Positions 1 to 64,000 of a stretch of DNA of 64,000 nt are shown here, in pieces. This stretch comes from a bacterium (GTDB lineage Bacteria > Zhuqueibacterota > Zhuqueibacteria > Residuimicrobiales > Krinioviventaceae), in contig OY843751.1 in assembly GCA_963693055.1 (NCBI GenBank), positions 3,840,001 through 3,904,000 on the forward strand, read 5' to 3'. A program made the position numbers and the translations under genes. Each line of letters begins with the position of its first letter. Within the stretch, counting starts at the first letter, position 1. Below the pieces are notes generated by a model. It was not told where the DNA came from and did not search any database. It saw nothing but the letters and a program-made list of their open reading frames with translations.

Positions 1-68
1 ACGAATATATCTGGGGATCGGACTCGCCAGGGCACCGGATATATATTGAAATGGGTTACCGGTTCTAG
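1..68 (+). CDS. 3' end of upstream gene, probable outer-membrane beta-barrel protein (partial)
   Basis: Frame from nt 3 reads EYIWGSDSPGHRIYIEMGYRF-stop(TAG 66-68); terminal alternating hydrophobic strand ending YxF is a typical beta-signal. Confidence 0.5.
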   Translation, partial: EYIWGSDSPGHRIYIEMGYRF

Positions 69-102
69 TTTTTTACGTAGATTATTAATCAGGATGCACA
101 CT

Positions 103-1422
103 ATGGAATCACTTTTTATATGGATAGCAGCAATACTTTTAATGGGGTTTGTCTTTATCCCTTATTTTATAAAATTCCGTAAGCAACAAAAAGCGGACTT
201 TGACAGGCACCAGGAAGCGGTTTCTTTGGGAGCAGATAAACCCATAGCGCAATTCCCGCAAATTGATCTCATGCGATGCTTTGGATGCGGTTCTTGTGTA
301 AGAGCATGCCCCGAAGGTGATGTGTTGGGCGTTGTTATGGGTAAATCCACTGTAATTAACGGATTGAAATGCGTGGGGCACGCGCGTTGCGCCGAAGCGT
401 GCCCGGTCAATGCCATAACCGTAGGTTTGGGAGATATCAAACAGCGGGACGATATACCGGTGATGGATGAGTACAATGAAACATCCATTCCGGGGATTTT
501 TATTGCCGGCGAACTGGGTGGATTGGCACTGATTAAAAACGCAATAGGCCAAGGTAAAAAAGTAGTCGACCGGATCGCTGCATCCATTTCAAAACGTGAT
601 GATCTTTATGATGTAATCATTATCGGTGCGGGCCCGGCAGGCATCAGCGCCGCGCTAACAGCCATTCAGCACAAACTCTCGTATCTGGTCCTTGACCAGC
701 AGGGATTTGGCGGTACCATTTTACAATATCCCCGCAAAAAAGTGGTCATGACCCATCCCGTAGAAATACCACTTTACGGCTGGTTAAATAACAGTGAATA
801 TACCAAGGAAGAACTGCTTGCAATCTGGGATGACATTCATCAGCAGCACCATTTAAATATAAAAATTGGTGAAAAACTGGAAAAAGTAACAAAACAAGAC
901 GATTTATTGAGTATCAAAACACAAAACAGCCTCTATAAAAGCCAAAGTTTAATATTGGCACTGGGACGCCGTGGCACTCCCAGAAAACTGGGTGTCCCCG
1001 GAGAAGAGTTGTCCAAAGTCATGTACAAACTGGTTGATGCCGAAAGCTTTCAAAACAATCACATTTTGGTTGTGGGTGGTGGTGACAGTGCGATTGAGGC
1101 TGCTGTAGGCCTTGCCATGCAGCCCGGCAATACCGTAACAATTTCTTATCGCAAATCTAAATTTTTCCGATTAAAAAAGAAAAACCAATACAATATTGAT
1201 GAGCTCGTTAATGACGGCAAAGTTAATATAATCTTTGATTCAAATGTAAAAGAAATTAATACAGATTCTGTACTCTTGCAAACGGATAAAGAAACGATGA
1301 AGCTTCCCAATGATTATATATTAATATTTGCCGGCGGCGAACCACCGTTCAAGCTGTTAAAAGATATGGGCATCACCTTTGGCGGCAGCGAAAAGACAGA
1401 GGTTTTGCAAGAGATTTCGTAA
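103..1422 (+). CDS. Membrane-anchored 4Fe-4S dicluster / FAD-NAD(P)H oxidoreductase (thioredoxin-reductase-like fold)
   Basis: N-terminal TM helix, CxxCxxCxxxCP and CxxHxxCxxxCP, IIIGAGPAG FAD motif, VVGGGDSA NAD(P) motif; ATG 103 preferred over the ORF-track start at 46. Confidence 0.85.
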   Translation: MESLFIWIAAILLMGFVFIPYFIKFRKQQKADFDRHQEAVSLGADKPIAQFPQIDLMRCFGCGSCVRACPEGDVLGVVMGKSTVINGLKCVGHARCAEACPVNAITVGLGDIKQRDDIPVMDEYNETSIPGIFIAGELGGLALIKNAIGQGKKVVDRIAASISKRDDLYDVIIIGAGPAGISAALTAIQHKLSYLVLDQQGFGGTILQYPRKKVVMTHPVEIPLYGWLNNSEYTKEELLAIWDDIHQQHHLNIKIGEKLEKVTKQDDLLSIKTQNSLYKSQSLILALGRRGTPRKLGVPGEELSKVMYKLVDAESFQNNHILVVGGGDSAIEAAVGLAMQPGNTVTISYRKSKFFRLKKKNQYNIDELVNDGKVNIIFDSNVKEINTDSVLLQTDKETMKLPNDYILIFAGGEPPFKLLKDMGITFGGSEKTEVLQEIS

Positions 1423-2099
1423 ATGGAAAAAGTGAATTCAATATTATATCTTTGGGCTATTTGATAACCGTGCTTTTAGCTGACTCCCGGCCACTGATAA
1501 CTGATAACTTGAACCGGCCCTTTTGACACGCCAGTCCATCTTCCGGCCGCCAGGCTCCCCTACTCCATTCCTAACCACAAAAATAACAATAAAGCTTGGT
1601 AGCTTTTTTTATTTATCGTCCTATAGCATAGTTAGCTATCTGAATTGTAGCGATTATCCTGAAAAGCATTTATTTTTTCACTCTCTGGATATATTTTATT
1701 TTATACTTTGATTTTTACGAGTGTTGTTTACACAATGCCACAAAAGAGATAAAAAAAGGACACTATCTCGATAGAAATCCAATTCTACAATGTTCCTAAA
1801 ATTATTATTGATATAGTATTAAAACAGGGTTCTTTGACTATATTTGGTTTTTCGATGAAGTGCCGGAGCTTTGAGTGCAAAATTTTAGTATATCCATTAT
1901 CAAAACACATAGAGAATAGATATTGAATGGTGCTTATTCTGAAATTATCACTTTTTTATTCAGGAATAAAAAGTGTTATAAATAAAACCCGGTGTCTTAA
2001 CAATACATATTAGCTTTTTTTATACTCTCAAATTGTATAAATAAGTATATATTTAGTCAAAAGTGCAGATAATCGTATATAGGATCAAATATTTGAAAA

Positions 2100-2336
2100 T
2101 TAAAGAGATGCAGCTTTGGAATAAAATGTTACATTTCGAATATATTTGATCTCAATAGGAATATCCTGATAGTATTCATCAATCTGCGGATCTTTTTGAT
2201 ATGACGGATCCACATATACAACCAGAATAGGTTTACCAGCCTCGTTCCGGGATATACTTATCCCCTTGAAAAAACTATATTTTTCTAATTTATCTCTCAA
2301 GTGAACTTTGGCGGTGTTAATTTTAGTCATTTTCAT
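2100..2336 (-). CDS. Small hypothetical protein resembling the N-terminal domain of the adjacent protease
   Basis: Start overlaps the protease stop; IEIKYIRNV resembles VNIKILRNI of the protease N-domain. Confidence 0.65.
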   Translation of the reverse strand: MKMTKINTAKVHLRDKLEKYSFFKGISISRNEAGKPILVVYVDPSYQKDPQIDEYYQDIPIEIKYIRNVTFYSKAASL

Positions 2337-3438
2337 ACCATTTATAGGTTATGTTCGGATCATTTATTACGTTCTTTAATGTGTAACATAAACTTATTGG
2401 TTTATATTCACTTCCTTCAAAACCGGCTGTTTCTGCACCTGCAAATACTATACCGATAGCATAAAATTCACTATTATTTCGGTAAAAAACCAGACTACCA
2501 GAATCTCCAGCTTTGGAAAACGGTTCGTCAACTTTAATAGAATATACTTCAAAAATATCATTAAAGGAAAAGGTTTTTGTTTTATCATTTATATTATCCA
2601 TTTCAATTTTAATACCATCCATTGATGCTGATTTAACAGCCCCACGTGAATGACCAGTAGTTCTACCAAACTTTTCTACTTCTGTACCAATAACTACTGC
2701 TTCAGTATTGGGAGGATGGATATATTGCCCCTTAAAATCACCTTCAGGTATAACATTTCCTTTTATACGTATCTTACTTTTAAGCTTAGCAAAAGCTGCA
2801 TCATATTGCTTTGCATTTTCAGTACTCAAATGGTAATATTTTTCCAGATACCCAATAATATTATCCGAAGTACAACTGCTGTCAACACTGCCGGGATGAA
2901 ATATAGGATCACCTTCTTCTGCCGTATTGCACAATGCGAGAACGTGATTACAACTCAGTATCAATTTATTCTGGTTGTCAGGATCTATAAAAAAAGCGCC
3001 TAAAGTTCCGCTTCCGCCGTTACTATGCCCTATAGACAGTCCTATGGATAACGTCTTATTTTTCGTGCAAAACGGAGGATACCCGGTAAAGTTGTAATTT
3101 GATTGGCTTTTTGCAAGTTTCTCACATTCAGCAGGGCTGTCTGGTATTTTAATATTTCTTAATATTTTGATATTTACATCATCTTTTAATGTATCACGAA
3201 TTCTACAAGCCAATTCTGCTGCTTTACCGTTTTTTGATTTAACGCGTAATTCAAGCGAATAGTTTCCTGCTTTCTTTTTGGCATAGCCTACAGCTAACAT
3301 CCTTTGTGTAGAGTCTCTATAATCTTTAAAAAAATTTTGAAATTTTGGTTCAAGCTGTTTTACCTGATGAATTCCATTTAAATTTTTAATAATTTCTGAT
3401 TTAAGCAGTCTTACTTTTTCCAGTTCCAACCTTGCCAA
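2323..3438 (-). CDS. Cytoplasmic trypsin-like (S1/Nal1-type) serine protease
   Basis: GTLGAF, LSCNHVL (His), YDAAFA (Asp), GDSGS (Ser); no signal peptide; TTG start directly after AGGAAGG. Confidence 0.85.
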   Translation of the reverse strand: MARLELEKVRLLKSEIIKNLNGIHQVKQLEPKFQNFFKDYRDSTQRMLAVGYAKKKAGNYSLELRVKSKNGKAAELACRIRDTLKDDVNIKILRNIKIPDSPAECEKLAKSQSNYNFTGYPPFCTKNKTLSIGLSIGHSNGGSGTLGAFFIDPDNQNKLILSCNHVLALCNTAEEGDPIFHPGSVDSSCTSDNIIGYLEKYYHLSTENAKQYDAAFAKLKSKIRIKGNVIPEGDFKGQYIHPPNTEAVVIGTEVEKFGRTTGHSRGAVKSASMDGIKIEMDNINDKTKTFSFNDIFEVYSIKVDEPFSKAGDSGSLVFYRNNSEFYAIGIVFAGAETAGFEGSEYKPISLCYTLKNVINDPNITYKWYEND

Positions 3439-3910
3439 CCTTCCTGATTTTGTAGAATAATTGATTCAATAGCTCAAAAAATGTTGATATAATCAGAGCT
3501 ATAAAACTAAATAAAATCCGGTATTCATTGGATTCAAAAAAGGGGGCTCCATTTATTGCCAAACCCCATACTGCAAAAGCCAGGGTTGCAGCAAAAAGTT
3601 CCCACCAAGGGAAAACGGTACCCTCTGTTTTTTCAATTTTATACACAATAAGAACAAACAAAGGTGTACATGCTAAACAAAACCAATATATAATTGGCGC
3701 AAACAAAGGTATCTGACTCTTTAAGATGGGAATAAGAGACAAACCGGTTATATAAATTGTTATCGATTCAGTCGGTACATATTTTGTTAATGTGCCCAAA
3801 TCAATTTGGGGATTATTATTACTACCTGTTGTTGATTGAGCTCTATATCTGCTTGATGTTTTCTTACTACTTTCCCGCACCAAAGCGTATAAACTCATAA
3901 AACATCTCAT
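3401..3910 (-). CDS. Hypothetical ~4-TM membrane protein
   Basis: Polar N-terminal tail, then LTKYVPTE and four hydrophobic segments; overlaps the protease start; alternative start 3898. Confidence 0.75.
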   Translation of the reverse strand: MRCFMSLYALVRESSKKTSSRYRAQSTTGSNNNPQIDLGTLTKYVPTESITIYITGLSLIPILKSQIPLFAPIIYWFCLACTPLFVLIVYKIEKTEGTVFPWWELFAATLAFAVWGLAINGAPFFESNEYRILFSFIALIISTFFELLNQLFYKIRKVGKVGTGKSKTA

Positions 3911-4069
3911 TTTAATTGTTATTTGGAATAATTTATTAATATAACAATGAATTCAATAAAATCAAGATAATTGTGGTAAAAAATCTCAAAATAACTCAAT
4001 TTTGTTCTCATTATACACCCCAAACACAAAATGACAACCTTTTTTGCAAAACCTACTGGAAAATTCTCC

Positions 4070-6163
4070 TTATTTTAACAACAGACACTTTTGTGTTTTA
4101 TGAAAATTGTCTGCAGTCATTCTTATAAAATATATTCCGGAAGGATGTGCAGAAGCGCTCCACATTATATTATAAAATCCGGCAGGTGTCTCGCTATCAT
4201 AGATCGTTTCAACAAATTGTCCCTGGATATTATAAATTGTTATTTTTACGTCAGATAATTTTGGAACTGAAAAACGGATATGGGTCTCAGGATTGAATGG
4301 GTTCGGGTAATTGTTACCCAAAGCATATTCTGATGGAAAATTATCACTTTTCTCACTTACAGATACAATCACTTCAGGCAAAGGGCGTTTCCAAACCCCG
4401 CCATACTGAGTTCCAGCATAAAGAAATGTATCAGCTATTGTCAGAGATTGGACGCCTTGTCTAATAAATCCTGTACCGGTTGTAATATCCATCCAGGATT
4501 GCCCGAAATCCGTAGAAAGGAAAACACCTACAGGTGTTCCTGCAAAGAGATTTGTTCCTGATACTGCAAACGCATTAATATAATAGTCGGTTAATCCTTC
4601 ATTCACTTTGGTCCAGGTTTCACCCTTGTCATCAGAACGATATACACCCCCTCCATCATCCGTCCCGGCAAAAATATATGTTTTTAAAACTTTTAATGAT
4701 GTAATTTTTTTATCAAGTAAACCTGAATTCATTTCTAACCAGGTTTCTCCCTTGTCTGTTGTTAACAGTACCCCTCCTCCATCTGTACCCACAAAAAGAT
4801 GTGAATCCATAACAGCAAATGTGGTAACAAAATAATTTGTCATACCTGAACTTACGTTTTCCCAGGTATTACCATTATTCAAAGAAAGATGAACACCCGT
4901 GCCACTGGCTCCTGCAAATAGAATCGAATCCATGAATACTATGGATTGAATATCAGAAGACTTTAAACCTTTGTTCAAATTTTCCCATGTTGAACCATAA
5001 TTTGTTGATCGATAAATAAATCCCCCACTAGTCGCAGCAAACAGATTTGAATCCCTAACAACAAAGTCAGTAATTTTCATCCAATCCAGTCCTGTACTTG
5101 ATTCTTCCCAAAACGCTCCTTCATCGGAGGAGCGAAAGATGCCTCCGCCATCGGATCCGGCAAAAAGAAATGAATCAGTTGCAGTAAGGGCCTGCACGCT
5201 TGACATTTGCAAGCCCTGATTAACAGGTTGCCAGGAATTACCTTTATCAGTGGAAAGAAAAACACCTTTATTTTCAGTTCCGGCTAACAAATTGGTATCG
5301 ATAACAGCAAGTGCCTGAATTTTATCATACACTAATCCTGAATCCAGGGTTGTCCAGGAATCTCCATTATTCATCGACGACAAAATTTTCCCTCTGGCTG
5401 TACCGGCAAAAAGGGTAGAATCCATAATTACCATACACTCTACAGATGGTTTCATTGTCCCTGAATGCAATGCGTTCCAGGATGCACCATTGTCTGTGGA
5501 ACGAAAAACACCTTCCCATGTTCCTGCAAAAATTGTTGTATCAGAGATTGCAAAGCAACGTATATGATCAGCCCATATGCCATTGTTCGAATTTTCCCAG
5601 GAATTACCATTGTCCATTGACATAAAGATACCATTGCCGTGACTGCCAGCAAAAATAATAGTATCCAGAACTGCAATCGTATTAATCCGGGTATTGGTTA
5701 ATCCTGTATTCACCTCTTCCCAGGAATTCCCCTTATCCGTAGAACGAAAAATGCCCCCTCCATAGGTTCCTGCAAATAACATTGTATCATACACTGCAAG
5801 CGTACGAACATCGAGCTCAGTCAGTCCTGAGCTTGCAGGAATCCAGGATTCACCAAAATCCGGTAAAAAGTACACTCCATCACCATAGGTGCCTGCAAAA
5901 AGGAGGCTATCCATAAAAATAAGCGTATTCACAAACTGTATTTGATAATCAGGACTAGTCTTGCTCCAGGTTTTTGCGTTATTTGTAGACAGGAAAACAC
6001 CGTCACCATGAGTGCCGACAAAAATGTTTGTATCGGAAACAGCAAAGGCCATTACATCTCCACCAAAGGGTCCGTTTGTCTGCAGCCATTGAGAATAGCT
6101 GTTATTGATGAAAATTATAAAAAATGACAGAATGTAAAAAATTAAAATATATAATTTATGCAT
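4070..6163 (-). CDS. Secreted BNR/Asp-box beta-propeller protein with C-terminal FlgD-Ig/T9SS-type sorting domain
   Basis: Signal peptide, ~14 repeats of GxFxSxDxGxSW, C-terminal NNYPNPFNP...SGIYF...LLK. Confidence 0.85.
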   Translation of the reverse strand: MHKLYILIFYILSFFIIFINNSYSQWLQTNGPFGGDVMAFAVSDTNIFVGTHGDGVFLSTNNAKTWSKTSPDYQIQFVNTLIFMDSLLFAGTYGDGVYFLPDFGESWIPASSGLTELDVRTLAVYDTMLFAGTYGGGIFRSTDKGNSWEEVNTGLTNTRINTIAVLDTIIFAGSHGNGIFMSMDNGNSWENSNNGIWADHIRCFAISDTTIFAGTWEGVFRSTDNGASWNALHSGTMKPSVECMVIMDSTLFAGTARGKILSSMNNGDSWTTLDSGLVYDKIQALAVIDTNLLAGTENKGVFLSTDKGNSWQPVNQGLQMSSVQALTATDSFLFAGSDGGGIFRSSDEGAFWEESSTGLDWMKITDFVVRDSNLFAATSGGFIYRSTNYGSTWENLNKGLKSSDIQSIVFMDSILFAGASGTGVHLSLNNGNTWENVSSGMTNYFVTTFAVMDSHLFVGTDGGGVLLTTDKGETWLEMNSGLLDKKITSLKVLKTYIFAGTDDGGGVYRSDDKGETWTKVNEGLTDYYINAFAVSGTNLFAGTPVGVFLSTDFGQSWMDITTGTGFIRQGVQSLTIADTFLYAGTQYGGVWKRPLPEVIVSVSEKSDNFPSEYALGNNYPNPFNPETHIRFSVPKLSDVKITIYNIQGQFVETIYDSETPAGFYNIMWSASAHPSGIYFIRMTADNFHKTQKCLLLK

Positions 6164-6318
6164 TAAAACACCCAACAAGTAAAAATTACTAAAACTTTTG
6201 TTGTATAATTACAACAAAAATATTCAAACCAGGTATTTCATATAATAAAAGATAAAAGGCAAGAGTTTGAATTCAAAGAATAATTATCAGGTTTAACCTG
6301 TGGATATGGGTGGGCATT

Positions 6319-6349
6319 AAACGCAAAAAGGCCCCGTTTCCGGCAGCCT
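6319..6349 (-). terminator. Orphan copy of the terminator hairpin found in the tRNA-Glu repeat array
   Basis: aaacgcaaaaaggcc-ccgtttcc-ggcagcct versus array aaacgcaaaaaggcc-gcctaactt-ggcagcct. Confidence 0.6.
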
Positions 6350-6728
6350 CAAGATCTCATGATGTTGAATTGTCGAACCTTTTTTATAAAGACTTTAAAC
6401 AACTACTTGATTTAACATGATTAAAGACAGAGATGTAACTAATCAGAAAAAAAAACGCTGAAAATGTTTTTCAATCAATATTTCATTAATCCAATTATTT
6501 TATCGATCAGTTCAAAAAAACTAGTATTTCTCCGGCCGAATACAAAAGCGCGAGTATTTTGGATTTCAAATTATATTCCGGAATTAATGTATATAATTTT
6601 TTGTATATTGATATATACCAAAGGGCTAAACACGAATTTTCACACTGGACGTCAATTTTGCATTGCAGGATTGTATTGCCGTTCGCGCCTGTTACCATTC
6701 ATGTTATATAGTTGAATCAAAAAATCTT

Positions 6729-7289
6729 ATGAAACTATACATTAAATACATGGTAAGCTTGCGATGCAAGATGATGGTAGAAGAAGAGTTGAAAAAACTT
6801 GGACTACATCACTCAAAAATTGAATTGGGTATGGTTGAAATTATAGAAAACCTATCTATAGAACAACGTGAGCAATTTAAAAAAAACTTGTCAAGATCAG
6901 GGCTTGAGCTGCTGGATGATAAAAAAAGTATCCTGATTGAAAAAATAAAAAATGTAATTATTGAAATGATTCATCATTCAAATGAATTACCCAAAATGAA
7001 TTATTCGGATTATATCAGTGAACAATTAGGCTATGATTATACTTATCTGGCAAACACATTTTCAGAGGTCAAGGGCATAACCATTCAGCAGTACATTATC
7101 AATCATAAAATCGAAAAGGTCAAAGAATTACTTTTATATGACGAGTTGAATCTTACGGAAATTTCCTATAAACTACATTATAGCAGTGTTGCCCATTTGT
7201 CCAATCAATTCAAAAAAGTAACGGGTCTATCTCCTTCCTTTTACAAACAATTGAAGCAAAAACGTAAGAAAAACCTGGAAAACATGTGA
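6729..7289 (+). CDS. AraC-family transcriptional regulator (short Bacteroidota-like type)
   Basis: C-terminal double HTH (LNLTEISYKLHYSSVAHLSNQFKKVTGLSPS); N-terminus MKLYIKYMVSLRC. Confidence 0.9.
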   Translation: MKLYIKYMVSLRCKMMVEEELKKLGLHHSKIELGMVEIIENLSIEQREQFKKNLSRSGLELLDDKKSILIEKIKNVIIEMIHHSNELPKMNYSDYISEQLGYDYTYLANTFSEVKGITIQQYIINHKIEKVKELLLYDELNLTEISYKLHYSSVAHLSNQFKKVTGLSPSFYKQLKQKRKKNLENM

Positions 7290-7291
7290 TA

Positions 7292-7321
7292 TATGTAACA
7301 TTTAGCCATTTTTATGTAACA
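7292..7321 (+). promoter_or_regulatory. Putative AraC-type operator, direct repeat TATGTAACA x2
   Basis: TATGTAACA at 7292-7300 and 7313-7321 (21-bp period), between the AraC gene and the downstream operon. Confidence 0.4.
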
Positions 7322-7574
7322 CAATAACGGTTTGACAAGCCTACATTCCTATACAAGTATTTCTTGTTTATCTCAACAAAATCAGATTGTTTGGAACCTC
7401 TCGTATTGTTATGTGTTCCTGTTTTTATTTCTTTTACAATAACAGCTAATCTTGGGTTTATTAATCAATCCATATACCTTATCGCAACCCAACCACATGA
7501 AGCTACAAGTAAATACTGCAAAATACGTATATTCAATTATGAATACTGGTATTAACCTAATCAAAAGGTAACCA

Positions 7575-8669
7575 ATGAAAACAAAAGCGATTGTTTATAG
7601 TGAAAATGAATTCGGCAAGCTGGATGGTAAAGTTGCTAATGGACTGGCCAGACAATCAGAAAAATATGATATTCTTGGTATAATCGATAGTTCCAAAGCA
7701 GGGCTTGATGCCGGAGAGTATCTTGATGGAATAAAGAACGGAATTCCAATCTTTAAAAGTATTAAAGATTCGATTAAAAAGCTGGGGTTTGTTCCCGAAT
7801 CTTTAATTTATGGCATTGCCCCTCTCTCAACATTGCTTGATGATGACCAGAGGAATATATTATTTGACGCTATGAAAACAGGCATGAACATTATAAGCGG
7901 ACTGCCTGAATACTTTACTGATGATGAAGAATTTATACAGAAAGCGCAAAAATATAATGTAAAAATAGTCGATGTCAGAAAACCCCCGGCACGTAAAGAC
8001 TTGCATTTATTCTCTGGACGTATTATTAATGTCAATGTACCGGTCATTACTGTATTGGGCACAGATTGTGCCGTTGGCAAGAGGACTACCGCACTCAAAA
8101 TTGTTGAAGCCTTGAGACAAAATGGCTTAAATGCCTCATTTGTAACAACAGGTCAAACCGGTTTGCTTCAGGGATCAAAGTTTGGTATAGCAGTAGATGT
8201 TTTAACAACTGGATACTCTACCGGAGAAGTAGAAAATGCAGTTGTCAATGCTTATGAACAAGAAAATCCGGATATAATTGTCGTCGAAGGCCAGGGCTCT
8301 CTGGGGCATCCGGCATTTACCTCTTCAGTTGCAATTATAAGGGGATCTATGCCAAATGCAATTATACTTCAGCATCCGCCTAAAAGAAAAAAACGGTGCG
8401 ATTTTTCCAGCTTTAATATGCCCACACTTGAAAGTGAGATTGAACTCTTGCAAGTATTTTCTAAATCAAAAGTCATTGCCATTACAATCAATCATGAAGA
8501 CATGACTGACAGTGAAGTGAGTAATAAAATTAAAGAATATGAATATAGATTTGAAATCCCTGCAACTGATGTTTTAAAATTCGGATGTGATAAAATTGTT
8601 GAACAGTTATTTAACACTTTTCCGGAATTACAGGAAAGCGCACCGCTGGTATGTCAACTCCAAGATTAG
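7575..8669 (+). CDS. DUF1611 family protein (DgcN-like N-acetyltransferase, P-loop fold)
   Basis: GKVANGL, GTDCAVGKRTT, TTGQTG, VVEGQGSLGHP motifs. Confidence 0.85.
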   Translation: MKTKAIVYSENEFGKLDGKVANGLARQSEKYDILGIIDSSKAGLDAGEYLDGIKNGIPIFKSIKDSIKKLGFVPESLIYGIAPLSTLLDDDQRNILFDAMKTGMNIISGLPEYFTDDEEFIQKAQKYNVKIVDVRKPPARKDLHLFSGRIINVNVPVITVLGTDCAVGKRTTALKIVEALRQNGLNASFVTTGQTGLLQGSKFGIAVDVLTTGYSTGEVENAVVNAYEQENPDIIVVEGQGSLGHPAFTSSVAIIRGSMPNAIILQHPPKRKKRCDFSSFNMPTLESEIELLQVFSKSKVIAITINHEDMTDSEVSNKIKEYEYRFEIPATDVLKFGCDKIVEQLFNTFPELQESAPLVCQLQD

Positions 8670-9715
8670 AAATAGATCTCAAAAAAATTACCCATAATGC
8701 AACATTGCTGAAAGAGTTGTATGGATCAAAAGGGGTTGATGTTATTGGGGTGACAAAAGCCATTTGTGGAGAACCTGTTATTGCTGATGCTTTACTACAA
8801 GCAGGTATAAACATCCTTGCTGATTCAAGGATAGACAATATCATAAAAATGCGCAATTCAGGAATAGATGCCAAGTTTATGCTTCTAAGGACGCCCTGCC
8901 TCAGTCAGTCCAAAAGTGTTGTAAAATTTGCGGACATTAGTCTGAATTCTGAACTCATTGTGATTCAAAAACTTTCACATTTTGCAATAGAATCTCAAAC
9001 CACGCATCAAATCATTTTAATGGTTGAACTTGGAGATTTAAGAGAAGGTATCATGCCAAAGGATTTAGATCGTACTGTTCAACAGGTATTAAAGCTTGAA
9101 GGCATTGAGCTTGTAGGTTTAGGGACAAATCTGGCCTGTTTTGGCGGCATTAAACCTGATAATGAAAAAATGGCAATGCTGTCATCTATTGCAATGGATG
9201 TTGAAAAAAAATTTAGCCTCATATTGGAATTCATTTCCGGTGGCAACTCGGCCAATTATAATTGGTTCATTTCAGCTACAAATGTAGGAAAAATTAACAA
9301 CCTGCGGCTTGGAGAATCAATTTATTTGGGATGTGAGACACTTGACAGGGAACCCATTTCCGGATTGTTTACTGACGCGTTTACCCTGGTAGTAGAAGTT
9401 ATTGAATCTAAAATAAAACCCTCTCTTCCCTATGGAAAAACGGGTCAGGATGCCTTTGGAAACACCCCTGAATTTCAAGACCAAGGTTCTATGAGGAGAG
9501 CTATATTGGGGATTGGTTTGCAGGATATTCCGGTTTCCGGATTAACTCCCAGAATGGATATTGATATCCTGGGAGCAAGCAGTGATCACATGATCATTAA
9601 CGCAAAAAACATAAAACTACAGGTGGGAGACGAATTGAAATTTAATTTAAATTATGGAGCTTTGCTTGCAGCAATGACTTCGTCATACGTATTTAAAGAG
9701 ATTAAAAGCATATGA
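8651..9715 (+). CDS. Alanine/ornithine racemase-family PLP enzyme (fold III, Orr/YhfX-like)
   Basis: GVTK PLP lysine, ADSRI, ELGDLREG, GTNLACFGG, SGGNS, RLGE, ASSDH. Confidence 0.85.
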   Translation: MSTPRLEIDLKKITHNATLLKELYGSKGVDVIGVTKAICGEPVIADALLQAGINILADSRIDNIIKMRNSGIDAKFMLLRTPCLSQSKSVVKFADISLNSELIVIQKLSHFAIESQTTHQIILMVELGDLREGIMPKDLDRTVQQVLKLEGIELVGLGTNLACFGGIKPDNEKMAMLSSIAMDVEKKFSLILEFISGGNSANYNWFISATNVGKINNLRLGESIYLGCETLDREPISGLFTDAFTLVVEVIESKIKPSLPYGKTGQDAFGNTPEFQDQGSMRRAILGIGLQDIPVSGLTPRMDIDILGASSDHMIINAKNIKLQVGDELKFNLNYGALLAAMTSSYVFKEIKSI

Positions 9716-10386
9716 ATACTCGAGAATATTGCATAAAAGCTGAACAAAAAGAAAAAAGGATCAAACAGCTTTATCCCACTTTTCCCGTCAAAGATGACAA
9801 TTCACCACTGGTTAGTCTAAAAGATTCGGGATTTAGTTTAATGTTTGAGCCCACAATTATAGAAAATTATCAATATTTAGTAAGAGAAGCTGTTTATGAA
9901 AAAATTGGTCGCATAAGTAAAATACTGGTCCAGGACGATAAAGAATTGATCATTCGTTCAGCCTGGAGATCTTTTGAACATCAGCGTTTTTTATGGGAAA
10001 ATAAAGTTGTCTTTATGCAACAAACACATCCGGACAAATCATTGGAAGAAATAGCAGAAATCGTTTCTTTTTATATCGCTCCTGATACCTTGTCGATGCA
10101 CGCAACCGGTGGCGCTGTGGATGCGTTGATATTTGATTTGAAGAACAATTGTGTTATGGATTTTGGAACGAATGAGGGTTTAAAAATAGACCTGAATGAA
10201 AGATGTTACCCCTACCATCCGGATATATCATTCAATGCCCAAAAGAACAGAAAATTATTAATTGATCTGTTTGAAAATGAAGATTTTGTCGTTGATGTTA
10301 TAGAATACTGGCATTTCAACTATGGCAATGCCTGTTGGGCAATAGAAACAGGAAATGAAGCTATATATGATGTTATTAATCCATAA
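9712..10386 (+). CDS. D-Ala-D-Ala dipeptidase, peptidase M15D (VanX/DdpX-like)
   Basis: SAWRS, SMHATGGAVD (SxHxxGxAxD), EYWHF. Confidence 0.8.
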   Translation: MNTREYCIKAEQKEKRIKQLYPTFPVKDDNSPLVSLKDSGFSLMFEPTIIENYQYLVREAVYEKIGRISKILVQDDKELIIRSAWRSFEHQRFLWENKVVFMQQTHPDKSLEEIAEIVSFYIAPDTLSMHATGGAVDALIFDLKNNCVMDFGTNEGLKIDLNERCYPYHPDISFNAQKNRKLLIDLFENEDFVVDVIEYWHFNYGNACWAIETGNEAIYDVINP

Positions 10387-10477
10387 ATAATTTCCCCTCC
10401 TTTTAATCATTCTGATTATTTACATAAAAATATATTCAATTGTGTGACACCTTTTCCAATTCAAAAACGCCATTAAT

Positions 10478-11316
10478 GCATTCCGAAGGCGAGGTGGCCT
10501 CTTGTTGCGGGAATGATAAAATACGAGTCTGAACCACTGGACGATACTCTAATACCCCAAAACGCAAAAAGGCCGCCTAACTTGGCAGCCTTTAAAGCAT
10601 CCCCTGGGGGAGTCGAACCCCTGTTGCGGGAATGATAAAATACGAGTCCAAACCACTGGACGATACTCTAATACCCCAAAACGCAAAAAGGCCGCCTAAC
10701 TTGGCAGCCTTTAAAGCATCCCCTGGGGCGGGTTAAATCCCTGTTGCGGGAATGATAAAACCAGAGTCGGGATCACTGGACGATACTCTAATACCCCAAA
10801 ACGCAAAAAGGCCGCCTAACTTGGCAGCCTTTAAAGCATCCCCTAGGGCGGGTTAAATCCCTGTTGCGGGAATGATAAAATACGAGTCCGAACCACTGGA
10901 CGATACTCTAATACCCCAAAACGCAAAAAGGCAGCCATTCTTGGCAGCCTTTAAAGCATCCCCTAGGGCGGGTTAAATCCCTGTTGCGGGAATGATAAAA
11001 TACGAGTCCGAACCACTGGACGATACTCTAATACCCCAAAACGCAAAAAGGCAGCCATTCTTGGCAGCCTTTAAAGCATCCCCTGGGGGAGTCGAACCCC
11101 TGTTGCGGGAATGATAAAACCAGAGTCGGTACCACTGGACGATACTTGATACTCTTAAACGCAAAAAGGCTATCATTTCTGATAGCCTTTTAAAAGCATC
11201 CCCTGGGGCGGGTCGAACCCCTGTTGCGGGAATGATAAAACCAGAGTCGGTACCACTGGACGATACTTGATACTCTTAAACGCAAAAAGGCTATCATTTC
11301 TGATAGCCTTTTAAAA
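10478..11316 (-). repeat. Tandem array of seven ~120-bp tRNA-Glu-derived units (terminator hairpin + truncated pseudo-tRNA)
   Basis: Units start (+ strand) at 10478 (degenerate), 10597, 10716, 10836, 10956, 11076 and 11196; shared core tgttgcgggaatgataaaa...cactggacgatact matches the D/anticodon/T arms of the adjacent tRNA-Glu. Confidence 0.95.
11281..11316 (-). terminator. Rho-independent terminator of the tRNA operon
   Basis: Minus strand AAAAGGCTATCA-GAAA-TGATAGCCTTTTT directly after tRNA-Glu; identical copy near 11161-11195. Confidence 0.8.
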
Positions 11317-11317
11317 G

Positions 11318-11389
11318 CATCCCCTAGGGGAGTCGAACCCCTGTTGCAGGAATGAAAATCCTGAGTCCTAACCACTAGACGAAGGGGAC
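11318..11389 (-). tRNA. tRNA-Glu (TTC), CCA not encoded
   Basis: GTCCCCT-TCGTCTAGTGGTTAGGAC-T-CAGGA TTTTCAT TCCTG-CAAC-AGGGG TTCGACT CCCCT-AGGGGAT-G cloverleaf. Confidence 0.95.
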
Positions 11390-11416
11390 GTCTAAGTATT
11401 TTTTGGTGTAAATCAG

Positions 11417-11490
11417 GGTGAGTGACGGGACTTGAACCCGCGACGACCAGGACCACAACCTAGCGCTCTACCAACTGAGCTACACCCACC
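11417..11490 (-). tRNA. tRNA-His (GTG) with G-1, CCA not encoded
   Basis: GGTGGGTGTAGCTCAGTTGGTAGAGCG-CTAGG TTGTGGT CCTGG-TCGTCGCGGGTTCAAGTCCCGTCACTCACC. Confidence 0.95.
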
Positions 11491-11527
11491 ATATTGCTGA
11501 GCAGAAAGCTCTCGTACATAGCTATAT

Positions 11528-11556
11528 AATATATAGCTTTTTTTATTTCTAGTCAA
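11528..11556 (-). promoter_or_regulatory. Sigma70-type promoter of the tRNA-His/tRNA-Glu operon
   Basis: TTGACT-N17-TATATT on the minus strand, ~37 nt upstream of tRNA-His. Confidence 0.65.
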
Positions 11557-12287
11557 GTATTTTTTGTATTTTTTAATAAATTTTTTACACGGTCCGGATA
11601 ATTGCTTATAATTGCCTCCACTCCACTTTCAATCAAGGGCTGTATCTCTGTTTCTGTATTGGGTGTCCACGTCCAGATGCGCTTTTGCATACTATTCCAA
11701 AGGGTTACATTCTTTTCAGTAATCAACGTAAATTTTGGACAAACATAATCAAAACGACTGGTATCTGCTTTTTCAAAATCGTTCATTTTTGAAAAAATCA
11801 ATCCCACAGCAATATGCGGGGCCAAATCTTTAATCCTGTACAAAATTGTATCTGAAAAGGAGGTTATTATAAAGTCGTTAAACCGGGTCCGTTCCAGCAA
11901 TTGCAGCAAAGGTTTTACAATATTCAGATCAGCGGGAGTATGATATTTCACCTCTATATCCAGCAGCATTTTGTCTTTGACCTGTTCAATCACATTATCA
12001 AACAAGGGTACGGTCTCATCTCCAAATTCCGGTGAAAACCAGCTACCCGCATCGCCCTGTTTCAACTGCTCCAGCGTAAACTCACTCAAATGGCCCGTGA
12101 GGTTGGTAGTACGGTTTAATTTTTCATCATGCATCACTACAATGCGATTATCGGAGGTGAGCTGTACATCCAGTTCAATACCATCCGCACCCATTTCAAT
12201 GGCCTTTTCAAAAGCGGCATGAGTATTTTCCGGAGCGTATCCGGATGCGCCCCGATGAGCAATGTTCAATAGATCATGATTCGACAT
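11553..12287 (-). CDS. Glycerophosphodiester phosphodiesterase
   Basis: IAHRGAS, PENT, IELDVQ, HD, DIEVK motifs. Confidence 0.9.
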   Translation of the reverse strand: MSNHDLLNIAHRGASGYAPENTHAAFEKAIEMGADGIELDVQLTSDNRIVVMHDEKLNRTTNLTGHLSEFTLEQLKQGDAGSWFSPEFGDETVPLFDNVIEQVKDKMLLDIEVKYHTPADLNIVKPLLQLLERTRFNDFIITSFSDTILYRIKDLAPHIAVGLIFSKMNDFEKADTSRFDYVCPKFTLITEKNVTLWNSMQKRIWTWTPNTETEIQPLIESGVEAIISNYPDRVKNLLKNTKNT

Positions 12288-12639
12288 ATATTCTCTTGTC
12301 CATGAAATAAGCGATTGCCAATCCTATGGCATAAAACAAAAAATCCAACACATCAAATTGTGAACCCAAAATCCAGATAAATGGAGCAGGTAAATTCATC
12401 GCTTTAGGAATACCCGAAAGTTGAAAACACTCTACAAATACTGCAACAGCAGCTATAATAATCAATTTATTAAAAGGCTTTAAACGGGTAAAAAAGGCGC
12501 CAATGACAAAATATAAACAGGCCACTATGCCTACATCCCCTACCCAGGCATCAACCGCTGATCGAAAAGGACCGGTATATAGTTTAGAGGCAACAGCAAA
12601 TGCCAGAAATAATCCTGCCCACAACAAGTAGCGTTTCAT
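12274..12639 (-). CDS. DUF2809-like membrane protein
   Basis: VGD, VECFQL, ILGSQFDVLD...Y pattern; start trimmed to MKRYLLW. Confidence 0.7.
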   Translation of the reverse strand: MKRYLLWAGLFLAFAVASKLYTGPFRSAVDAWVGDVGIVACLYFVIGAFFTRLKPFNKLIIIAAVAVFVECFQLSGIPKAMNLPAPFIWILGSQFDVLDFLFYAIGLAIAYFMDKRIYVES

Positions 12640-12649
12640 CAATACAGCT

Positions 12650-13882
12650 CTATTCAACCTGCCACATGTGAATATACGCATTGGTAGATCTGTCGCTAAA
12701 GGCATAAACAAATCCATAGCCATAATAGACCATTCTGTCCCCTCTCATGGCTCCAACAGATAATATATTCAAACCCGGCACACCATTCACTGTTCCCTCG
12801 GCAAAACCATTACTGATAGCTAAATTCTGTTCTGATATCGTGGAATAGAATTGGTCCCATAGCTCCCGAATATTGCCCCAATTCAGGGCCGCGGTAGTAT
12901 CTGAACTGTAAAAAATCCTGTCCATTCTGGAATACACATCCTGCCAGATTTCATTCTCATAAAAATGAGACGACAGTTCCTCAGATGTCAAATTTTTTAT
13001 GGTATCCGATTCCACCATAATATTTGCATCCAGCACTCCAACACGTACCAGATCAAATTCTTCATACTGCATTGAGGTTTTTATAACCAGCTCGTCAATA
13101 TATCCATTTAAATAATTTCCAACGCCAAAACTGCCAGTAGTACCCGCCCCAATAGTCAGGTTAGAACTGGAAACGTTGAGGTTAATTCTGTCAGATTCGA
13201 ACGTAAAAGTAGTGTCAACCGCATTGGTAATCTGCAAATAAGGCGGACTGGGGGAAAACTGTCCGCGTAAAGAGTACCATTGGTTTGGATTTAATGCGGA
13301 ATTCGATGTAATGCGTGTTGCAACATTGTCTTTACTGATTTCAAAATAAGGTACCCTGTCAATTAACCCCATTCGGTAACCGTCACCTTTGTAATCAATT
13401 TTATCAACAATGATTTGATGTGCAAGCTGTGAATCAAATACATTTAACACAACATCTACGGATACACCGTATACTCCGCTCAATTGATAATAATAATCAT
13501 AAATTTGTCCATACGAGTTTAATCCGGACAATGCCACAGTTCGTCGGACTTTATCACCATCGCTTGAAACATCCCATTCCGTATTCGTGAGATAGGCATT
13601 ATTCTCAAATCCCGATTCGTCATGCGCGGTTTCGCCGATATTTTCATCAAAATTTAAAACTACAACGGGCAATTCAATAATTGCATTTGCCTTGTTCAAC
13701 ATTGAACCGGTTGCCTGAACGGTATTTCCGTCCAAAGAAGCGCCAAAAGGTGCATTATGAAACTCGAGTTCAAGAGCAAGTTCCGGTTTGGAAGCCACAG
13801 GAGTATTGGGAGATTTCACACATCCAATCCCAATGATGATCAATATGAGTATACTAAAAATTATCCCAGTATATTTAGACAT
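12650..13882 (-). CDS. Lipoprotein with LamG/concanavalin-like domain
   Basis: Lipobox-like GIGC; LNFDE...D.SG and LTIG...YLNGYIDEL LamG motifs. Confidence 0.7.
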   Translation of the reverse strand: MSKYTGIIFSILILIIIGIGCVKSPNTPVASKPELALELEFHNAPFGASLDGNTVQATGSMLNKANAIIELPVVVLNFDENIGETAHDESGFENNAYLTNTEWDVSSDGDKVRRTVALSGLNSYGQIYDYYYQLSGVYGVSVDVVLNVFDSQLAHQIIVDKIDYKGDGYRMGLIDRVPYFEISKDNVATRITSNSALNPNQWYSLRGQFSPSPPYLQITNAVDTTFTFESDRINLNVSSSNLTIGAGTTGSFGVGNYLNGYIDELVIKTSMQYEEFDLVRVGVLDANIMVESDTIKNLTSEELSSHFYENEIWQDVYSRMDRIFYSSDTTAALNWGNIRELWDQFYSTISEQNLAISNGFAEGTVNGVPGLNILSVGAMRGDRMVYYGYGFVYAFSDRSTNAYIHMWQVE

Positions 13883-13900
13883 ATATTACCTCAGCAAAGA

Positions 13901-15007
13901 TTACATATAAAATTTAAAACCACCAAGCGCCTGAAATCCGCTCAGGCCCACACTTTCTGTTGCGGCATTAATAGAACCAAAATAATAGCGCAGATCCACA
14001 TCAATATAAAACCGGTCAGTCAATCTGCGATCGCCTCCACCACCCAATCCGAATATGGTTGCACCGCCAATATCATACGCATTGTTTGAATAAATTCTGG
14101 ATTCAATCACACCGGTTACCCGCGTAGCAGGATTTAGTTTATAAAGTCCGGTTGCACTCAGCTCAAACTCGTTTCCATTACTGTTTTGCCGCTCAGGGAT
14201 CAATTCTCCCGAGCCTGCCTGATTTTTACCCTGAATTCGGTTGCGAGCAAGAAAAACCCATGATAAAAACTCGCGTTCCATAACCCACAAAGCCTGCAAT
14301 GTTAAACGATTTCCGGATTTAAACACCTGAATATCGTTTGCCTGGTCTTTACCATAAATAGTATAACTGACATCTATCATCAACTTGTCATCACGGCTCA
14401 CGAAATAATCAACACCACCGGAAATAGAAAATTCATCACCCGGATTATAATTAAAATCATAATCGCTGAACGGTTCATAAGAGCCCCGGTAAAGAAAACC
14501 GGCCCCAAAACCAAGCACCAGATCATTCCAGTTTTGCACCATAACAAAACCCGTACTTACATCCAGTCCCTGCCCTAACAAGGGTGATTGAAAATTTAAA
14601 GCATGGGTAGCAAGAATATTTGCTACAGTATATTCTTCCTGATCCAGAGAGCTCTTGCCTAAAGGCAGGTTTACGCCAAAGGTCAACAGCATTACCTCGT
14701 TATTAAACAGATATGAACCTCTTATGCGGGTATCAGACATCCCTCCCAGTTTGGTTTCGGTTTGTGTAATCAAGGTACTGAATGCAGGAGATGTAATAAC
14801 ATCCAGTTTCAATTGATCATTAACAGAATACGCAAACGTAACCGGAATTGACATTTGTTCCACCTGGTCATCTCCGGCATTCCAGTATTGATATCCAACT
14901 TTGGCAGAAAGTGTACGATACTGCTGAAAAGATTGAATACCCACCTGTGAAAAAGTAACAGAGCAGGGAAAGAGAAAAATCATCAATATATAAAACCATC
15001 TATTCAT
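13901..15007 (-). CDS. Probable outer-membrane beta-barrel protein
   Basis: Signal peptide, many amphipathic beta-strands, C-terminal GGFKFYM. Confidence 0.7.
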   Translation of the reverse strand: MNRWFYILMIFLFPCSVTFSQVGIQSFQQYRTLSAKVGYQYWNAGDDQVEQMSIPVTFAYSVNDQLKLDVITSPAFSTLITQTETKLGGMSDTRIRGSYLFNNEVMLLTFGVNLPLGKSSLDQEEYTVANILATHALNFQSPLLGQGLDVSTGFVMVQNWNDLVLGFGAGFLYRGSYEPFSDYDFNYNPGDEFSISGGVDYFVSRDDKLMIDVSYTIYGKDQANDIQVFKSGNRLTLQALWVMEREFLSWVFLARNRIQGKNQAGSGELIPERQNSNGNEFELSATGLYKLNPATRVTGVIESRIYSNNAYDIGGATIFGLGGGGDRRLTDRFYIDVDLRYYFGSINAATESVGLSGFQALGGFKFYM

Positions 15008-15023
15008 CACATCAACTCTCAAA

Positions 15024-16442
15024 TTAAGGTTGCACTACAGGAATTGGTATTTTTATTGTTATAGGTGCCGAAGAACCGAATGTTGAAGCATTTTCTTCGG
15101 TTGTGGCTTCACGTGATTCAACACCCGGTAAAAATCCGGATGAAACACTCAAAGCAGTACGGTCCAGACGGCTCCCTAAAGCGTCTGTAACTGAAGCATC
15201 AGCCCCGGTATTAACAGAGGATGTATTCCTTTTTCCCGTTACAGACTTTTTAGATTGAGATCCTTTACCTCCTCGACCTCCACCAGCAGTCACTTTTGCA
15301 TAATTCGGTTTTTGAGTACCTGCTGTTTTTTTATAATTTGAATATGCCCTGGATCGTTCAATTCCCTGGGTAGCAGCAGTAAAGCCGGGATCTTTGGCCA
15401 ATGCAGCTTTATAGGTCAACTCGGCCTGATCATACAGCCCTCTGTCCTCCTGATCGAGTGCTTTACAATAATACATATAGGCGACCAGATTTTTTGTTGG
15501 AACACGTTCAATGGCCCTGCGTTCCTGTGGGCTGATCTTGATTCCCATTTCATCGATTATATTAAAAACCATGTCTTTTTCAAGTTTAAACAGATCCCGC
15601 AAACTGCCGGCTGCGTTGGTGGTGGTTGTTAAACCACCGCCTTTGATATTGGTAATTCCGGCATCTACACGTAACTGGTTATTATCCAGTTGTGTCAAGG
15701 TACCCTGAACAACTTTGGAAGCACCCAGCAACTTGCCAAACCGGGCTGCTGTGGCCTCGTCAACAACACCTGCTTGGCTCATCCCCATCTCTTCCATTAA
15801 AGTTTGAAGACGCGCGCGTTCAACAACAGTAAGCCCTTCAATTTGAGACAAGTCGGTTATCAACATCTCAGTTAAACCTTTTTGCAGCGGAGTTAATGCA
15901 CCGGATTTATTCATGTTCAGAAAATACAAAACCGCAATAGCATTGTCTGGTATGGAAGCTATCTCAAGCAGACTTTCCTGGGTCAATGTCTTTTGCAGCT
16001 CCTGCTTGAGTCTCAGTTTAACCAGCGCAACCAGCCTTTGTTCAAGCTGCTGACGAAATGGATTCAAGGGCGATAGATTTACATAATTTTTATAAAGCGA
16101 AATGGCTTCTTTTAATTGGCCAGCGTCTTCATAAACCTGACCAAGATAATAAGACACAACAGGATCGTCAGGATTTTTCAGTGCAGCAATCTTGAGCAAA
16201 CGCAAAGCTATCTTGCTGTTTCCCTTGTGATACAATGCAATACCCAGATCTCGTATAGCATCCAGATTTTTGGGATTCTCTCCAACCGCTTGTTTCAGCT
16301 CCCGAATGGCCTGATTATAATTTTCATCTTTTAATGCCTGTTGGCCCCGAGAATAATATGAGGAAGCACAACCGGATAAAAATACTAGCAAGAGCAGTAA
16401 TAATACATATTTTAAATATTTACATTTCTTCATGTTAATCAC
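15024..16442 (-). CDS. TPR + CsgG/HfaB-like domain lipoprotein
   Basis: Lipobox LSGC, TPR helices, IAVLYF...LITDLS...VVERARL...GKLLGA domain, low-complexity C-terminal tail. Confidence 0.8.
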   Translation of the reverse strand: MINMKKCKYLKYVLLLLLLVFLSGCASSYYSRGQQALKDENYNQAIRELKQAVGENPKNLDAIRDLGIALYHKGNSKIALRLLKIAALKNPDDPVVSYYLGQVYEDAGQLKEAISLYKNYVNLSPLNPFRQQLEQRLVALVKLRLKQELQKTLTQESLLEIASIPDNAIAVLYFLNMNKSGALTPLQKGLTEMLITDLSQIEGLTVVERARLQTLMEEMGMSQAGVVDEATAARFGKLLGASKVVQGTLTQLDNNQLRVDAGITNIKGGGLTTTTNAAGSLRDLFKLEKDMVFNIIDEMGIKISPQERRAIERVPTKNLVAYMYYCKALDQEDRGLYDQAELTYKAALAKDPGFTAATQGIERSRAYSNYKKTAGTQKPNYAKVTAGGGRGGKGSQSKKSVTGKRNTSSVNTGADASVTDALGSRLDRTALSVSSGFLPGVESREATTEENASTFGSSAPITIKIPIPVVQP

Positions 16443-17128
16443 TTGGCTTTCAATTCCTGAATTTTTTGAGCAGCTTTAGAAAACTGTTTATTCTTTTTCA
16501 GCGCGCGTTCATACATCTTTATCGCGTTTTTCACATCACCCGCATCTTCGTATTCAAGCCCTCGGGCATAAAACAACGATGCTTCAAAATTGGTGTTATC
16601 TACATCGCGTAATTTTGCAATTTCTGCCTTGGAAATACGAACATCCAGATCTTTGATCACTTTGGCAACCAAACGAGTAACCAGCTTGTACAAATCTTTG
16701 GGCTTGCCGGTTTCTTCTTCGGCTTTGATGGTAATGCCGGTTTCAACTTCTACAATACGTACATCAATACGCATTTTGCCGTCAAACATGTGCATAAAAG
16801 AACCAAGCACCAGATTCCGGGCTCCCAGCAGTTTACCTACCTGCTGCGCGGAATTGGGATCAAGCATCCCGCTTTGTCCCAAAGACATTTCCTGAAACAA
16901 CTGTTCCAATTGCCCACGCTCTACCATCTGAAACTGTTCAATTTTCGAAAACTCTGTAGTAAACATGTCTGCCAACCCCTTTTTCAAGGGATCCATTTCT
17001 TCACGTTTATCCAGGCTATTGTTTTCAAAATACAAAACTGCCATGGTACGTTTTCCGGTAGTTTGCCCCAAAACCGGCAATGAACACAGCAAAACCAAAA
17101 TCAAAAAAGAAACTGCAAACTTTTTCAT
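16439..17128 (-). CDS. CsgG/HfaB-like protein with C-terminal TPR
   Basis: Signal peptide; MAVLYFEN, MVERGQL, VGKLLGA, RIVEVETG. Confidence 0.8.
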   Translation of the reverse strand: MKKFAVSFLILVLLCSLPVLGQTTGKRTMAVLYFENNSLDKREEMDPLKKGLADMFTTEFSKIEQFQMVERGQLEQLFQEMSLGQSGMLDPNSAQQVGKLLGARNLVLGSFMHMFDGKMRIDVRIVEVETGITIKAEEETGKPKDLYKLVTRLVAKVIKDLDVRISKAEIAKLRDVDNTNFEASLFYARGLEYEDAGDVKNAIKMYERALKKNKQFSKAAQKIQELKAK

Positions 17129-17144
17129 AAACTACGTTCCTATC

Positions 17145-18200
17145 TTAAACAAGATTCTTCAATTTCTGAATTTGTTTATCATTGCCCAAAGACAACAATT
17201 TATCATTTTTATCTAAAACAGTATATCCCGGAGGATTAATCTCCATGGTTCTGTCTTTTTTTTCTATACCAATAATCATGGCGCCATCCGTATCCCGTTT
17301 GATATAAGATTCGTCAAGACGTTTTCCAACCAGCTGGCTGTTTTCCGATATGGTCAATTTTTCCAGTCGCAAACCATAATCTGCAGCCTGGTTAAATGAA
17401 TCCATAAACTCTACCACATCAGGATTAATCAACAACGAAGCCATTCGCCTTCCACCAATTTCAAACGGCGAAACGACCTTGTCTGCCCCCGCAAGAACCA
17501 TCTTTTTACGAGAGGCTTCATCTACACCACGGGCAATAATACGTATTTTTGAATTCAATGCCCGAGCGGTCAATACCAGGTACACATTGGCAGCATCATC
17601 AGAGATGGCGCTAATGAGTCCACTGGCATTCTGAATGCCACTTTTTAATAAAATATCATCATCTGTAGCTTCTCCAACGGCGGCTATATACCCCATACCC
17701 AAAGCCGTGTCAATTTTATCATCATCTGTATCAATAACAATAAACTCTTTATTAGCGTTTATCAATTGTTCGCATACAGATCGCCCGATTTTACCAAAAC
17801 CGCAGACAATAATATGTTTTTCTAATCCTGTTATTGCTCTAACCATTTGTCTTCCTTTTAATAAATCTAAAAGGTGCCCTTGCACAAAAAAAGCTGCTAT
17901 ATTACCTATTGCATACCCACCAATACCAATACCCAGAAAAATCATCAGCATGGTAAACAAACGACCGCCATCACTCAGTTCCACAACTTCGTGAAATCCT
18001 ACCGTAGCAATGGTGATAACCGTCATATACAACGCATCCAGCAGCGGAATTTTTTCAATGATCCGATACCCAACTGTGCCAGTGATCAAAACAGTCAAAA
18101 TCAGAAAAGCCGCATAGATCAAACGTCTGAATGTTTCATGGCTCAGCAATGCTGATTTTGAAAGTGAAGAAAATGAGCGAATATGACGGGGACTATTCAT
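17145..18200 (-). CDS. Potassium channel protein (2TM pore + RCK/TrkA-N/C)
   Basis: TIATVGF filter, IVCGFGKIG Rossmann motif, TrkA-C domain with INP. Confidence 0.9.
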   Translation of the reverse strand: MNSPRHIRSFSSLSKSALLSHETFRRLIYAAFLILTVLITGTVGYRIIEKIPLLDALYMTVITIATVGFHEVVELSDGGRLFTMLMIFLGIGIGGYAIGNIAAFFVQGHLLDLLKGRQMVRAITGLEKHIIVCGFGKIGRSVCEQLINANKEFIVIDTDDDKIDTALGMGYIAAVGEATDDDILLKSGIQNASGLISAISDDAANVYLVLTARALNSKIRIIARGVDEASRKKMVLAGADKVVSPFEIGGRRMASLLINPDVVEFMDSFNQAADYGLRLEKLTISENSQLVGKRLDESYIKRDTDGAMIIGIEKKDRTMEINPPGYTVLDKNDKLLSLGNDKQIQKLKNLV

Positions 18201-18297
18201 AGCAATCTTTTTTATACAAAATTATTTTCAAAGATATGTATATTATTGGTTTAGCACAATATTTTTTTTCAATATAATGCAAGATCAATCAAGCTGC

Positions 18298-19533
18298 TCA
18301 GCCTTGACGTCTTTTGGGGAACAGTAAGTGTGTACGCATCTCTTTATTTAACTTAAGCTTACCCGTCATTTGTTCATAATACGGCGCATTCCACACATTT
18401 GCGGAACGTCGCAACAATAAAAATAATCCTTCAGCATTGGTATCAATATAGTGCTCTATTCCACCCAGTTGTTCAAATTTCCAGGGTCCGCCATTTAATG
18501 GGCGTAATAAATAATCCATTGCTTTGCGCATAGAGCGTCCGTCTTGAGAATAATTCCACAAATCCACCCCAACTTTATCTCCCATAGATGCCAGTTCAAA
18601 CATACCTCTCAAATTCATCACACTATAGCTATAGGATTTTGTTCTATCAAGCTCATGGGGCTGACTGCCGTCTGGTTCTATATGTTTGGCAATACGGCGT
18701 TCTTTGGCTTCCTCAAGAATTGCAATTGCCAAGCTATCCTGCCCGGTATACAATGCCATACTTACGGCCTGAACATCCCACCAGGTTCCATGATTATTGA
18801 AATAATAATGCTCATCTTTACCTTTATCACTATTCAGCAGCCAATCCAGATAATTTTTAAACCATGCCTGCATACCCGCATCATCTTTTGCGGTCCATAC
18901 TTTAGTGGTCTTGAGCATACATATAGCATCAATACAATTCATCAGATTTCGGGTACCAATAATACCAATGCCACGTCCTTTAACCCGTCCGGGTATGGCC
19001 TGCCCAAACTCGAGATGGGGATTCATTCGGGTAGAATCATCAAGAAAGAACACTCGCAACAAATGAGCAGCTTTTTCAGCGTAAATATCATTATCAGAGA
19101 AAAATGCTGCCAAAGCAAGTGTTTCTACTGTATTTATCAATTTGTTAAGAGTAGGTGCATCAGAACGACTGTCACGACTTGCGGGATTCACCTCTCCATC
19201 TCTGCGAATAAATGGCAGACCGTCCGGCTTTTCCGGATCAGGCCACCAGTAAGGGCCATAACTCATAAAATCATGTTTATCACCACTGGGAGGAACAATG
19301 CTCTTGTTTATGACTGTTAAATCAGGGCACTCTAATGCAGCATCAGCATCTGCCAGTAATGCATTAAAAGCAGGGATATACTCCGGGTCTTTTGCAACAA
19401 TCCGTTCTTTGACAGAGTTCAGATCAATGGGATCCAGACGAAACGTGTTCAAAGAATTATCCAGCGCTTTATTATTCTGATAGCAATTAAAAAACATTAG
19501 CAAAAACAAAAACGCAAACAAACGCTTATACAT
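18298..19533 (-). CDS. Alginate lyase family (alpha/alpha-barrel) lipoprotein
   Basis: PPSGDKHDFMSYGPYWWPDP, NNHGTW, QPHELDRT motifs. Confidence 0.85.
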   Translation of the reverse strand: MYKRLFAFLFLLMFFNCYQNNKALDNSLNTFRLDPIDLNSVKERIVAKDPEYIPAFNALLADADAALECPDLTVINKSIVPPSGDKHDFMSYGPYWWPDPEKPDGLPFIRRDGEVNPASRDSRSDAPTLNKLINTVETLALAAFFSDNDIYAEKAAHLLRVFFLDDSTRMNPHLEFGQAIPGRVKGRGIGIIGTRNLMNCIDAICMLKTTKVWTAKDDAGMQAWFKNYLDWLLNSDKGKDEHYYFNNHGTWWDVQAVSMALYTGQDSLAIAILEEAKERRIAKHIEPDGSQPHELDRTKSYSYSVMNLRGMFELASMGDKVGVDLWNYSQDGRSMRKAMDYLLRPLNGGPWKFEQLGGIEHYIDTNAEGLFLLLRRSANVWNAPYYEQMTGKLKLNKEMRTHLLFPKRRQG

Positions 19534-19754
19534 GGCTGCTCCTGTAAATTACAAGTATTTATAGTATAATCAAAATTTTAGAGGAATGCAAAACCAATTC
19601 ATTGCTGCTTGTAAAAATGGCTTGCATTTCAAAAAATCTATTATAAATTTATAATACAATTCTTTGGGTAGATGTTTTAGGGTAAATTTTTATAGCAGAA
19701 AAAACGGGGACGATCAATCAGGAGCGCATTTTCTGTTAGAAAGGGGTAACAAAA

Positions 19755-20669
19755 ATGATTTTTCTGGTTGAAGATGAACCAATTTATCAAAAATTAATCG
19801 CCAGTGCATTACAACCTCTGCATTGTGAAATTGACATTGCAAATGATGGCTATTCGGCTATTGAAAAATTTAAACCAGACATTCACAAACTCGCAATAAT
19901 TGATCTGGTTTTACCGGGCCCCATGAACGGCATTGAAGTGATCCGTAAACTGTTACAGTTAAAACCTGACCTAACTGTACTGGTTTGCTCTGGCTATGGT
20001 AACCATACAATTCAAACTAAAATCAAAAAAGCCGGCGCCCGCGATTTTATCTATAAACCCTTTACTCCGGACCAAATGCTTGAAAAAGTTACCGCATACC
20101 TGAATTTAAAAAAAACAGACCCCCATCAACAGTCAGAAAAAACTAAAAACAGTCAGATTGAGAACATTAATCGAAATACAGAACCATCGCCCCATACTCC
20201 CAATATAGAAACGAAAGAACCAACCACTCGAATGACTTTTCCTCAAATCTTTGATAAATTCCCCACACCGGTCATCAAAGAAATCTTTAAAATTGGTACT
20301 CAACTACGTCTGCTAAAGCAATGCAGAGATACAATCAACTATACAGAGTCTATAATAACGGTTACATCAGGACGATTAAGGTGTTACCGTCAGAACCAGA
20401 TAATAGGTATACTGGAAGCCGGCCAAAGTCTGGGCTTTGAATCTCTAACCAAAGAATATGATTCTTATTGTAACCTTGAAATTGAAGCATTAACAACAAC
20501 TACTTTATTAATTATCCCTAAAATCCATTTTTTACAATTCTTTTGTAATCATAGTGAGAATCTGCTTGCTCAGTTGGAACAAAATCTTAAACTAGCAATG
20601 CCACAAAATTTGTTATACAACGCGGGGATGCTGAATCAGAAAAATAGCCAAATAAAAATACTCCACTAG
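19755..20669 (+). CDS. Response regulator with cNMP-binding-like C-terminal domain
   Basis: VEDE, DLVLP, KP receiver motifs; C-terminal SGRLRC...GQSLGFE resembles a cNMP fold. Confidence 0.75.
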   Translation: MIFLVEDEPIYQKLIASALQPLHCEIDIANDGYSAIEKFKPDIHKLAIIDLVLPGPMNGIEVIRKLLQLKPDLTVLVCSGYGNHTIQTKIKKAGARDFIYKPFTPDQMLEKVTAYLNLKKTDPHQQSEKTKNSQIENINRNTEPSPHTPNIETKEPTTRMTFPQIFDKFPTPVIKEIFKIGTQLRLLKQCRDTINYTESIITVTSGRLRCYRQNQIIGILEAGQSLGFESLTKEYDSYCNLEIEALTTTTLLIIPKIHFLQFFCNHSENLLAQLEQNLKLAMPQNLLYNAGMLNQKNSQIKILH

Positions 20670-20781
20670 TATCAAAAAGCTTTCTCTGAATCAACCGGCA
20701 TGAAAATTATTTCTTGATAAATGTTTTAAAAATTGTATATTAGGTTTGTTGTAATTTAGAATTGGTTGAATTGGTGATGGA

Positions 20782-21765
20782 ATGATCCTAATTGTTGAAG
20801 ATGAAGCCTTGTTCAGTCAAGCAATTGCAGAAATGCTTGATGGATTTGGTAAAAGAGTCATAATAGCTACCGATGGCGACCAGGCTCTTGAAAAAATGGA
20901 AAAATATCATTACTCTCTTGCCGTTATTGATTTGGTTTTACCGGGACCAATGAATGGATTAGAAGTGATTAAAAAGATCAAACTTCATACTCCAAGTACC
21001 CGTGTGATTGCCATTTCAGGTTATGGGAACCAATCCCTCATCCAAAAAACATACAAAGCCGGCGCAGATGTCTTTATAGCAAAACCATTCAAACCGGTTG
21101 AATTGATTGATCATGTTGAAAAGCTGTTATTCAAACGTAAAGCCGTTGAAACAGAAGAACCTCTGCCAGACATGGAAAAACCCACAACTCCGACCTCTGT
21201 AGCACCAGAGCCAGTGGCAATGCCAGTCATGTCCCCACAACCTCAACCTGTTGTCAATCAACCTGAACCTGCAAGAGCAACTGGCAATACCATACCGGAA
21301 CTGTTTAGAAATTTTCCTCAAAAATCTTTGGTCGAATTGGTTAAATTGGGTAAAGTTACCAAAATTAACCAGGGACAAAGACTTAAAATCAATTACACTG
21401 AAAATATTGTTATTATTGCCGGGGGTATGGTAGGATGCTCAAGAGATAATGTGCATGTGGGCATGTTGAACGTACGAGAATCCATAGGGCAAGAGTCACT
21501 CACACAAGATATTGATCCCAATGCCTGGGTTATCATTGAAACAACCGTTCCCAGCAAGCTCTTTATTATCCCCAAAGTACAACTGTTACGCTACCTCAGC
21601 AACCATTCCGAACTGCTTTTAGAAACATTCAAGGCCAATTTAAAAGATTCGTTAAAACACAATATCATTCTCAAAACGGCCCGGCATATGGATTCACCCG
21701 AAGAACCTGGCCTATCAGAAAATTCCAGTGAAAACCGGAACCCACAGGACGATTTAATAATATAA
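20782..21765 (+). CDS. Response regulator with Pro-rich linker and cNMP-binding-like domain (paralog of the preceding gene)
   Basis: VEDE, IDLVLPGPMNG, KPF; INYTE...SIGQESL shared with the paralog. Confidence 0.75.
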   Translation: MILIVEDEALFSQAIAEMLDGFGKRVIIATDGDQALEKMEKYHYSLAVIDLVLPGPMNGLEVIKKIKLHTPSTRVIAISGYGNQSLIQKTYKAGADVFIAKPFKPVELIDHVEKLLFKRKAVETEEPLPDMEKPTTPTSVAPEPVAMPVMSPQPQPVVNQPEPARATGNTIPELFRNFPQKSLVELVKLGKVTKINQGQRLKINYTENIVIIAGGMVGCSRDNVHVGMLNVRESIGQESLTQDIDPNAWVIIETTVPSKLFIIPKVQLLRYLSNHSELLLETFKANLKDSLKHNIILKTARHMDSPEEPGLSENSSENRNPQDDLII

Positions 21766-21814
21766 AATTATTTACTCCAAATCAACAGACACAAATACTA
21801 AAACAGAGGAAACT

Positions 21815-22672
21815 ATGAAGAAGATTTTGTTTATAGTCGCAATAGTTTTTATAGCCCTGCCCGCTTTTTCAGCAAGTAATTCCGAAACACAAAACATTAT
21901 GACCTTTAATTTACGGTTCAACAACCCCAATGATGGTGAAAATGCATGGCCTCTAAGGAAAGATAATGCCGTTAGCATGATTCGGTTTTATGATGCAGAT
22001 ATTGTAGGCTGCCAGGAAGCGCTAATTGACCAGGTAGAATATCTGGATGATAAACTGAACGATTATTCCTGGTATGGATTGGGTAGAGATGATGGTAAAA
22101 AAGACGGTGAGATTATGGCTGTTTTTTACAAATCCGCCAGGTACAATGTACTGATGGATTCTACAATCTGGCTTTCTCAAACACCTACCCAACCGGGAAA
22201 AGGTTGGGATGCCGCTTGTAACCGCACAATTACCGTATTGAAATTCCAAGACAAGAATAGCCAAGAGATCTTTTATCTGTTCAATACACATTTTGACCAC
22301 AGAGGCCAGGAAGCACGCCGACAAAGCGCGCATTTGTTAATCAAATCGGTCAAGGAAATTGCAGGTAAAACCCCATTTGTGGTCACTGGTGATTTTAATA
22401 TGGTACCCGAGAGTGAACCTTATCAAATTATTACCAGTAGTAAATCACCCCAAATTATTGACGCAAAAAAAATCACAAAGCTTCCACATCATGGACCGAC
22501 GGGTACCTCTACCGGATTTAAAATAGAAAATATTGATAGAAAGAAACGTATCGATTACATATTCACAGGTGTAGGCATTCAGGTATTGAGGCATGGTACG
22601 CTTTCAGATACCTTTGACGGGAAACTTCCCTCGGACCATTTTCCGGTATTGGCAGAAATTAAACTACCATAA
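21815..22672 (+). CDS. Secreted endonuclease/exonuclease/phosphatase family protein
   Basis: MTFNLR, QE, NTHFDH, GDFN, RIDYIF, SDHFPV. Confidence 0.9.
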   Translation: MKKILFIVAIVFIALPAFSASNSETQNIMTFNLRFNNPNDGENAWPLRKDNAVSMIRFYDADIVGCQEALIDQVEYLDDKLNDYSWYGLGRDDGKKDGEIMAVFYKSARYNVLMDSTIWLSQTPTQPGKGWDAACNRTITVLKFQDKNSQEIFYLFNTHFDHRGQEARRQSAHLLIKSVKEIAGKTPFVVTGDFNMVPESEPYQIITSSKSPQIIDAKKITKLPHHGPTGTSTGFKIENIDRKKRIDYIFTGVGIQVLRHGTLSDTFDGKLPSDHFPVLAEIKLP

Positions 22673-22697
22673 ATAAATTGATCAAAAAGGAGCAGAT

Positions 22698-23717
22698 ATG
22701 AAAAAAGTTTTAACAGTATTACTTTCCTTGCTTTTTTTCCTGGTTGCGTGCAGTACCCAAAATGCAGATAAACCTGCTGAAACAATTGTAAAACAACAAT
22801 TTATTTTTTCAATGGAATATCCACCAACTCCGGAATGCCATGCATCTACACTTGAAGAAACACCGGAAGGCCTTATTGCAGCATGGTTTGCAGGTACCAG
22901 GGAAAAAAATCCGGATGTTGGAATATGGACATCTCATTACACCAAAGCAAATGGCTGGTCAGCTCCGGTTGAAGTAATTGATGATCCCACCTACCCATGT
23001 TGGAATCCTGTGCTGTTTCAGCCTTCCAGCGGCCCACTGCTTCTTTTCTACAAAGTCGGCCCAACTCCACGTGATTGGTGGGGAATGGTTCTCAAATCAA
23101 ACGATAATGGTAAAACCTGGAGCGAACCGGAAAGACTGCCGGATGGATTTCTGGGTCCCATCAAAAACAAACCCATTGAAACCAAACCGGGTATGGTCTT
23201 GTGCCCAACAAGTACAGAAGATAATGGTTGGGTAGTACACTTTGAAATTTTGGACCTGTCCGATTGGAGCTGGTGGAAAACTGGTCGTTTAAATGATGCT
23301 GAAAAATATGGTGCTATACAACCCACTCTTTTGACTTATCCCGATGGAAAAATTCAGGCTTTGAATCGTAGTCGTCAAAAGGTTATTACTGAATTATGGT
23401 CAAGCGATGGCGGAAGGACCTGGAGCGAAATGACTGATACCATGCTGCCAAACCCCAACTCGGGTATTGACGGCGTTACATTAAAAGATGGTCGTCAGGT
23501 ATTGATCTATAATCATACTCCCAAAGGTCGTTCACCCATCAACCTGGCAGTATCCAAAGACGGTAAAAACTGGACACCCGTTCTTGAACTGGAAACCATT
23601 GAAGGTGAATTTTCTTATCCTGCGGTAATTCAAAGTTCAGATGGTATGGTGCAGGTACTTTACACATATAAACGCAAAACAATCAAACACGTAATTGTAG
23701 ACCCCTCTACATTTTAG
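22698..23717 (+). CDS. Sialidase-like BNR-repeat lipoprotein
   Basis: Lipobox LVAC; CHASTL, SxDxGxTW Asp-boxes, GPIKNKP, PNPNSG, SYP. Confidence 0.85.
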   Translation: MKKVLTVLLSLLFFLVACSTQNADKPAETIVKQQFIFSMEYPPTPECHASTLEETPEGLIAAWFAGTREKNPDVGIWTSHYTKANGWSAPVEVIDDPTYPCWNPVLFQPSSGPLLLFYKVGPTPRDWWGMVLKSNDNGKTWSEPERLPDGFLGPIKNKPIETKPGMVLCPTSTEDNGWVVHFEILDLSDWSWWKTGRLNDAEKYGAIQPTLLTYPDGKIQALNRSRQKVITELWSSDGGRTWSEMTDTMLPNPNSGIDGVTLKDGRQVLIYNHTPKGRSPINLAVSKDGKNWTPVLELETIEGEFSYPAVIQSSDGMVQVLYTYKRKTIKHVIVDPSTF

Positions 23718-23720
23718 CAT

Positions 23721-23754
23721 AAAAAAAGCCCCTGGACTCATTATCCAGGGGCTT
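23721..23754 (-). terminator. Intrinsic terminator between convergent genes
   Basis: A7-gcccctgga-ctcatta-tccaggggc-tt. Confidence 0.75.
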
Positions 23755-23776
23755 GATGCCTGCAAATAAAAAAATC

Positions 23777-24619
23777 TTATAACATCGACAACACACCTTT
23801 AATATAACCAATAGATTCAGCAGCACCTGCTAAAGGATCATCTCCGTCTTTTTCATATTCAAGAGAAACTTTGCCTTTATAGCCCAAATCAACAAGCGTT
23901 TTGAGGAATCCGGGGATATCAATTACACCCCGCCCTACTTGCAGGGTACTTCCCTTTTCTGTAGATTCAGTAACGTCTTTAATGTGCACATCAAATAAAC
24001 GATCAAAGTATTTTTTAGATTCACCCGCGGGATCAAGACCAATACGTTGTGTATGACCAATATCCATACACAAGCCAAAACGTTTATCAAGGTTTTTTAT
24101 GCGGTCATATGCATCACTGGGTGCAGGATATCGTTTATCACCAGGGCCATGGTTATGAATTGCAACCATAATATCATATTCTTTTATCTTTTCATTAACC
24201 AGCTCTAACAGATTGTGTTCAGGAACACCAATAATCATTTTCATTCCGGCAGCTTTTGCATATTCAAATGCCTGGATGACCTGCGCTTCATTCTCCATAT
24301 AAACCACACCGCATCCATACAGATTCAAGCCTGCAGCTTTAGTCTTTTCAACAGTTTCTTTGATCTTTTCCGGGGAAGAGTCAAGTGGTAAATGCATACT
24401 TTTAAAAGCAATATTTTTCACACCCACCTTATTGGTCATTTCCAGAGTTTCTTCAAGACTGAATTTACGAAAAGTATAAGATGCCATACCTAACTCTAAT
24501 GGGCATTCTTTGCTCTTTTTATCATATCCGGCGCCATACACTGAAGAAGCCAATGCACCCGCAGCAGCAACACCAATACCCGCGGTTTTGAAAAAATCTC
24601 TTCTTGACTGATGAGACAT
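23777..24619 (-). CDS. Tat-exported sugar phosphate isomerase/epimerase (TIM barrel)
   Basis: SRRDFFK Tat motif, HNHG, DIGH, HIKD, EYE; GGAGG before ATG 24619. Confidence 0.85.
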   Translation of the reverse strand: MSHQSRRDFFKTAGIGVAAAGALASSVYGAGYDKKSKECPLELGMASYTFRKFSLEETLEMTNKVGVKNIAFKSMHLPLDSSPEKIKETVEKTKAAGLNLYGCGVVYMENEAQVIQAFEYAKAAGMKMIIGVPEHNLLELVNEKIKEYDIMVAIHNHGPGDKRYPAPSDAYDRIKNLDKRFGLCMDIGHTQRIGLDPAGESKKYFDRLFDVHIKDVTESTEKGSTLQVGRGVIDIPGFLKTLVDLGYKGKVSLEYEKDGDDPLAGAAESIGYIKGVLSML

Positions 24620-24694
24620 TTTTGAACCTCCATTTTTTTGAATGGCATAAAGTAACATGAAATTCATGAAATGTCAATATATATTTGAACCGGT

Positions 24695-25144
24695 TCAAAT
24701 TATTTGTTTTTCAGGTTTATCACTCACCATATATATCAATGCATCGCCTTCAACACAAACAGTACCATCCTGTTTTTCACATAAAAGCTTTAATGTTACA
24801 ATGGGTTTATCTTGCCTCAGGTGAGATACTGTAGCAGAAGCGGTAATAGTATCACCAATAAATACGGGGGCTTTCATATCAAAATTATAATTGAGCGAAA
24901 CACCTCCGGGTGTAGTCAAAGCGCTGGTACAGTTTTGAACAAGGGATGCGGTTAAAAATCCATGTGCAATACGCTGACCAAACTGGGTAGTTTTGGCATA
25001 AGTATCATCAACGTGTATACGATTAAAATCACCTGTAATGCCTGCAAATAAATATATATCACTTTCTGAAAGCGTTTTTACAAACTCGTGCCGTAAACCT
25101 ATATACATATCAGACATGTGTTTTTCGGCAATATCTTTAGACAT
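24695..25144 (-). CDS. MaoC family dehydratase
   Basis: FAGITGDFNRIH, IAHG, APVFIGDT. Confidence 0.9.
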   Translation of the reverse strand: MSKDIAEKHMSDMYIGLRHEFVKTLSESDIYLFAGITGDFNRIHVDDTYAKTTQFGQRIAHGFLTASLVQNCTSALTTPGGVSLNYNFDMKAPVFIGDTITASATVSHLRQDKPIVTLKLLCEKQDGTVCVEGDALIYMVSDKPEKQII

Positions 25145-25272
25145 TATAACCTCCTAATACACCAAAAATAATCAGGTTGCAATAAACAAGAATTTAATGT
25201 ATACTATACAAAATTGCACAATCAAAAACAATCAAGTAATTATAGCTGTTATTCCCAATAAACTGGAGAAGC

Positions 25273-26535
25273 ATGATGAAAAAAATTGCAGCAATATTAT
25301 TATTGATAGTAACATTGGCCGTATCCCAGGAAGCAAATTACGACGAATCCCTTGTACCTGATTATACACTTCCGGAACTTTTCAAAATGCAAGACGGCAC
25401 ACTGGTAAAAACAGTTAAAGACTGGGAGCAAAAACGTCGCCCCGAAATTCTGGCATTATTTGAAAAAGAAGTATATGGAAAATCTCCAGAGGCCCCCAAA
25501 AATCTGCGCTATAAAGTATTGGAGCAAAGTGACAAGGCAATAGACGGCAAAGCCACCCGTAAACAGGTTCGGGTCTTTTTCAGCGACAATGAAAATCCGC
25601 ATATGGATATACTGATCTATATCCCCAACAAGGTATCAAAACCCGCACCTGGTTTTCTCACACTCAACTTTTACGGCAATCATACTGTCAGTAACGATCC
25701 TGAAATCATTATATCAGATTCATGGTCACGCAACAATGAGGATTTTCATATTGAAAACAACAAGCTGGATGAACGTTCTCGCGGAGTACGAACAAACCGC
25801 TGGGCTGTAGAAAAAATAATTGATCGCGGTTACATGCTGTCTACAATCTATTACGGAGATATTGACCCTGATTTTAATGATTTCAACAATGGCATACATC
25901 CACTCTTTTATAAAAATGACCAAACGCAACCCGGGCCCGACGAATGGGGCGCAATTGCTGCATGGGCCTGGGGTCTCTCGAGAGCCATGGATTATTTTGA
26001 AAAAGATAATCAAATCGATCAAAATAATATTGCAGTTATGGGTCACTCTAGATTGGGTAAAACATCATTATGGGCAGGTGCTACTGATCCCCGTATTGCG
26101 ATTACAATTTCAAATTGTTCAGGATGCGGTGGAGCCGCAATTTCCCGCAGAAAATTTGGAGAAACCGTCAAACGTATCAATACCTCTTTTCCCCATTGGT
26201 TTTGCGATAATTTCCTGCAATACAATGATAACGAAGACAATCTGCCCATAGATCAGCACATGTTGATTGCTTTAATGGCCCCCCGCCCTGTTTACATAGC
26301 AAGCGCGGAAAAAGACCGTTGGGCTGATCCTAAAGGTGAATTTTTGTCCGGTAAATTCGCCAGCCCTGTCTTTGAATTATATGGATTTGAAGCAATGCAG
26401 GCAGATGAATGGCCGCCTGTAAACACCCCGGTCAAGGGTATCATTGGTTATCATGTACGTACTGGTAAACATGATGTAACTGAATACGATTGGGAACAAT
26501 ATTTAGAGTTTGCAGATAAATATTTAAAAAATTAA
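25273..26535 (+). CDS. CE15 glucuronoyl esterase-like carbohydrate esterase
   Basis: Signal peptide, AWAWG, GHSRLGK, FPHWF, DQH, WADP. Confidence 0.85.
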   Translation: MMKKIAAILLLIVTLAVSQEANYDESLVPDYTLPELFKMQDGTLVKTVKDWEQKRRPEILALFEKEVYGKSPEAPKNLRYKVLEQSDKAIDGKATRKQVRVFFSDNENPHMDILIYIPNKVSKPAPGFLTLNFYGNHTVSNDPEIIISDSWSRNNEDFHIENNKLDERSRGVRTNRWAVEKIIDRGYMLSTIYYGDIDPDFNDFNNGIHPLFYKNDQTQPGPDEWGAIAAWAWGLSRAMDYFEKDNQIDQNNIAVMGHSRLGKTSLWAGATDPRIAITISNCSGCGGAAISRRKFGETVKRINTSFPHWFCDNFLQYNDNEDNLPIDQHMLIALMAPRPVYIASAEKDRWADPKGEFLSGKFASPVFELYGFEAMQADEWPPVNTPVKGIIGYHVRTGKHDVTEYDWEQYLEFADKYLKN

Positions 26536-26550
26536 TTATTATTCATCATT

Positions 26551-26595
26551 CAAATCCCCTCTGGCAAAAACCCTATTGTCAAGGGGATTTGTTTT
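26551..26595 (+). terminator. Terminator-like hairpin after the CE15 gene; IS target site
   Basis: caaatcccct...aggggatttg followed by tttt. Confidence 0.55.
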
Positions 26596-28026
26596 CAGGA
26601 CACCCCCGAAAAATCACAAATCATATTACTGTAAGTAATAAAAAATAATGGAGATAGAAGCAAAAAAAGCTTGTAAAAATAAAAAAAGGTTGCCTCATTA
26701 TAGTTGACAGACCATAATATAGGAGGCAACCCATGGACATCACAAAACGAGTCCAAGTAAAACTTAATCAAGTGACAGCGAAATATCAAGCAGAATTCAA
26801 CCGACCGGACTATAAATTTATCAGAGACATGCATTATGGGATACTTTGCTCCGGGCATGTACATTTAAATAAAATCGCATCAACCCTAAAGGAAGAGACG
26901 AGCCTAAAAAAGACAACAGAACGAATGTCTAGCCACTTGGGCCGCCCAGGATTTGACAGAGAATTAACCATTAGTCATCTGAAAATAAACAAAAGAAGGT
27001 TTTCGGATTCGAAATACTTGATAGCAGATATGAGTGATATAATCAAGCCTTATGCGGAAAAGATGGAAGGGCTTGATCGTGTTTATGATGGTAGTACCAA
27101 AGAACTAGGGAATGGATACTGGCAACTGAATATCATTGGAGTTGATAAAACCGGTACATCCATCATGCCGCTGGTGAGTACGCTTTGGGCGACGGATCAG
27201 GAAGAAGGCAAAGGTATTTCAGAGAACAAGAAAATCCTCGAATCCGTGGACACGATTCGAGAACATATTCATGGAGAACAGATAGTTGTTTATGATCGCG
27301 GAGGTGATCGTAGCAAACTGATGAACAAATGGATTAAGCAAAAACAACACTTTATAATACGGCAAACCGGGTACCGGGATATATTTGTTCAAGGAGTAAA
27401 GAAGAATTTAAAGAAATATGCCGAAAAAATCCGTCCCAGTACTGAAATTACCGTGCAGAAAAAACGCCGGAACAGGCTGATAAAGCGATGTTTTCAATGC
27501 GGTGCCCGTAAGGTATATCTGCCAAAGCAGTATGGGGATGGCCCAATGAACACCGGATTATGGCTGATTTCAGTCACTGAACCTGGCAAAGGCAAAAGCT
27601 GGTTTTTAAGCTTTATACCGGCAGAGACTGAACGTGAGGCCATAGAGATTACCATGGAAGGCTATGGTTACCGGTGGAAAATTGAAGAGGTACATCGTCA
27701 AATAAAAAATGATTATCATCTTGAAGACATTTGCCTTAAAAGGTATGTTGCGCTAAAAAATTTTAATGCCCTGTTTTGGAATGTCATGAGTTTTATCTAT
27801 TGTCATTTGGATAATATTTGTTTACATATTTTAGATCAATCTCAAGCTCCGTTGGTGTATAGAAGGAAATTAAACGAGTTTATTGGGTTTGTTTATTATA
27901 AACTGGCAAAGGCATTAAGGATCATTTTACCCAATATAAAGCTCAGAAAATTAAAGTGTAATAATCATGCCGGTGACAAAAATCAATTATTTTTGGCCCT
28001 CGAATAAAAAAATCGGGGGTACCCTG
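26596..28026 (+). mobile_element. IS4-family insertion sequence, 1431 bp
   Basis: TIRs CAGGACACCCCCGA / CAGGGTACCCCCGA (12/14); 10-bp direct repeat GATTTGTTTT at 26586-26595 and 28027-28036. Confidence 0.9.
26733..28007 (+). CDS. IS4-family DDE transposase
   Basis: IADMS (D), YDRGG (D), YGYRWKIEEVHRQIK (YREK motif). Confidence 0.9.
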   Translation: MDITKRVQVKLNQVTAKYQAEFNRPDYKFIRDMHYGILCSGHVHLNKIASTLKEETSLKKTTERMSSHLGRPGFDRELTISHLKINKRRFSDSKYLIADMSDIIKPYAEKMEGLDRVYDGSTKELGNGYWQLNIIGVDKTGTSIMPLVSTLWATDQEEGKGISENKKILESVDTIREHIHGEQIVVYDRGGDRSKLMNKWIKQKQHFIIRQTGYRDIFVQGVKKNLKKYAEKIRPSTEITVQKKRRNRLIKRCFQCGARKVYLPKQYGDGPMNTGLWLISVTEPGKGKSWFLSFIPAETEREAIEITMEGYGYRWKIEEVHRQIKNDYHLEDICLKRYVALKNFNALFWNVMSFIYCHLDNICLHILDQSQAPLVYRRKLNEFIGFVYYKLAKALRIILPNIKLRKLKCNNHAGDKNQLFLALE

Positions 28027-28150
28027 GATTTGTTTTATCTCAAACATCTCATCTCAAATATATCACTGTTTTAGTATTGCGTTACATCTTTTTTTTCTGT
28101 ATTTTATTTGAAATTTTTTCTCACAAAGATGAATTCTATTCAGAGATTGT

Positions 28151-29077
28151 ATGCAAAAAGATCAAAAATGGGGTTTTATCGTTAATCCGGTAGCGGGAAA
28201 TGGGCTTGCAAAAACCTATCTGCCAGTTATTGAAAAACACGCAAAAACCAGAAACCTGAATTATGATATTGTTTTAACAGAATATCACAATCATGCAGTG
28301 GAACTTGCGCATGATTTTGCCGTAAAAGGTTACAAGTACATCATTGCAGTGGGTGGTGACGGCACAATTCATGAAGCTGCAACAGGTTTGCTGCAGCATG
28401 ATCATGATGCAACGTTAGGTGCCATTCCGGCAGGATCAGGTAACGATATTATCCCCATGCTGGGCTTCCCACATCATTTTACAGACAAAGATTGGGATGT
28501 GTTCTTTAATTGCAATACTGTGCATTCTGATGTGGGTGTTTGTAATGGACACTATTTTGTTAATGGGATGGGTCTGGGTATAGATGCTCAGATAGCCGTT
28601 TCGAAAACACAAGCAGAAGAGGATATTAATAAAAAGCACACATCTTATTTCAGTCATATAATTAAAACAATTTTGTCATTTAAAGAAGAACCCTTTACCC
28701 TTATTTTAGGGGAAGAAGAAACCAATGTACACTGTTTAATATATACCATAGGAAACGGCAGACGTTTTGGTGGTGGATATTATTTGACACCTGAAGCTAT
28801 AGCTAACGACAGTACCTTTGACATTTGTTTTGCAGATAAATTATCTATTTTGGAAAGAATTTTATTATTGGCCAAAGTGCCAAGTGGTACACATATAAAA
28901 AATAAAAAAGTAATGTATTCACAAGCGGACCGAATATTGCTGCAATTTAATACAAAAGTGCCTTATCATCTGGATGGAGAAATTTATTACGATGAACAAT
29001 TCATTGTCAATATTCTCCCCAAAAAATTAAAGCTCTTGTACAATCCTGAAGGAGATCACTATTTTGGCAGCAACTGA
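28151..29077 (+). CDS. Diacylglycerol/lipid kinase family protein (YegS/DgkB-like)
   Basis: NPVAG, GGDGT, PAGSGND, GNGRRFGGG, LDGE. Confidence 0.9.
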   Translation: MQKDQKWGFIVNPVAGNGLAKTYLPVIEKHAKTRNLNYDIVLTEYHNHAVELAHDFAVKGYKYIIAVGGDGTIHEAATGLLQHDHDATLGAIPAGSGNDIIPMLGFPHHFTDKDWDVFFNCNTVHSDVGVCNGHYFVNGMGLGIDAQIAVSKTQAEEDINKKHTSYFSHIIKTILSFKEEPFTLILGEEETNVHCLIYTIGNGRRFGGGYYLTPEAIANDSTFDICFADKLSILERILLLAKVPSGTHIKNKKVMYSQADRILLQFNTKVPYHLDGEIYYDEQFIVNILPKKLKLLYNPEGDHYFGSN

Positions 29078-29729
29078 TAAAAATTATATAGCGCTTTTTG
29101 ATCTGGATCATACAATATTAAACGACAGTAGTGGAAAGATCTTGGCTTTGCAAGCCTTAAAAAAAGACATATTGAAACGAAGAGACATAATGGAAGGACT
29201 GTTTCTATCTTTTTTGTATAAACTGGGTTTAATGGATGGAGACAAGATCCTTGCACGCATGTCACATTGGATGCATGGCATGTCTGAAAAATGGATCAAC
29301 AATTTCATTGATGAAATGATGAACATGGCCATGAAACCCGCGATACGTGATAATGCCCTTCGCGAGATTGAATATCATTTAAAGAATAATGCACTGACAG
29401 TTATCTTGTCGGCATCTGTTACACATATATGTAAACCTATTCAAGATCACTTGGGAATGGATGATATTATATGTTCAACCCTTGAAGTTTCCGATGGAAA
29501 ATTTACAGGAACTACCGTTGGTCCCTATTGCTATGGCATAGAAAAATTGAATCGTGCTTTTGATTATTGCAAAAACCACGGTTTTGCACTGGATAATGCA
29601 TGGTTTTATACGGATTCTGTTTCTGACCTGCCCATGTTAGAGGCGGTTGGAAATCCTATCTGTGTTACTCCGGACAGAAAGTTGCAAAACATTGCCCGGG
29701 AAAAAGGATGGCCCATTAACTGGTGGTAA
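29064..29729 (+). CDS. HAD-IB family hydrolase
   Basis: FDLDHT, LSAS, K, YTDSVSDLPML. Confidence 0.9.
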   Translation: MAATDKNYIALFDLDHTILNDSSGKILALQALKKDILKRRDIMEGLFLSFLYKLGLMDGDKILARMSHWMHGMSEKWINNFIDEMMNMAMKPAIRDNALREIEYHLKNNALTVILSASVTHICKPIQDHLGMDDIICSTLEVSDGKFTGTTVGPYCYGIEKLNRAFDYCKNHGFALDNAWFYTDSVSDLPMLEAVGNPICVTPDRKLQNIAREKGWPINWW

Positions 29730-29747
29730 TCTTGATTAGGGGGATAA

Positions 29748-29981
29748 TTGTCTGCGTTAACACATTTTTTAAAATTATTCTTGTACATTCCTGAAATATT
29801 GCTGTTTTTTATGGCAGGAATTTTCATTCTTAAAACCGGCAGTTTTACAAATCCTTTTATTTATAAAAAACAGGTATATGGACCCATGTCATATATAGTT
29901 GCTGCTATATTGTTAATGCTAGCTATTTTGTACCTGATAGGATTTGTAATGGCGTTTAAATATTCTCTTCAAAATTATTAA
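29748..29981 (+). CDS. Small 2-TM hypothetical protein
   Basis: GGGG SD before TTG; IFILKTGSFTNP motif shared with the next gene. Confidence 0.55.
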   Translation: MSALTHFLKLFLYIPEILLFFMAGIFILKTGSFTNPFIYKKQVYGPMSYIVAAILLMLAILYLIGFVMAFKYSLQNY

Positions 29982-30254
29982 TTGATTACCATATTGGGTA
30001 TACCCGTGTTTAATTCAACTTTTTTTCCACACTATATACTATTCCTAGGATTTGTATTTACAACATTTAACAGCATATTCATATTTAAAACCGGCTGCTT
30101 TACCCACCCCCTTGACCGCAAAAAAAACATAGAAGGCTTGCCCGCATATTTAGCGGCCGTTTTTTTACTGGTCTTTGGTTTATGGTGTCTGGCTACTCTC
30201 CTTCTTGCATCGAACATGAGCATATCAAGTCTTGCCAGATATTTCCAGCGTTAA
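29982..30254 (+). CDS. Small 2-TM hypothetical protein, paralog of the preceding ORF
   Basis: IFIFKTGCFTHP...G..AYLAA; abuts the previous stop. Confidence 0.55.
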   Translation: MITILGIPVFNSTFFPHYILFLGFVFTTFNSIFIFKTGCFTHPLDRKKNIEGLPAYLAAVFLLVFGLWCLATLLLASNMSISSLARYFQR

Positions 30255-30347
30255 TTTATAATCATGAGAAGAAATAAATATTGACCCAATACCATAAATT
30301 ATTATATTTATATAGGGAGATTCATATCAAATACTAAGGGGATTCTC

Positions 30348-32957
30348 ATGAGAAAATGGTACGTGACATTCTGTATTCATCTTTGCATCTTGCTCAATTC
30401 TTTTGCTGCCACTCTAACCGTACCCGATGATTTGGAAACCATTCAAAGCGCCATTGATTCATCCAGTATTGGGGATACAATAGTGGTTAAACCGGGGAAT
30501 TATTATGAAAATCTGGCAATAATCAATAAAAATATAAAACTCTTTTCATTGTACGAGATAGACGGTGATACAGCCCATATCAGCAATACAATCATTGATG
30601 GGGGAAATACAAATTCAGTAATTTCCATCCAATCCGGGATCGATACTACTTGTATAATATCGGGTTTGACTATTACAAATGGATATCACTGGAGCGCGGG
30701 TGCCGGTATCAATCTGGTGAATGCCAGCCCTGTTATTAGAAATTGTATTTTGACAAACAATGGTGATGATTCTGACACCAACCCAACAGGCATTGGTGGA
30801 ATATCTTGTTATCTGGCGAATCCTCAAATTCAATCTCTGAAAATCACTCAAAATTACGGATCAGGGCTTACGGCAGTATACTCGAAACCTATAGTAACAG
30901 ATTGCATCATCTCTAAAAATGTGGGCAGTGGAATAAATTTGTCAGGAACTTCACAACTTACATGCTCAAAAACAATTATTGCAAATAACAAGGGCTTGAG
31001 AGGTGGAGGGATTTACAGTACAAATTCAACAATGAGGCTGGACAATACTACAATTTGCAATAATGCAGCCAGTTATGGTGGAGGTATGTTTTTCACAGAG
31101 GATGCAAACATTGAATCATCAAACAATGTCAATATTTATCTCAATAAAGCCTATTCCGATGGTAATGATCTGTTAGTATGGCAGTCCTCAATTTACGATA
31201 CAGTTATTACCCCGATTGAAATCAATATTGATACTTTTACAGTCAAAAATCCGGATGATTACTTTATAGCACCCAATTATGGATTTACTTTAAATATTAA
31301 AAATGAAAAAGTAGAAAAAGTCAATCATGACCTGTATGTTTCTCCAAATGGCAGCAATATAAATTCAGGACAAGATGCAGACCATGCATTAAAAAGTTTG
31401 GAATTCGCTCTGTTAAAAACCAATGCAGATAGCCTGAATCCGCAAACCATTTATTTGTCATCAGGAAAATACAGCAGTTCAACAACAGGAGAACAATTTC
31501 CTGTCAGATTACGCTCATATGTAACACTTGAAGGAGAATCAGATTCTACAACAATTCTGGATATTGAAAACCAATGGGAAACTGGAATTGTAGCTATTAA
31601 TTGTGATTCCATCAGTATCTCGAATATGACAGTGCAAAATGGCTTTGAACATGGGGGAATATCTATTAAAGGATCATCTATCAAGATGAACAATCTACTT
31701 GTTCAAAACAATACTGGTCATACAGGTGGCGGCATTTATTTTGTAAACAGCCATCTGGAGGTTAAAGATTTAGTATTGATGAATAATAGTAGAGTCGTTA
31801 CCGGCTGCGGAGGTATAAAAATAGATAATTGTACCGGGTATTTAAAGAACATTTTGTTTGATTCAAATGTTGGCGGTAACCAAAATGAAGAAGGTGGCGG
31901 CATGGCAGTCTTTAATTCTGCTATGAAAATGGACAGTCTTGAATTCATCAATAACATTAGCGGCACCAATGGTGGTGGTATTTATATGTATGATTCAGAT
32001 ATTTCTATAAGCAATTCAACATTTGATAATAATTCTGCCCTTTATGGCGGCGGTATAGCTTGCGAAAACACCAGACTTTTTCTTACAAATTCACGGATTA
32101 AAAACAACCACGCAGAAAACGCAGGTGGCGGGTTGGTTTGCTATCAATCGAGCCCCGAGCTGAATCGGGTTACTTTTGAAAACAATACGACTGCAAATTG
32201 GGGTGCCGCAATCAGTTGTTCTGAAAATTCAAGCCCTGTACTGGCTCATGTAACAACCCTTCACAACACGGCAGACCAATATGGCGGGGGTATTTTCTGC
32301 TGGCGGGGTTCAAATCCTGTTTTGGTTAATTCCATATTATGGGATGATCTACCTCAGCCTGTTGCAATAATGCATGATAAAGTGGCATGCTCCCTTACCG
32401 TGTCTCATTCATTGATTGATAACGGTTATGAAGGACTACTACTGAATGATAACGACATCATAAACTGGTTGGATGGCAACATTGTGCAAGATCCATTATT
32501 TTCACAATCTGCAATCCTTACAAAACACTCTCCCTGTATTGATGCCGGTACAACAGAGGTTATTTTGGAATCAGACACATTGTGGATTGACAATAGCCAT
32601 GACTATTGGGGTAAAGCTCCTGATATGGGTGCTATAGAGTTTGATCCGCTAACAGACGTCTCCCCTGTTCTTGCACCAGAAACATTTTCGGTACATTTGT
32701 CCAGTTACCCCAATCCTTTTAATTCATCAACAATGATTGAATTAGGAATTGATAAACAACAGGATTTGGATGTATCCATATACAACATGCTTGGCCAAAA
32801 AGTCAAACAATTGGTCAATAAAACGATGGATGCGGGAGAATATAAATTTCTCTGGGATGGTAAAAATAATTACGGAAATGATGCAAGCAGTGGTATATAT
32901 ATGGTAGTGTTTACAGGTAATATCAAAAAAAATATAAAAATTCTTTATCTTAAATAG
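30348..32957 (+). CDS. Secreted parallel beta-helix protein (GGGI/POMP-like repeats, DUF1565-like) with FlgD-Ig/T9SS-type CTD
   Basis: TIQSAID, repeated NNxAxxGGGI, YVSPNG, SPCIDAG, PDMGA, YPNPFN. Confidence 0.85.
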   Translation: MRKWYVTFCIHLCILLNSFAATLTVPDDLETIQSAIDSSSIGDTIVVKPGNYYENLAIINKNIKLFSLYEIDGDTAHISNTIIDGGNTNSVISIQSGIDTTCIISGLTITNGYHWSAGAGINLVNASPVIRNCILTNNGDDSDTNPTGIGGISCYLANPQIQSLKITQNYGSGLTAVYSKPIVTDCIISKNVGSGINLSGTSQLTCSKTIIANNKGLRGGGIYSTNSTMRLDNTTICNNAASYGGGMFFTEDANIESSNNVNIYLNKAYSDGNDLLVWQSSIYDTVITPIEINIDTFTVKNPDDYFIAPNYGFTLNIKNEKVEKVNHDLYVSPNGSNINSGQDADHALKSLEFALLKTNADSLNPQTIYLSSGKYSSSTTGEQFPVRLRSYVTLEGESDSTTILDIENQWETGIVAINCDSISISNMTVQNGFEHGGISIKGSSIKMNNLLVQNNTGHTGGGIYFVNSHLEVKDLVLMNNSRVVTGCGGIKIDNCTGYLKNILFDSNVGGNQNEEGGGMAVFNSAMKMDSLEFINNISGTNGGGIYMYDSDISISNSTFDNNSALYGGGIACENTRLFLTNSRIKNNHAENAGGGLVCYQSSPELNRVTFENNTTANWGAAISCSENSSPVLAHVTTLHNTADQYGGGIFCWRGSNPVLVNSILWDDLPQPVAIMHDKVACSLTVSHSLIDNGYEGLLLNDNDIINWLDGNIVQDPLFSQSAILTKHSPCIDAGTTEVILESDTLWIDNSHDYWGKAPDMGAIEFDPLTDVSPVLAPETFSVHLSSYPNPFNSSTMIELGIDKQQDLDVSIYNMLGQKVKQLVNKTMDAGEYKFLWDGKNNYGNDASSGIYMVVFTGNIKKNIKILYLK

Positions 32958-33047
32958 CAGGTTAATGCTTGTTTTCCAAAGCCTTTTTTTATATATTTAT
33001 TCATTCACGGGAAGTTTTATATTTTCTCATAAATAGAATATAAACAT

Positions 33048-34799
33048 ATGATTACTATACCAGGCCCCAAAAGGTTAATTCTGTATTTTTTATCAGCGTG
33101 GAGTGTGCTGCTTATATTCAGTCTGTCTTTACTTACCATTCGTTATAATGCAACTATCCACGCTATAAATAACAACACGAGACTGGTACAACAAAATGAT
33201 CTGGATGATGCTGCCAGAAACATTCAATCCGCATTTAATGAGATATCTTCAGACATTTTCTATCTATCAAAATCACAAATAATACAAAACTATATCAATA
33301 ATAGAAATCGTGAAAATATCATTCAGGATTGGATAGTTTTTATTAAAGAAAATCCCTATATAGATTCCATAAGATTAATAAGCACCAATGGTAAAGAAAA
33401 AATCTGTATAGAGTACAATAATGGCTTTCCAACCAGTGCGCCTGATGATATTCTTGGGGATCTGTCATCAGATCAGGATTTTAAACAAATCCTAAAATTA
33501 AATCCGGATGAAATATATCTCTCCTCTTTTCATATCAATACTGAATTTGAACGGAAACACCCGGTAAAAAACAAAGCTGCAAAAATTGCAACTAGAATAT
33601 ATAACGCAGGTGTACCATATGGAATCTTGATGTTTATATATCATCCCGAAAAGATTATAAATGGTATCTCCTCTAACCTGTTTTTAATTGATGCCAATGG
33701 TGATTATTTAATACATCCTTTGGCAGACTCGATATGGATATCCCCAAATGAGCTAGAGTCTCCCTTTTCTACTACTCACACTACAGTATGGGATTCTATA
33801 AAAATCAGCAATTCCGGAATGTTGAAAATGAACGGATTTGAATATCTGTATTCTACAATACAACAGGATATATATTTTATCCATAAAGAGGCAGCCTCAA
33901 GTCCTTCATCAATCAAAGCAGGTTTGAAATTAATTTCTGTTCTTCCCAACAGAGACATTGCATTACAAATCAAGAGTACAAAACACAATTTTTCAATCCT
34001 TTTCCTTATCATTACAATGTTTACCCTGTTGATTGCTGCATTGTTTACATGGGTAAACCAGAGTAGAGAAAATGCCGTTGCAATGCTTCAGGCAAAAGCA
34101 AACGAACTGGAAGCAAACAATAATACCAAAAACAAATTATTTTCAATCATTGCACATGATCTTCGAAATCCCATAGGTGGCATTAAAAACGTTCTTGAGC
34201 TGTTGGTAGACAAGAGTTTAAACATTGATGAGCAAAAATCCAGAGAGCTGACTGTGGAATTACTAAAATCCGCAGACATGACATACAACCTGCTCGAGAA
34301 CCTGTTACTCTGGGCCAAAAACCAGAAAGATGAAATCAGAGTAGATTTTAAAATATTTGCATTAAAAGATGTTATAGATGAAAATGTTAAATTTGTTGCA
34401 CCTATGGCCAGGAAAAAAGAGATTGAATTGATATCCCAGGTAAAAGGAAACTGTAAAGTGTATGCTGACCCGGATCTGGTCACAACCGTTATTAGAAATT
34501 TGCTAACAAATGCATTGAAATTCACACAACCGGGTGGTACGGTAACAATAAAAACAAAAAAAATCAAAAAATATATCAGAACAAGTATTATCGATACGGG
34601 GGTAGGCATAAATCAAGAGGATATTGATAGCATTTTTGCTCTCAACCTCAAATCTACATATGGAACCGCAAAAGAAAAAGGAAGCGGTTTAGGGTTAGAT
34701 ATATGCAAACATTTTGTTGAACTCAATAAAGGCAGCATTTGGGCAAACAGCAAAAAAGATCAAGGCAGTGAGTTCCATTTTACCATACCTGTACCCTGA
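33048..34799 (+). CDS. Membrane sensor histidine kinase (periplasmic Cache-like domain)
   Basis: Two TMs, IAHDLRNP, NLLTNALKF, DTGVG, GSGLGL. Confidence 0.9.
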   Translation: MITIPGPKRLILYFLSAWSVLLIFSLSLLTIRYNATIHAINNNTRLVQQNDLDDAARNIQSAFNEISSDIFYLSKSQIIQNYINNRNRENIIQDWIVFIKENPYIDSIRLISTNGKEKICIEYNNGFPTSAPDDILGDLSSDQDFKQILKLNPDEIYLSSFHINTEFERKHPVKNKAAKIATRIYNAGVPYGILMFIYHPEKIINGISSNLFLIDANGDYLIHPLADSIWISPNELESPFSTTHTTVWDSIKISNSGMLKMNGFEYLYSTIQQDIYFIHKEAASSPSSIKAGLKLISVLPNRDIALQIKSTKHNFSILFLIITMFTLLIAALFTWVNQSRENAVAMLQAKANELEANNNTKNKLFSIIAHDLRNPIGGIKNVLELLVDKSLNIDEQKSRELTVELLKSADMTYNLLENLLLWAKNQKDEIRVDFKIFALKDVIDENVKFVAPMARKKEIELISQVKGNCKVYADPDLVTTVIRNLLTNALKFTQPGGTVTIKTKKIKKYIRTSIIDTGVGINQEDIDSIFALNLKSTYGTAKEKGSGLGLDICKHFVELNKGSIWANSKKDQGSEFHFTIPVP

Positions 34800-34965
34800 A
34801 AGAATTACCCAATACGTACTTTTTATCACATGAATGTAATATCTTCTTGAACACTGCAAGACAGCAAACAAAAAAACAACAAGTTACACCATTACAATAT
34901 TTATAATTATGGCTTATTTTTTGCTAATAAATCAATAATGTTTTATTCAAAAACTGCAGGTTAAA

Positions 34966-36480
34966 ATGAATTCTGAAAAGTATTATACAGATCTCTTCAA
35001 CAATGCACTGACCGGTATTTATCAAAGCTCAACTGATGGAAAATTTTTGCATGTCAACCCGGCTATGGCCAGAATAATGGGATATTCAAGTGCCAAAGAA
35101 TTGATAGAATCTATTGATAATATTCAGAATGTTTATATTTATAAAGAACAGCGACAAAAACTGCTTTCACTAATCGACGCTGAGGGGTATGTAGAAAATT
35201 TTATTTCACAAATATATACCCGTGACAATTCAGTTATATGGATTAGTGAAGAAGCCTGGACGATTCGTGATGAGAGTGGAACCGTTATTGGCTTTCAAGG
35301 CATGGTTAAAAACATCAGCCCAAAACGCAATCTGGATGAGAGAATAGCCAAAAAGCAAAAAGTGGCCCACCAAATTCAAAAAATGGAAGCCATCAAGACC
35401 ATGGCAAGAGGAATCTCGCATGATTTTAACAACATTCTGAGCCCCATTGTTGGTTATACAGAAATGCTGCTTGAATTCAATACCCATGATGAAAAGACAG
35501 AAAGATATCTGCAAAACATTCTCAAATCAGTCAACAAGGCCTCAGACCTTTCCGCTAGAATTCATACACTTGCTCAACCTGCAAACTTTAAATCCCAGCC
35601 GGTTTATCTTGATGCGGTTATGGATGATGTAATGAAAAAACTCACCATTTCAATGCCCCCTACTATCAATGTAGATATAGATATTGCGCCAGATATGCAT
35701 CCCGTACTCATGGATGAAAACAACATGTATTATATTCTAATGAATCTGTGTACAAATGCATATATGGCAATGGCCAATAAAGGCGGAACCCTCATGGTGA
35801 AAATCCACCAGGGAGAGCTAGATGGGCAATTTATCAATGAAGAGTTGTTAGACTTGTCTCCGGGTGAATTTATTATTTTGCATGTTAAGGACTCGGGTGT
35901 GGGCATACCGCCGCATGCATTGGAACGTATATTTGATCCTTATTATTCTACGCAACAAAAAGGTAAAGGCCTGGGATTATCTTTATCATATAGCCTGATC
36001 AAACAGCATGATGGAGATATTCAGATAAATAGCAAAGAAAGCAGCGGTACAAGCATAACCTGTTATCTACCGACATTTGATACCATGCTGGACAAAAAAA
36101 ACAACGCTAAACCTTCCAAACACATATTGCTGGTAGATGATGACAAGGATGTGCTGGACATTCAAAAAAAAATGATTGAGAAACTGGGCTACCAGGTAAC
36201 CGCTTTTATTGAAAGTCCCATGGCGTTAGAATCATTCAAAGACTCTCCTGAATCTTTTGACCTGATATTAACCGATATGAACATGCCACAAATGACCGGA
36301 ATCGACTTGTCTAAATCCATATTGAGTATAGATTCGCAAAAACCTATCATATTATGCACGGGATTCAGTGACAGTGTAAACGAATCTCTGGTAAAACGAG
36401 TGGGTATTAAAAAGTTTATCCTTAAACCTTTAACTACACAAAAACTGGCAAACGATCTGAGATCTGTTTTTGAAGGTTAA
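34966..36480 (+). CDS. PAS-domain hybrid histidine kinase / response regulator
   Basis: PAS, HDFNNIL, NLCTNA, DSGVG, GLGLS, receiver LLVDDD...DMNMP...KP. Confidence 0.9.
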   Translation: MNSEKYYTDLFNNALTGIYQSSTDGKFLHVNPAMARIMGYSSAKELIESIDNIQNVYIYKEQRQKLLSLIDAEGYVENFISQIYTRDNSVIWISEEAWTIRDESGTVIGFQGMVKNISPKRNLDERIAKKQKVAHQIQKMEAIKTMARGISHDFNNILSPIVGYTEMLLEFNTHDEKTERYLQNILKSVNKASDLSARIHTLAQPANFKSQPVYLDAVMDDVMKKLTISMPPTINVDIDIAPDMHPVLMDENNMYYILMNLCTNAYMAMANKGGTLMVKIHQGELDGQFINEELLDLSPGEFIILHVKDSGVGIPPHALERIFDPYYSTQQKGKGLGLSLSYSLIKQHDGDIQINSKESSGTSITCYLPTFDTMLDKKNNAKPSKHILLVDDDKDVLDIQKKMIEKLGYQVTAFIESPMALESFKDSPESFDLILTDMNMPQMTGIDLSKSILSIDSQKPIILCTGFSDSVNESLVKRVGIKKFILKPLTTQKLANDLRSVFEG

Positions 36481-36760
36481 TAATATATATCATAAAAACA
36501 TCTTGCTGGCAAAATATTTTTCTTCATACCAGGAATTTTTCTCTATTTAATATAATTATAGATGATGCTTAATTACATTTTTGTAAATCAATTATATACA
36601 AATATGTGATTCTATGCATTTCAAAAACCTGTCAACCGCATTCAAGTATAATAAAAACAATGCCGGAATATACTTGTTTATGTTTGCTATAACGGTATGT
36701 GATTTGCATAATACAGTTATCTAGAGTTGGAGTAAAAATAAAAAAAACCGGTAAAATTTT

Positions 36761-39700
36761 ATGAGTAGTATTCGTGTTCGTCTTCCCTTTTTGTCTTTAC
36801 TTTTTGTCCTTTTGTCACAATCTCTTTTTTCACAAAATCTTGGTCTAGATCCTGATCCTAACCAAATCAATGCGGTGCGTTTTGACCCATCCTATTATTA
36901 TAATTCGGATCTTGAAATCAAAGATATGGCCCATTCCCTGCTGCAAACCTGGAAAGCAAACGGAATTAATACTGTATTTTACAAAGTATATGATCCCGCT
37001 TATGGTGCGAAATATGTTACAGACTATGAATTTAACATTATGGCAGATTATGGCAGACAGGATCTTTTATCATATATCATTGATGCAGCCCGGGAAACGG
37101 GTGACATGCAAATTATTGCATGGATACCCGCATTTCTACACAAATCCGCTTGGGAAAACAATCCTGATTGGCGGGTAAAAAACAAAGATGGAAGCGATTA
37201 CCAACCCAATCCTGAAGACTATTTTCTATGCCCTGCAAACGCTCAGGTCCGTAGCTGGTGGATGGGTTTTATTAAAGATATTCTAAACAATTATCCTGCT
37301 CTGGATGGTGTTGATATTGCAGAGCCTATTGTTAAATGGAATGATCATCGCTGCTATGGCGAACAATGTACTCTATCTGATGATCCCCTATATACTTCAA
37401 AAGCGCTGATAAAAACCTTGAATGAATCTGTTGAACTGATCAACAGCTATGATAAAATATCCTGCATCACCTCTGTTGTTACAGCAAATCGAAATGGCAG
37501 TTTGTTATCAATTAATGAGCAACAATTAAAGTCCGGATTCCATCTGGATGGTGTGCTGGATTATAAATCCCCGCCAAACTGGATCAATCTGGAATTAATG
37601 TGGCAGCAATGGGCAGATTACTATAATGCTGCTAATATTTTTACTCCTGAATGGACCCAAAAAGCCGCTAAAACAGTGGTCCAATTTGTAGATGACCGTG
37701 CAACTTTGATAGCGCATCTTGAACAAACCTCTTTTGGACCTATAAAAGTTGACGCAGAGCAGCTGAATAATGCTATACAATACAGCAAAAAGGCCGGAAT
37801 TGAACATATAGATATTTACGATACCCATTTACTGGATGAAATGAACGCATGGGCAGTAATAAAACCGTCCTTGGAATATGTACCTACAAAGAATATTCTG
37901 GTATTGACGGATCCCAATGGTGAAAATGACGCAAAACAAATTGCCAGCCTTCTCAGCCATTTCAAAACCAATATTGAATTTATCCAACTGGGCAATGATA
38001 CTCCATTACCTGCTATGGACTCTATGCAAACCGTATTTTATGTAGGTATTGATGAAAAATTTCAGATTCCCGTACCGGTACTTGATGCGTTGGAAAGCTT
38101 TACCGGAGATCTGTGCTGGATCAATTACGGTGTTGATCAATATATTAAAAACATTGGAATTGAAAAGACCGGTTTTTATGTAAATGCCATTCATCATGAT
38201 TCATTATATCAATCAGTGCCTTTTAAAGGATATGACCTTCCCCGATTTGATCCTTCATATGTTGAAACCACTATTACTGACAGCAGCAAATGTCGTGTAT
38301 TGGTTGAAATGCAAGGCAATAAAGGCAGCCTCCCTTATGTGATTAAAAGTAGTAATCTCTGGTATTATGCGGATCTGCCAACCGCGTTTGTAACCGAAGG
38401 CGGCAGACATATTGTTATTAGTGATATGCTGCATGACATTGTACGTGAAGACCATAAACCCAAAAAATTGGCACTGATCAGAATTGAAGATATTCATCCC
38501 ATTTCAGACATAAAAGCATTGGAACAGGTGACCGGGTATTTAAAATCTCAGGATGCGCCCTATAGCATTGGTATTGTTCCCTACTATCTGGATCCTGAAT
38601 CTAATTTGACAGCTACATTGAATGACATGCCGGATTTTGTTGATTTTGTGCACAAGACCATGAAATCGGGCGCCACTATAGTTATGCATGGTTCAACCCA
38701 TCAGTTTAGAGGTGAGACCACTGCAGATTATGAATTCTGGGATGGTATGACTGAAGAAGTGCTATTCTCAGACTCGAAGGAATATGTAAGGCAAAAGATG
38801 CTGTCAGGGTTGCAGGCATTTAAAGAAAATGGGATATACCCAATCATTTGGGAAACGCCTCATTATGCCGCGTCACAAATGGATTATGGCGTCATTAATA
38901 ATTTTTTCAATACCGCATATGAACGCAGACAAACAGTAGACAAACACGGTTCCGATCAACTCTTGCCATATATGATTTATAATCATACTGCTGGCAACAA
39001 AATCATCCCGGAAAATTTGGGGTATATCCCTCTTGACGATCCGAATTCAGCCCCCATGCTTCAGGCTGCCGAACATAATCTGGCAATTCGGGACGGTGTA
39101 GCCAGTTTCTTTTTCCATACATTTGTTGATCATAATGCTTTAAAAACCATTGTGCCCAGCTTGAAAAAAATGGGTTACACTTTTACATCGCCACGCTATA
39201 CATCATCCAAAGTAATAGCGCCGGAATACCAGGCACTAACTGGTGATGGTTCTGTAAACCTTACACTAGATGGACAGTATTACCATGAATTTTACCTGGA
39301 TATCAAGGGCAAGAAAAAGAAAGAACTCTATTCTGACTCTACCCTGACTGAAACTGTTAGTAAAGATGTCAAGGTTCCCATGGGTTGGATTTTTATTGCA
39401 GAAAAACTGGATGATAAACCAAAAGGATTTTTTGCAAGAGCAGTCAGCACAATAACTCCCAATGTGCCCGAACTTTCTAAAACTATCTTTAATACTAACT
39501 CGAAATCATTAATTGATGAAGGTTCTTTTCCCATCAGTGCCGGAATTATTGTTGATTCCACCGCAACAGGCCCTGTGGGTATCTCACAAAACAATCTGAT
39601 TAAATCATTACAGGTTGTTGGCATTGATGTACAGATTCTACCCTTTGAAAACCTGATAGAAATCCCCAATGATATAAACATACTGGTTGTTCCCAAGGCA

Positions 39701-41731
39701 GCAGCAGACAGATTGACAGAGCAACAAAATTTATTTATCTCTTATGCTTTGCAGAATGGCATGAATGTCGTTTTTGAAAAGCACTCCAATATTACCAATA
39801 ACATAGGCATTATTGAGCTCGAGCAGGAAATCGTAATAGACAATGTGTATGACGAATATTATCCTGGTGTAAACATGACCTGGAAAACACCGGACACTCT
39901 GCGCGCCTTTGATGTTGATATTGATTATGTATCTTATTACAGCATTCAGGATTCTGGTGATCCTGTTGTAATTGGTGGTGAATATGGCGATGGTAAATAT
40001 CTGTTTATGGGCACTTTATTTGATCCCATTACCGATTATGGATATGCTCGTTTCCCCTACTTTATCGATCTTTTAAAGAGACAGTTTAATCTGGTTCCCA
40101 CGGTACGTAGAAACACTGTAGAAATCTATTTTGAACCGGGTGACCGTGAAGATATCAGCATTGAAGAGTTGGTTAAAATGTGGCGTAACTTTGGTGTTCG
40201 CCGGATCTATGTTTCAACCTGGCATTTTTATGAAGAATATACCTATGATTACGAACGACTCATAGAACTTGCTCACCAGAACGCCATGCTGGTTTACGCA
40301 TGGCTTGAAATTCCACATGTCAGTCAAAAATTTTGGGATAAACACCCGGAATGGAGAGAAATAACCGCAACCGGTAAAGAAGCACAAATCGACTGGCGTC
40401 GAAATATGGCGGTAGATTTGCCAGAATGTCGGCAAGCCATTTTTGATGAATTACAAAAAGCCCTTTTGGAATATGACTGGGATGGAATAAATTTTGCCGA
40501 ACTCTATTATGAATCTCCGGAAGGATTCAAATCACCTCAAAATCTGACTCCCATGAACGATTATGTTCGTAATATGTACTCACAGAAATATGGTTACGAT
40601 CCCAAAAACTTGTTTGCTACCGCATCCCCCTATTACTGGAAGCGTAATAAAAAAGCTGTAGATCAGTTCCAGCAATTCAGAGAAGACAGAATCTTTTATC
40701 TGCATGGTGAATTTTTGAAATTCATGTACGAACTACGGCGCCAAAATGGTCGTGAATGGGAAATTCTGGTTACAACCCTTGAAAATATTTTTTCACCGGA
40801 AATTGGCAAAGCAACCGCAACCAACACCAAACGAATTCTGCAATGGGTAGATGAATATCCCTTTACCATTCAAATTGAAGATCCCCAGCCTTTGTGGGCA
40901 CTGGGTCCTGATCGCTATACAAAAATATTGGATGAATACTCGTCTCTCGATTATCATAAAAACATGATTCTGGATATCAATGTGGTACCTTGGCGTGATA
41001 AAAATATTACTCTGGCGCCAACAAGACAACCAACAGGTCTGGAACTGTTTCAACTGGCTAATGCAGCATCAGCAAAGAATACACGTGTAGCAATCTATTC
41101 TGAAGCCAGTTTATATGAAGTTGATTTCCCCATGCTAACATACGTGTTTGCCAATAAATCACGGGAAAGTATAAACAATAATGAATGGCTGATTGAAACA
41201 CCTTATACAGTCAATACCCTGCTTGACAGGGATGCTCATAAAGATATCATGTTGAATGGTGTGATCTGGCCAGCTTATTATCAGGGACGTGCAATCATTC
41301 CCGCGGGATTGCACAAAATTCAACCGATTTCACGCTATAACGGATTTATAAAAAAGTTCAAATCAGATGTGCGCCTGGTAGAACTGTCAGGTGAATTAAT
41401 TGATGCGCAGTCCATTTCACGTGGTATCGAAATCACCTATCGCTCAGATGCGCCCAATATTCTTGTACTATCAGAAAAACCTCTTGCCATCATAATCAAT
41501 GAAGAAGAGTTGAACATTCCCTCCACCAAAGGAGAGCTGGGCTATTCTCTACGCTTACCGGCAGGTGAACATACGGTAACCATCTATACGCAAACAAATG
41601 GTACTCAAACGCTCAAATACACCAGTGTCGTTATTTCAGGTATGATTGTAATACTGGGAATTTTGGCAGGTTTATTATTATCAACTTTATATCTGCAAAA
41701 TACAATTCGTCGTAAACGCGCTTCAATCTAA
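36761..41731 (+). CDS. Multidomain polysaccharide-modifying protein: GH-like TIM barrel + DUF2334 (YdaL-like) deacetylase + second GH-like barrel, C-terminal TM anchor
   Basis: Signal peptide; GINTVF...IIAWI...LDGVDIAE and VYAWL...WDGINFAE barrels; LIRIEDIHP, MHGSTH, WETPHY, SFFFH deacetylase motifs; TM + RRKR tail. Confidence 0.75.
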   Translation: MSSIRVRLPFLSLLFVLLSQSLFSQNLGLDPDPNQINAVRFDPSYYYNSDLEIKDMAHSLLQTWKANGINTVFYKVYDPAYGAKYVTDYEFNIMADYGRQDLLSYIIDAARETGDMQIIAWIPAFLHKSAWENNPDWRVKNKDGSDYQPNPEDYFLCPANAQVRSWWMGFIKDILNNYPALDGVDIAEPIVKWNDHRCYGEQCTLSDDPLYTSKALIKTLNESVELINSYDKISCITSVVTANRNGSLLSINEQQLKSGFHLDGVLDYKSPPNWINLELMWQQWADYYNAANIFTPEWTQKAAKTVVQFVDDRATLIAHLEQTSFGPIKVDAEQLNNAIQYSKKAGIEHIDIYDTHLLDEMNAWAVIKPSLEYVPTKNILVLTDPNGENDAKQIASLLSHFKTNIEFIQLGNDTPLPAMDSMQTVFYVGIDEKFQIPVPVLDALESFTGDLCWINYGVDQYIKNIGIEKTGFYVNAIHHDSLYQSVPFKGYDLPRFDPSYVETTITDSSKCRVLVEMQGNKGSLPYVIKSSNLWYYADLPTAFVTEGGRHIVISDMLHDIVREDHKPKKLALIRIEDIHPISDIKALEQVTGYLKSQDAPYSIGIVPYYLDPESNLTATLNDMPDFVDFVHKTMKSGATIVMHGSTHQFRGETTADYEFWDGMTEEVLFSDSKEYVRQKMLSGLQAFKENGIYPIIWETPHYAASQMDYGVINNFFNTAYERRQTVDKHGSDQLLPYMIYNHTAGNKIIPENLGYIPLDDPNSAPMLQAAEHNLAIRDGVASFFFHTFVDHNALKTIVPSLKKMGYTFTSPRYTSSKVIAPEYQALTGDGSVNLTLDGQYYHEFYLDIKGKKKKELYSDSTLTETVSKDVKVPMGWIFIAEKLDDKPKGFFARAVSTITPNVPELSKTIFNTNSKSLIDEGSFPISAGIIVDSTATGPVGISQNNLIKSLQVVGIDVQILPFENLIEIPNDINILVVPKAAADRLTEQQNLFISYALQNGMNVVFEKHSNITNNIGIIELEQEIVIDNVYDEYYPGVNMTWKTPDTLRAFDVDIDYVSYYSIQDSGDPVVIGGEYGDGKYLFMGTLFDPITDYGYARFPYFIDLLKRQFNLVPTVRRNTVEIYFEPGDREDISIEELVKMWRNFGVRRIYVSTWHFYEEYTYDYERLIELAHQNAMLVYAWLEIPHVSQKFWDKHPEWREITATGKEAQIDWRRNMAVDLPECRQAIFDELQKALLEYDWDGINFAELYYESPEGFKSPQNLTPMNDYVRNMYSQKYGYDPKNLFATASPYYWKRNKKAVDQFQQFREDRIFYLHGEFLKFMYELRRQNGREWEILVTTLENIFSPEIGKATATNTKRILQWVDEYPFTIQIEDPQPLWALGPDRYTKILDEYSSLDYHKNMILDINVVPWRDKNITLAPTRQPTGLELFQLANAASAKNTRVAIYSEASLYEVDFPMLTYVFANKSRESINNNEWLIETPYTVNTLLDRDAHKDIMLNGVIWPAYYQGRAIIPAGLHKIQPISRYNGFIKKFKSDVRLVELSGELIDAQSISRGIEITYRSDAPNILVLSEKPLAIIINEEELNIPSTKGELGYSLRLPAGEHTVTIYTQTNGTQTLKYTSVVISGMIVILGILAGLLLSTLYLQNTIRRKRASI

Positions 41732-41748
41732 AAACAGCAGGAGTTATT

Positions 41749-43026
41749 TTGCCTTTTTCGCACACATCCCTTGATATACTCTTTTTATTGAGTGTTTCCA
41801 TAACGTGGGCTATGATTCTTTATCAGTTATTCCTGACCATTGCAGGTAACAGATACAGGTACGACATTCAAAAAACTGAAAAAGAGTTGGAACAAATCCC
41901 GGTTAATCCCAAACCGGTATCTATCATGATCCCTGCTCATAATGAAGAACTGGTTATCGAGAAAACCATAGAACGCATCCAGAGCCTGGATTATCCTCCG
42001 GAAATGCTTCAGGTAGTAGTAATCAATGACGCATCACAAGACAACACAGCAGCACTGGTAGAGGCCCTGGCTGAAAAGGACAAACGCATCAAACTGGTTA
42101 CCCTGGAAGGAGACCGGGGACATGGTAAAGCGTATGCCCTGAATATAGGGCTGGAGCATTGCAGCCATGATCTCATTACAATTTATGACGCAGATAATAA
42201 TCCTTCAAAAGATTCTTTGAAAATTCTGGTTTCCCATCTCAGTCAGGATGATGGGCTAGCAGCGGTAATTGGTAAATTCAGGACCATCAATCGCGCAAAA
42301 AACAGTTTGACCCGTTTTATCAATATCGAAACCATGGCATTTCAATGGATTCTGCAAGCAGGCCGCTACAAGACCTCACGTATTGCAATTCTGCCGGGGA
42401 CCAATTATGTTGTTCGTAAATCTGTTATTAAAGAATGCGGCGGCTGGGACCCCAAAGCAATTACTGAAGATTCCGAAATCAGTGTAAGAATTTACAGATT
42501 GGGATACAAGATTAAATTTGTTCCCACCAGTGTAACCTGGGAACAGGAACCCGAAAAAATATCCACCTGGATCAGACAACGCACCCGCTGGGTACGCGGC
42601 AATAATTACGTATTGCAAAAATTTGCTCCCGATACATTTAAATTTAAAAGCCGTTTTTTATTAATAGAGTTCTTTTATTTATTTGCTCTGTACTACCTAT
42701 TTCTGGCTGCAATTGTCATTTCACACATGTTGTTCCTCCTCAGCGCTATAGGAGTAGTGGCGCTAAATGTTCCGGGGCCTTATTTTGGGGTATGGGTTTC
42801 TGCCTACATCTTGTTTGTTCTGGAAATTGTGGTCGTTTTATCTTATGAACATGAAGATTCAGGCATCAATTTATTATACACCCTGCTCATGTATTTTACA
42901 TATTGCCAATTATGGTTATATGTAGTATTCAAGGCCCTCTCGCTCGATTTCAGACGTCACAAAGTTGGCGAATGGGACAAAACCGAACGATTTGAGGTAA
43001 ACGTACCGAGCGAGCAGGAAGCCTGA
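41749..43026 (+). CDS. Processive GT2 polysaccharide synthase, YdaM/PssC-like
   Basis: PAHNEE, DAD, TED, RQRTRW motifs; LTRFINIET, PGTN, WEQEPE and LMYFTY match my recollection of B. subtilis YdaM. Confidence 0.9.
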   Translation: MPFSHTSLDILFLLSVSITWAMILYQLFLTIAGNRYRYDIQKTEKELEQIPVNPKPVSIMIPAHNEELVIEKTIERIQSLDYPPEMLQVVVINDASQDNTAALVEALAEKDKRIKLVTLEGDRGHGKAYALNIGLEHCSHDLITIYDADNNPSKDSLKILVSHLSQDDGLAAVIGKFRTINRAKNSLTRFINIETMAFQWILQAGRYKTSRIAILPGTNYVVRKSVIKECGGWDPKAITEDSEISVRIYRLGYKIKFVPTSVTWEQEPEKISTWIRQRTRWVRGNNYVLQKFAPDTFKFKSRFLLIEFFYLFALYYLFLAAIVISHMLFLLSAIGVVALNVPGPYFGVWVSAYILFVLEIVVVLSYEHEDSGINLLYTLLMYFTYCQLWLYVVFKALSLDFRRHKVGEWDKTERFEVNVPSEQEA

Positions 43027-43871
43027 TGAAATTCACGTTTATTAAAAATACATTAGCTTATTGCATCCTTTTACTAATTTCAAGTACATCTGTAATGGCA
43101 CTACCGCAACTAGATCCCAAATTCTTTGCGGAAGCTTATGATGAAACCGTAAATTTTGAACGTGAAGGTAACAATACCATTACCGCGGGTCATCTCATTC
43201 AAGGCGTAAAATTTCCTGAACTGGGTCTGGTTAAATCCGCCGAATTTTATTTTAAACAGCGTTATGGCAGCGATGCCAACAAAGATTACTGGAACAATCG
43301 TGGTGAATTGATCATGGGAACACGCATTCGGTTTTTCTCCAAAATCTATGTTGCCGTTTTTTATGAATATATTCATGGCTGGTATATGGGTGATTCCAAT
43401 TCCACCAATCCCAATCCATATGGCGATTCTTATGAAGATATGCGATACGGATTTATTTTTTGGCAGGGTCTGGATAACGAGTATAAAAAGAAATGGAAAA
43501 CCAACATTCCCCTCAGTTTTTGGGATGAGATTTATGCGGATGCGGTCAGATACAAACGGGATGATAACAACTTTGCATCTTATACCAATATTCGCGCGGG
43601 TGAACGTCTGGCAAGAGTTGGTAAAATGGCATTTGATGTTTACGGCGCTTTCTATTATGCCTGGGATACTAATAAAGATTATTGGAACAATAAATTTGAA
43701 TACGGACTGGGTTTTAGACTCAAACCCTGGTCTGATCTGGATTTAAGCTTGTTTTATGAAACGTTGAATGGACAATATATCGAACGTAATGGGCGGTATC
43801 CAATAACCAATGGTCTAAACTACTCTGATCATCGGTTTGGGATACTTTTTTGGTATGGACTAGGATTTTAA
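43026..43871 (+). CDS. Probable outer-membrane beta-barrel with twofold internal repeat
   Basis: Signal peptide, aromatic-rich strands, NKDYWNN twice 131 aa apart, ends WYGLGF. Confidence 0.7.
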   Translation: MKFTFIKNTLAYCILLLISSTSVMALPQLDPKFFAEAYDETVNFEREGNNTITAGHLIQGVKFPELGLVKSAEFYFKQRYGSDANKDYWNNRGELIMGTRIRFFSKIYVAVFYEYIHGWYMGDSNSTNPNPYGDSYEDMRYGFIFWQGLDNEYKKKWKTNIPLSFWDEIYADAVRYKRDDNNFASYTNIRAGERLARVGKMAFDVYGAFYYAWDTNKDYWNNKFEYGLGFRLKPWSDLDLSLFYETLNGQYIERNGRYPITNGLNYSDHRFGILFWYGLGF

Positions 43872-43894
43872 AAGGCATTACAAGGAGTTTAAAA

Positions 43895-45673
43895 ATGAAA
43901 AAAATGCTACTCTTGCTCATTTTATTAATATCAAATCAATACATATTTGCCCAAGACCAACTCTGGGAGTTTTCAGCAGATTGGTGGGTCAATTCAATTT
44001 ATCCTATAAATGATGTAAATGGTAACAGCCTGCAGGATGTTCTGGTAGGTGCTTCTGATAACCGGTTGTATTGTATTGAAGGTGGTGGCGATACCAAAGG
44101 CACAATCATATGGTCCACTACTTTTACCGGCGATGTCTGGGCAACAGTATCTATTCTGGATGTAAACAATGACGGTATTGATGATGCCATTGCCGGCGCT
44201 GCTGATAATACGGTTTATTGTATATCCGGTGACCCCACATACGAGGGTGCAGAGATTTGGTCATATACAATTGGTGGTGACGCTTTGTGTGTTGATGTTA
44301 CTAACGATGTTGATTATGATGGTATTCAGGATTGTGTGGTAGGCAGTAATGATGATTATGTCTACTGTCTTTCAGGTGCTGATGGCAGTCTGATCTGGAG
44401 CTACAAAACAGGTAGTACCGTATTTGATGTTACACGTGCGGGCGATGTTGACAATGACGGTTATGATGACATTTTTGCAGTATCTGTAGATGATAATACC
44501 TACTGCCTTTCCGGCAAAATGAATATACCGGGACAACGAGTAATATGGCAAACCACAACGGGCGATGTCCGCTCGGTCGCCATGATCTCTGATCTGAACA
44601 AAGATGGTGAAAACGAATGTCTGGCTGGTGGGCTAAATGACAAAGTTACATGTATGTCTGGTACGGATGGAGCAATTATCTGGACGTTTACTGCAGGTGC
44701 ATCCATTCACAGTATTGCCAGCACTGACGATGCAAACAGTGATGGTAAGCACGATGTTTTGGCCGGTTCCGCCGATAACAAAGTTTACATGATTTCAGGA
44801 CACGATGGTTCTACCATTTGGTACAAACAATATAATGGAGATGTTTGGGATGTTGCAGCCATTACTGATGTTAATAATGACAATGTTCAGGATTGCTTGC
44901 TGGGTACGGGTAATAACGATATCGCTGTTATCAGTGGCGCTTCAAGTGGAACAGGTGATGTGATTTGGTCAGACACATTTCTGGGTGACGTTTTGACCGT
45001 AGCGTCATTGAGAGATGTTACCGGTAACGGAATTATTGAAGTATTGGGCGGTTCAAATGACAGCCGGGTCCTTGCCTTTGAAGGGAACTCTACAATCACT
45101 CCGGTTGAATTGGCAAGCTTTACCGCAATCGTTAATGATAATACAGTAGAACTGTATTGGGAAACCGCAACCGAACATAATAATTATGGTTACAAGATAC
45201 AACGTTCAACGGACAATAAAACCTTTGACACAATTGGTTTTGTTAATGGAAATGGTACTAGTAATATAAACGAAACCTATGAATATATTGATGAAAATGT
45301 TTGGCCTAACCAATATTATTACCGATTGCTTCAAATAGATTATGGCGGTGCTGTTTCAACCTTGGATACGCTGCATGTAAATGTTAATGTCCCCGAGACC
45401 TTTGCAATACAAAACAATTATCCCAATCCCTTTAATGCGGGAACGGTAATTTCATACTCGCTGCCAAATCCGGGACATGTGGAAATCAAGATCCATAATA
45501 TTCGTGGTGAATATATAACAACCCTTTATGAAGGTCAACAATATGCCGGTTACCATAATATTCACTGGTATGGTAAGAATAACAATGGTATATTAGTCTC
45601 TAGCGGTATATATCTATGCACTATTAAAAATGGTATTCAGAGCCAAACGATTCAAATGTCATATATAAAATAA
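43895..45673 (+). CDS. Secreted FG-GAP/PQQ-like beta-propeller with FlgD-Ig/T9SS-type CTD
   Basis: Repeated DVNxDGxxD...GSxD...SGxDG..IW; PVELASF; NNYPNPFN; GGAG SD before ATG 43895. Confidence 0.85.
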   Translation: MKKMLLLLILLISNQYIFAQDQLWEFSADWWVNSIYPINDVNGNSLQDVLVGASDNRLYCIEGGGDTKGTIIWSTTFTGDVWATVSILDVNNDGIDDAIAGAADNTVYCISGDPTYEGAEIWSYTIGGDALCVDVTNDVDYDGIQDCVVGSNDDYVYCLSGADGSLIWSYKTGSTVFDVTRAGDVDNDGYDDIFAVSVDDNTYCLSGKMNIPGQRVIWQTTTGDVRSVAMISDLNKDGENECLAGGLNDKVTCMSGTDGAIIWTFTAGASIHSIASTDDANSDGKHDVLAGSADNKVYMISGHDGSTIWYKQYNGDVWDVAAITDVNNDNVQDCLLGTGNNDIAVISGASSGTGDVIWSDTFLGDVLTVASLRDVTGNGIIEVLGGSNDSRVLAFEGNSTITPVELASFTAIVNDNTVELYWETATEHNNYGYKIQRSTDNKTFDTIGFVNGNGTSNINETYEYIDENVWPNQYYYRLLQIDYGGAVSTLDTLHVNVNVPETFAIQNNYPNPFNAGTVISYSLPNPGHVEIKIHNIRGEYITTLYEGQQYAGYHNIHWYGKNNNGILVSSGIYLCTIKNGIQSQTIQMSYIK

Positions 45674-45690
45674 AAAAAGGATGTTTTTAT

Positions 45691-46812
45691 ATGAAGCCCA
45701 TTGATGTAATGGTCATTTTTGGTACACGCCCGGAAGCGATCAAAATGGCGCCGGTAATTTTAGAATTGCAAAAACGATCAACCATCAACACCATTACCGT
45801 TTCCACATCACAACATCGTGAAATGCTGGATCAGGTACTTGACATTTTTGACATAAAACCAGACTTTGATTTAAAGATCATGCAGCCGGGACAGACTCTG
45901 AACCAGATTGTTGAAAGATCTGTTAAAGGATTCAGGGATGTGTTTGCACAAACACGTCCCGATATTGTGCTTGTTCAGGGAGATACTACTACAGCGTTTA
46001 CCGGTGCATTGGCGGCCTTTTATGAACGGACCCCGGTTGGGCATATTGAAGCGGGGCTTCGCAGCGGTGACATGTACTCACCCTATCCGGAAGAGGCAAA
46101 TCGCAGAATGATCAGCGTAATTACTGAATTTAATTTTGCTCCAACACAAGGTAATTATGAATCCTTGGTACAGGAAGGCACAGAGCCAGAACGCATTCAT
46201 GTGACCGGCAATACGGTTATTGATGCTTTACACTATGTATTACAACACAAACCGGTTCAAGGATTCACGGAACAGTTTTGCAGCAATGGAGATAAACTGG
46301 TTCTGGTTACCGCGCACAGGCGGGAAAACTTTGGTGAACCTATTCGCAATATCTGTAAAGCTTTGATTGAATTAACTGAAACCCACAAAGACATCCAGAT
46401 AGTCTATCCGGTACATCTTAACAATAATATTCAAAAACCGGTACATGAATTACTGGATGGTAAAGAACGCATCCATTTGCTTGAACCGGTGGATTACAGA
46501 CATCTTACCACACTAATGAAAGACGCACATATCGTATTGACAGATTCGGGTGGACTACAGGAAGAAGCTCCCGCGCTGGGCAAACCGGTAGTGGTAATGC
46601 GCACTGAAACCGAACGCCCCGAAGCGGTACAAGCAGGAACCGCTGTATTGGTGGGAATCCAACAAGATGCCATTGTTAGTAAAATGACACAGCTTTTAAC
46701 AGACAATACCGCGTACCAGTCCATGGCCAAAGCCGTAAATCCCTATGGCGATGGAAAAGCGGCTCAGCGTATTGCCGATATTATTGAATCATCAGGATTA
46801 AATAAAAACTAA
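45691..46812 (+). CDS. wecB: UDP-N-acetylglucosamine 2-epimerase (non-hydrolysing)
   Basis: FGTRPEAIKMAP, QGDTTT, HIEAGLR, TAHRREN, TDSGGLQEE, NPYGDG. Confidence 0.95.
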   Translation: MKPIDVMVIFGTRPEAIKMAPVILELQKRSTINTITVSTSQHREMLDQVLDIFDIKPDFDLKIMQPGQTLNQIVERSVKGFRDVFAQTRPDIVLVQGDTTTAFTGALAAFYERTPVGHIEAGLRSGDMYSPYPEEANRRMISVITEFNFAPTQGNYESLVQEGTEPERIHVTGNTVIDALHYVLQHKPVQGFTEQFCSNGDKLVLVTAHRRENFGEPIRNICKALIELTETHKDIQIVYPVHLNNNIQKPVHELLDGKERIHLLEPVDYRHLTTLMKDAHIVLTDSGGLQEEAPALGKPVVVMRTETERPEAVQAGTAVLVGIQQDAIVSKMTQLLTDNTAYQSMAKAVNPYGDGKAAQRIADIIESSGLNKN

Positions 46813-46818
46813 AATATT

Positions 46819-47337
46819 CTAGTCCTGGTTAATGGTAGATATCCATTTGCCATCTTCCAGGGCAATCTCGTCAATATTTCGATTAACCCAGGCTTTTTCC
46901 ACATCAATACGGTTTACATTCACACCATCGATCAATGTAACCACATATTTAATGCCGGCATTTATGATCAACCGCTTGCATATTTTGCAGGGTTCAGAAA
47001 TGGCAAGCGTCTCTCCACTATCCGAATCAATACCCAATAAATAGAGTGTAGAATCCAGCATATCCAGACGCGATGCATGAATGATTGCATTTTGTTCAGC
47101 GTGAACAGAACGGCACCATTCATAATGTTGACCGTGCTTTATATTCATTTCTTTCCGGATGCAAACGCCGATATCCACACAATTTTTGGTATTACGCGGT
47201 GCCCCGCAATAACCGGTAGAAATGATCTGATCATTTTTCACAATTACCGCGCCATACATTCTTCGCAAACAGGTGCTGCGTCCTGCTACTTCGCGGGCAA
47301 TGTTCAAGTAGTATTCATCTTTGGAAATTCGTCCCAT
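46819..47337 (-). CDS. dCMP deaminase family protein
   Basis: RSTCLRR, HAEQNA, PCKIC. Confidence 0.9.
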   Translation of the reverse strand: MGRISKDEYYLNIAREVAGRSTCLRRMYGAVIVKNDQIISTGYCGAPRNTKNCVDIGVCIRKEMNIKHGQHYEWCRSVHAEQNAIIHASRLDMLDSTLYLLGIDSDSGETLAISEPCKICKRLIINAGIKYVVTLIDGVNVNRIDVEKAWVNRNIDEIALEDGKWISTINQD

Positions 47338-47495
47338 GTCACCAACCTCGTATTCAAATGAAAAAACAAAGTAATGGTTTTAGCATTATAATTCAAGTGC
47401 AATTCAAATAAAATGGCCAATAATTATTAATTTGAAACCTTTCTAGTAAACCATCGTACTAGTTCTATAAAGCAACTAATAAATTGGAATAACAA

Positions 47496-48341
47496 ATGAA
47501 AGAAACTGAAATTGCAAACCTGGTCCAATTCGGGTTAACCAAACTGGAAGCCGAAATCTATCTGGTACTGCTTCAAAATCCCAATTCCACAGGTTATCGA
47601 ATTGCGCAGATTCTGAATAAACCGGTCCCCAATACCTACAAAGCTTTGAATTCGCTGCAAGCAAAACAACTTATTCTTGCAGATTCCAGCCAGAAAACAC
47701 GCATCTATACAGCGGTTCCCATAGCAGAATATCTGGACTATAAGACAATCGAGTTTAATACAAAGCGTCATGAACTTTTACAGCAGCTAGAGCATTACAA
47801 AACACCAACTGTAGAAGGCGGTATCTATCGGCTTGAAAACATACAAGATATTATATCGCGGGCCAGTATACTCATTGCCAAAGCACAGGATATTTTGTTG
47901 GTCGATATTTTTCCGGCCCTGCTTCCCCTTTTGCGGGACGAGATTGAAAAAGTTGCTGCATCCGGCACCAGGGTGATGGTCAAAACCTATGAGCCCACAA
48001 AAATTAAGAACTGCCTGGTGGTCAATAATGAAACAGACAGCCAACTGGTTGAAAAATTTTACGGAGAGTGGCTCAACATTATTGCAGATGGGCGCGAATA
48101 TCTGTTATCGTTTATTAATCTGAATAAAGAACGCGTTTATGAGGCATTTTGGAGCAAAAACCTGTTTTTGTCGCTCATGATGCACAATGGCTTTTCCGAT
48201 GAATTTATCTTTACCCAAATTCGCAGCATGATTGAAAACGGAACAGAGTATAAAGAACTTTTAGAATATCTCAAGCACTATGATACCATTAAAACCAGCA
48301 GTACCCATGCATTCCAGGATTTTATGAAACAATTTTCATAA
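47496..48341 (+). CDS. TrmB-family transcriptional regulator
   Basis: GLTKLEAEIYLVLL...TGYRIA...YKALNSL winged HTH plus effector domain. Confidence 0.85.
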   Translation: MKETEIANLVQFGLTKLEAEIYLVLLQNPNSTGYRIAQILNKPVPNTYKALNSLQAKQLILADSSQKTRIYTAVPIAEYLDYKTIEFNTKRHELLQQLEHYKTPTVEGGIYRLENIQDIISRASILIAKAQDILLVDIFPALLPLLRDEIEKVAASGTRVMVKTYEPTKIKNCLVVNNETDSQLVEKFYGEWLNIIADGREYLLSFINLNKERVYEAFWSKNLFLSLMMHNGFSDEFIFTQIRSMIENGTEYKELLEYLKHYDTIKTSSTHAFQDFMKQFS

Positions 48342-48365
48342 CCATTATCATTAGAGGAGGACACC

Positions 48366-50213
48366 TTGAGATTCAAATTAATCATTACATCACTGATCTT
48401 GTTTGTTATATCCCAAGCCGGTATCGCAAACCAAATGACAGATCCATTGCTGATTTTGCAAAAACATTACGAGGCGACCGGTGGATTGGAAAAGCATAAA
48501 CAGGAAAAAACAACTTTAATGGAAGCAAAGCTCTATCTTGCCGGCCTGGAAGGTACCGTAAAACAATGGAATGAGGTCCCGGGAAAAAGCAGGCAGGAAC
48601 TTGATCTCCAAATATTAACACAGGTCGAAGGAGATGACGGGAATACAAGTTGGATTGTAGATTCGAATGGCAAATTAAAAATAAATCGTGATAAAGCCAC
48701 ATTGGAAAAACGGGAAATCTCAAAGGCTATGGAACAGTTGGAATTTATGGATCCCAATTCTGAAATATTTACACTGAAATTCGGAGGTATTGAACCGGTG
48801 GGAGAAACAGATTGTTACAAAATCATCATTTCAAATTCAATCAATAAAAATGTCAAAGCACAATTCTTTAGTACAAAAGACTTTTACAAGTTAAAATCCT
48901 GTGATTTTGAGAACAAGTATGAAACCCAAACGCTATACTCGGATTTTAGAGAAGTTAATGGATTAATTAAACCCTTTTTATATAATATCACAGAAGTGAA
49001 TACGGGACAAGAGCAGAAAATAGAGGTAATGAGCTGGGAATCCAATATTGAAATTGATCAGTCATTATTTCAGGTCCCAAACCAGGATATTAAAGACTTT
49101 GAATTCATAAAAGGCAACAGTTCAGAAAATATTCCTTTTAAATATATTTACAATCATGTCTTTTTATATGTTACCATAGATAATGATGTGCAATTATGGG
49201 TACTGGACAATGGTGCTGATGTGACCTGCATTAACCGCCAATACGCGGAAAGAATGGGTTGGGAGATTAGCGGTAATCTCAAGGGAGAAGGTGTAAACAA
49301 TACTGTTGAATTTGGATTTTTAGAGATTCCAGAATACAGCATTAAAGGAATTCGCCTAAAAAGCCAGACAGTAGCAACACTGGATTTTACATTTATCGAA
49401 AAAGGTTTGGGAATCGAACTGGCAGGAATTTTGGGTTATGATTTTCTCTCACGATTTGTCACCAAAATTGATTATGCCAACGAGACACTTTCTTTTTATG
49501 ATCCCGATACTTTTGAATATAAAGGTAACGGTAGTCAGATAGACGCTCCCCTAACCGGGAAAATGTTTAGTTTCCCTGCAACTGTTGATGGAAAATACAC
49601 AGGTGCATGGGGTGCGGATATCGGTTCAGGCTCGCTCTCCTTTCACTATCCCTTTGCCAGTGAAAATAACCTGCTGGGTAAAGATGGTGTATTGTATATG
49701 GGTGGCGGTGCAGGCGGTGAAATGCAGGAAAAACGATCAAAATTTAACACCCTCTCCTTTGCCGGTTTTACAATCGATAATCCCTACATAGATTTACCAG
49801 CGGATTCGTCAACAGGTTCATATGCCAACGATCGGTTAATTGGAGAAATGGGGAATCCCCTATTTTGCAATTTTATTTTTTATATGGATTATAAAAACCA
49901 AAGATTGATCTTTGAAAAAGGAAACAATTTCAACAAACCGAAACCGGTTGACAAAAGCGGTATTCAACTTTATTATAATGATAACGAACAACTCTATATT
50001 CATTACCTTTCACCCGGCTGTCCGGGTGAAAAAGCCGGGTTCAAAAAAGGAGATATTTTTCTTTCAATTAATGATATTGGTATAGAAAGCTTTAACGGGT
50101 TAGAGGCAATTCAAAAGTTGTTCAAAAAACAAAATAATACACAATACAAGATCAAAATCCAACGAGGGGATAAAGACAAAACGTTAAAGCTCACCTTAAA
50201 AGACCTGTATTAA
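48366..50213 (+). CDS. Secreted aspartyl-protease-like protein with PDZ domain
   Basis: VLDNGA, GILGYDFL, second lobe ADIGSG, PDZ PGEKAGFKKGD. Confidence 0.8.
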   Translation: MRFKLIITSLILFVISQAGIANQMTDPLLILQKHYEATGGLEKHKQEKTTLMEAKLYLAGLEGTVKQWNEVPGKSRQELDLQILTQVEGDDGNTSWIVDSNGKLKINRDKATLEKREISKAMEQLEFMDPNSEIFTLKFGGIEPVGETDCYKIIISNSINKNVKAQFFSTKDFYKLKSCDFENKYETQTLYSDFREVNGLIKPFLYNITEVNTGQEQKIEVMSWESNIEIDQSLFQVPNQDIKDFEFIKGNSSENIPFKYIYNHVFLYVTIDNDVQLWVLDNGADVTCINRQYAERMGWEISGNLKGEGVNNTVEFGFLEIPEYSIKGIRLKSQTVATLDFTFIEKGLGIELAGILGYDFLSRFVTKIDYANETLSFYDPDTFEYKGNGSQIDAPLTGKMFSFPATVDGKYTGAWGADIGSGSLSFHYPFASENNLLGKDGVLYMGGGAGGEMQEKRSKFNTLSFAGFTIDNPYIDLPADSSTGSYANDRLIGEMGNPLFCNFIFYMDYKNQRLIFEKGNNFNKPKPVDKSGIQLYYNDNEQLYIHYLSPGCPGEKAGFKKGDIFLSINDIGIESFNGLEAIQKLFKKQNNTQYKIKIQRGDKDKTLKLTLKDLY

Positions 50214-50220
50214 ACCAGAG

Positions 50221-50247
50221 GCTGCACAAATTGTGCAGCTTTTTTTT
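50221..50247 (+). terminator. Intrinsic terminator
   Basis: gctgcaca-aat-tgtgcagc followed by T8. Confidence 0.75.
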
Positions 50248-50335
50248 GATAAAAAAAAAATTAAAAAAAACATTTCCAAATTCATATTATTGTCGTATAG
50301 TATTAAAATAAGGGTAGTCAATAATTGGGGCTTGT

Positions 50336-51898
50336 ATGCAGAAAATTAATCCTGCCAGGGCAGGAAGGCGGCGATCGACCAACATAAATGAAAACGGTCT
50401 GATATGGGGACTGGCAATCATAAAGCTGGTGATCATTCTCATTGCTGCAAATCACTATCACTATAATCCACAAGAACTCTATTATCTGGCTTGCAGTCAT
50501 CATCCAAGCTGGGGTTACGCAGATGTCCCTCCGTTTTCAATCTTGTTATTATGGCTGGTCAGAAATACCATAGGGACCTCTATTTATGCGCTGCACATAC
50601 TTCCAGCGCTTAGCGGAGCACTGACTGTATTTTTTATTGGTCATATCACCCGGGAGCTTGGCGGTAGTAGATTTGCCATTACTCTTGCCAGCACGGCCTA
50701 TATTCTTACTCCTTTATATTTATCGATTCACAGTTCCTTTTCACCTGCTGCTTTTGATGGGTTGTTTTATATATTGGTTTTATATTTTTTCATCAAATCC
50801 ATCCATACCGAAAATTATTTATACTGGTTTCTAATTGGATTCTTTATGGGGCTTGCAGTCTTGAACGCATTCAGCAGCATGGGGCTTATTCTGGGTCTGT
50901 TTGCAGGTCTTTTGTTTAAAAAATATAGAAACGCTTTTCTTCACAAAGAAGTATGGTACGCCGCTTTACTTGTCATCTGCGCTTTATTACCCCATATAAC
51001 CTGGCAGCTAGATCACAGTCTACCAATCAATCACTGGTTTAGCAATCACTCTGTCTGGTCTTCATCAAACAGTTCGTTAGCAGGATTTTTCAGCAAACAA
51101 TTTTTATTCAACAATTTATTTGTAATCCCGGTTTATATTGCAGGAATAATTGCGTTTTTTAAAAGCAAAGCATTAAAAGAATATTCAATTTTTCAATTCA
51201 TTTTTATTACTGTAGTTGTATTGCACCTTATTGCCGGCACGAATGATGGCACATCATTATTTTCTGCCTATCCCCTCTTGCTCATCCCCGGTGCAATATT
51301 TATGGAAGAGACATTGGTGGAAAATCTGGGCAATTCTTTTAAGCTGATTATATTAATACCCATCATGTTATTTGGTTTGTTGCTGCTCCCCTTTTCCTCG
51401 CCAGTCCTTCCAATCATTGGACTAAAAATATACCAGCAAAATATATCAGAATACCTCCCTTTGTTAACCCCATTGTATATATCACATCATACACTTGAAT
51501 ATGGTGCGCAATTGGATACGGATCAAAAAATTAAGGAAATCCATTCCTTTATAAAAAAACAGGAACCCGGATATTATAAATGCATTATAACTGACAATAG
51601 TCAATTGGCCGCGGCAATAGATTTTTATCATGTAAAATATCAATTTCCTTCTGTGATTTCACCTCATAGTGTTTACGGTTATTGGGGACCAGGAAATATA
51701 GAGACGTCCCGATGTCTTTATATCGACACCAAAGATATACAGGTACAATGGCGAGACTTGTTTAATACCATTGTGTTAATAGATACGGTAACAATTAGTC
51801 CAGACTTTGCTTCCCAAAGCCGTCTATTTTTCTTTGAATGTAAGGACATCAACAAACCTATAGAAAACGCCTGGCCAGCTTTACTGCATACGGACTAG
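50336..51898 (+). CDS. GT39/PMT_2-like integral membrane glycosyltransferase
   Basis: ELYYLAC, WGYADVPP, PHITWQ, multiple TMs, YWGP. Confidence 0.75.
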   Translation: MQKINPARAGRRRSTNINENGLIWGLAIIKLVIILIAANHYHYNPQELYYLACSHHPSWGYADVPPFSILLLWLVRNTIGTSIYALHILPALSGALTVFFIGHITRELGGSRFAITLASTAYILTPLYLSIHSSFSPAAFDGLFYILVLYFFIKSIHTENYLYWFLIGFFMGLAVLNAFSSMGLILGLFAGLLFKKYRNAFLHKEVWYAALLVICALLPHITWQLDHSLPINHWFSNHSVWSSSNSSLAGFFSKQFLFNNLFVIPVYIAGIIAFFKSKALKEYSIFQFIFITVVVLHLIAGTNDGTSLFSAYPLLLIPGAIFMEETLVENLGNSFKLIILIPIMLFGLLLLPFSSPVLPIIGLKIYQQNISEYLPLLTPLYISHHTLEYGAQLDTDQKIKEIHSFIKKQEPGYYKCIITDNSQLAAAIDFYHVKYQFPSVISPHSVYGYWGPGNIETSRCLYIDTKDIQVQWRDLFNTIVLIDTVTISPDFASQSRLFFFECKDINKPIENAWPALLHTD

Positions 51899-51978
51899 AA
51901 AAACTTGTATTTTTTCTAATTGAATTTATTGCATTTTTCATTTATTTTTCAACAAACGATTGAATATAGAGGAACGCT

Positions 51979-52182
51979 ATGGAATGTAAAAAAAGTAGAA
52001 ATTTGCAAAACTGTAATTGTAGTTATGAACCCTGCTCCCGTAAAGGTGTGTGCTGTGATTGTATTCAATATCATCTCAAAATGCGCGAACTTCCCGCATG
52101 TGTTTTCCCGAATGATATAGAAAAAACCTATAACCGTTCGTTTGAAAAATTTGCACAACTGGTGAATGAAGGAAGAGTTTAA
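51979..52182 (+). CDS. Small Cys-rich protein (DUF6485-like)
   Basis: [21 protein letters not shown]...LPAC; AGGA SD. Confidence 0.75.
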
Positions 52183-52240
52183 AAAGAATTCTTTTCATTT
52201 CTTTTAATTCATAATTATTACGGATATATGAGGAGCCATT

Positions 52241-53290
52241 ATGAAAAAACTGTCCATCCTTTTTTTATTGCTGGTATTTTCCTGCAGCTCTCAAAAATTC
52301 GATTTTTACTCTCAACCTAAAATCGATGCACATGTGCATGTCAGAACCTATGACAAGAGCTTTGTTGAACAGGCACAAATGGACCATTTTGGATTATTGA
52401 CTATAAATACACGTTCATCCAGCAAAACCTATATCGATGAACAGCAGCGTTATGCAATTTTTCAGAACAAACACTATCCTGTTAACATTTCATGGGCTGC
52501 AACATTCAGTATGGAACACTTTGGTGAACCGGATTGGCAGCAAAATACTATAGCCTATCTTGATTCCTGCTTTCAAATGGGTGCTATTGCTGTAAAGGTT
52601 TGGAAAGACATTGGCATGACATTTCGCAATCCAGACAGCACATTCATCATGATCGATGATGAACGCTTTGATCCTGTTCTTGATTATATAGCATCAAAGG
52701 GTAAAACCCTGGTAGCACATATTGCAGAACCGCGTAACTGCTGGCTGCCTGTAGATTCCATGACAGTAAATAATGACAAAAAATATTTTACCAACAATCC
52801 ACAATATCACATGTATTTGCATCCGGATTACCCATCTTATAAAGAGATCATTTCTTCACGTGATAATATGTTGGCAAAACATCCTGATCTGAGGGTGGTT
52901 GGCTGTCATTTGGGCAGTTTGGAATGGAGCGTAGATGAACTTGCCAAACGCTTGAATAAATATCCCAATTTTGCAGTGGATCTTTCTGCCCGAATATGCC
53001 ATCTTCAGGTTCAGGATAGAAATAAAGTTCAGCAATTTATAAAAAATTACAGAACCCGAATTTTATACGGTACCGATTTTGGAGTACGGGAAACCAGCGA
53101 CTATCAACAAGTCAGAAAAAACATTCATAACCGTTGGCTGGAAGACTGGGACTATTTTACAACCGCTAAAAGCCTGACATCCAAAGATGTGCCCAATGAA
53201 TTTAAAGGATTAAAATTAAAGCCTGAAATAGTTAAAGATATTTTTTACAACAATGCAATCAGATGGTACCCCGAAATATCAGAATTATAA
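52241..53290 (+). CDS. Amidohydrolase family lipoprotein
   Basis: IDAHVH, VKVWK, CHLGS, YGTD. Confidence 0.85.
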   Translation: MKKLSILFLLLVFSCSSQKFDFYSQPKIDAHVHVRTYDKSFVEQAQMDHFGLLTINTRSSSKTYIDEQQRYAIFQNKHYPVNISWAATFSMEHFGEPDWQQNTIAYLDSCFQMGAIAVKVWKDIGMTFRNPDSTFIMIDDERFDPVLDYIASKGKTLVAHIAEPRNCWLPVDSMTVNNDKKYFTNNPQYHMYLHPDYPSYKEIISSRDNMLAKHPDLRVVGCHLGSLEWSVDELAKRLNKYPNFAVDLSARICHLQVQDRNKVQQFIKNYRTRILYGTDFGVRETSDYQQVRKNIHNRWLEDWDYFTTAKSLTSKDVPNEFKGLKLKPEIVKDIFYNNAIRWYPEISEL

Positions 53291-53311
53291 AATTGAACGA
53301 AAGGAAAATCC

Positions 53312-53755
53312 ATGGATTCTGCAAGCAACGCCCGTGAAACATTTCTAAAAGGCTTTACCTGTTCTCAGGCAATTGTTTTAACATTTGCCGATCAGGTAGG
53401 TCTCGATAAAAATACAGCACTAAAATTTAGCAGTGGATTTGGTGGCGGTATAGGTCGAACAGGACATGTTTGCGGAGCTGTTTCCGGCGCTGTCTGTGTT
53501 TTGGGTATGCAATATGGTTTCACAGATGCAAGTGATGCTGACGCCAAAAACATTATATATGCTAAAATTCAGGAATTTCAAAAAAGATTTCAGGCAAAAC
53601 ATAATACTTTAATTTGTACTGATTTGATTGGACATGACATCAGTAACCCACAAGATCGGGCAAAAGCCATGGAAAAAAATATCTTTAAAACTTTTTGTCC
53701 CGATTTCGTTGAAACTGCTGCCAGTATATTGGTTGAAATGCTGAATGAAGAATAA
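53312..53755 (+). CDS. C-GCAxxG-C-C family putative redox protein
   Basis: CSQA, GFGGG, CGAVSGA, C, C. Confidence 0.85.
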   Translation: MDSASNARETFLKGFTCSQAIVLTFADQVGLDKNTALKFSSGFGGGIGRTGHVCGAVSGAVCVLGMQYGFTDASDADAKNIIYAKIQEFQKRFQAKHNTLICTDLIGHDISNPQDRAKAMEKNIFKTFCPDFVETAASILVEMLNEE

Positions 53756-54545
53756 CAAGTACACCTGGAATGCAGACGACTATGCTAAACACTCCTCGGC
53801 CCAGCTCGACTGGGCCCGGGAATTGATAAAAAAGCTCTCACTGAACGGTAATGAATCGGTTCTGGACATAGGCTGTGGAGACGGTAAAATAACTGCAGAA
53901 TTGGCAAAAATGCTTCCCCAGGGCTTTGTTCAGGGTATAGATAATTCAACCGGAATGATCCAACTGGCAAAAAAATCGTTTCCCTCTCAAAACTATCCCA
54001 ACCTAAATTTTATAAATATGGATGCCAGAGATATACAATATACCAATCAATTTGATATTGTATTTTCAAATGCTGCCCTGCATTGGATTCAGGGGCACCA
54101 ATCTGTTTTATCCGGTATCAGTAACGCGCTAAAAACCGGTGGCAGATATTTGCTGCAAATGGGTGGTTATGGAAACGCAGCAGAAATAATCAAGATTGTT
54201 AATCAAATAATCATTAAACCGGAATGGGAACATTATTTTCAAGAATTTACATTTCCCTATGGTTTCTACACCCCGGATGATTACGATAAATGGGTAATCA
54301 ACACACGTCTCAAGCCTGAACGTACTGAACTTTTACCCAAAGAAATGATTTATGATTCTGCAGAAAATCTCAAAGGCTGGTTCAGAACGACATGGCTGCC
54401 TTTTATTGAAAAAGTACCAACGGCTTTGAAGGAGCAATTCATAGATAAAATTATAGAAACATATCTGTCCAACAATCCCCCAGATCCATCAGGTAATATC
54501 CGGGTCAAGATGGTACGTCTCGAAACCCAGGGTTACAAAGAGTAA
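53745..54545 (+). CDS. Class I SAM-dependent methyltransferase (trans-aconitate MT-like)
   Basis: LDIGCGDG, FSNAALHW. Confidence 0.85.
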   Translation: MKNNKYTWNADDYAKHSSAQLDWARELIKKLSLNGNESVLDIGCGDGKITAELAKMLPQGFVQGIDNSTGMIQLAKKSFPSQNYPNLNFINMDARDIQYTNQFDIVFSNAALHWIQGHQSVLSGISNALKTGGRYLLQMGGYGNAAEIIKIVNQIIIKPEWEHYFQEFTFPYGFYTPDDYDKWVINTRLKPERTELLPKEMIYDSAENLKGWFRTTWLPFIEKVPTALKEQFIDKIIETYLSNNPPDPSGNIRVKMVRLETQGYKE

Positions 54546-54591
54546 TAAAATTCATACTCCACTCTGCTTAACAGCCAAATCTCATTACTCC

Positions 54592-54619
54592 TTGACTTTG
54601 GTACATTTTTTCGTATATT
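54592..54619 (+). promoter_or_regulatory. Putative sigma70-type promoter of the ablA operon
   Basis: TTGACT-N16-TATATT. Confidence 0.4.
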
Positions 54620-54759
54620 ATTATATGTTTTTATTTGAATTTTCAAAAAATTTCAGAAAAACGGGTTCTATTCTCTTTTCATTCTACTTTAATTGATATT
54701 TCCCCTACTCTTATCCTGTTTTAACACATGTGTATATAATAATATATAAAGGAATACCT

Positions 54760-56085
54760 ATGTCTATATATAATGAAAAACAACAAAATTTGGCAGAAAA
54801 AATAGACTCTGATATTAAAAAATCTCAATGGCAAGATTGGCGTTGGCAAATAAAACATTCAATTAAAGATATAAATACTTTTCAAAAATTATTGGGTATA
54901 AAATTTCCAACCAGTACTCAAAAAGCCCTTAAAGAGACACTAGATAAATTTCCGCTTTCCATAACTCCCTATTATTTGTCTTTAATTGATGTTGACGATT
55001 ATGAAAACGACCCAGTATTTAAACAATCGTTTCCCTCTCCTTCAGAATTGATCATGAATGCTCATGACATGGAAGATCCGCTTGCAGAAGATAAAGACAG
55101 CCCTGTTCCTTTGGTAACGCATCGCTATCCGGACCGTGTACTGTTTCATATCAGTAATATCTGTTCCATGTATTGCCGTCATTGCACACGAAAACGCAAA
55201 GTAGGAGATGTAGATTCGATCCCTGTACGTGATGATATCAAATTAGGATTAGATTACATCCGAAACACCCCAAAAGTACGAGATGTATTATTGTCTGGTG
55301 GAGATCCCCTAATGCTGGCAGACAATTATCTGGATTGGATATTAACAGAATTACATGCCATACCTCATGTCGAGGTTGTGCGCATTGGTACCCGTATGCC
55401 GGTTGTGCTCCCGTATCGTATCACGGATAAACTGGTAGATATGTTAAAAAAACACCAACCTTTATGGATTAATACACATTTTAACCATCCCCGTGAAGTT
55501 ACCGCGTCATCAACTGCTGCGTTGCGTAAACTCGCAGATGCCGGATTCCCCCTGGGTAACCAAACCGTACTTTTAGCAGGTGTTAATGACTGCCCCCGTA
55601 TCATGAAAAGCCTGGTGCACAAATTGGTTAAAAATCGCGTACGCCCCTATTACATGTACCAATGTGATCTTTCAGAAGGTTTGTCACATTTCCGTACCCC
55701 CGTAGGTAAAGGTATAGAGATCATTGAAAGTATGATTGGTCATACAAGCGGTTTTGCTGTTCCCACATATGTTATCGACGCACCCGGTGGCGGCGGCAAG
55801 ATTCCGGTCATGCCTAATTATCTAATCTCATGGTCTACCAATAAAGTTATCCTAAGGAATTATGAAGGTGTAATAACCACCTATGAAGAACCGGATTCGT
55901 ACGAACAAGTATTCTGTGACAGAAATTGTGACAATTGCTCATTACAACTCAAGCTCGAAGAAGCGGATGAATACAAGTCCATTGGTATTGAAAAACTCTT
56001 GTCATACGATGATGATGCAATATCTCTTGTACCTCAAGACAATGAAAGATTTGAAAGACGAAACAACTCGGAAGACGAAGAATGA
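54760..56085 (+). CDS. ablA: Lysine 2,3-aminomutase (radical SAM)
   Basis: [30 protein letters not shown]; in an operon with a beta-lysine acetyltransferase. Confidence 0.92.
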
Positions 56086-57506
56086 GTCTTGTTGATTACC
56101 TGATTTTCATAATATATATGGTTCTGGTTTTAGGTGTAGGATTTTATTTCTACTTTAAAAACCAGACAAAAGAAGATTATTATGTAGGTGGGCGTTCAAT
56201 ATCTGCCAGCCATGTTGGTTTGTCTATAGTAGCAACGGATGTTGGTGGCGGCTTTTCAATTGGTTTGGGAGGACTTGGATACCTGATGGGTTTATCCGGT
56301 TCATGGCTACTGTTTACCGGTCTGGTGGGTGCATGGATAACTGCGGTTATTATGATCCCAAAAATAAAATCCATTGACGAAAAACTGGGGCTTCTCTCCT
56401 TTCCGGATTTTTTACAACACAAATACGATCATCGTGTTGCCCTGGGAGCTGCAATTATTTCGGGTATCGGTTATCTGGGTTTTACTGGTGGTCAGATACT
56501 GGCTGGTGCCAAACTGGCAGCAAGCACTATTTTCAGTGATCTGCCCTTTTCTATGGAACCATTGACATTTTCTATTTATATTATGTCCGGAATTATCATT
56601 ATTTATACAGTATTGGGTGGTATCAAAGCCGTAATATATACGGATACTATCCAATGGATTGTGTTATTATGTGGATTACTTTTCTTTGCATTGCCTATAA
56701 CCTATTATGAGGTTGGCGGCTGGCACGAAATAACACGTCAATTACCACATAATTTTATGACATTGACTAACATAACTCCTATTCAATTGATCAATTGGTT
56801 CATTACCATTGTTCCGATCTGGTTTATTGGAATGACATTGTATCAACGGATATATGCCTGTAGGACTGTCAAAGATGCACAAAAGGCTTGGTTCATTGCC
56901 GGCATATTTGAATATCCGGTAATCGCATTTGTAGGAGTAACTTTGGGTATGATGTCCCGTATTATGTTTCCCAATATAGAACCGGAAATGGGAATGCCGC
57001 TGCTCATTAAAAATGCATTACCTATTGGTATAACAGGAATTGTGATATCTGCATATTTTTCCGCCATCATGTCCACTGCAGACAGTTGCCTTATTGCCTC
57101 ATCAGGAAATTTTGTTTCCGATATCATTCATAAACACATCCTGAAAAAGGCCTCCCATCGATTTATTATGAGACTTTCTTTGGTAGTAACGTTGATATTG
57201 GGAATTCTGACAATAATTATCGCAAGTTCTTTTGGAACGGTATTGGAGATTATTTTACACGCGTATTCATTCATGGTAGCGGGATTATTTATACCAACAC
57301 TTGGCGCGCTGTTTTGGGAAAAAAGCCATCCTACGGCCGCATTATGGAGTATTTACACTGGGGGAACGATAACCTTGATTATTATATTTGCAAAGTTGGA
57401 TATGCCCCTGGGTTTAGATGCTAGTTTTTATGGCATACTGGTTTCGGCTTTGTTCTTTATTCTGTTGTCACTCTGGTATAATAAAACGGAGAATAAACAT
57501 GTATGA
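56082..57506 (+). CDS. Sodium:solute symporter family protein
   Basis: [21 protein letters not shown], ~13 TMs. Confidence 0.9.
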
Positions 57507-58341
57507 TACAATAGAAAAATTACAACATTCCACAATACAGCATGGTAAATATAACGATCGGATCTATTTAATGAAACTGGATCCAAAAGATTATTTCACA
57601 CTGCCGGGTGAATTGGAAAGACTGGCAGAACAGGAAGAGTATTCTAAAATATTCACCAAAATACCTGTGAATGCGTGTATGAATTTTCAACATTATCAAT
57701 TTACCAAAGAAGCATATATACCCAAATTCTTTCAGGGCAGAACCCCTGCTTATTTTATTTCAAAATTTGTAGACCGAAAAAGGGCTCACTTGTCAATTGA
57801 AAATCGGCAGGAAATATCTGAAATTATCAAACTTGCTAAATCCAAAGCCCGGCAAAAAGATGGGCCTTTAGCAGAGGGTTTGGAAATAAGGGAATTAACT
57901 CCCAAAGATATACCCCAACTTACGGCATTGTACAAGATGGTCTTTAAAACGTATCCGTTTCCTATTTTCGAAGACGAGTATATTGCCGAAACCATGAAAG
58001 ACCATATTCTCTATTTCGGATTGTTTGATAAAGACACATTACTTGCAGCTTCTTCCTGTGAAATGGACAAGGAAAACCTGAATGTAGAAATGACTGACTT
58101 TGCAACGCATCCTGATCATCTTGGCAATGGTTACGCATACCAACTTTTACGAGCAATGGATAAAGAAATGAAAGCGCAAGAGTTTGTAACAGCCTTTACC
58201 ATTGCCCGTTCTGTTTCACATGGAATGAATATTACATTTTCAAAACGAGGATATAATTTTTCAGGTACATTGATAAACAATACAAACATTAATGGCGAAA
58301 TTGAATGTATGAATGTCTGGTACAAGACATTGCTTAAATAA
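57499..58341 (+). CDS. ablB: Beta-lysine N-acetyltransferase (GNAT)
   Basis: QHGKYNDRIYLMK, YPFPI, EMTDFAT, TIARS, GTLINNTNI, MNVWYK. Confidence 0.88.
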   Translation: MYDTIEKLQHSTIQHGKYNDRIYLMKLDPKDYFTLPGELERLAEQEEYSKIFTKIPVNACMNFQHYQFTKEAYIPKFFQGRTPAYFISKFVDRKRAHLSIENRQEISEIIKLAKSKARQKDGPLAEGLEIRELTPKDIPQLTALYKMVFKTYPFPIFEDEYIAETMKDHILYFGLFDKDTLLAASSCEMDKENLNVEMTDFATHPDHLGNGYAYQLLRAMDKEMKAQEFVTAFTIARSVSHGMNITFSKRGYNFSGTLINNTNINGEIECMNVWYKTLLK

Positions 58342-58448
58342 TATCCTGCAAGTTCATTAGAATGCAAGAGTGATTAAAGATTTTCTTTAAATTTTTGCAT
58401 AAAATTTTGTATATTCATGTTTATAATAAATAAATAAAGAAAATATAC

Positions 58449-59177
58449 ATGAATACTATAGAATATTCTGTTACAATTCCGGTTTATAACGAACAGGACA
58501 ACCTGCAAGAGCTTGCCGATAATATTACAGAAGCAATGGATGCAATAGGTAAACCCTATGAAGTCATTCTTGTAGACGATGGAAGCAAAGATAACAGCAG
58601 AGAGCTCATTAAACAACTCTGCAACGAACGTGCACCCTATCGTTATCTTTTTTTCGACGGTAATCATGGCCAGTCAGCCGCATTTGATGCAGGTTTTAAA
58701 GCAGCACGCGGCGGCATCATCATCACCATGGATGCAGACTTGCAGGTAGACGCCAAAGATATTCCCAAACTCCTTGAAAAAATGGACGAGTACGATGCGG
58801 TTGTGGGATATCGCAAAACCCGCCAGGATAGCCTGAACAAACGAATTTCTTCTAAAATAGCAAATGCAATTCGTAACAAACTCAGCGGAGAGAGTATTCG
58901 AGATACGGGATGTCCGTTAAAAGCCATGAAACGGGAAGCGCTGATCAAGGTCAAGTTGTTTAAAGGCATGCACCGTTTCTTTCCCACTTTGCTGAAAATG
59001 GAAGGGTATACAGTAACCGAAGTTCCGGTGAATCATTATCCCCGCGTTCATGGCGTTTCAAAATACACAATGCGGAACCGGGCCATCCGCGCATTGCTGG
59101 ACCTGTTTGCAATCCGCTGGATGCAAAAAAGATATCTTCGCTATCAAATCATTCAAGACAGTTTACATTCCAACTAG
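58449..59177 (+). CDS. Polyprenol-phosphate glycosyltransferase, GT2 (ArnC/DPM-like)
   Basis: PVYNE, DDGS, GQSAA, DADLQ, DTGC, HRF. Confidence 0.9.
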   Translation: MNTIEYSVTIPVYNEQDNLQELADNITEAMDAIGKPYEVILVDDGSKDNSRELIKQLCNERAPYRYLFFDGNHGQSAAFDAGFKAARGGIIITMDADLQVDAKDIPKLLEKMDEYDAVVGYRKTRQDSLNKRISSKIANAIRNKLSGESIRDTGCPLKAMKREALIKVKLFKGMHRFFPTLLKMEGYTVTEVPVNHYPRVHGVSKYTMRNRAIRALLDLFAIRWMQKRYLRYQIIQDSLHSN

Positions 59178-59186
59178 AAAAAAATC

Positions 59187-60758
59187 ATGAATACAAAATC
59201 AAACAGTTTTGCCGTTTTGTTGATCATTCTGATCACACTGATATTCTATTTACCCGGCGTTTTGTCTCCCCGTGATTTCTGGGTAGAAGACGAAGCCCGT
59301 TATGGAGAAATTCTGCGTGAAATGCTGGATGCCGGACAATGGTTTGTTCCCCATTTGAACAATCATTTTTATCCGGACAAGCCGCCGGTCTATTTCTGGC
59401 TTGCTGCAACAGTCTCGTTAATAACAGGCAAGATCACTCCGTTTTCGGGATTAATTATTACCTGGATCACCACCCTGGGTGCAATACTGACCACTTACTT
59501 TTTCACGAAAAAACTGTACAATCAGAGGGCCGCGTTTCTGGCCTCCCTTGTGCTAACGTCCACCTTTCTGGTTTTGGGCTGCGCTCAAATTGTACGTATG
59601 GATATGATGATGACCTGGTTTGTTGCCTGGGCCATTTATGCCTTTTACCTGGGATATACCAAAGGTCAAACACGCTGGTACTATCTGTTTTACATTTTTG
59701 CCGCTCTGGCAGTTATGGGCAAGGGACCTTTGGGCTTTACCTTTGCATGGCTCCCGGCTATTGTATATCTGATGACGGAAAAGAAATGGAAAGAGCTGTT
59801 CAAGTTTGTGGTCCATCCCGGATTTGTTCTCTTTTTACTGCTTGCCGTGAGTTGGATATTGGCAGCCTGGTTCACCGGTAATAAGGATTTTGTAAATACA
59901 ATCATTAACGAACAATTACTGGGAAGAGCTGTTAAATCCTTTAGTCATAAAGAACCCATTTATTTCTATCTCATGCTGCTGCCCTTTGTGCTTCTGCCCT
60001 GGTCTCCCTTTGTTCCACGCGCGCTCAAACGCGGCGGCAAAGCTTACAAACTGTTAATTCTGTGGTTTGTTCTGGGCTTTGTTACTATTTCAATTCTCAG
60101 CGGTAAACTGTTTATTTATCTTTTACCCCTGGTACCGGCAGTTGCCATGATGCTGGGCAAATTGTTCGATGAATTGTTAACCTATAAAGGAACAGTCAAA
60201 GCCTGGCGCATTGAGAGTATGATTGCTATTCTGCTCACATTTGGATTCTTTATAGCACTAGTCTTTGCTGCACCACATTACCCTATTGCTGACCAATTGC
60301 GGATCTCATCACTTGCATGGATATTCATCCCCCTTACTCTGGCAGCAGTTTGGTTTGCCTGGAAACAAAAGATCAAACATACCTTTGTCATACTCTTTCT
60401 GGGTATGTACATATTTTCTTTTTATCTGTTCCAGGTCATGATTCCCCAGTTAAATTCCTATTTTTCTGCCCGTGAAATTGGTTCAGAGATCGCACAACAC
60501 AAACAACAGGGATACACCGTCTCCATATTCAGGGTGCGCAGAGGCATTCTTAATTTTTACGCCGAAACTTATTTGCCAGAAAAAGAGTTGAGCGATCTGG
60601 ATGGATTTTTCGAAACACCTAAACAATTGCTTATTATGAAAAAAAGTGAATATAAAAAACAACAGAAACTATTGGCAGATACTCACGTATTATCAAACTA
60701 TGAAATTGCCAACGAGAAATATGTAATAATAGGAAAAAATGATGTTAAAGAATTTTGA
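59187..60758 (+). CDS. ArnT-like (GT83) lipid glycosyltransferase
   Basis: DEARY, DKPP, RMD, KGP, PW, KLFIYLLP. Confidence 0.85.
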   Translation: MNTKSNSFAVLLIILITLIFYLPGVLSPRDFWVEDEARYGEILREMLDAGQWFVPHLNNHFYPDKPPVYFWLAATVSLITGKITPFSGLIITWITTLGAILTTYFFTKKLYNQRAAFLASLVLTSTFLVLGCAQIVRMDMMMTWFVAWAIYAFYLGYTKGQTRWYYLFYIFAALAVMGKGPLGFTFAWLPAIVYLMTEKKWKELFKFVVHPGFVLFLLLAVSWILAAWFTGNKDFVNTIINEQLLGRAVKSFSHKEPIYFYLMLLPFVLLPWSPFVPRALKRGGKAYKLLILWFVLGFVTISILSGKLFIYLLPLVPAVAMMLGKLFDELLTYKGTVKAWRIESMIAILLTFGFFIALVFAAPHYPIADQLRISSLAWIFIPLTLAAVWFAWKQKIKHTFVILFLGMYIFSFYLFQVMIPQLNSYFSAREIGSEIAQHKQQGYTVSIFRVRRGILNFYAETYLPEKELSDLDGFFETPKQLLIMKKSEYKKQQKLLADTHVLSNYEIANEKYVIIGKNDVKEF

Positions 60759-61050
60759 TTTCTGGCTTGTGCTTGGTTTTGTAGCACAAGGCATTTTTGG
60801 AGTGCGTTTTTTGATACAATGGATAGCCTCTGAACGTAAAAAGCAAAGTGTAATTCCCATTGGGTTCTGGTATGCCAGCCTGCTGGGCGGAATGATGCTG
60901 CTGACCTATGCTATCCATATCAAAGACCCGGTGTTTATATTGGGACAGAGTACTGGTTCATTTATTTATGGTCGAAACCTGATGCTGATCTATAATCAGC
61001 GCAAAAAGGAAAAAGCAGAAAAAGAAGATCAATCCGTAACTGCTGAATAA
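60739..61050 (+). CDS. Lipid A biosynthesis N-terminal (LAB_N) domain membrane protein
   Basis: RFLIQWIASE...SVIP..FW..S...YA...DPVFILGQ...Y.RNL. Confidence 0.85.
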   Translation: MMLKNFDFWLVLGFVAQGIFGVRFLIQWIASERKKQSVIPIGFWYASLLGGMMLLTYAIHIKDPVFILGQSTGSFIYGRNLMLIYNQRKKEKAEKEDQSVTAE

Positions 61051-61058
61051 AATATTTC

Positions 61059-61093
61059 AAAACGGGATGTAATTGATACATCCCGTTTTTTTT
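61059..61093 (+). terminator. Intrinsic terminator
   Basis: aaaacgggatgta-attga-tacatcccgtttt followed by a T run. Confidence 0.8.
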
Positions 61094-61205
61094 ATACAAC
61101 GAAATCCCTTCTTCTAGAACACTGTTTGAACGTATATTGAAAAAATGTACATATTTCACTATGTTTTAAAATCGCTTTCAATCTTAAAAATCAAAGGAAA
61201 CCAAG

Positions 61206-61988
61206 ATGGTATCTCGAGTAAAGTGGTTAGTTCTATTGTTTTTCCCACTAGTCATATTGGGAGAAAAAAACGCAGAAATTATTATTCTCTGCGATACACC
61301 TCCCGAACCGCAAATGACTGTGCTGCAAAATTTCCTAATCACTAAAGATTTTAACTGTGATCAATGGTCTCAAGTGGAATATACCGAGAATTATTTAGAC
61401 GATTTTCCTGGTGCAATAATTGTTTATATTCATAAACCTCTACTCCCTCAAGTTGAAAATGCATTAATAAAATACTGTAACCAGGGAGGCAGGCTCATTG
61501 CATTACATCATGCAATAGCTTCAGCAAAACTGGAAAATAAAAAATGGCTCCCCTTTGCGGGTATTCGTTTAAACAAAGAACAAACGAGTCCGTTCCCATG
61601 GACAGTTTACAGTAATGGCAGTATGGAGATTGTAAAACTATTAGATCATTACATAACAAATAATAATGTAAACTGGAGCAATTCGACAAATTATATGTCA
61701 TCTGATCAGCCCAGTGCTGCTGCTCTGTTCCCGTCATTTACGATTCAAGAAACAGAACTTTTAGCCAACCAGATGTTTACGGATGGCCGACAAAAAACAG
61801 TGCTATTGGGATACACATTTACAGACTCTGAAACCGGAGCAATAATCACCGCAGACCGAGGCGGATGGTTTCTTGGAAAAGGAAAAGGCTATTTCTTTTA
61901 TTTTGTCGCGGGACACAATCCCTCTGATTTTGAAAACCAAAATACTAGTCAGATGATATTGAACTGCATTACCTGGGAATGGGATTGA
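61206..61988 (+). CDS. ThuA-like (class I GATase-like) secreted protein
   Basis: GGRLIALHHA, GKGYFFYFVAGH. Confidence 0.65.
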   Translation: MVSRVKWLVLLFFPLVILGEKNAEIIILCDTPPEPQMTVLQNFLITKDFNCDQWSQVEYTENYLDDFPGAIIVYIHKPLLPQVENALIKYCNQGGRLIALHHAIASAKLENKKWLPFAGIRLNKEQTSPFPWTVYSNGSMEIVKLLDHYITNNNVNWSNSTNYMSSDQPSAAALFPSFTIQETELLANQMFTDGRQKTVLLGYTFTDSETGAIITADRGGWFLGKGKGYFFYFVAGHNPSDFENQNTSQMILNCITWEWD

Positions 61989-62186
61989 TACTCGTTTTTT
62001 CTGTCTGAATTAAGATGAATGGGATTTAAAGATGACAGGATTTTGAGAGAATATCCTGTCTGTCATCAATCAGATGGATACAAATAACATGGATTCCCTC
62101 TGATTGTTATTTTTCTGCTAAAACAAACCACTAACCAGATATTACATAAACAGCGTTTATGTGTTCAGTTCAGACCGAAACAAGAC

Positions 62187-62463
62187 AGATTGTGTGAAAT
62201 TGAATCATATTAATGAAACAAATAATATAGCGTTTTTAAAATTTAATATAAAATAGGTGGAGTGCATTACTTTTAAGGAATGCGGGCCGTCGAAGACGGC
62301 CTTGACAAGATTGTATATTTATAAAAACATTGAACTTATAATGACACTAAAATCACTTGATATTTGAGAATAAAAGCAGATTTATTTCGGACCTTTGGTC
62401 CGACGCATCGCATAAACGCGATGCACTCCAAAAACACTATTTTTTCTAATTTTCACACAGTCT
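62187..62463. mobile_element. Putative MITE/REPIN-like non-coding element
   Basis: Terminal inverted repeat AGATTGTGTGAAA / AGACTGTGTGAAA (12/13); internal inverted GGAGTGCAT double-hairpin modules at 62259-62301 and 62387-62429. Confidence 0.55.
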
Positions 62464-62650
62464 AAAGAGTTTCGGTTGGAGTAAGAAAAATTATAGAGCA
62501 ACGGATGAAACATGAATAGTAGCCGAGTATTGATTCAACTTTTTCCATATTGTAATATTTACATAATACAATGAAATAACGATCTTGTATATAATCAAGG
62601 TAATCAGGAAAATCCTTGAATCAAGGTCTAATTCTTTAATAAGGGTTTAA

Positions 62651-63247
62651 TCAAGGTTCAGGGTAATACTGATCCACAACCAATGCCACCTGTTTCAACC
62701 AGGCTTTGCGCTCCTTTTCGGTACTGGTAACAATGATGCGAAACATCTCCCGGTAAAAATCATTAACACCGCACAGATCAAAAATACAGTCCTTCCAGAT
62801 TCGCTCTAATGGATCACCAAATACCTCAATCTCCCGTTTTTCGGATGTGTTAGCTGTGTTGAAAACCAATGCAGATTTGGCCTTTAATAGTCCCACCGGC
62901 ACACCCTCACCGCTGTCCCCATCTACAAACTCGTACGCTACACCGGGACGTATAATCCGGTCTACCCAGCCTTTAAGAATAGCTGGCGGCATGCCCCACC
63001 AATTGGGATGCACAATGATGATGCCGTCAGATTCCTGCAGTTCTTTGCAATAAACATCCAACTCGGGAGTTATATATGCACCCTTGGGGAATTCTTTAGC
63101 AGGCAACAAGGGATCGAATCTCTCTTGATACAGATCATGATACCAGACCGTGTGATTGTTGGACAAGAGTTTGTCCCTGGCAGTATTTGCAATTGCATGA
63201 TTAAAGCTGTCTGTATCGGGATGTGCGAGTATGATAGAGATGTTCAT
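62651..63247 (-). CDS. NAD(P)H-dependent oxidoreductase, flavodoxin-2 family
   Basis: AHP..SFN, DLY, PNWWGMPPAILKGWVDR. Confidence 0.9.
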   Translation of the reverse strand: MNISIILAHPDTDSFNHAIANTARDKLLSNNHTVWYHDLYQERFDPLLPAKEFPKGAYITPELDVYCKELQESDGIIIVHPNWWGMPPAILKGWVDRIIRPGVAYEFVDGDSGEGVPVGLLKAKSALVFNTANTSEKREIEVFGDPLERIWKDCIFDLCGVNDFYREMFRIIVTSTEKERKAWLKQVALVVDQYYPEP

Positions 63248-63556
63248 GGATTACCCTGGATTTTTATTATCAACATCGATTTTACTCGTTCTATCCACCA
63301 AACAACGGATTGGAAGCAGTAAAATAATATTATCAAGCAGTGTTATTATAAAGTAATTATCAGAACCTATCCGTGCAGAATAGCCTGTCCGCCTTCTGGC
63401 GGATGTGTATCCATGGCTAATTTATCATTTTTTATCATCTTAAACCAATTAGGTGATATGCAAAGAGAAGGCAAATAGAGACCATCTTTGGTGGTCTGCA
63501 TACCTCCAAAAGTCGGTCAAGCGAATAAAGGCGATGCACTTTTGAAATAAAATAAC

Positions 63557-64000
63557 CTACAGCGACTGTTTTGCAGCTTTGACGGTATTGGCCAGCAGCA
63601 TCACAATAGTCATGGGACCTACACCACCGGGGACCGGAGTAATGGCTTCCGCAACTTCTTTGACATTTTCAAAGTCCACATCACCTACCAGGCGGTATCC
63701 GCGTTTGGCTGAGGGATCGTCTTTACGGTTGGTGCCCACATCGATCACTACCGCACCGGGTTTAACCATATCTTTGGTTATAATTCCCGCGCGTCCCGCG
63801 GCAGCCACGAGTATGTCCGCTTGTTTGGTATAAGGAGTCAAATCACCTGAACCGGTATGACAAACCGTAACGGTTGCGTTAGCGTCTTCTTTTTTCTGCA
63901 TCATCATATTGGCGAATGGCAAACCCACCAGCAGGCTGCGTCCCACCACAACCACATGTTTACCTTTGGTTTCTACACCATTACGGATGAGCAACTGCTG
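63557..64000 (-). CDS. folD: Methylenetetrahydrofolate dehydrogenase/cyclohydrolase, C-terminal part (runs off the window)
   Basis: [35 protein letters not shown]. Confidence 0.95.

Follow-up and report, generated by a model that had tools for sequence, protein, structure and literature searches.

In bacterial gasdermin systems, the pore former is beta-rich and carries an inhibitory peptide at its C-terminus, a short stretch that a protease removes. Gasdermin is one of the protease-linked modules named in the accessible part of PMC12642450, the others being MBL, alpha/beta hydrolase, Pepco, EACC1, CATASP, MPE, Csx30, CalpT and PCaspase. According to the same part of that study, EACC1 makes pores after loss of its autoinhibitory N-terminal part by cleavage, and the protease-activated MBL effector associates with proteases of the trypsin, caspase and S8 classes (PMC12642450). 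The partners named in the accessible part of PMC7159879 are Trypco1/2, alpha/beta hydrolase, SLATT and EACC1, with no 4TM (four-TM) partner among them. For rice NARROW LEAF 1 (NAL1), the accessible part of PMC12012508 describes that the domain ahead of the protease part binds ATP and provides the interface of the trimer, and that activity needs a hexamer.

In the window, i.e. the whole stretch of 64,000 nucleotides analysed here, a cassette of 1.8 kb encodes a 4TM membrane protein, a NAL1-like protease and a 78-aa protein (Table 1). We read it as a protease-gated membrane-effector module for abortive defence, with predicted cleavage, pore formation and defence, and assign this reading a probability of about 0.5. 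By analogy, the cassette is likely to work like an EACC1- or gasdermin-type module; it belongs to no named family and is without the sensor fusion that is usual in such modules. With EACC1-caspase and Pepco (Trypco)-trypsin, as presented in the accessible parts of PMC12642450 and PMC7159879, it shares a small, here putatively, membrane-acting protein encoded beside a protease, and the 4TM family further shares with EACC1/Pepco the use of several protease classes as partners and the occurrence in EAD and MoxR-vWA contexts. The pairing of the 4TM family with trypsin, caspase and S8 proteases is the pattern described for the MBL effector in the accessible part of PMC12642450. However, EACC1 is a single-TM alpha+beta domain and Pepco a beta-barrel, whereas the window protein gives a four-helix model and has no Pfam match, for which reason it was rejected as an EACC1 or Pepco (Trypco1/2) protein. 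Unlike in the EACC1/Pepco modules, the window protease is not fused to STAND or another sensor; in place of such a fusion, it has a separate small protein as its partner. Indeed, Pfam, PADLOC and NCBIfam revealed no STAND, EAD, SAVED or similar sensor domain in the three window proteins, and EAD1 fusions occur only in cyanobacterial relatives.

The logic that is proposed to be shared with bacterial gasdermin (listed in the accessible part of PMC12642450) is the activation of a pore former by a dedicated protease. In contrast to gasdermin, the window 4TM model is all-helical and its conserved extra element is N-terminal; the all-helical model (core pLDDT ~90) and the absence of a Pfam or PADLOC match led us to reject the 4TM protein as a bacterial gasdermin. 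Trypco's slot by the trypsin in the MoxR-vWA ternary systems (PMC7159879, accessible part) is taken in 6 cyanobacterial loci by the second 4TM subfamily (see below), whereas the window cassette is without an EAD, MoxR or vWA gene. With rice NAL1 (PF25819 Nal1_C, PF25608 NAL1_N), to which it is about 15% identical, the window protease has in common an alpha/beta domain followed by a chymotrypsin-fold domain with an H-D-S triad and a cytoplasmic location. For NAL1, an additional N-terminal region on which the active hexamer depends and ATP bound in the ABD are described, and the accessible part of the study contains no description of a stand-alone copy of the NAL1 N-terminal domain (PMC12012508). 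The terms 'Nal1' and '4TM' are absent from the main text of PMC12642450, and '4TM' is absent from the main texts of PMC7159879 and PMC8195603, whose source-data supplements may list the 4TM family. A literature search, which included few subscription papers, returned no description of the 4TM family or of the trio.

The cassette and its gene products

An earlier note on this DNA had reported three overlapping minus-strand genes. All of them were found where it had placed them, with two starts corrected: the 4TM gene most likely starts at the ATG at 3898, since the first residues encoded from there fit the conserved N-terminus of the family, and the protease gene most likely at the TTG at 3429, because an AGGAAGG lies 9 nt upstream and homologues start at the same alignment column. 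With these starts, the 4TM and protease genes overlap by 29 bp and the protease and small genes by 14 bp. The AT-richness noticed earlier is real, the GC content of the cassette being 34.1% compared to 39.4% genome-wide (6.5 Mb), but it is mild, falling within the lowest 7.9% of same-size windows of the genome; the GC3 of the protease gene is 0.228 versus 0.364 +/- 0.076. A promoter scan gave 15 sites versus 13.3 expected.

Table 1 Positions of the cassette, its genes and selected elements in the window.
Feature	Position	Strand	Basis or remark
4TM membrane protein, 165 aa, putative protease-gated effector	3401..3898	-	unnamed family; ORF open from 3910
Conserved N-terminal helix of the 4TM protein, residues 1-12, putative autoinhibitory element	3863..3898	-	motif conservation; model
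Low-complexity polar linker in the 4TM protein (residues 13-33), proposed as cleavage region	3800..3862	-	variable length; coil in model
NAL1-like S1 serine protease, cytoplasmic, 368 aa	2323..3429	-	profile, fold and PHROGs matches
Catalytic His162 codon	2944..2946	-	invariant in alignment A1
Catalytic Asp210 codon	2800..2802	-	invariant in alignment A1
Catalytic Ser310 codon (GDSGS)	2500..2502	-	invariant in alignment A1
78-aa stand-alone domain, putative protease inhibitor/switch	2100..2336	-	likeness to Nal1-type N-terminal domain
Cassette extent vs same-genus genome G001	1523..4043	no strand	alignment gap

No named defence gene was seen beside the cassette; its neighbours are an FAD oxidoreductase gene on one side and a BNR-repeat protein gene on the other. 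Both flanking genes are matched (86% and 76%) in G001, a genome of the same genus that is 98% complete, where they are spaced by 175 bp as compared to 2.6 kb in the window. The local alignment stops near 1522 and restarts near 4044, and G001 has roughly 70 bp between these ends that do not align. Judged from this comparison, the cassette is accessory, and its gain in the window's lineage is the simpler reading, the direction not being fixed by two genomes alone. A search for terminal repeats or attachment sites at the cassette ends yielded only short imperfect repeats in AT-rich DNA, which were rejected as attachment sites and put down to chance. Elsewhere in the window, the segment 10500-11500 is GC-rich; ARAGORN calls a tRNA-Glu and a tRNA-His there, and tRNA-like text is repeated in nearby ORF translations.

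With its S1 chymotrypsin fold, the cytoplasmic protease is related to rice NAL1. It had been described earlier as signal-less, S1/Nal1-like and with an intact H-D-S triad, all of which is borne out: the N-terminus contains no hydrophobic or signal-like stretch (maximal 11-residue hydropathy 0.32), all 21 aligned sequences share H162, D210 and S310, and NAL1 comes out on top by profile as well as by fold. The best PDB matches of the protease profile are rice NAL1 (E 1e-15), and in a Foldseek search with the AlphaFold2 model (mean pLDDT 87) ranks 1-10 are all NAL1 (E 1.5e-14, alignments of at least 400 columns), which is also ranked above alpha-lytic protease by fold. The N-terminal alpha/beta domain spans approximately residues 1-95. 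Pfam Nal1_C matches at 20.9 bits, i.e. under its cut-off of 26.1, the trypsin match is also sub-threshold, and two PHROG families match the protease (phrog_20754, E 2.8e-22; the second, E 1e-16). In a quick tree, the proteases of the window and of locus L018 (see below) fall into one 10-row clade (SH-aLRT 99), in which gene context is known for these two only, the other eight rows being without context.

For the 4TM protein, Kyte-Doolittle analysis finds only 3 segments above 1.5. Its earlier description as a 4-TM protein with a polar tail agrees with the AlphaFold2 model (mean pLDDT 82), which contains four core helices (43-59, 66-89, 98-114 and 124-156), an N-terminal helix at 3-12 (pLDDT ~63) and a linker that is modelled as coil (pLDDT 53-54). 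A four-copy complex prediction of the core (residues 30-158) scored 0.30, compared to a mark of 0.42, which speaks neither for nor against an oligomer. The family comprises 364 representatives at E <= 0.001. Among 150 proteins listed, 130 contain the core motif and 94 of those 130 also the N-terminal motif, for which a mean of 1.9 was expected by chance in 200 shuffles. The distance between the two motifs varies from 28 to 95 residues across the family, and the linker is rich in A/P/S/G/T. A conserved terminal element on a polar tether of free length would be the build expected of a cleavable autoinhibitory arm. The acidic residue E44 in the first helix is kept in 131 of 132 members. In a quick tree, from which two long-branch rows were left out, the family splits into two subfamilies (SH-aLRT 99); the window protein sits in one of them on a long branch, and the second contains all other Nal1- and EAD1-linked members. 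Its long branch, together with an Asn at a position that is Pro in 127 of 132 members, suggests that the window 4TM protein may be drifting.

That the cassette corresponds to no named system, as the earlier note had supposed, agrees with our searches, in which PADLOC (2023 library) and NCBIfam gave 0 families for the three window proteins, and the 4TM protein in addition matched no Pfam or PHROGs family. Among 132 4TM members, no Pfam family was matched by more than 2 members, and PADLOC gave two stray matches (E > 1e-3, one member each). Foldseek with the 4TM model returned no match at E <= 0.001, and the best VIA-align Z of 7.2 was to generic helical bundles. In the ESM Atlas, the window 4TM protein was found only in unnamed clusters, with no usable named match for a relative, and no fused longer forms appeared among 7999 candidates scored, which is weak evidence. 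For a candidate kinship of the 4TM protein with plant DMP / DUF679 (PF05078), the profile gave no match to the 4TM genes of 5 genomes, remote kinship being possible.

The protease alignment matched 36 of 41 genomes, with a high score only in its own genome (422 bits; next 131). The 4TM profile detected 2 of 111 genomes of its own phylum, namely the window's own genome and G005 with a distant copy, and in six phyla 6/301, 5/301, 5/201, 4/201, 3/201 and 1/201 genomes, the 4/201 tally including the unpublished genome G873, which is counted nowhere else; Pseudomonadota lie outside this sample. Thus, the 4TM family is rare and scattered, with 1-6 genomes per 111-301 sampled. On viral contigs, 61 pattern matches to the 4TM gene were examined and 0 confirmed; no 4TM gene was found on plasmids and no protease in GenBank phages. 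Taken together with the associations set out below, the cassette is real, mobile-looking and unnamed, and each of its parts has independent conflict-type associations.

Pairings of the 4TM, protease and small genes

Homologues of the three genes do co-occur, as one further trio and as repeated 4TM-protease and protease-small pairings. The trio is found in L018, a locus of a Planctomycetota MAG, where 4TM, protease and small genes stand in the window's order amid integrase-, transposase- and head-tail-adaptor-like genes, the protease gene being split by a frameshift. In this genome, the 4TM gene and the Nal1-type protease gene are each matched once, and the two matches are adjacent. Since L018 repeats the order and its single matches adjoin, the order of the trio is beyond chance. 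The earlier proposal of the trio as a unit therefore stands as far as the same order in another phylum is concerned. It does not stand as a general rule: the core consists of protease and small gene, and the 4TM gene is mostly absent, occurring in only 2 of 95 protease-anchored loci, the window's own and L018, whose 4TM proteins come from different subfamilies.

For the 4TM gene, the comparison covered 21 loci of 20 genomes; G041, which is circular, G873 and two weak matches that lie within long ORFs were excluded. Of the 118 neighbours listed, 51 went to Pfam. The pairing of a protease with a TM protein, as suggested earlier, recurs in 9 of these 21 loci, in which an S1 protease adjoins the 4TM gene (3 Nal1-like, 6 EAD1-trypsin), but not in the window's own 4TM subfamily, in which 0 of 80 metagenome loci contain a Nal1 protease. 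The Nal1-like protease is the next same-strand gene in L203 (1.1 kb), L207 (overlapping) and L211 (2 bp), all three without a small-gene match. In the cyanobacterial loci L213-L218 (5 genomes: G715, G799, G777, G670 and G718), an EAD1-trypsin gene lies directly upstream of the 4TM gene and another EAD1 fusion, with TPR, GUN4, VMAP-C or iSTAND as the variable part, downstream of it. Among the remaining genome loci, 1 of the 21 has a divergent secreted C39-like gene and 11 have no protease neighbour; in G005, a C39-like gene lies two genes downstream of the 4TM gene (E 9e-5). The only Nal1-type match of G167, G637 and G041 is the one beside the 4TM gene, and a search of G324 and G718 for Nal1-type proteases gave no match. 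A single clade for the five Nal1-linked 4TM proteins was rejected in a quick tree (p-AU 0.006), so the pairing of 4TM and Nal1-type protease genes likely arose at least twice.

Another protease class was found near the 4TM gene in 18 of the 80 metagenome loci, a descriptive count without a background rate and with near-duplicates included (caspase 3, S8 3, CHAT or HExxH 7, C92 2, M23 2, Rce1 1); for example, L149 contains a caspase with nSTAND1 and SIR2. Among the 32 metagenome loci that extend 1.5 kb or more to either side, a protease neighbour is present in 12 and none was detected in 20, with 97 of the 142 listed neighbour representatives scanned. Many metagenome 4TM genes are orphans among metabolic genes. 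The pairings are patchy and there are two 4TM subfamilies, from which we conclude that two exchangeable modules meet in the window cassette, which is a protease-small core plus a protease-seeking 4TM gene.

Several arrangements around 4TM genes were observed in addition. L213-L218 form a conserved three-gene unit (EAD1-trypsin, 4TM, EAD1-variable), which in L217 and L218 heads a MoxR-vWA locus (MoxR plus VMAP or iSTAND/vWA genes). L211:2431-10934 is an island of a caspase, a 544-aa protein, the 4TM protein, the Nal1-like protease and a KAP NTPase; the 544-aa protein has no Pfam or PADLOC match and looks pore-former-like by eye. A 4TM gene together with a divergent CHAT-TPR gene and a small ECF-sigma-like gene, the latter judged by eye and without a Pfam match, recurs in L106, L128, L134, L138, L154, L170 and L174, and this locus continues with an unknown protein and then a HExxH protein. 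In L116, L141, L147 and L209, a conserved lipoprotein-like gene and a gene of 110-125 aa come after the 4TM gene, with a TIR gene downstream in L147. Upstream of the 4TM gene in L203 (5040-7973) lies a 977-aa helicase with weak PADLOC matches to PbeA and restriction enzymes.

The small gene recurs more often beside the protease. A gene of 72-104 aa adjoins a signal-less protease in 9 of the 95 protease-anchored loci, window included; in L018, one of the nine, it takes the form of a similar domain at the start of a 158-aa ORF. A profile rescan of all 95 loci gave no further small gene. The 78-aa window protein matches the profile of the eight other small proteins, itself left out, at 16.5 bits. 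The small-family profile matches N-terminal domains of Nal1-type proteases (E down to 6e-11), among them that of P0074, which carries NAL1_N (E 8e-4), while the match of the 78-aa protein to the N-terminus of its cognate protease is weak (profile match, probability 8.5%), and the small protein has no direct Pfam match (including NAL1_N, PF25608) and no NAL1 structure match in the PDB. On these profile matches, the small protein probably represents a stand-alone version of the domain that opens Nal1-type proteases.

The pair without a 4TM gene is present in L017, L020, L021, L022, L029, L032 and L079, and adjoins a serine integrase in L022. Both plasmid loci that were opened (2 of 20 listed), L245 and L246, hold a small gene, which lies downstream of the protease on the Rubrobacter plasmid (46 bits) and on the opposite strand from it on the Rhizobium plasmid (25 bits). 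In IMG/VR, 7 of 7 contigs with a prophage-type Nal1 protease have an overlapping 76-78-aa ORF and lie behind a repressor-like gene; the repressors are of several different kinds, CI-like by PHROGs in the one tested, and the match of the ORF to the small-family profile is weak (4.7 bits). These seven contigs make up two sequence groups and are therefore not seven independent cases; we regard the pair on them as a candidate prophage defence pair. Because the pair recurs in genomes, plasmids and prophage-like contigs, protease and small gene form the conserved core, which is usually without a 4TM gene.

Beside these pairs, the following was noted. In L245:16-3597 (Rhizobium lusitanum plasmid), the pair comes directly after radical SAM and HEXXH peptide-modification genes. 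A protease with an overlapping 76-78-aa gene behind repressor-like genes is seen in L234-L236 and L238-L244 (IMG/VR; ~4900-6400 in L238), and in L237 a further Nal1-like protease gene, truncated by the contig end, lies two genes after a CI-like repressor. Unnamed genes without Pfam or PADLOC match adjoin the pairs in L029:6851-7231, L032:4993-5616, L017:1858-2316 and L079:7131-8315; those of L029, L032 and L017 encode hydrophobic segments and may be alternative effectors. Two tandem small-protein-like domains are located at the C-terminus of proteins in L033, L052, L071 and many Acidobacteriaceae loci among L019-L094; these are large, secreted-looking Nal1-type proteases.

Such pairs could also be explained differently, namely as a toxin-antitoxin-like defence pair that needs no further component: the protease would itself be the effector, cutting a protein of the host or the phage, and the 4TM protein would be an optional addition that acts ahead of the protease, e.g. 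as a sensor or an anchor in the membrane, and forms no pore. We consider this somewhat unlikely. It would account for the pair lacking a 4TM gene in seven loci, on two plasmids and on 7 prophage-like contigs behind a repressor-like gene, and the near-invariant E44 suits sensing or transport as well as a pore. However, 4TM genes are likewise paired with genes for EAD1-trypsin, caspase and S8 proteases lacking a small partner, and a small-gene match is also missing from the combinations of 4TM and Nal1 protease genes in L203, L207 and L211; these pairings therefore point to a 4TM-protease link in its own right.

Proposed mechanism and further readings

For the protease-gated effector, we infer four steps, i.e. 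inhibition by the small protein, a phage trigger, linker cleavage and membrane damage. The small protein would keep the NAL1-like protease inactive by occupying its N-domain interface, as suggested by its resemblance to the NAL1 domain at the trimer interface and by the dependence of NAL1 activity on assembly. Upon loss or displacement of the small protein, likely on phage infection, the protease would be freed and would cut the polar linker of the 4TM protein. This cut would remove the likely autoinhibitory N-terminal helix, upon which the helical core could damage the inner membrane. Since the cassette has no sensor domain, the trigger is the weakest step of this mechanism. The repeated trio, the two repeated pairings, the helix-linker-core build and the associations with conflict loci speak for the gated-effector reading, while 0 of 80 loci with a Nal1 protease, the many orphans, the frameshift in L018, the possibly drifting 4TM protein and the non-defence flanks stand against it.

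If the gated-effector reading is true, an all-helical four-TM family joins the short list of protease-activated death effectors and Nal1-type proteases join the known defence proteases. It would further mean regulation without a sensor fusion, through a separately encoded copy of the domain that opens the protease itself, explain the unassigned gene in the cyanobacterial EAD1-trypsin conflict loci and place NAL1, the yield protease of rice, in a bacterial context. A bolder combination, which we advance only tentatively, is that the 4TM family is an undescribed pore effector that is activated by proteases and widely shared, that it has been recruited time and again by Nal1, EAD1-trypsin, caspase and subtilase proteases, that the orphans act as bait for proteases of phages or for distant ones of the host, and that the signal-less Nal1 protease with its own N-domain copy is a sensor-less, prophage-borne guard switch, plant NAL1 being a domesticated relative of a bacterial immune protease.

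Also unlikely is regulated proteolysis outside defence, in which the protease and its small partner would process peptides or regulators in stress or development and the 4TM protein would be a substrate or relay. This would fit the L245 pair behind peptide-modification genes, the group of 4TM genes beside the CHAT-TPR gene and the ECF-sigma-like gene, and the many orphans among metabolic genes, as well as the control of transcription factors through proteolysis by rice NAL1 (PMC12012508, accessible part). The patchy distribution, the empty site in the sister genome and the place behind prophage repressors argue against it, as do the 4TM genes in EAD1/MoxR-vWA loci, which are predicted conflict systems in the accessible part of PMC7159879, and L211 with its additional caspase and KAP NTPase genes. 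That the trio is an incidental or decaying assembly without joint function would agree with the long branch and lost near-invariant proline of the window 4TM protein, the L018 frameshift and the different subfamilies of the two 4TM proteins, but is very improbable given that all three window ORFs are intact and overlapping, that the order is the same in another phylum and that the single-copy 4TM and protease genes are adjacent in G041, G167 and G637.

The window's own genome encodes a second Nal1-type protease of 235 aa (L001:7520-8227; genome 891519-892226), which is without a 4TM or small partner and lies upstream of a histidine kinase and a response regulator; in several relatives, genes like it stand ahead of a kinase-like membrane gene.

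Follow-up and report, generated by a model that had tools for sequence, protein, structure and literature searches.

The tRNA-linked repeats (TLRs) of Escherichia coli, among them the tyrT repeats and rrA, rrB and rrF, have been known since 1978, and according to the available text of one account a function or origin is still lacking for most of them (PMC8144298). They occur in one to five copies per locus, can be expressed by terminator read-through and keep 18-19 bp of the tRNA, the short 3′ piece that the original prediction had rightly named for repeats of the tyrT/rtT type; no link to a nuclease appeared in the part of that paper available to us (PMC8144298). Small GIY-YIG nucleases have been tied to repeats of another kind: the Ssn nucleases (SsnA) are single-domain GIY-YIG proteins of about 100 aa associated with short NTS/SRM hairpin repeats (PMC11893778), and the word ‘tRNA’ is absent from the main text of that paper and confined to one annotation table in 12 of its 14 supplements. 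A mechanistic precedent is SegB, a free-standing GIY-YIG homing endonuclease of T-even phages, for which the available text describes how cutting drives the tandem amplification of tRNA genes through homologous recombination (PMC13096335).

The locus described here lies in a 64,000-nt window of the source genome (G000), the window being the whole stretch of DNA that was analysed and the frame for all array coordinates. An intact tRNA-Glu gene is followed on the minus strand by seven tandem units of 121, 120, 120, 120, 120, 119 and 119 bp, ending at position 10478. The seven units of 119-121 bp that had been noticed behind the true tRNA-Glu are borne out by TRF (period 120, 7.3 copies, 91% matches, score 1158) and by a BLAST search of the tRNA-Glu against the whole of G000, which returned seven copies with 73.5-88% identity and E-values from 7e-14 to 3e-5. 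The features of the locus are as follows.

11528 to 11556, minus strand: sigma-70-like promoter consensus (10/12) upstream of tRNA-His; a consensus match only
11416 to 11489, minus strand: tRNA-His(GTG), intact
11317 to 11389, minus strand: tRNA-Glu(TTC), intact; the copy in the congener is identical
11196 to 11316, minus strand: unit 1, with terminator allele A, linker and pseudo-tRNA (11263-11196)
about 11312 to 11285, minus strand: terminator of unit 1, allele A, with a 12-bp stem and a GAAA loop
11076 to 11195, minus strand: unit 2, with terminator allele A, linker and pseudo-tRNA (11142-11076), T-arm near intact
10956 to 11075, minus strand: unit 3, with terminator allele B′ (imperfect stem), GGGG linker and pseudo-tRNA (11023-10956)
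10836 to 10955, minus strand: unit 4, identical in sequence to unit 3
10716 to 10835, minus strand: unit 5, with terminator allele B, GGGG linker and pseudo-tRNA (10783-10716)
10597 to 10715, minus strand: unit 6, with terminator allele B, GGGG linker and pseudo-tRNA (10663-10597), T-arm near intact
10478 to 10596, minus strand: unit 7, with terminator allele B, GGGG linker and the most diverged pseudo-tRNA (10544-10478)
9712 to 10386, plus strand: Peptidase_M15 gene (D-Ala-D-Ala dipeptidase family), a convergent neighbour outside the element that served as a yardstick of divergence

The consensus match at 11528-11556 is likely the promoter of a His-Glu tRNA operon, and the same consensus scan listed no promoter-like site within the array. 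Each unit combines a hairpin and its T-run with a linker of 20-25 bp and a copy of tRNA-Glu nt 8-73; this copy comprises 66-68 nt derived from the tRNA, which are 76-91% identical to the intact gene. As predicted, the 5′ acceptor strand is missing in all seven units, which would leave the copies unchargeable, and the anticodon loop carries one extra base in every one of them. The further claim that the copies are near full length and retain the T-arm holds for the nt 8-73 body; as for the T-arm, units 2 and 6 alone have it in near-intact form, whereas it bears an insertion in unit 1 and both an altered loop and an insertion in units 3-5, and is heavily diverged in unit 7. The identity of units 3 and 4 suggests a recent duplication, and the pseudo-tRNA of unit 5 is a mosaic, one half being of the unit 1/2 type and the other of the unit 3/4 type. 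The tRNA copies are separated by gaps of 53-54 bp that contain no gene and no integrase. An 88-aa ORF (11456-11190) overlaps both tRNA-His and tRNA-Glu and was taken as spurious, and a relaxed ARAGORN run on the window, with 659 mostly spurious calls, was not used. Beyond the array, four plus-strand ORFs of 208, 364, 354 and 224 aa (window 6663-10386, the last being the Peptidase_M15 gene) converge on it; in several relatives tRNA-Glu is followed by a glycosyltransferase gene, which in G000 sits 29 kb off (C1:3821281), so that the block at 6663-10386 may be inserted.

In Photobacterium phosphoreum, a tRNA-Pro pseudogene cluster is said to consist of several pseudogenes derived from tRNAs and arranged in tandem after functional tRNA genes, reportedly with neither a terminator per unit nor a link to a nuclease. 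The E. coli TLRs likewise follow a tRNA gene immediately, as tandem units that end in a copy of its 3′ end, but where they keep 18-19 bp, each unit of the array keeps 66-68 nt and has its own terminator (available text of PMC8144298). The SegB case, as far as the available text goes, concerns full-length, functional phage tRNAs under defence pressure, whereas the copies here are chromosomal, bacterial, broken and insulated by terminators; it is nonetheless an earlier example of tRNA genes amplified in tandem through a GIY-YIG nuclease (PMC13096335).

The array is real: in the congener (G001), the same place is occupied by an array of five units, with derived changes in common with the array of G000 and with both terminator alleles, in an order unlike that of G000; the diverged 3′ end of unit 7 recurs in its last unit. 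In run X1, which may be the source sample, a contig over the proximal repeat has a depth of 21.6 as against 8.84 and 9.78 on the flanks, and run X4, from another study, contains a G001-like array; the coverage of run X7 is too sparse. None of the contigs listed from four runs spans the whole array, so the number of seven is the assembly's count. An assembly artefact, which had been named at the outset as one way in which the array could dissolve, would fit this lack of a spanning contig but is scarcely credible, given the independent five-unit array of the congener with its shared derived changes and the raised repeat depth in X1; the units differ, moreover, both mutually and from the tRNA-Glu by shared derived changes. 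Comparable arrays in relatives, the other point on which the original prediction was staked, proved to be limited to this congener: none was found at tRNA-Glu in 67 further genomes of the phylum, which are mostly fragmented and in which repeats assemble poorly. The resulting set of 68 genomes with a readable tRNA-Glu locus derives from 74 fetched regions, less three that end at the tRNA, two without a tRNA-Glu and one duplicate, and none of the 68 has a GIY-YIG gene behind tRNA-Glu. Two scans of metagenomes, one with the pseudo-Glu signature and one with a tRNA end followed by terminator allele A, gave 0 matches each. A pattern search of the phylum, of which the best 150 of 383 matches were considered, was too noisy for copy counts and served for coordinates only.

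A search for similar arrays behind other tRNAs had also been proposed, and a BLAST of the 45 tRNA and tmRNA genes of G000 against the genome reveals tandem tRNA-end repeats at tRNA-Asp, at a tRNA-Met fragment and at tRNA-Pro(TGG). A custom profile finds only three GIY-YIG-like ORFs in G000, one of them truncated, and both of the loci at which they occur lie within tandem units of a tRNA 3′ end and a terminator. The nucleases measure 87 aa (tRNA-Asp locus) and 85 aa (tRNA-Met fragment), with PF01541 E-values of 1.8e-18 and 9e-15, and their NCBIfam scores fall below the cut-off. At tRNA-Asp (L031, G000:C1:5147242-5148040), short gene-less units are accompanied by one intact 87-aa GIY-YIG unit and by hairpin-bearing tRNA ends; the tRNA-Asp of the congener has an apparent 22.7-kb island, and the nuclease was not found there. 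The other GIY-YIG units (L032, G000:C1:2551530-2552180) lie behind the tRNA-Met fragment, 30 kb from the intact gene and with an island between. In the congener, the same cassette sits directly behind tRNA-Met (L064) as a five-copy array in which 117-bp gene-less units alternate with nuclease units, and the leader of its nuclease has an 11-base T-run/GGGG stretch in common with the linker of array units 3-7; this stretch occurs 23 times in G000, five of them in the array. Nuclease units with gene-less units on their flanks occur at L041, L043 and L083 as well. The repeats at tRNA-Pro(TGG), both in G000 (L033, G000:C1:3672754-3673040) and in the congener (L269), are gene-less and comprise a terminator, a hairpin, GC-rich in G000, and a tRNA end.

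A survey of the phylum with the Asp nuclease as query gave 109 matches in 74 of 167 genomes. Fifty nuclease loci (54 matches; the 30 top-ranked and 20 picked by hand) were surveyed, and ARAGORN places a tRNA near 27 of them, a figure that leans upward because the query is itself a tRNA-linked nuclease and the second 20 loci were hand-picked; a tRNA or tRNA fragment lies within about 1-1.5 kb at 31, while random 3.26-kb windows of G000 contain a tRNA in 1.5% of cases. The order within a cassette is intact tRNA, terminator, purine-rich linker, nuclease gene, a tRNA copy without its 5′ end, and terminator. Among 30 aligned cases, 23 have a copy behind the nuclease gene that starts at nt 8-25, two have one that starts earlier and five one that starts later, a count that leaves out six weak alignments, includes one row with a false ARAGORN call and rests on local alignment, which may over-extend; at L039 and L041 the start is nt 8 and nt 9, as in the array. 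Since most copies begin in this range, a near-full tRNA body without its 5′ strand is the normal cassette form, and the retention that had seemed unusual in the array is usual behind tRNA-lodged GIY-YIG genes. In the cassette copies inspected, a hairpin replaces the anticodon arm or splits the T-loop.

The tRNA-linked nucleases are 79-92 aa long in most loci. On a tree built from 58 proteins over 88 columns, with many open forks and without the two loci that have internal stops, the tRNA-linked label needs 4 changes as against 16.1 in shuffles, which speaks for clustering only, because kin share labels; the groups largely track the tRNA, with 14 rows mostly Lys, 3 Pro and 7 Met. Cassettes also turn over between the two species, the nucleases lying at Asp and Met in G000 and at Met and Lys(CTT) in the congener, with none found at Asp in the latter. 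The likeness to the Ssn systems extends to a mobile-element-like layout, a similar nuclease size and the presence of hairpins, which the tRNA-linked nuclease copies carry as well (PMC11893778, as far as available). The SRM consensus is present in 2 of the 50 nuclease loci but has no match in the arrays of G000 and G001 or at the Asp and Met loci, and Ssn systems have a nuclease, whereas the array itself carries no gene. An Ssn-like layout is seen in the congener at L065 (G001:C2:1862900-1865200), where three copies from a hairpin family that occurs dispersed in the genome flank a 93-aa GIY-YIG gene; G000 has about 20 copies of this family, and a profile search finds no such gene there. Two of the five units of the congener's array have a hairpin of this family upstream of the tRNA body, an insertion that may be secondary, because the L065 protein falls in a separate, non-tRNA clade. 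Hairpin-capped tandem copies of 5′ tRNA halves were seen upstream of the intact tRNA at the nuclease loci L040, L042, L043, L044, L045, L071, L073, L083 and L178, and none are present at the array locus.

Beyond the phylum survey, a genome collection was scanned for pairs of tRNA-Glu 3′ ends at a distance of 335-395 bp; this yielded at least 121 loci, and most of those listed are ordinary duplicate genes. A nuclease unit stands behind tRNA-Glu in 8 of the 121 among the matches listed, all of them titled Bacteroidota, and the complete genome of Marivirga tractuosa ac6 (L118/L265) has five such units in tandem. Tandem complete nuclease units of about 380 bp were observed behind tRNA-Glu at L118/L265, L148 and L178, and L119 is a gene-less version with a T-loop hairpin of the cassette type. 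In Gammaproteobacteria, pseudo-tRNA-Glu arrays occur without a nuclease nearby (L160, L145, L166 and L198; Reinekea, Arsukibacterium); these arrays have replaced anticodon loops, and that of L160 (Reinekea) comprises six copies of about 117 bp. They may represent a second route or another element. At L084, L130, L131, L139, L158 and L170, in several phyla, tRNA-Glu is followed by units of about 190 bp whose T-loop is interrupted by long palindromic inserts rich in GC. Terminator allele A was considered as a marker of the cassette: among 249 loci it is confined to the arrays of G000 and G001 and to three nuclease cassettes at tRNA-Glu in Cytophagales, it occurs in 2 of 167 phylum genomes, and in the three Cytophagales genomes it is found at the cassette only. 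In a control of 301 Cytophagales genomes, six further genomes have the motif, in none of the six near a tRNA or a nuclease and instead beside ordinary genes. The control having failed, allele A is treated as a generic terminator. The idea of a decayed cassette hairpin in the D-arm/anticodon region was likewise given up, the motif being too short and too common.

What, then, do the units represent? The original prediction had offered three readings, namely tRNA-mimic RNAs that act as decoys for anticodon nucleases or tRNA-binding toxins, a bank of decoy or spare attB sites, and neutral amplification. The first draws on the 66-68 nt of tRNA-derived sequence in each unit, at 76-91% identity, and on the D-, anticodon- and T-stem pairs, 115 of 168 of which are still possible across the 12 units of the two species. 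It is nonetheless very unlikely and, judged from the sequences, largely refuted: scoring with the Rfam tRNA model, proposed for each unit, lists none of the seven at E<=10 (the genuine tRNA-Glu scores 59.2 bits), the acceptor stem is absent, a cloverleaf is predicted for none of the seven, none of the 12 units keeps the pair that closes the anticodon loop, and of 19 distinct stem changes 16 disrupt a pair, although the units are not independent of one another. Mutation targeted to the stems is not claimed (16 of 28 stem positions changed as against 14 of 36 others; Fisher p 0.21). A functional small RNA of some other kind is also improbable. In its favour are the persistence of the array in two species, an extended D-arm hairpin that can be folded in some units and a known parallel, in that read-through produces RNAs of the TLR family to which Hfq and CsrA bind in vitro (available text of PMC8144298). 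Against this, the two congeners differ in copy number and order, and no array was found in 67 other genomes of the phylum; folding z-scores of the seven unit bodies range from -0.12 to -2.21, with no fold common to G000 and G001. The best cross-species identity of the unit bodies is 82-94%, while the Peptidase_M15 gene has 17 differences among its 225 third positions and the tRNA-Glu has 0 in 73, so that the divergence of the units, at or above the third-position rate, looks like decay at the neutral level or faster. The array is probably inert. A role for the copies as attachment sites, spare or decoy, of tRNA-Glu-targeting integrases is extremely unlikely. Islands do use tRNA genes of G000 (fragments at Arg, Met and Pro), there is the apparent island at tRNA-Asp of the congener, and a partial tRNA duplicate downstream of an intact tRNA recalls the attR fragments of integrative elements. 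However, the anticodon loop is altered in all copies, the T-arm or the 3′ end is off in every one, and the integrase and cargo of an integrative element are absent between the intact tRNA-Glu and its copies. Fragments of the attR type in G000 start at nt 25-33 and lie 4-50 kb off, whereas the array copies start at nt 8; BLAST finds no other tRNA-Glu fragment of note in G000, and none was seen in the stretch inspected upstream of the glycosyltransferase gene 29 kb away.

The third reading, neutral amplification, is supported, but the original prediction had overlooked where the units may come from. On balance, we think it probable that the array is the gene-less remnant of a small, probably selfish, tRNA-lodged GIY-YIG nuclease cassette, amplified by recombination. 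It follows the cassette order of tRNA, terminator, purine-rich linker and a tRNA copy lacking its 5′ end, repeated, and differs in having no nuclease gene, which is present behind tRNA-Glu in the eight Bacteroidota loci. The main rival is plain duplication without a nuclease, in which slippage or recombination would have copied tRNA nt 8-73 and the terminator, with the silent copies then amplified and decaying neutrally, as in the TLRs. We regard this as doubtful, but it has much that fits: no nuclease was found at tRNA-Glu in the 68 phylum genomes, the pseudo-tRNA bodies have no internal hairpin, divergence is at the neutral level, allele B resembles the tRNA-Glu terminators of relatives (L004, L007 and L011), and the nuclease-free arrays of Reinekea and Arsukibacterium suggest that pseudo-Glu arrays may arise without a cassette. 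It would, on the other hand, require an extra source for the two terminator alleles and the linker, unseen in relatives, the 5′ boundary and linker fit the cassette pattern, and the other tandem tRNA-end repeats seen in G000 (Asp, Met fragment and Pro(TGG)) carry a nuclease or a cassette-type hairpin. Several observations weigh against the cassette remnant itself: a nuclease-bearing parent was not found in the phylum or metagenome scans, the copies are without the inserted hairpin typical of cassettes (a GC-rich hairpin in the anticodon arm or T-loop is seen in none of the seven), and the shared linker stretch is short, while the allele A match failed its control.

We propose the following route from a nuclease cassette to the present array. 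Cassette entry would duplicate the 3′ part of the tRNA together with the terminator, probably when the nuclease cuts within the tRNA gene or close to it and the break is repaired by recombination. The nuclease gene at tRNA-Glu would then have been deleted before G000 and G001 split, a loss made plausible by the fast turnover of cassettes between the two. Unequal recombination or slippage between units could subsequently have changed copy number and order, giving seven units in one species, five in the other, and mosaics. The first terminator would largely silence the copies downstream, which would therefore decay while the promoter-proximal tRNA-Glu stays intact.

The array is best seen as a new form of tRNA-linked repeat, and it points to a mini-nuclease element lodged at tRNA genes that has apparently not been described; the literature searched, mostly outside subscription papers, yielded no account of GIY-YIG genes that sit behind tRNA genes in bacteria. 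Because the array is probably inert, its value would lie in the evidence for such an element and not in a new RNA. More tentatively, it could be the footprint of a widespread minimal selfish element, in which GIY-YIG nucleases of 80-90 aa, in lineages each tied to one tRNA gene, home by duplicating the tRNA 3′ part and terminator, leave broken, cut-resistant copies behind and spawn non-autonomous 120-bp units that amplify and possibly act as a nuclease sink. If true, this would explain the origin of many bacterial tRNA-linked repeats and tRNA pseudogene arrays, and if the nucleases cut their own tRNA gene, they would form a family of very small, tRNA-specific DNA cutters. Gene-less and nuclease units of one design occur together in G000 and G001, and an origin through tRNA-gene-cutting GIY-YIG nucleases is therefore testable in this pair.

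Two further features of G000 were observed. The tRNA-Arg(TCT) gene has a 5′ half (nt 1-40) at C1:1543244-1543205 and a 3′ half (nt 33-74) at 1459779-1459738, 83 kb apart with the intact gene between, and these are likely the ends of nested islands. A short repeat-spacer array with a period of about 65 (G000:C1:1495336-1495887) resembles a small CRISPR array.

Follow-up and report, generated by a model that had tools for sequence, protein, structure and literature searches.

A conserved five-gene locus of uncultured KSB1 bacteria that would encode a stripped-down Yda/Pss-type polysaccharide synthase

Five genes in the 64,000-nucleotide window (the whole stretch of DNA analysed here) would encode a pared-down form of a machine already described, without two helper proteins of the Listeria and Acinetobacter systems. 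In the explanation that we favour and consider fairly probable, this operon builds an N-acetylhexosamine polymer, strips off part of its acetyl groups and exports it; the backbone is most probably ManNAc, as in Listeria Pss, and a two-subunit inner-membrane core replaces the multi-protein Yda/Pss core. The fuller claim of a minimal, c-di-GMP-receptor-free poly-ManNAc synthase consisting of a GT2 and its fused partner, which contributes the membrane anchor, the deacetylase and two barrels that clip or bind the polymer, accompanied in KSB1 by a TPR-less 12-strand porin and a type IX-secreted lectin, is tentative and somewhat doubtful.

The five-gene locus and its conservation

All five ORFs form a run on the + strand at 36761-46812 with intergenic gaps of 17, -1, 23 and 17 bp (Table 1), as tight as a sequence-only reading of the window had described it, and 280 bp lie between the upstream kinase and the run. 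Our survey of relatives shows that the gene order is conserved: the order fusion-GT2-barrel-propeller was found in 17 of 20 fetched loci, the other three being interrupted by contig ends. Strong matches to the fusion and to the barrel were found in 30 and 31 of 167 genomes of the phylum, respectively, and both in 29, that is, in 29 of the 32 genomes with either one. We regard the five-gene operon as shared by some 30 bacteria that are related to one another and uncultured. A promoter/terminator scan gave no excess over shuffles (65 observed versus 54.9, and 10 versus 11.3).

In Bacteroidota, the core pair (fusion and GT2) stands alone in at least six of 16 loci, and the barrel family of the window is in none of the 16; its profile was also without a match in three genomes with the core pair. 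A family of ~420 aa, which has no Pfam match and is unrelated to the window's barrel, lies 3' of the GT2 in five of the 16. It may be an alternative porin; the strand-periodicity score failed to tell barrels and controls apart. In the window's own genome, the homologue of this family adjoins a kinase/sigma-54 pair.

Table 1. Positions of the five genes and of parts of the fusion protein in the window
Feature	Positions	Strand	Basis
1656-aa fusion	36761..41731	+	Pfam/NCBIfam, profile and fold comparison
TIM barrel 1 of fusion, GHL10/PgaB-like, aa 25-372	36833..37876	+	Pfam GHL10 E 1e-9; profiles
YdaL-like region of fusion with CE4/DUF2334 deacetylase, aa 373-815	37877..39205	+	profiles, motifs, fold matches
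TIM barrel 2 of fusion, aa 1118-1465	40112..41155	+	fold matches
C-terminal helix of fusion with TM segment, aa ~1614-1655	41600..41728	+	complex prediction
YdaM/PssC-group processive GT2 synthase, 425 aa, TTG start	41749..43026	+	Pfam, identity, trees, motifs
predicted outer-membrane beta-barrel, 281 aa	43026..43871	+	AlphaFold2 model, structural matches
probably secreted FG-GAP propeller, 592 aa	43895..45673	+	Pfam/NCBIfam, orthologues
wecB, 373 aa	45691..46812	+	TIGR00236

The inner-membrane core and its control

The first gene product had been described as a DUF2334 fusion of YdaL type. This part stands (DUF2334 at 571-797, E 3e-45; HH prob 100 in profile comparison with YdaL), and two glycoside-hydrolase-like barrels and a C-terminal TM anchor had been overlooked. 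Its order is signal peptide, TIM barrel 1, YdaL-type region with CE4 (DUF2334), beta linker, alpha/beta domain, TIM barrel 2, beta domains, and TM helix with basic tail. The fusion is likely periplasmic and anchored by its C-terminus.

Over q355-809, the alignment of the YdaL-like region with a YdaL-type protein shows 30% identity (E 1e-60), and its HH prob to PssB is 97. The fold matches of its CE4 domain are CE4 deacetylases (Z 19.2, rmsd 2.7, 215 aligned). Residues E576-D577, H643, H647, H701-Y702 and H786 are invariant (31/31 or 32/32), and we take E576-D577, H643, H647, H701 and H786 to be the metal-site (Asp-His-His) and catalytic Asp/His motifs of CE4. Judged by these intact motifs, the fusion is a CE4 deacetylase of predicted activity, which would remove part of the acetyl groups.

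The two TIM barrels are related to each other (HH prob 98.8). Barrel 1, which is in the KSB1 copies of the fusion and missing from the Bacteroidota copies, matches the E. coli PgaB C-terminal domain with HH prob 59 (E 9e-5), and its invariant E188 (22/22) occupies the place in the motif that the catalytic Asp has in PgaB. For barrel 2, the top VIA match was 6au1, the PgaB GH domain (Z 23.7, rmsd 3.9, 315 aligned), with GH42 and Cwp19 trailing it by no more than about 2 Z, and Foldseek gave 4p7l (TMt 0.69) with PelA among the top rows; E1247 is conserved in 40 of 41 sequences. The fusion sequence itself gave weak or no matches to the PDB. At the GH153 catalytic Asp (D474 in Bordetella), Glu stands in the TIM barrels of the fusion; as the His-Asp of PgaB is replaced by Ala-Glu in them, they may or may not be active hydrolases. 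These PgaB-like barrels may bind, guide or clip the chain, and the fusion would do the jobs of YdaL, YdaJ/PssZ and PgrE within one protein.

With regard to the second gene, previously read as a YdaM-like GT2, both profile/identity and tree comparisons put it with YdaM/PssC. The protein has D94, D147-x-D149, T239-E-D241 and Q277-R-T-R-W281 and about 3-4 TM helices, and carries the signature KFRTxN...RFINIET...FQW...G.R and WEQEP common to the YdaM/PssC group. Its sequence identity is 43% with Listeria PssC, 41-45% with nine Yda-type GT2s and 36-37% with two Acinetobacter GT2s, and 21-25% with PgaC, BcsA, YaiP and NfrB. In two quick trees, with SH-aLRT support only, it is on short branches with the YdaM/PssC group, in a diderm subclade whose place inside the group is not fixed, and the outgroups are on very long branches. 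On sequence grounds the GT2 belongs to this group, and it would polymerise and translocate the chain.

Complex prediction of the GT2 with fusion aa 1440-1656 gave a score of 0.76 (best of three controls, 0.00); the mark for this score is reached by 116 of 157 solved pairs and by 2 of 215 mismatched pairs. The runs share at least 97% of contacts, with a partner pLDDT of at least 73. In the predicted interface, the anchor helix packs against two TM helices of the GT2, the first and the last, and L1640 at the centre of the interface is invariant in 29 of 29 rows. The score may be owed to resemblance to the solved BcsA-BcsB complex. Docked as modelled, the helix would complete the channel, and a BcsB-like protein is hence predicted not to be needed. 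YdaL and PssB likewise finish in a TM helix and a basic tail, so that the window's anchor may derive from YdaL and need not replace BcsB. The C-terminal region was rejected as a BcsB/YdaN homologue, its profile match to YdaN/PssD being negligible (prob 14).

The absence of BcsB-like (YdaN/PssD) and YdaK/PssE genes, asserted earlier for the locus, was confirmed genome-wide. PF03170 (BcsB), which missed the Acinetobacter BcsB-like protein, matched the controls in E. coli and B. subtilis and none of the 167 genomes of the phylum, and a more sensitive custom YdaN profile, covering the own genome only, gave no match there. In 28 locus-bearing genomes the YdaK/PssE profile, whose control matched at full length, found no full-length protein: only the GGDEF part was matched in 25, nothing in three, and the membrane part never. 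The own genome has a single GGDEF protein, a REC-GGDEF cyclase with an intact GGEEF motif, and no match to a custom profile made from nine YdaJ/PssZ-type (alpha/alpha)6 hydrolases. YdaK and PssE, the c-di-GMP receptors, are reported to be required in both studied systems, Yda and Pss (PMC5422440, PMC4125290), and a BcsB-like subunit is in every described locus. A conserved lineage without BcsB or c-di-GMP receptor points to a core that is able to work with two proteins, and this would make in vitro tests of polymerisation, translocation and switching easier; if true, it is the simplest system for reconstituting this synthase family.

Since no YdaK/PssE receptor was found, control is likely by other means than a c-di-GMP receptor of this kind. 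It is rather unlikely that the synthase is still c-di-GMP-dependent, whether through the GT2 itself, the only REC-GGDEF cyclase of the genome or a receptor not recognised as such, or that the upstream kinases switch the locus. The requirement for YdaK and PssE in the studied systems and the one GGEEF protein would fit such control, and unrelated two-component genes are near many locus copies. On the other hand, besides the profile result in the 28 genomes, Pfam finds no extra domain in the GT2. The control by two upstream histidine kinases that had been suggested did not hold up as a conserved feature, because among 37 loci scanned their orthologues (86% and 95%) are only beside the same-genus copy; other kinase matches near loci were generic kinase domains at 23-34%. 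This alternative concerns control only and is otherwise compatible with the two-subunit synthase that we favour.

The sugar of the polymer

The fifth gene had been named wecB, and this naming was borne out by TIGR00236 (492 bits, cut-off 210), the non-hydrolysing UDP-GlcNAc 2-epimerase that makes UDP-ManNAc; WecB would supply this precursor to the synthase. It lies directly 3' in 11 of 17 complete KSB1 loci (three convergent) and is non-adjacent in 6 of the 17 and in 11 of 16 Bacteroidota loci. A ManNAc-based polymer is the one chemically defined product of the GT2 group: Pss is reported to be a beta-1,4-ManNAc polymer with Gal branches, for which PssC is needed (PMC13492145). Similarly, production of the Acinetobacter PGR glycan is reported to require its wecB homologue (PMC12507263).

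The same export machine might carry another sugar, GlcNAc-, GalNAc- or Gal-based, with wecB as a frequent passenger or a reverse-acting enzyme. We consider this unlikely, though the non-adjacent copies speak for it and wecB is widespread: 10 of 14 control genomes have a match above the cut-off, and the own genome has two further paralogues. In its fold, the GH barrel comes nearest to the PgaB PNAG hydrolase. Moreover, the Yda polymer is reported to bind a Gal/GalNAc lectin and to contain alpha-Gal and/or GalNAc (PMC13274460), and thus the GT2 clade does not fix the sugar. Against these points, wecB recurs beside this GT2 group in four phyla at varied places: behind the propeller, in convergent orientation, ahead of the fusion, and also in the Acinetobacter locus. 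Of the genomes whose locus has no wecB next to it, five were searched, and all five carry one at another site. The ManNAc nature of the sole defined product also argues for a ManNAc backbone.

Outer-membrane parts and known systems

The third gene had been claimed as an outer-membrane beta-barrel. The AlphaFold2 model supports this with 12 strands (pLDDT 85.5), and every top structural match was an outer-membrane barrel, the best one being a copper transporter (Z 12.8, rmsd 3.4, 189 aligned), though these matches are generic. No Pfam/NCBIfam family was found for this barrel, and TPRs are not present on it (Pfam and model). NfrA, PgaA and YaiO were rejected as its identity, as the profile search gives no match and the folds match generic barrels only; one close relative has a weak NfrA_C match below the cut-off, and by sequence a remote kinship with NfrA may exist. 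The barrel profile matches an Acinetobacter barrel with E 5e-16 (7e-72 with a wider profile), whose locus also has GT2, BcsB-like, DUF4434 and wecB genes. In 251 genomes of the phylum of an Acidobacteriaceae locus, only two marginal matches were found, and a Bryobacterales genome searched separately gave a match. The family has 338 representatives, mostly TPR-fused in the scanned sample. Twelve strands would make a narrow pore for a polymer, through which the chain may pass the outer membrane, and the fusion, being large and periplasmic, may stand in for the TPR bridge found in most barrel relatives. This unnamed family is a candidate polysaccharide exit.

The claim of an FG-GAP propeller was upheld by Pfam/NCBIfam, which find an FG-GAP/PQQ propeller with a FlgD/Por_Secre_tail C-terminal domain (TIGR04183 28.4 bits, cut-off 23). 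The propeller, probably secreted, has six DxDxDG-like loops. An ATG with an AGGAG site gives 592 aa, and the mechanical call was TTG at 43850 (607 aa). The own genome has PorV and C25 families and about 216 type IX-like C-terminal domains. A propeller orthologue at E<1e-40 was found in 22 genomes, every one of which has the barrel as well, and by sequence this marks the propeller as a locus-specific orthologue tied to the locus. Speculatively, the propeller would leave the cell by a type IX-like route and, once outside, bind or organise the polymer; if true, polysaccharide export is coupled to protein secretion in KSB1.

It is quite improbable that the product of the core pair is a glycan kept in the periplasm or bound to the membrane, or consists of short oligomers clipped by the two GH-like barrels, and that barrel and propeller are an attached module, e.g., a secretion or anchoring partner of the propeller, as might be read from the Bacteroidota loci with just two core genes, the small TPR-less barrel, a possibly incomplete Bryobacterales genome where barrel and stand-alone GH module were found and no GT2 of this group, and the barrels paired with adjoining type IX cargo that are known in Bacteroidota. 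Barrel and fusion go together in nearly all genomes with either, and a barrel of the same family stands in the Acinetobacter locus, where no propeller gene of this kind is present; the glycan of that locus is reported as a surface phage receptor (PMC12507263).

Every part of the exporting operon that we favour has a known analogue. For Bacillus subtilis ydaJKLMN we used as stand-in L104 (proteins named Bacillus pumilus by the sources) and eight other Yda-type loci. The likeness lies in the GT2, the YdaL-type DUF2334 region and the TM helix that anchors the deacetylase by its C-terminus, and, as in Yda/Pss loci, the DUF2334 deacetylase gene is directly upstream of the GT2. In contrast, the window's locus is without YdaJ (GH8-like), YdaK and YdaN, has two TIM barrels fused to the deacetylase, and adds barrel, propeller and wecB. 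Listeria monocytogenes pssA-E/PssZ is similar in PssC, in PssB, which is akin to the CE4 domain, and in its reported ManNAc polymer (PMC13492145), but the window's locus has no match to PssA, PssD or PssE, its hydrolase-like parts are TIM barrels and not of the GH126 fold of PssZ, and diderm export parts are added.

The sequence-only reading had proposed an undescribed category of diderm ManNAc synthase; this is not supported, since Acinetobacter PGR (pgrA-G) is a published diderm relative (PMC12507263). We equate it with locus L069 because the genes and their order agree; locus tags were not used for this match. The two share the GT2 group (37%), WecB (44%), the barrel family and a PgaB-like protein, PgrE according to the same report (PMC12507263). 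PGR keeps the BcsB-like PgrD and the degenerate GGDEF PgrA, has a barrel with TPRs and no recognisable CE4, whereas the window's locus has the CE4 fusion, the TPR-less barrel and the propeller. No genes for PgrA, PgrB or PgrD are in the five-gene run, and profile comparison of these with five fusion parts gave prob <=8. By sequence, PGR belongs to the PssC/YdaM synthase group, which predicts the chemistry of this phage receptor; if true, Pss, Yda and PGR are one synthase family across monoderms and diderms. In open-access literature, PGR was not found together with PssC or YdaM, nor DUF2334 linked with exopolysaccharide, and KSB1 was not mentioned among the matches listed.

E. coli NfrB-NfrA-YbcH with WecB (NGR glycan) likewise combines GT2, outer-membrane barrel and WecB for a proposed ManNAc polymer (PMC8669469), but the GT2 is only 21% identical to NfrB (E 0.003), the barrel profile has no NfrA match, and the MshEN domain is missing. 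PgaABCD/PelA also join a deacetylase and a glycoside-hydrolase-like barrel in one periplasmic protein. The synthase group is different there (PgaC, 25%), the barrel profile does not match PgaA, no PgaD-like gene was seen, and, unlike PgaB, the fusion is held by a C-terminal TM helix.

The operon and its conservation

In its inferred mode of action the operon resembles the synthase-dependent systems Pss, Yda and PGR (Listeria pssA-E/PssZ, Bacillus ydaJKLMN, Acinetobacter pgrA-G), yet it lacks subunits that define each of them. Its genes, families, motifs and conservation are established. The tight five-gene run claimed in the sequence-only reading was recovered as five ORFs (Table), separated in gene order by 17, -1, 23 and 17 bp, with a 280-bp gap 5' of the run and a convergent gene 3' of it. 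An intact DDE transposase ORF (Pfam DDE_Tnp_1) lies 9 kb upstream.

Table. Coordinates of the operon and of related features (window positions unless a locus or contig is named)
Feature	Position	Strand	Source
Fusion, DUF2334 + GHL10	36761-41731	+	library scans
GT2 synthase	41749-43026	+	library scans
Barrel, no family assigned	43026-43871	+	library scans
FG-GAP propeller with type IX-like tail	43895-45673	+	library scans
wecB	45691-46812	+	library scans
DDE transposase	26733-28007		
Beta-helix protein	30348-32957		
REC-GGEEF protein, same genome	G000:C1:3089353-3090306		
Stand-alone ~630-740-aa family	L005:8186-10372; L010:7881-10070; L013:5362-7320; L015:3694-5868		
GT2, ~420-480-aa secreted protein, BNR/YCF48 propeller with sorting tail	L141:9177-14931; L148:9629-12970; L151:4081-7745; L155:3848-7554		
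PGR-type locus	L069:5369-13289		A. baumannii record CP040041.1

The fusion and the barrel are both single-copy in this genome (a single 6.5-Mb contig), and relatives at 58-61% identity are labelled as candidate division KSB1, which makes KSB1 the likely affiliation of the host. Among 167 genomes of the phylum, the fusion was matched in 36 (30 strong at E<1e-30, 6 weak and domain-only), the barrel profile in 32 (31 strong) and both together in 29, the three exceptions being a contig that breaks off within the fusion and a pair of genomes at 84% and 70% completeness. The expected conservation of gene order was borne out, the fusion-GT2-barrel-propeller order being complete in 17 of 20 fetched KSB1 loci and interrupted by contig ends in the other 3. 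In the complete loci, wecB is directly 3' in 11 (8 co-directional, 3 convergent) and not adjoining in 5, and one more contig stops before that position; all five genomes without an adjacent copy carry wecB elsewhere, and it is also present in 10 of 14 control genomes. Propeller orthologues (E<1e-40) were found in at least 22 of the 167 genomes, every one barrel-positive, and this is a lower bound because the search overlooked some copies present in fetched loci. Since related genomes are not independent, these counts do not amount to a statistical test; what they demonstrate is that the cassette is stable. The proposed control by two upstream histidine kinases is not supported, as the kinases are conserved solely beside the same-genus copy of the locus.

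The role of the propeller in the operon is speculative. In some KSB1 loci (L059, L064 and contig G012:C146) two propeller genes lie in tandem, or the propellers are lengthened by PKD and InlB-B repeats; such variation suggests that this surface component is variable. About 216 type IX-like sorting tails are encoded in the genome, which also has 11 matches to the PorV family and 7 to the C25 family; an 869-aa beta-helix protein upstream of the operon also bears such a tail.

The synthase and the fusion protein

The assignment of the GT2 to the YdaM/PssC type is upheld by identities of 41-45% to Yda-type, 41-46% to Pss-type and 36-37% to Acinetobacter GT2s versus 21-25% to PgaC, BcsA, YaiP and NfrB. 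The motifs D, DxD, TED and QxxRW are all intact. In a plasmid collection, Listeria PssC loci rank first among its matches (43%), ahead of Enterococcus and Acinetobacter. Searching 401 sampled genomes of the phylum of the Clostridium locus yielded 22 matches, and the 19 loci fetched comprise 9 yda-type, 4 pss-type and 6 other contexts. In quick trees, which leave the deeper order unsettled, 12 KSB1 rows form a single clade (SH-aLRT 99) joined to Bacteroidales and an Acidobacteriaceae copy (SH-aLRT 95-96).

Kinship of the fusion with the Yda system was likewise confirmed: the region spanning residues 373-815 aligns with YdaL-type proteins (30%, E 1e-60, HH prob 100) and, more weakly, with PssB (HH prob 97 over 122 columns), with CE4 residues invariant in 31-32 alignment rows. 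In the AlphaFold2 model of residues 560-1656 (pLDDT 85.9), the predicted deacetylase is followed by a beta linker, an alpha/beta domain, a TIM barrel and further beta domains, and a long helix forms the C-terminus. The fold nearest to the modelled TIM barrel is the GH153 domain of PgaB (Z 23.7, rmsd 3.9, 315 aligned), closely followed by GH42 and Cwp19. This barrel has a homologue in the N-terminal GHL10 domain (HH prob 98.8). At the motif position where PgaB has its catalytic Asp (D474 according to PMC5933820), each TIM barrel carries a conserved Glu (E188, E1247). Bacteroidales, Acidobacteriota and Clostridia also have the C-terminal module as a separate protein lacking a TM helix; its atlas neighbours are unnamed clusters. 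Because of the YdaL-type region, the homologous barrels and the free-standing module, the fusion appears to be a YdaL that received a mobile hydrolase-like module ahead of its anchor, to which KSB1 adds a second barrel. The ~630-740-aa stand-alone proteins, which combine an alpha/beta domain and beta domains with a PgaB-like TIM barrel and have almost no Pfam coverage, occur in these three groups, some of them in genomes that gave no match to this GT2. They may form a new glycoside hydrolase family; the one in L013 follows a TPR-fused copy of the operon's barrel.

Complex prediction for the GT2 with fusion residues 1440-1656 scored 0.76 versus 0.00 for the best control, with at least 97% of contacts agreeing between runs and partner pLDDT of at least 73; of 157 solved pairs, 116 reached the mark for this score, against 2 of 215 mismatched ones. 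The predicted contacts place fusion residues ~1615-1651 against GT2 helices 6-34 and 340-370, which supports, but does not show, binding of the C-terminal helix by the GT2. This may echo the solved BcsA-BcsB complex. Because nearly all YdaL, PssB, YdaN and PssD proteins have a terminal TM helix, descent of the anchor from BcsB is not claimed.

Absent subunits and the predicted outer-membrane barrel

As far as these searches reach, BcsB and YdaK/PssE are absent, as had been noticed at first. The Pfam BcsB model matched none of 167 phylum genomes, though it overlooks the Acinetobacter homologue, and custom YdaN and YdaJ-type profiles found no match anywhere in this genome. The YdaK/PssE profile, which matched its control end to end, gave no full match in 28 locus-bearing genomes (GGDEF domains only in 25, nothing in 3). 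Passages of PMC4125290 and PMC5422440 describe such receptors as required in the studied systems. With a REC-GGEEF protein as its sole GGDEF protein, this 6.5-Mb genome has a very small c-di-GMP network. A search of the open-access literature found no published description of a receptor-less, BcsB-less variant.

The supposed beta-barrel is supported by a 12-strand model of the 281-aa protein, whose structural matches are exclusively outer-membrane barrels, no specific one. Its profile retrieved 338 representatives and matches the Acinetobacter barrel, with no match to NfrA, PgaA or YaiO. Among 60 representatives scanned (picked from the best 150, longer proteins favoured), 46 have N-terminal TPRs, 12 no family, 1 a GT2-fragment fusion and 1 a weak NfrA_C match. 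Adjacent genes joined by read-through or by an assembly artefact probably account for the GT2-fragment fusion (P0153, 605 aa). The operon would synthesize and deacetylate a polymer, putatively containing ManNAc, and export it via the barrel.

Relatives in other phyla

The GT2 is present in 18 of 301 genomes of the phylum of the Bacteroidales locus. In 16 fetched Bacteroidota loci, the fusion adjoins the GT2 in 15 and wecB is adjacent in 5, while the barrel family is found in none. The fusion and GT2 stand alone in at least 6 of the 16, and these two-gene loci argue against an obligatory porin. Five of the 16 have, 3' of the GT2, a ~420-aa secreted protein (~420-480 aa, ending in an aromatic residue) unrelated to the barrel, and in 4 of the 5 the next gene encodes a BNR propeller that bears a sorting tail. 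In gene order this layout parallels that of KSB1, although the parts are unrelated; a homologue of the ~420-aa protein in our genome sits in a different context.

The A. baumannii locus L069 was equated by gene content and order with the PGR locus in the main text of PMC12507263, where Listeria is absent and PGR is a proposed ManNAc glycan and phage receptor depending on BcsB and wecB homologues. L069 encodes a GT2 with 39% identity to Listeria PssC and a BcsB-like protein that matches YdaN/PssD (prob 100), while the product of its first gene (PgrA) weakly resembles YdaK/PssE (prob 51). By sequence, L069 belongs to the PssC/YdaM group, and this membership predicts a Pss-like backbone for PGR.

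Reduced Bacillota loci (L112-L117, L070) carry this GT2 group with neither DUF2334 nor BcsB next to it; in some, a GGDEF-like or GH8-like gene is the only companion, and one has wecB.
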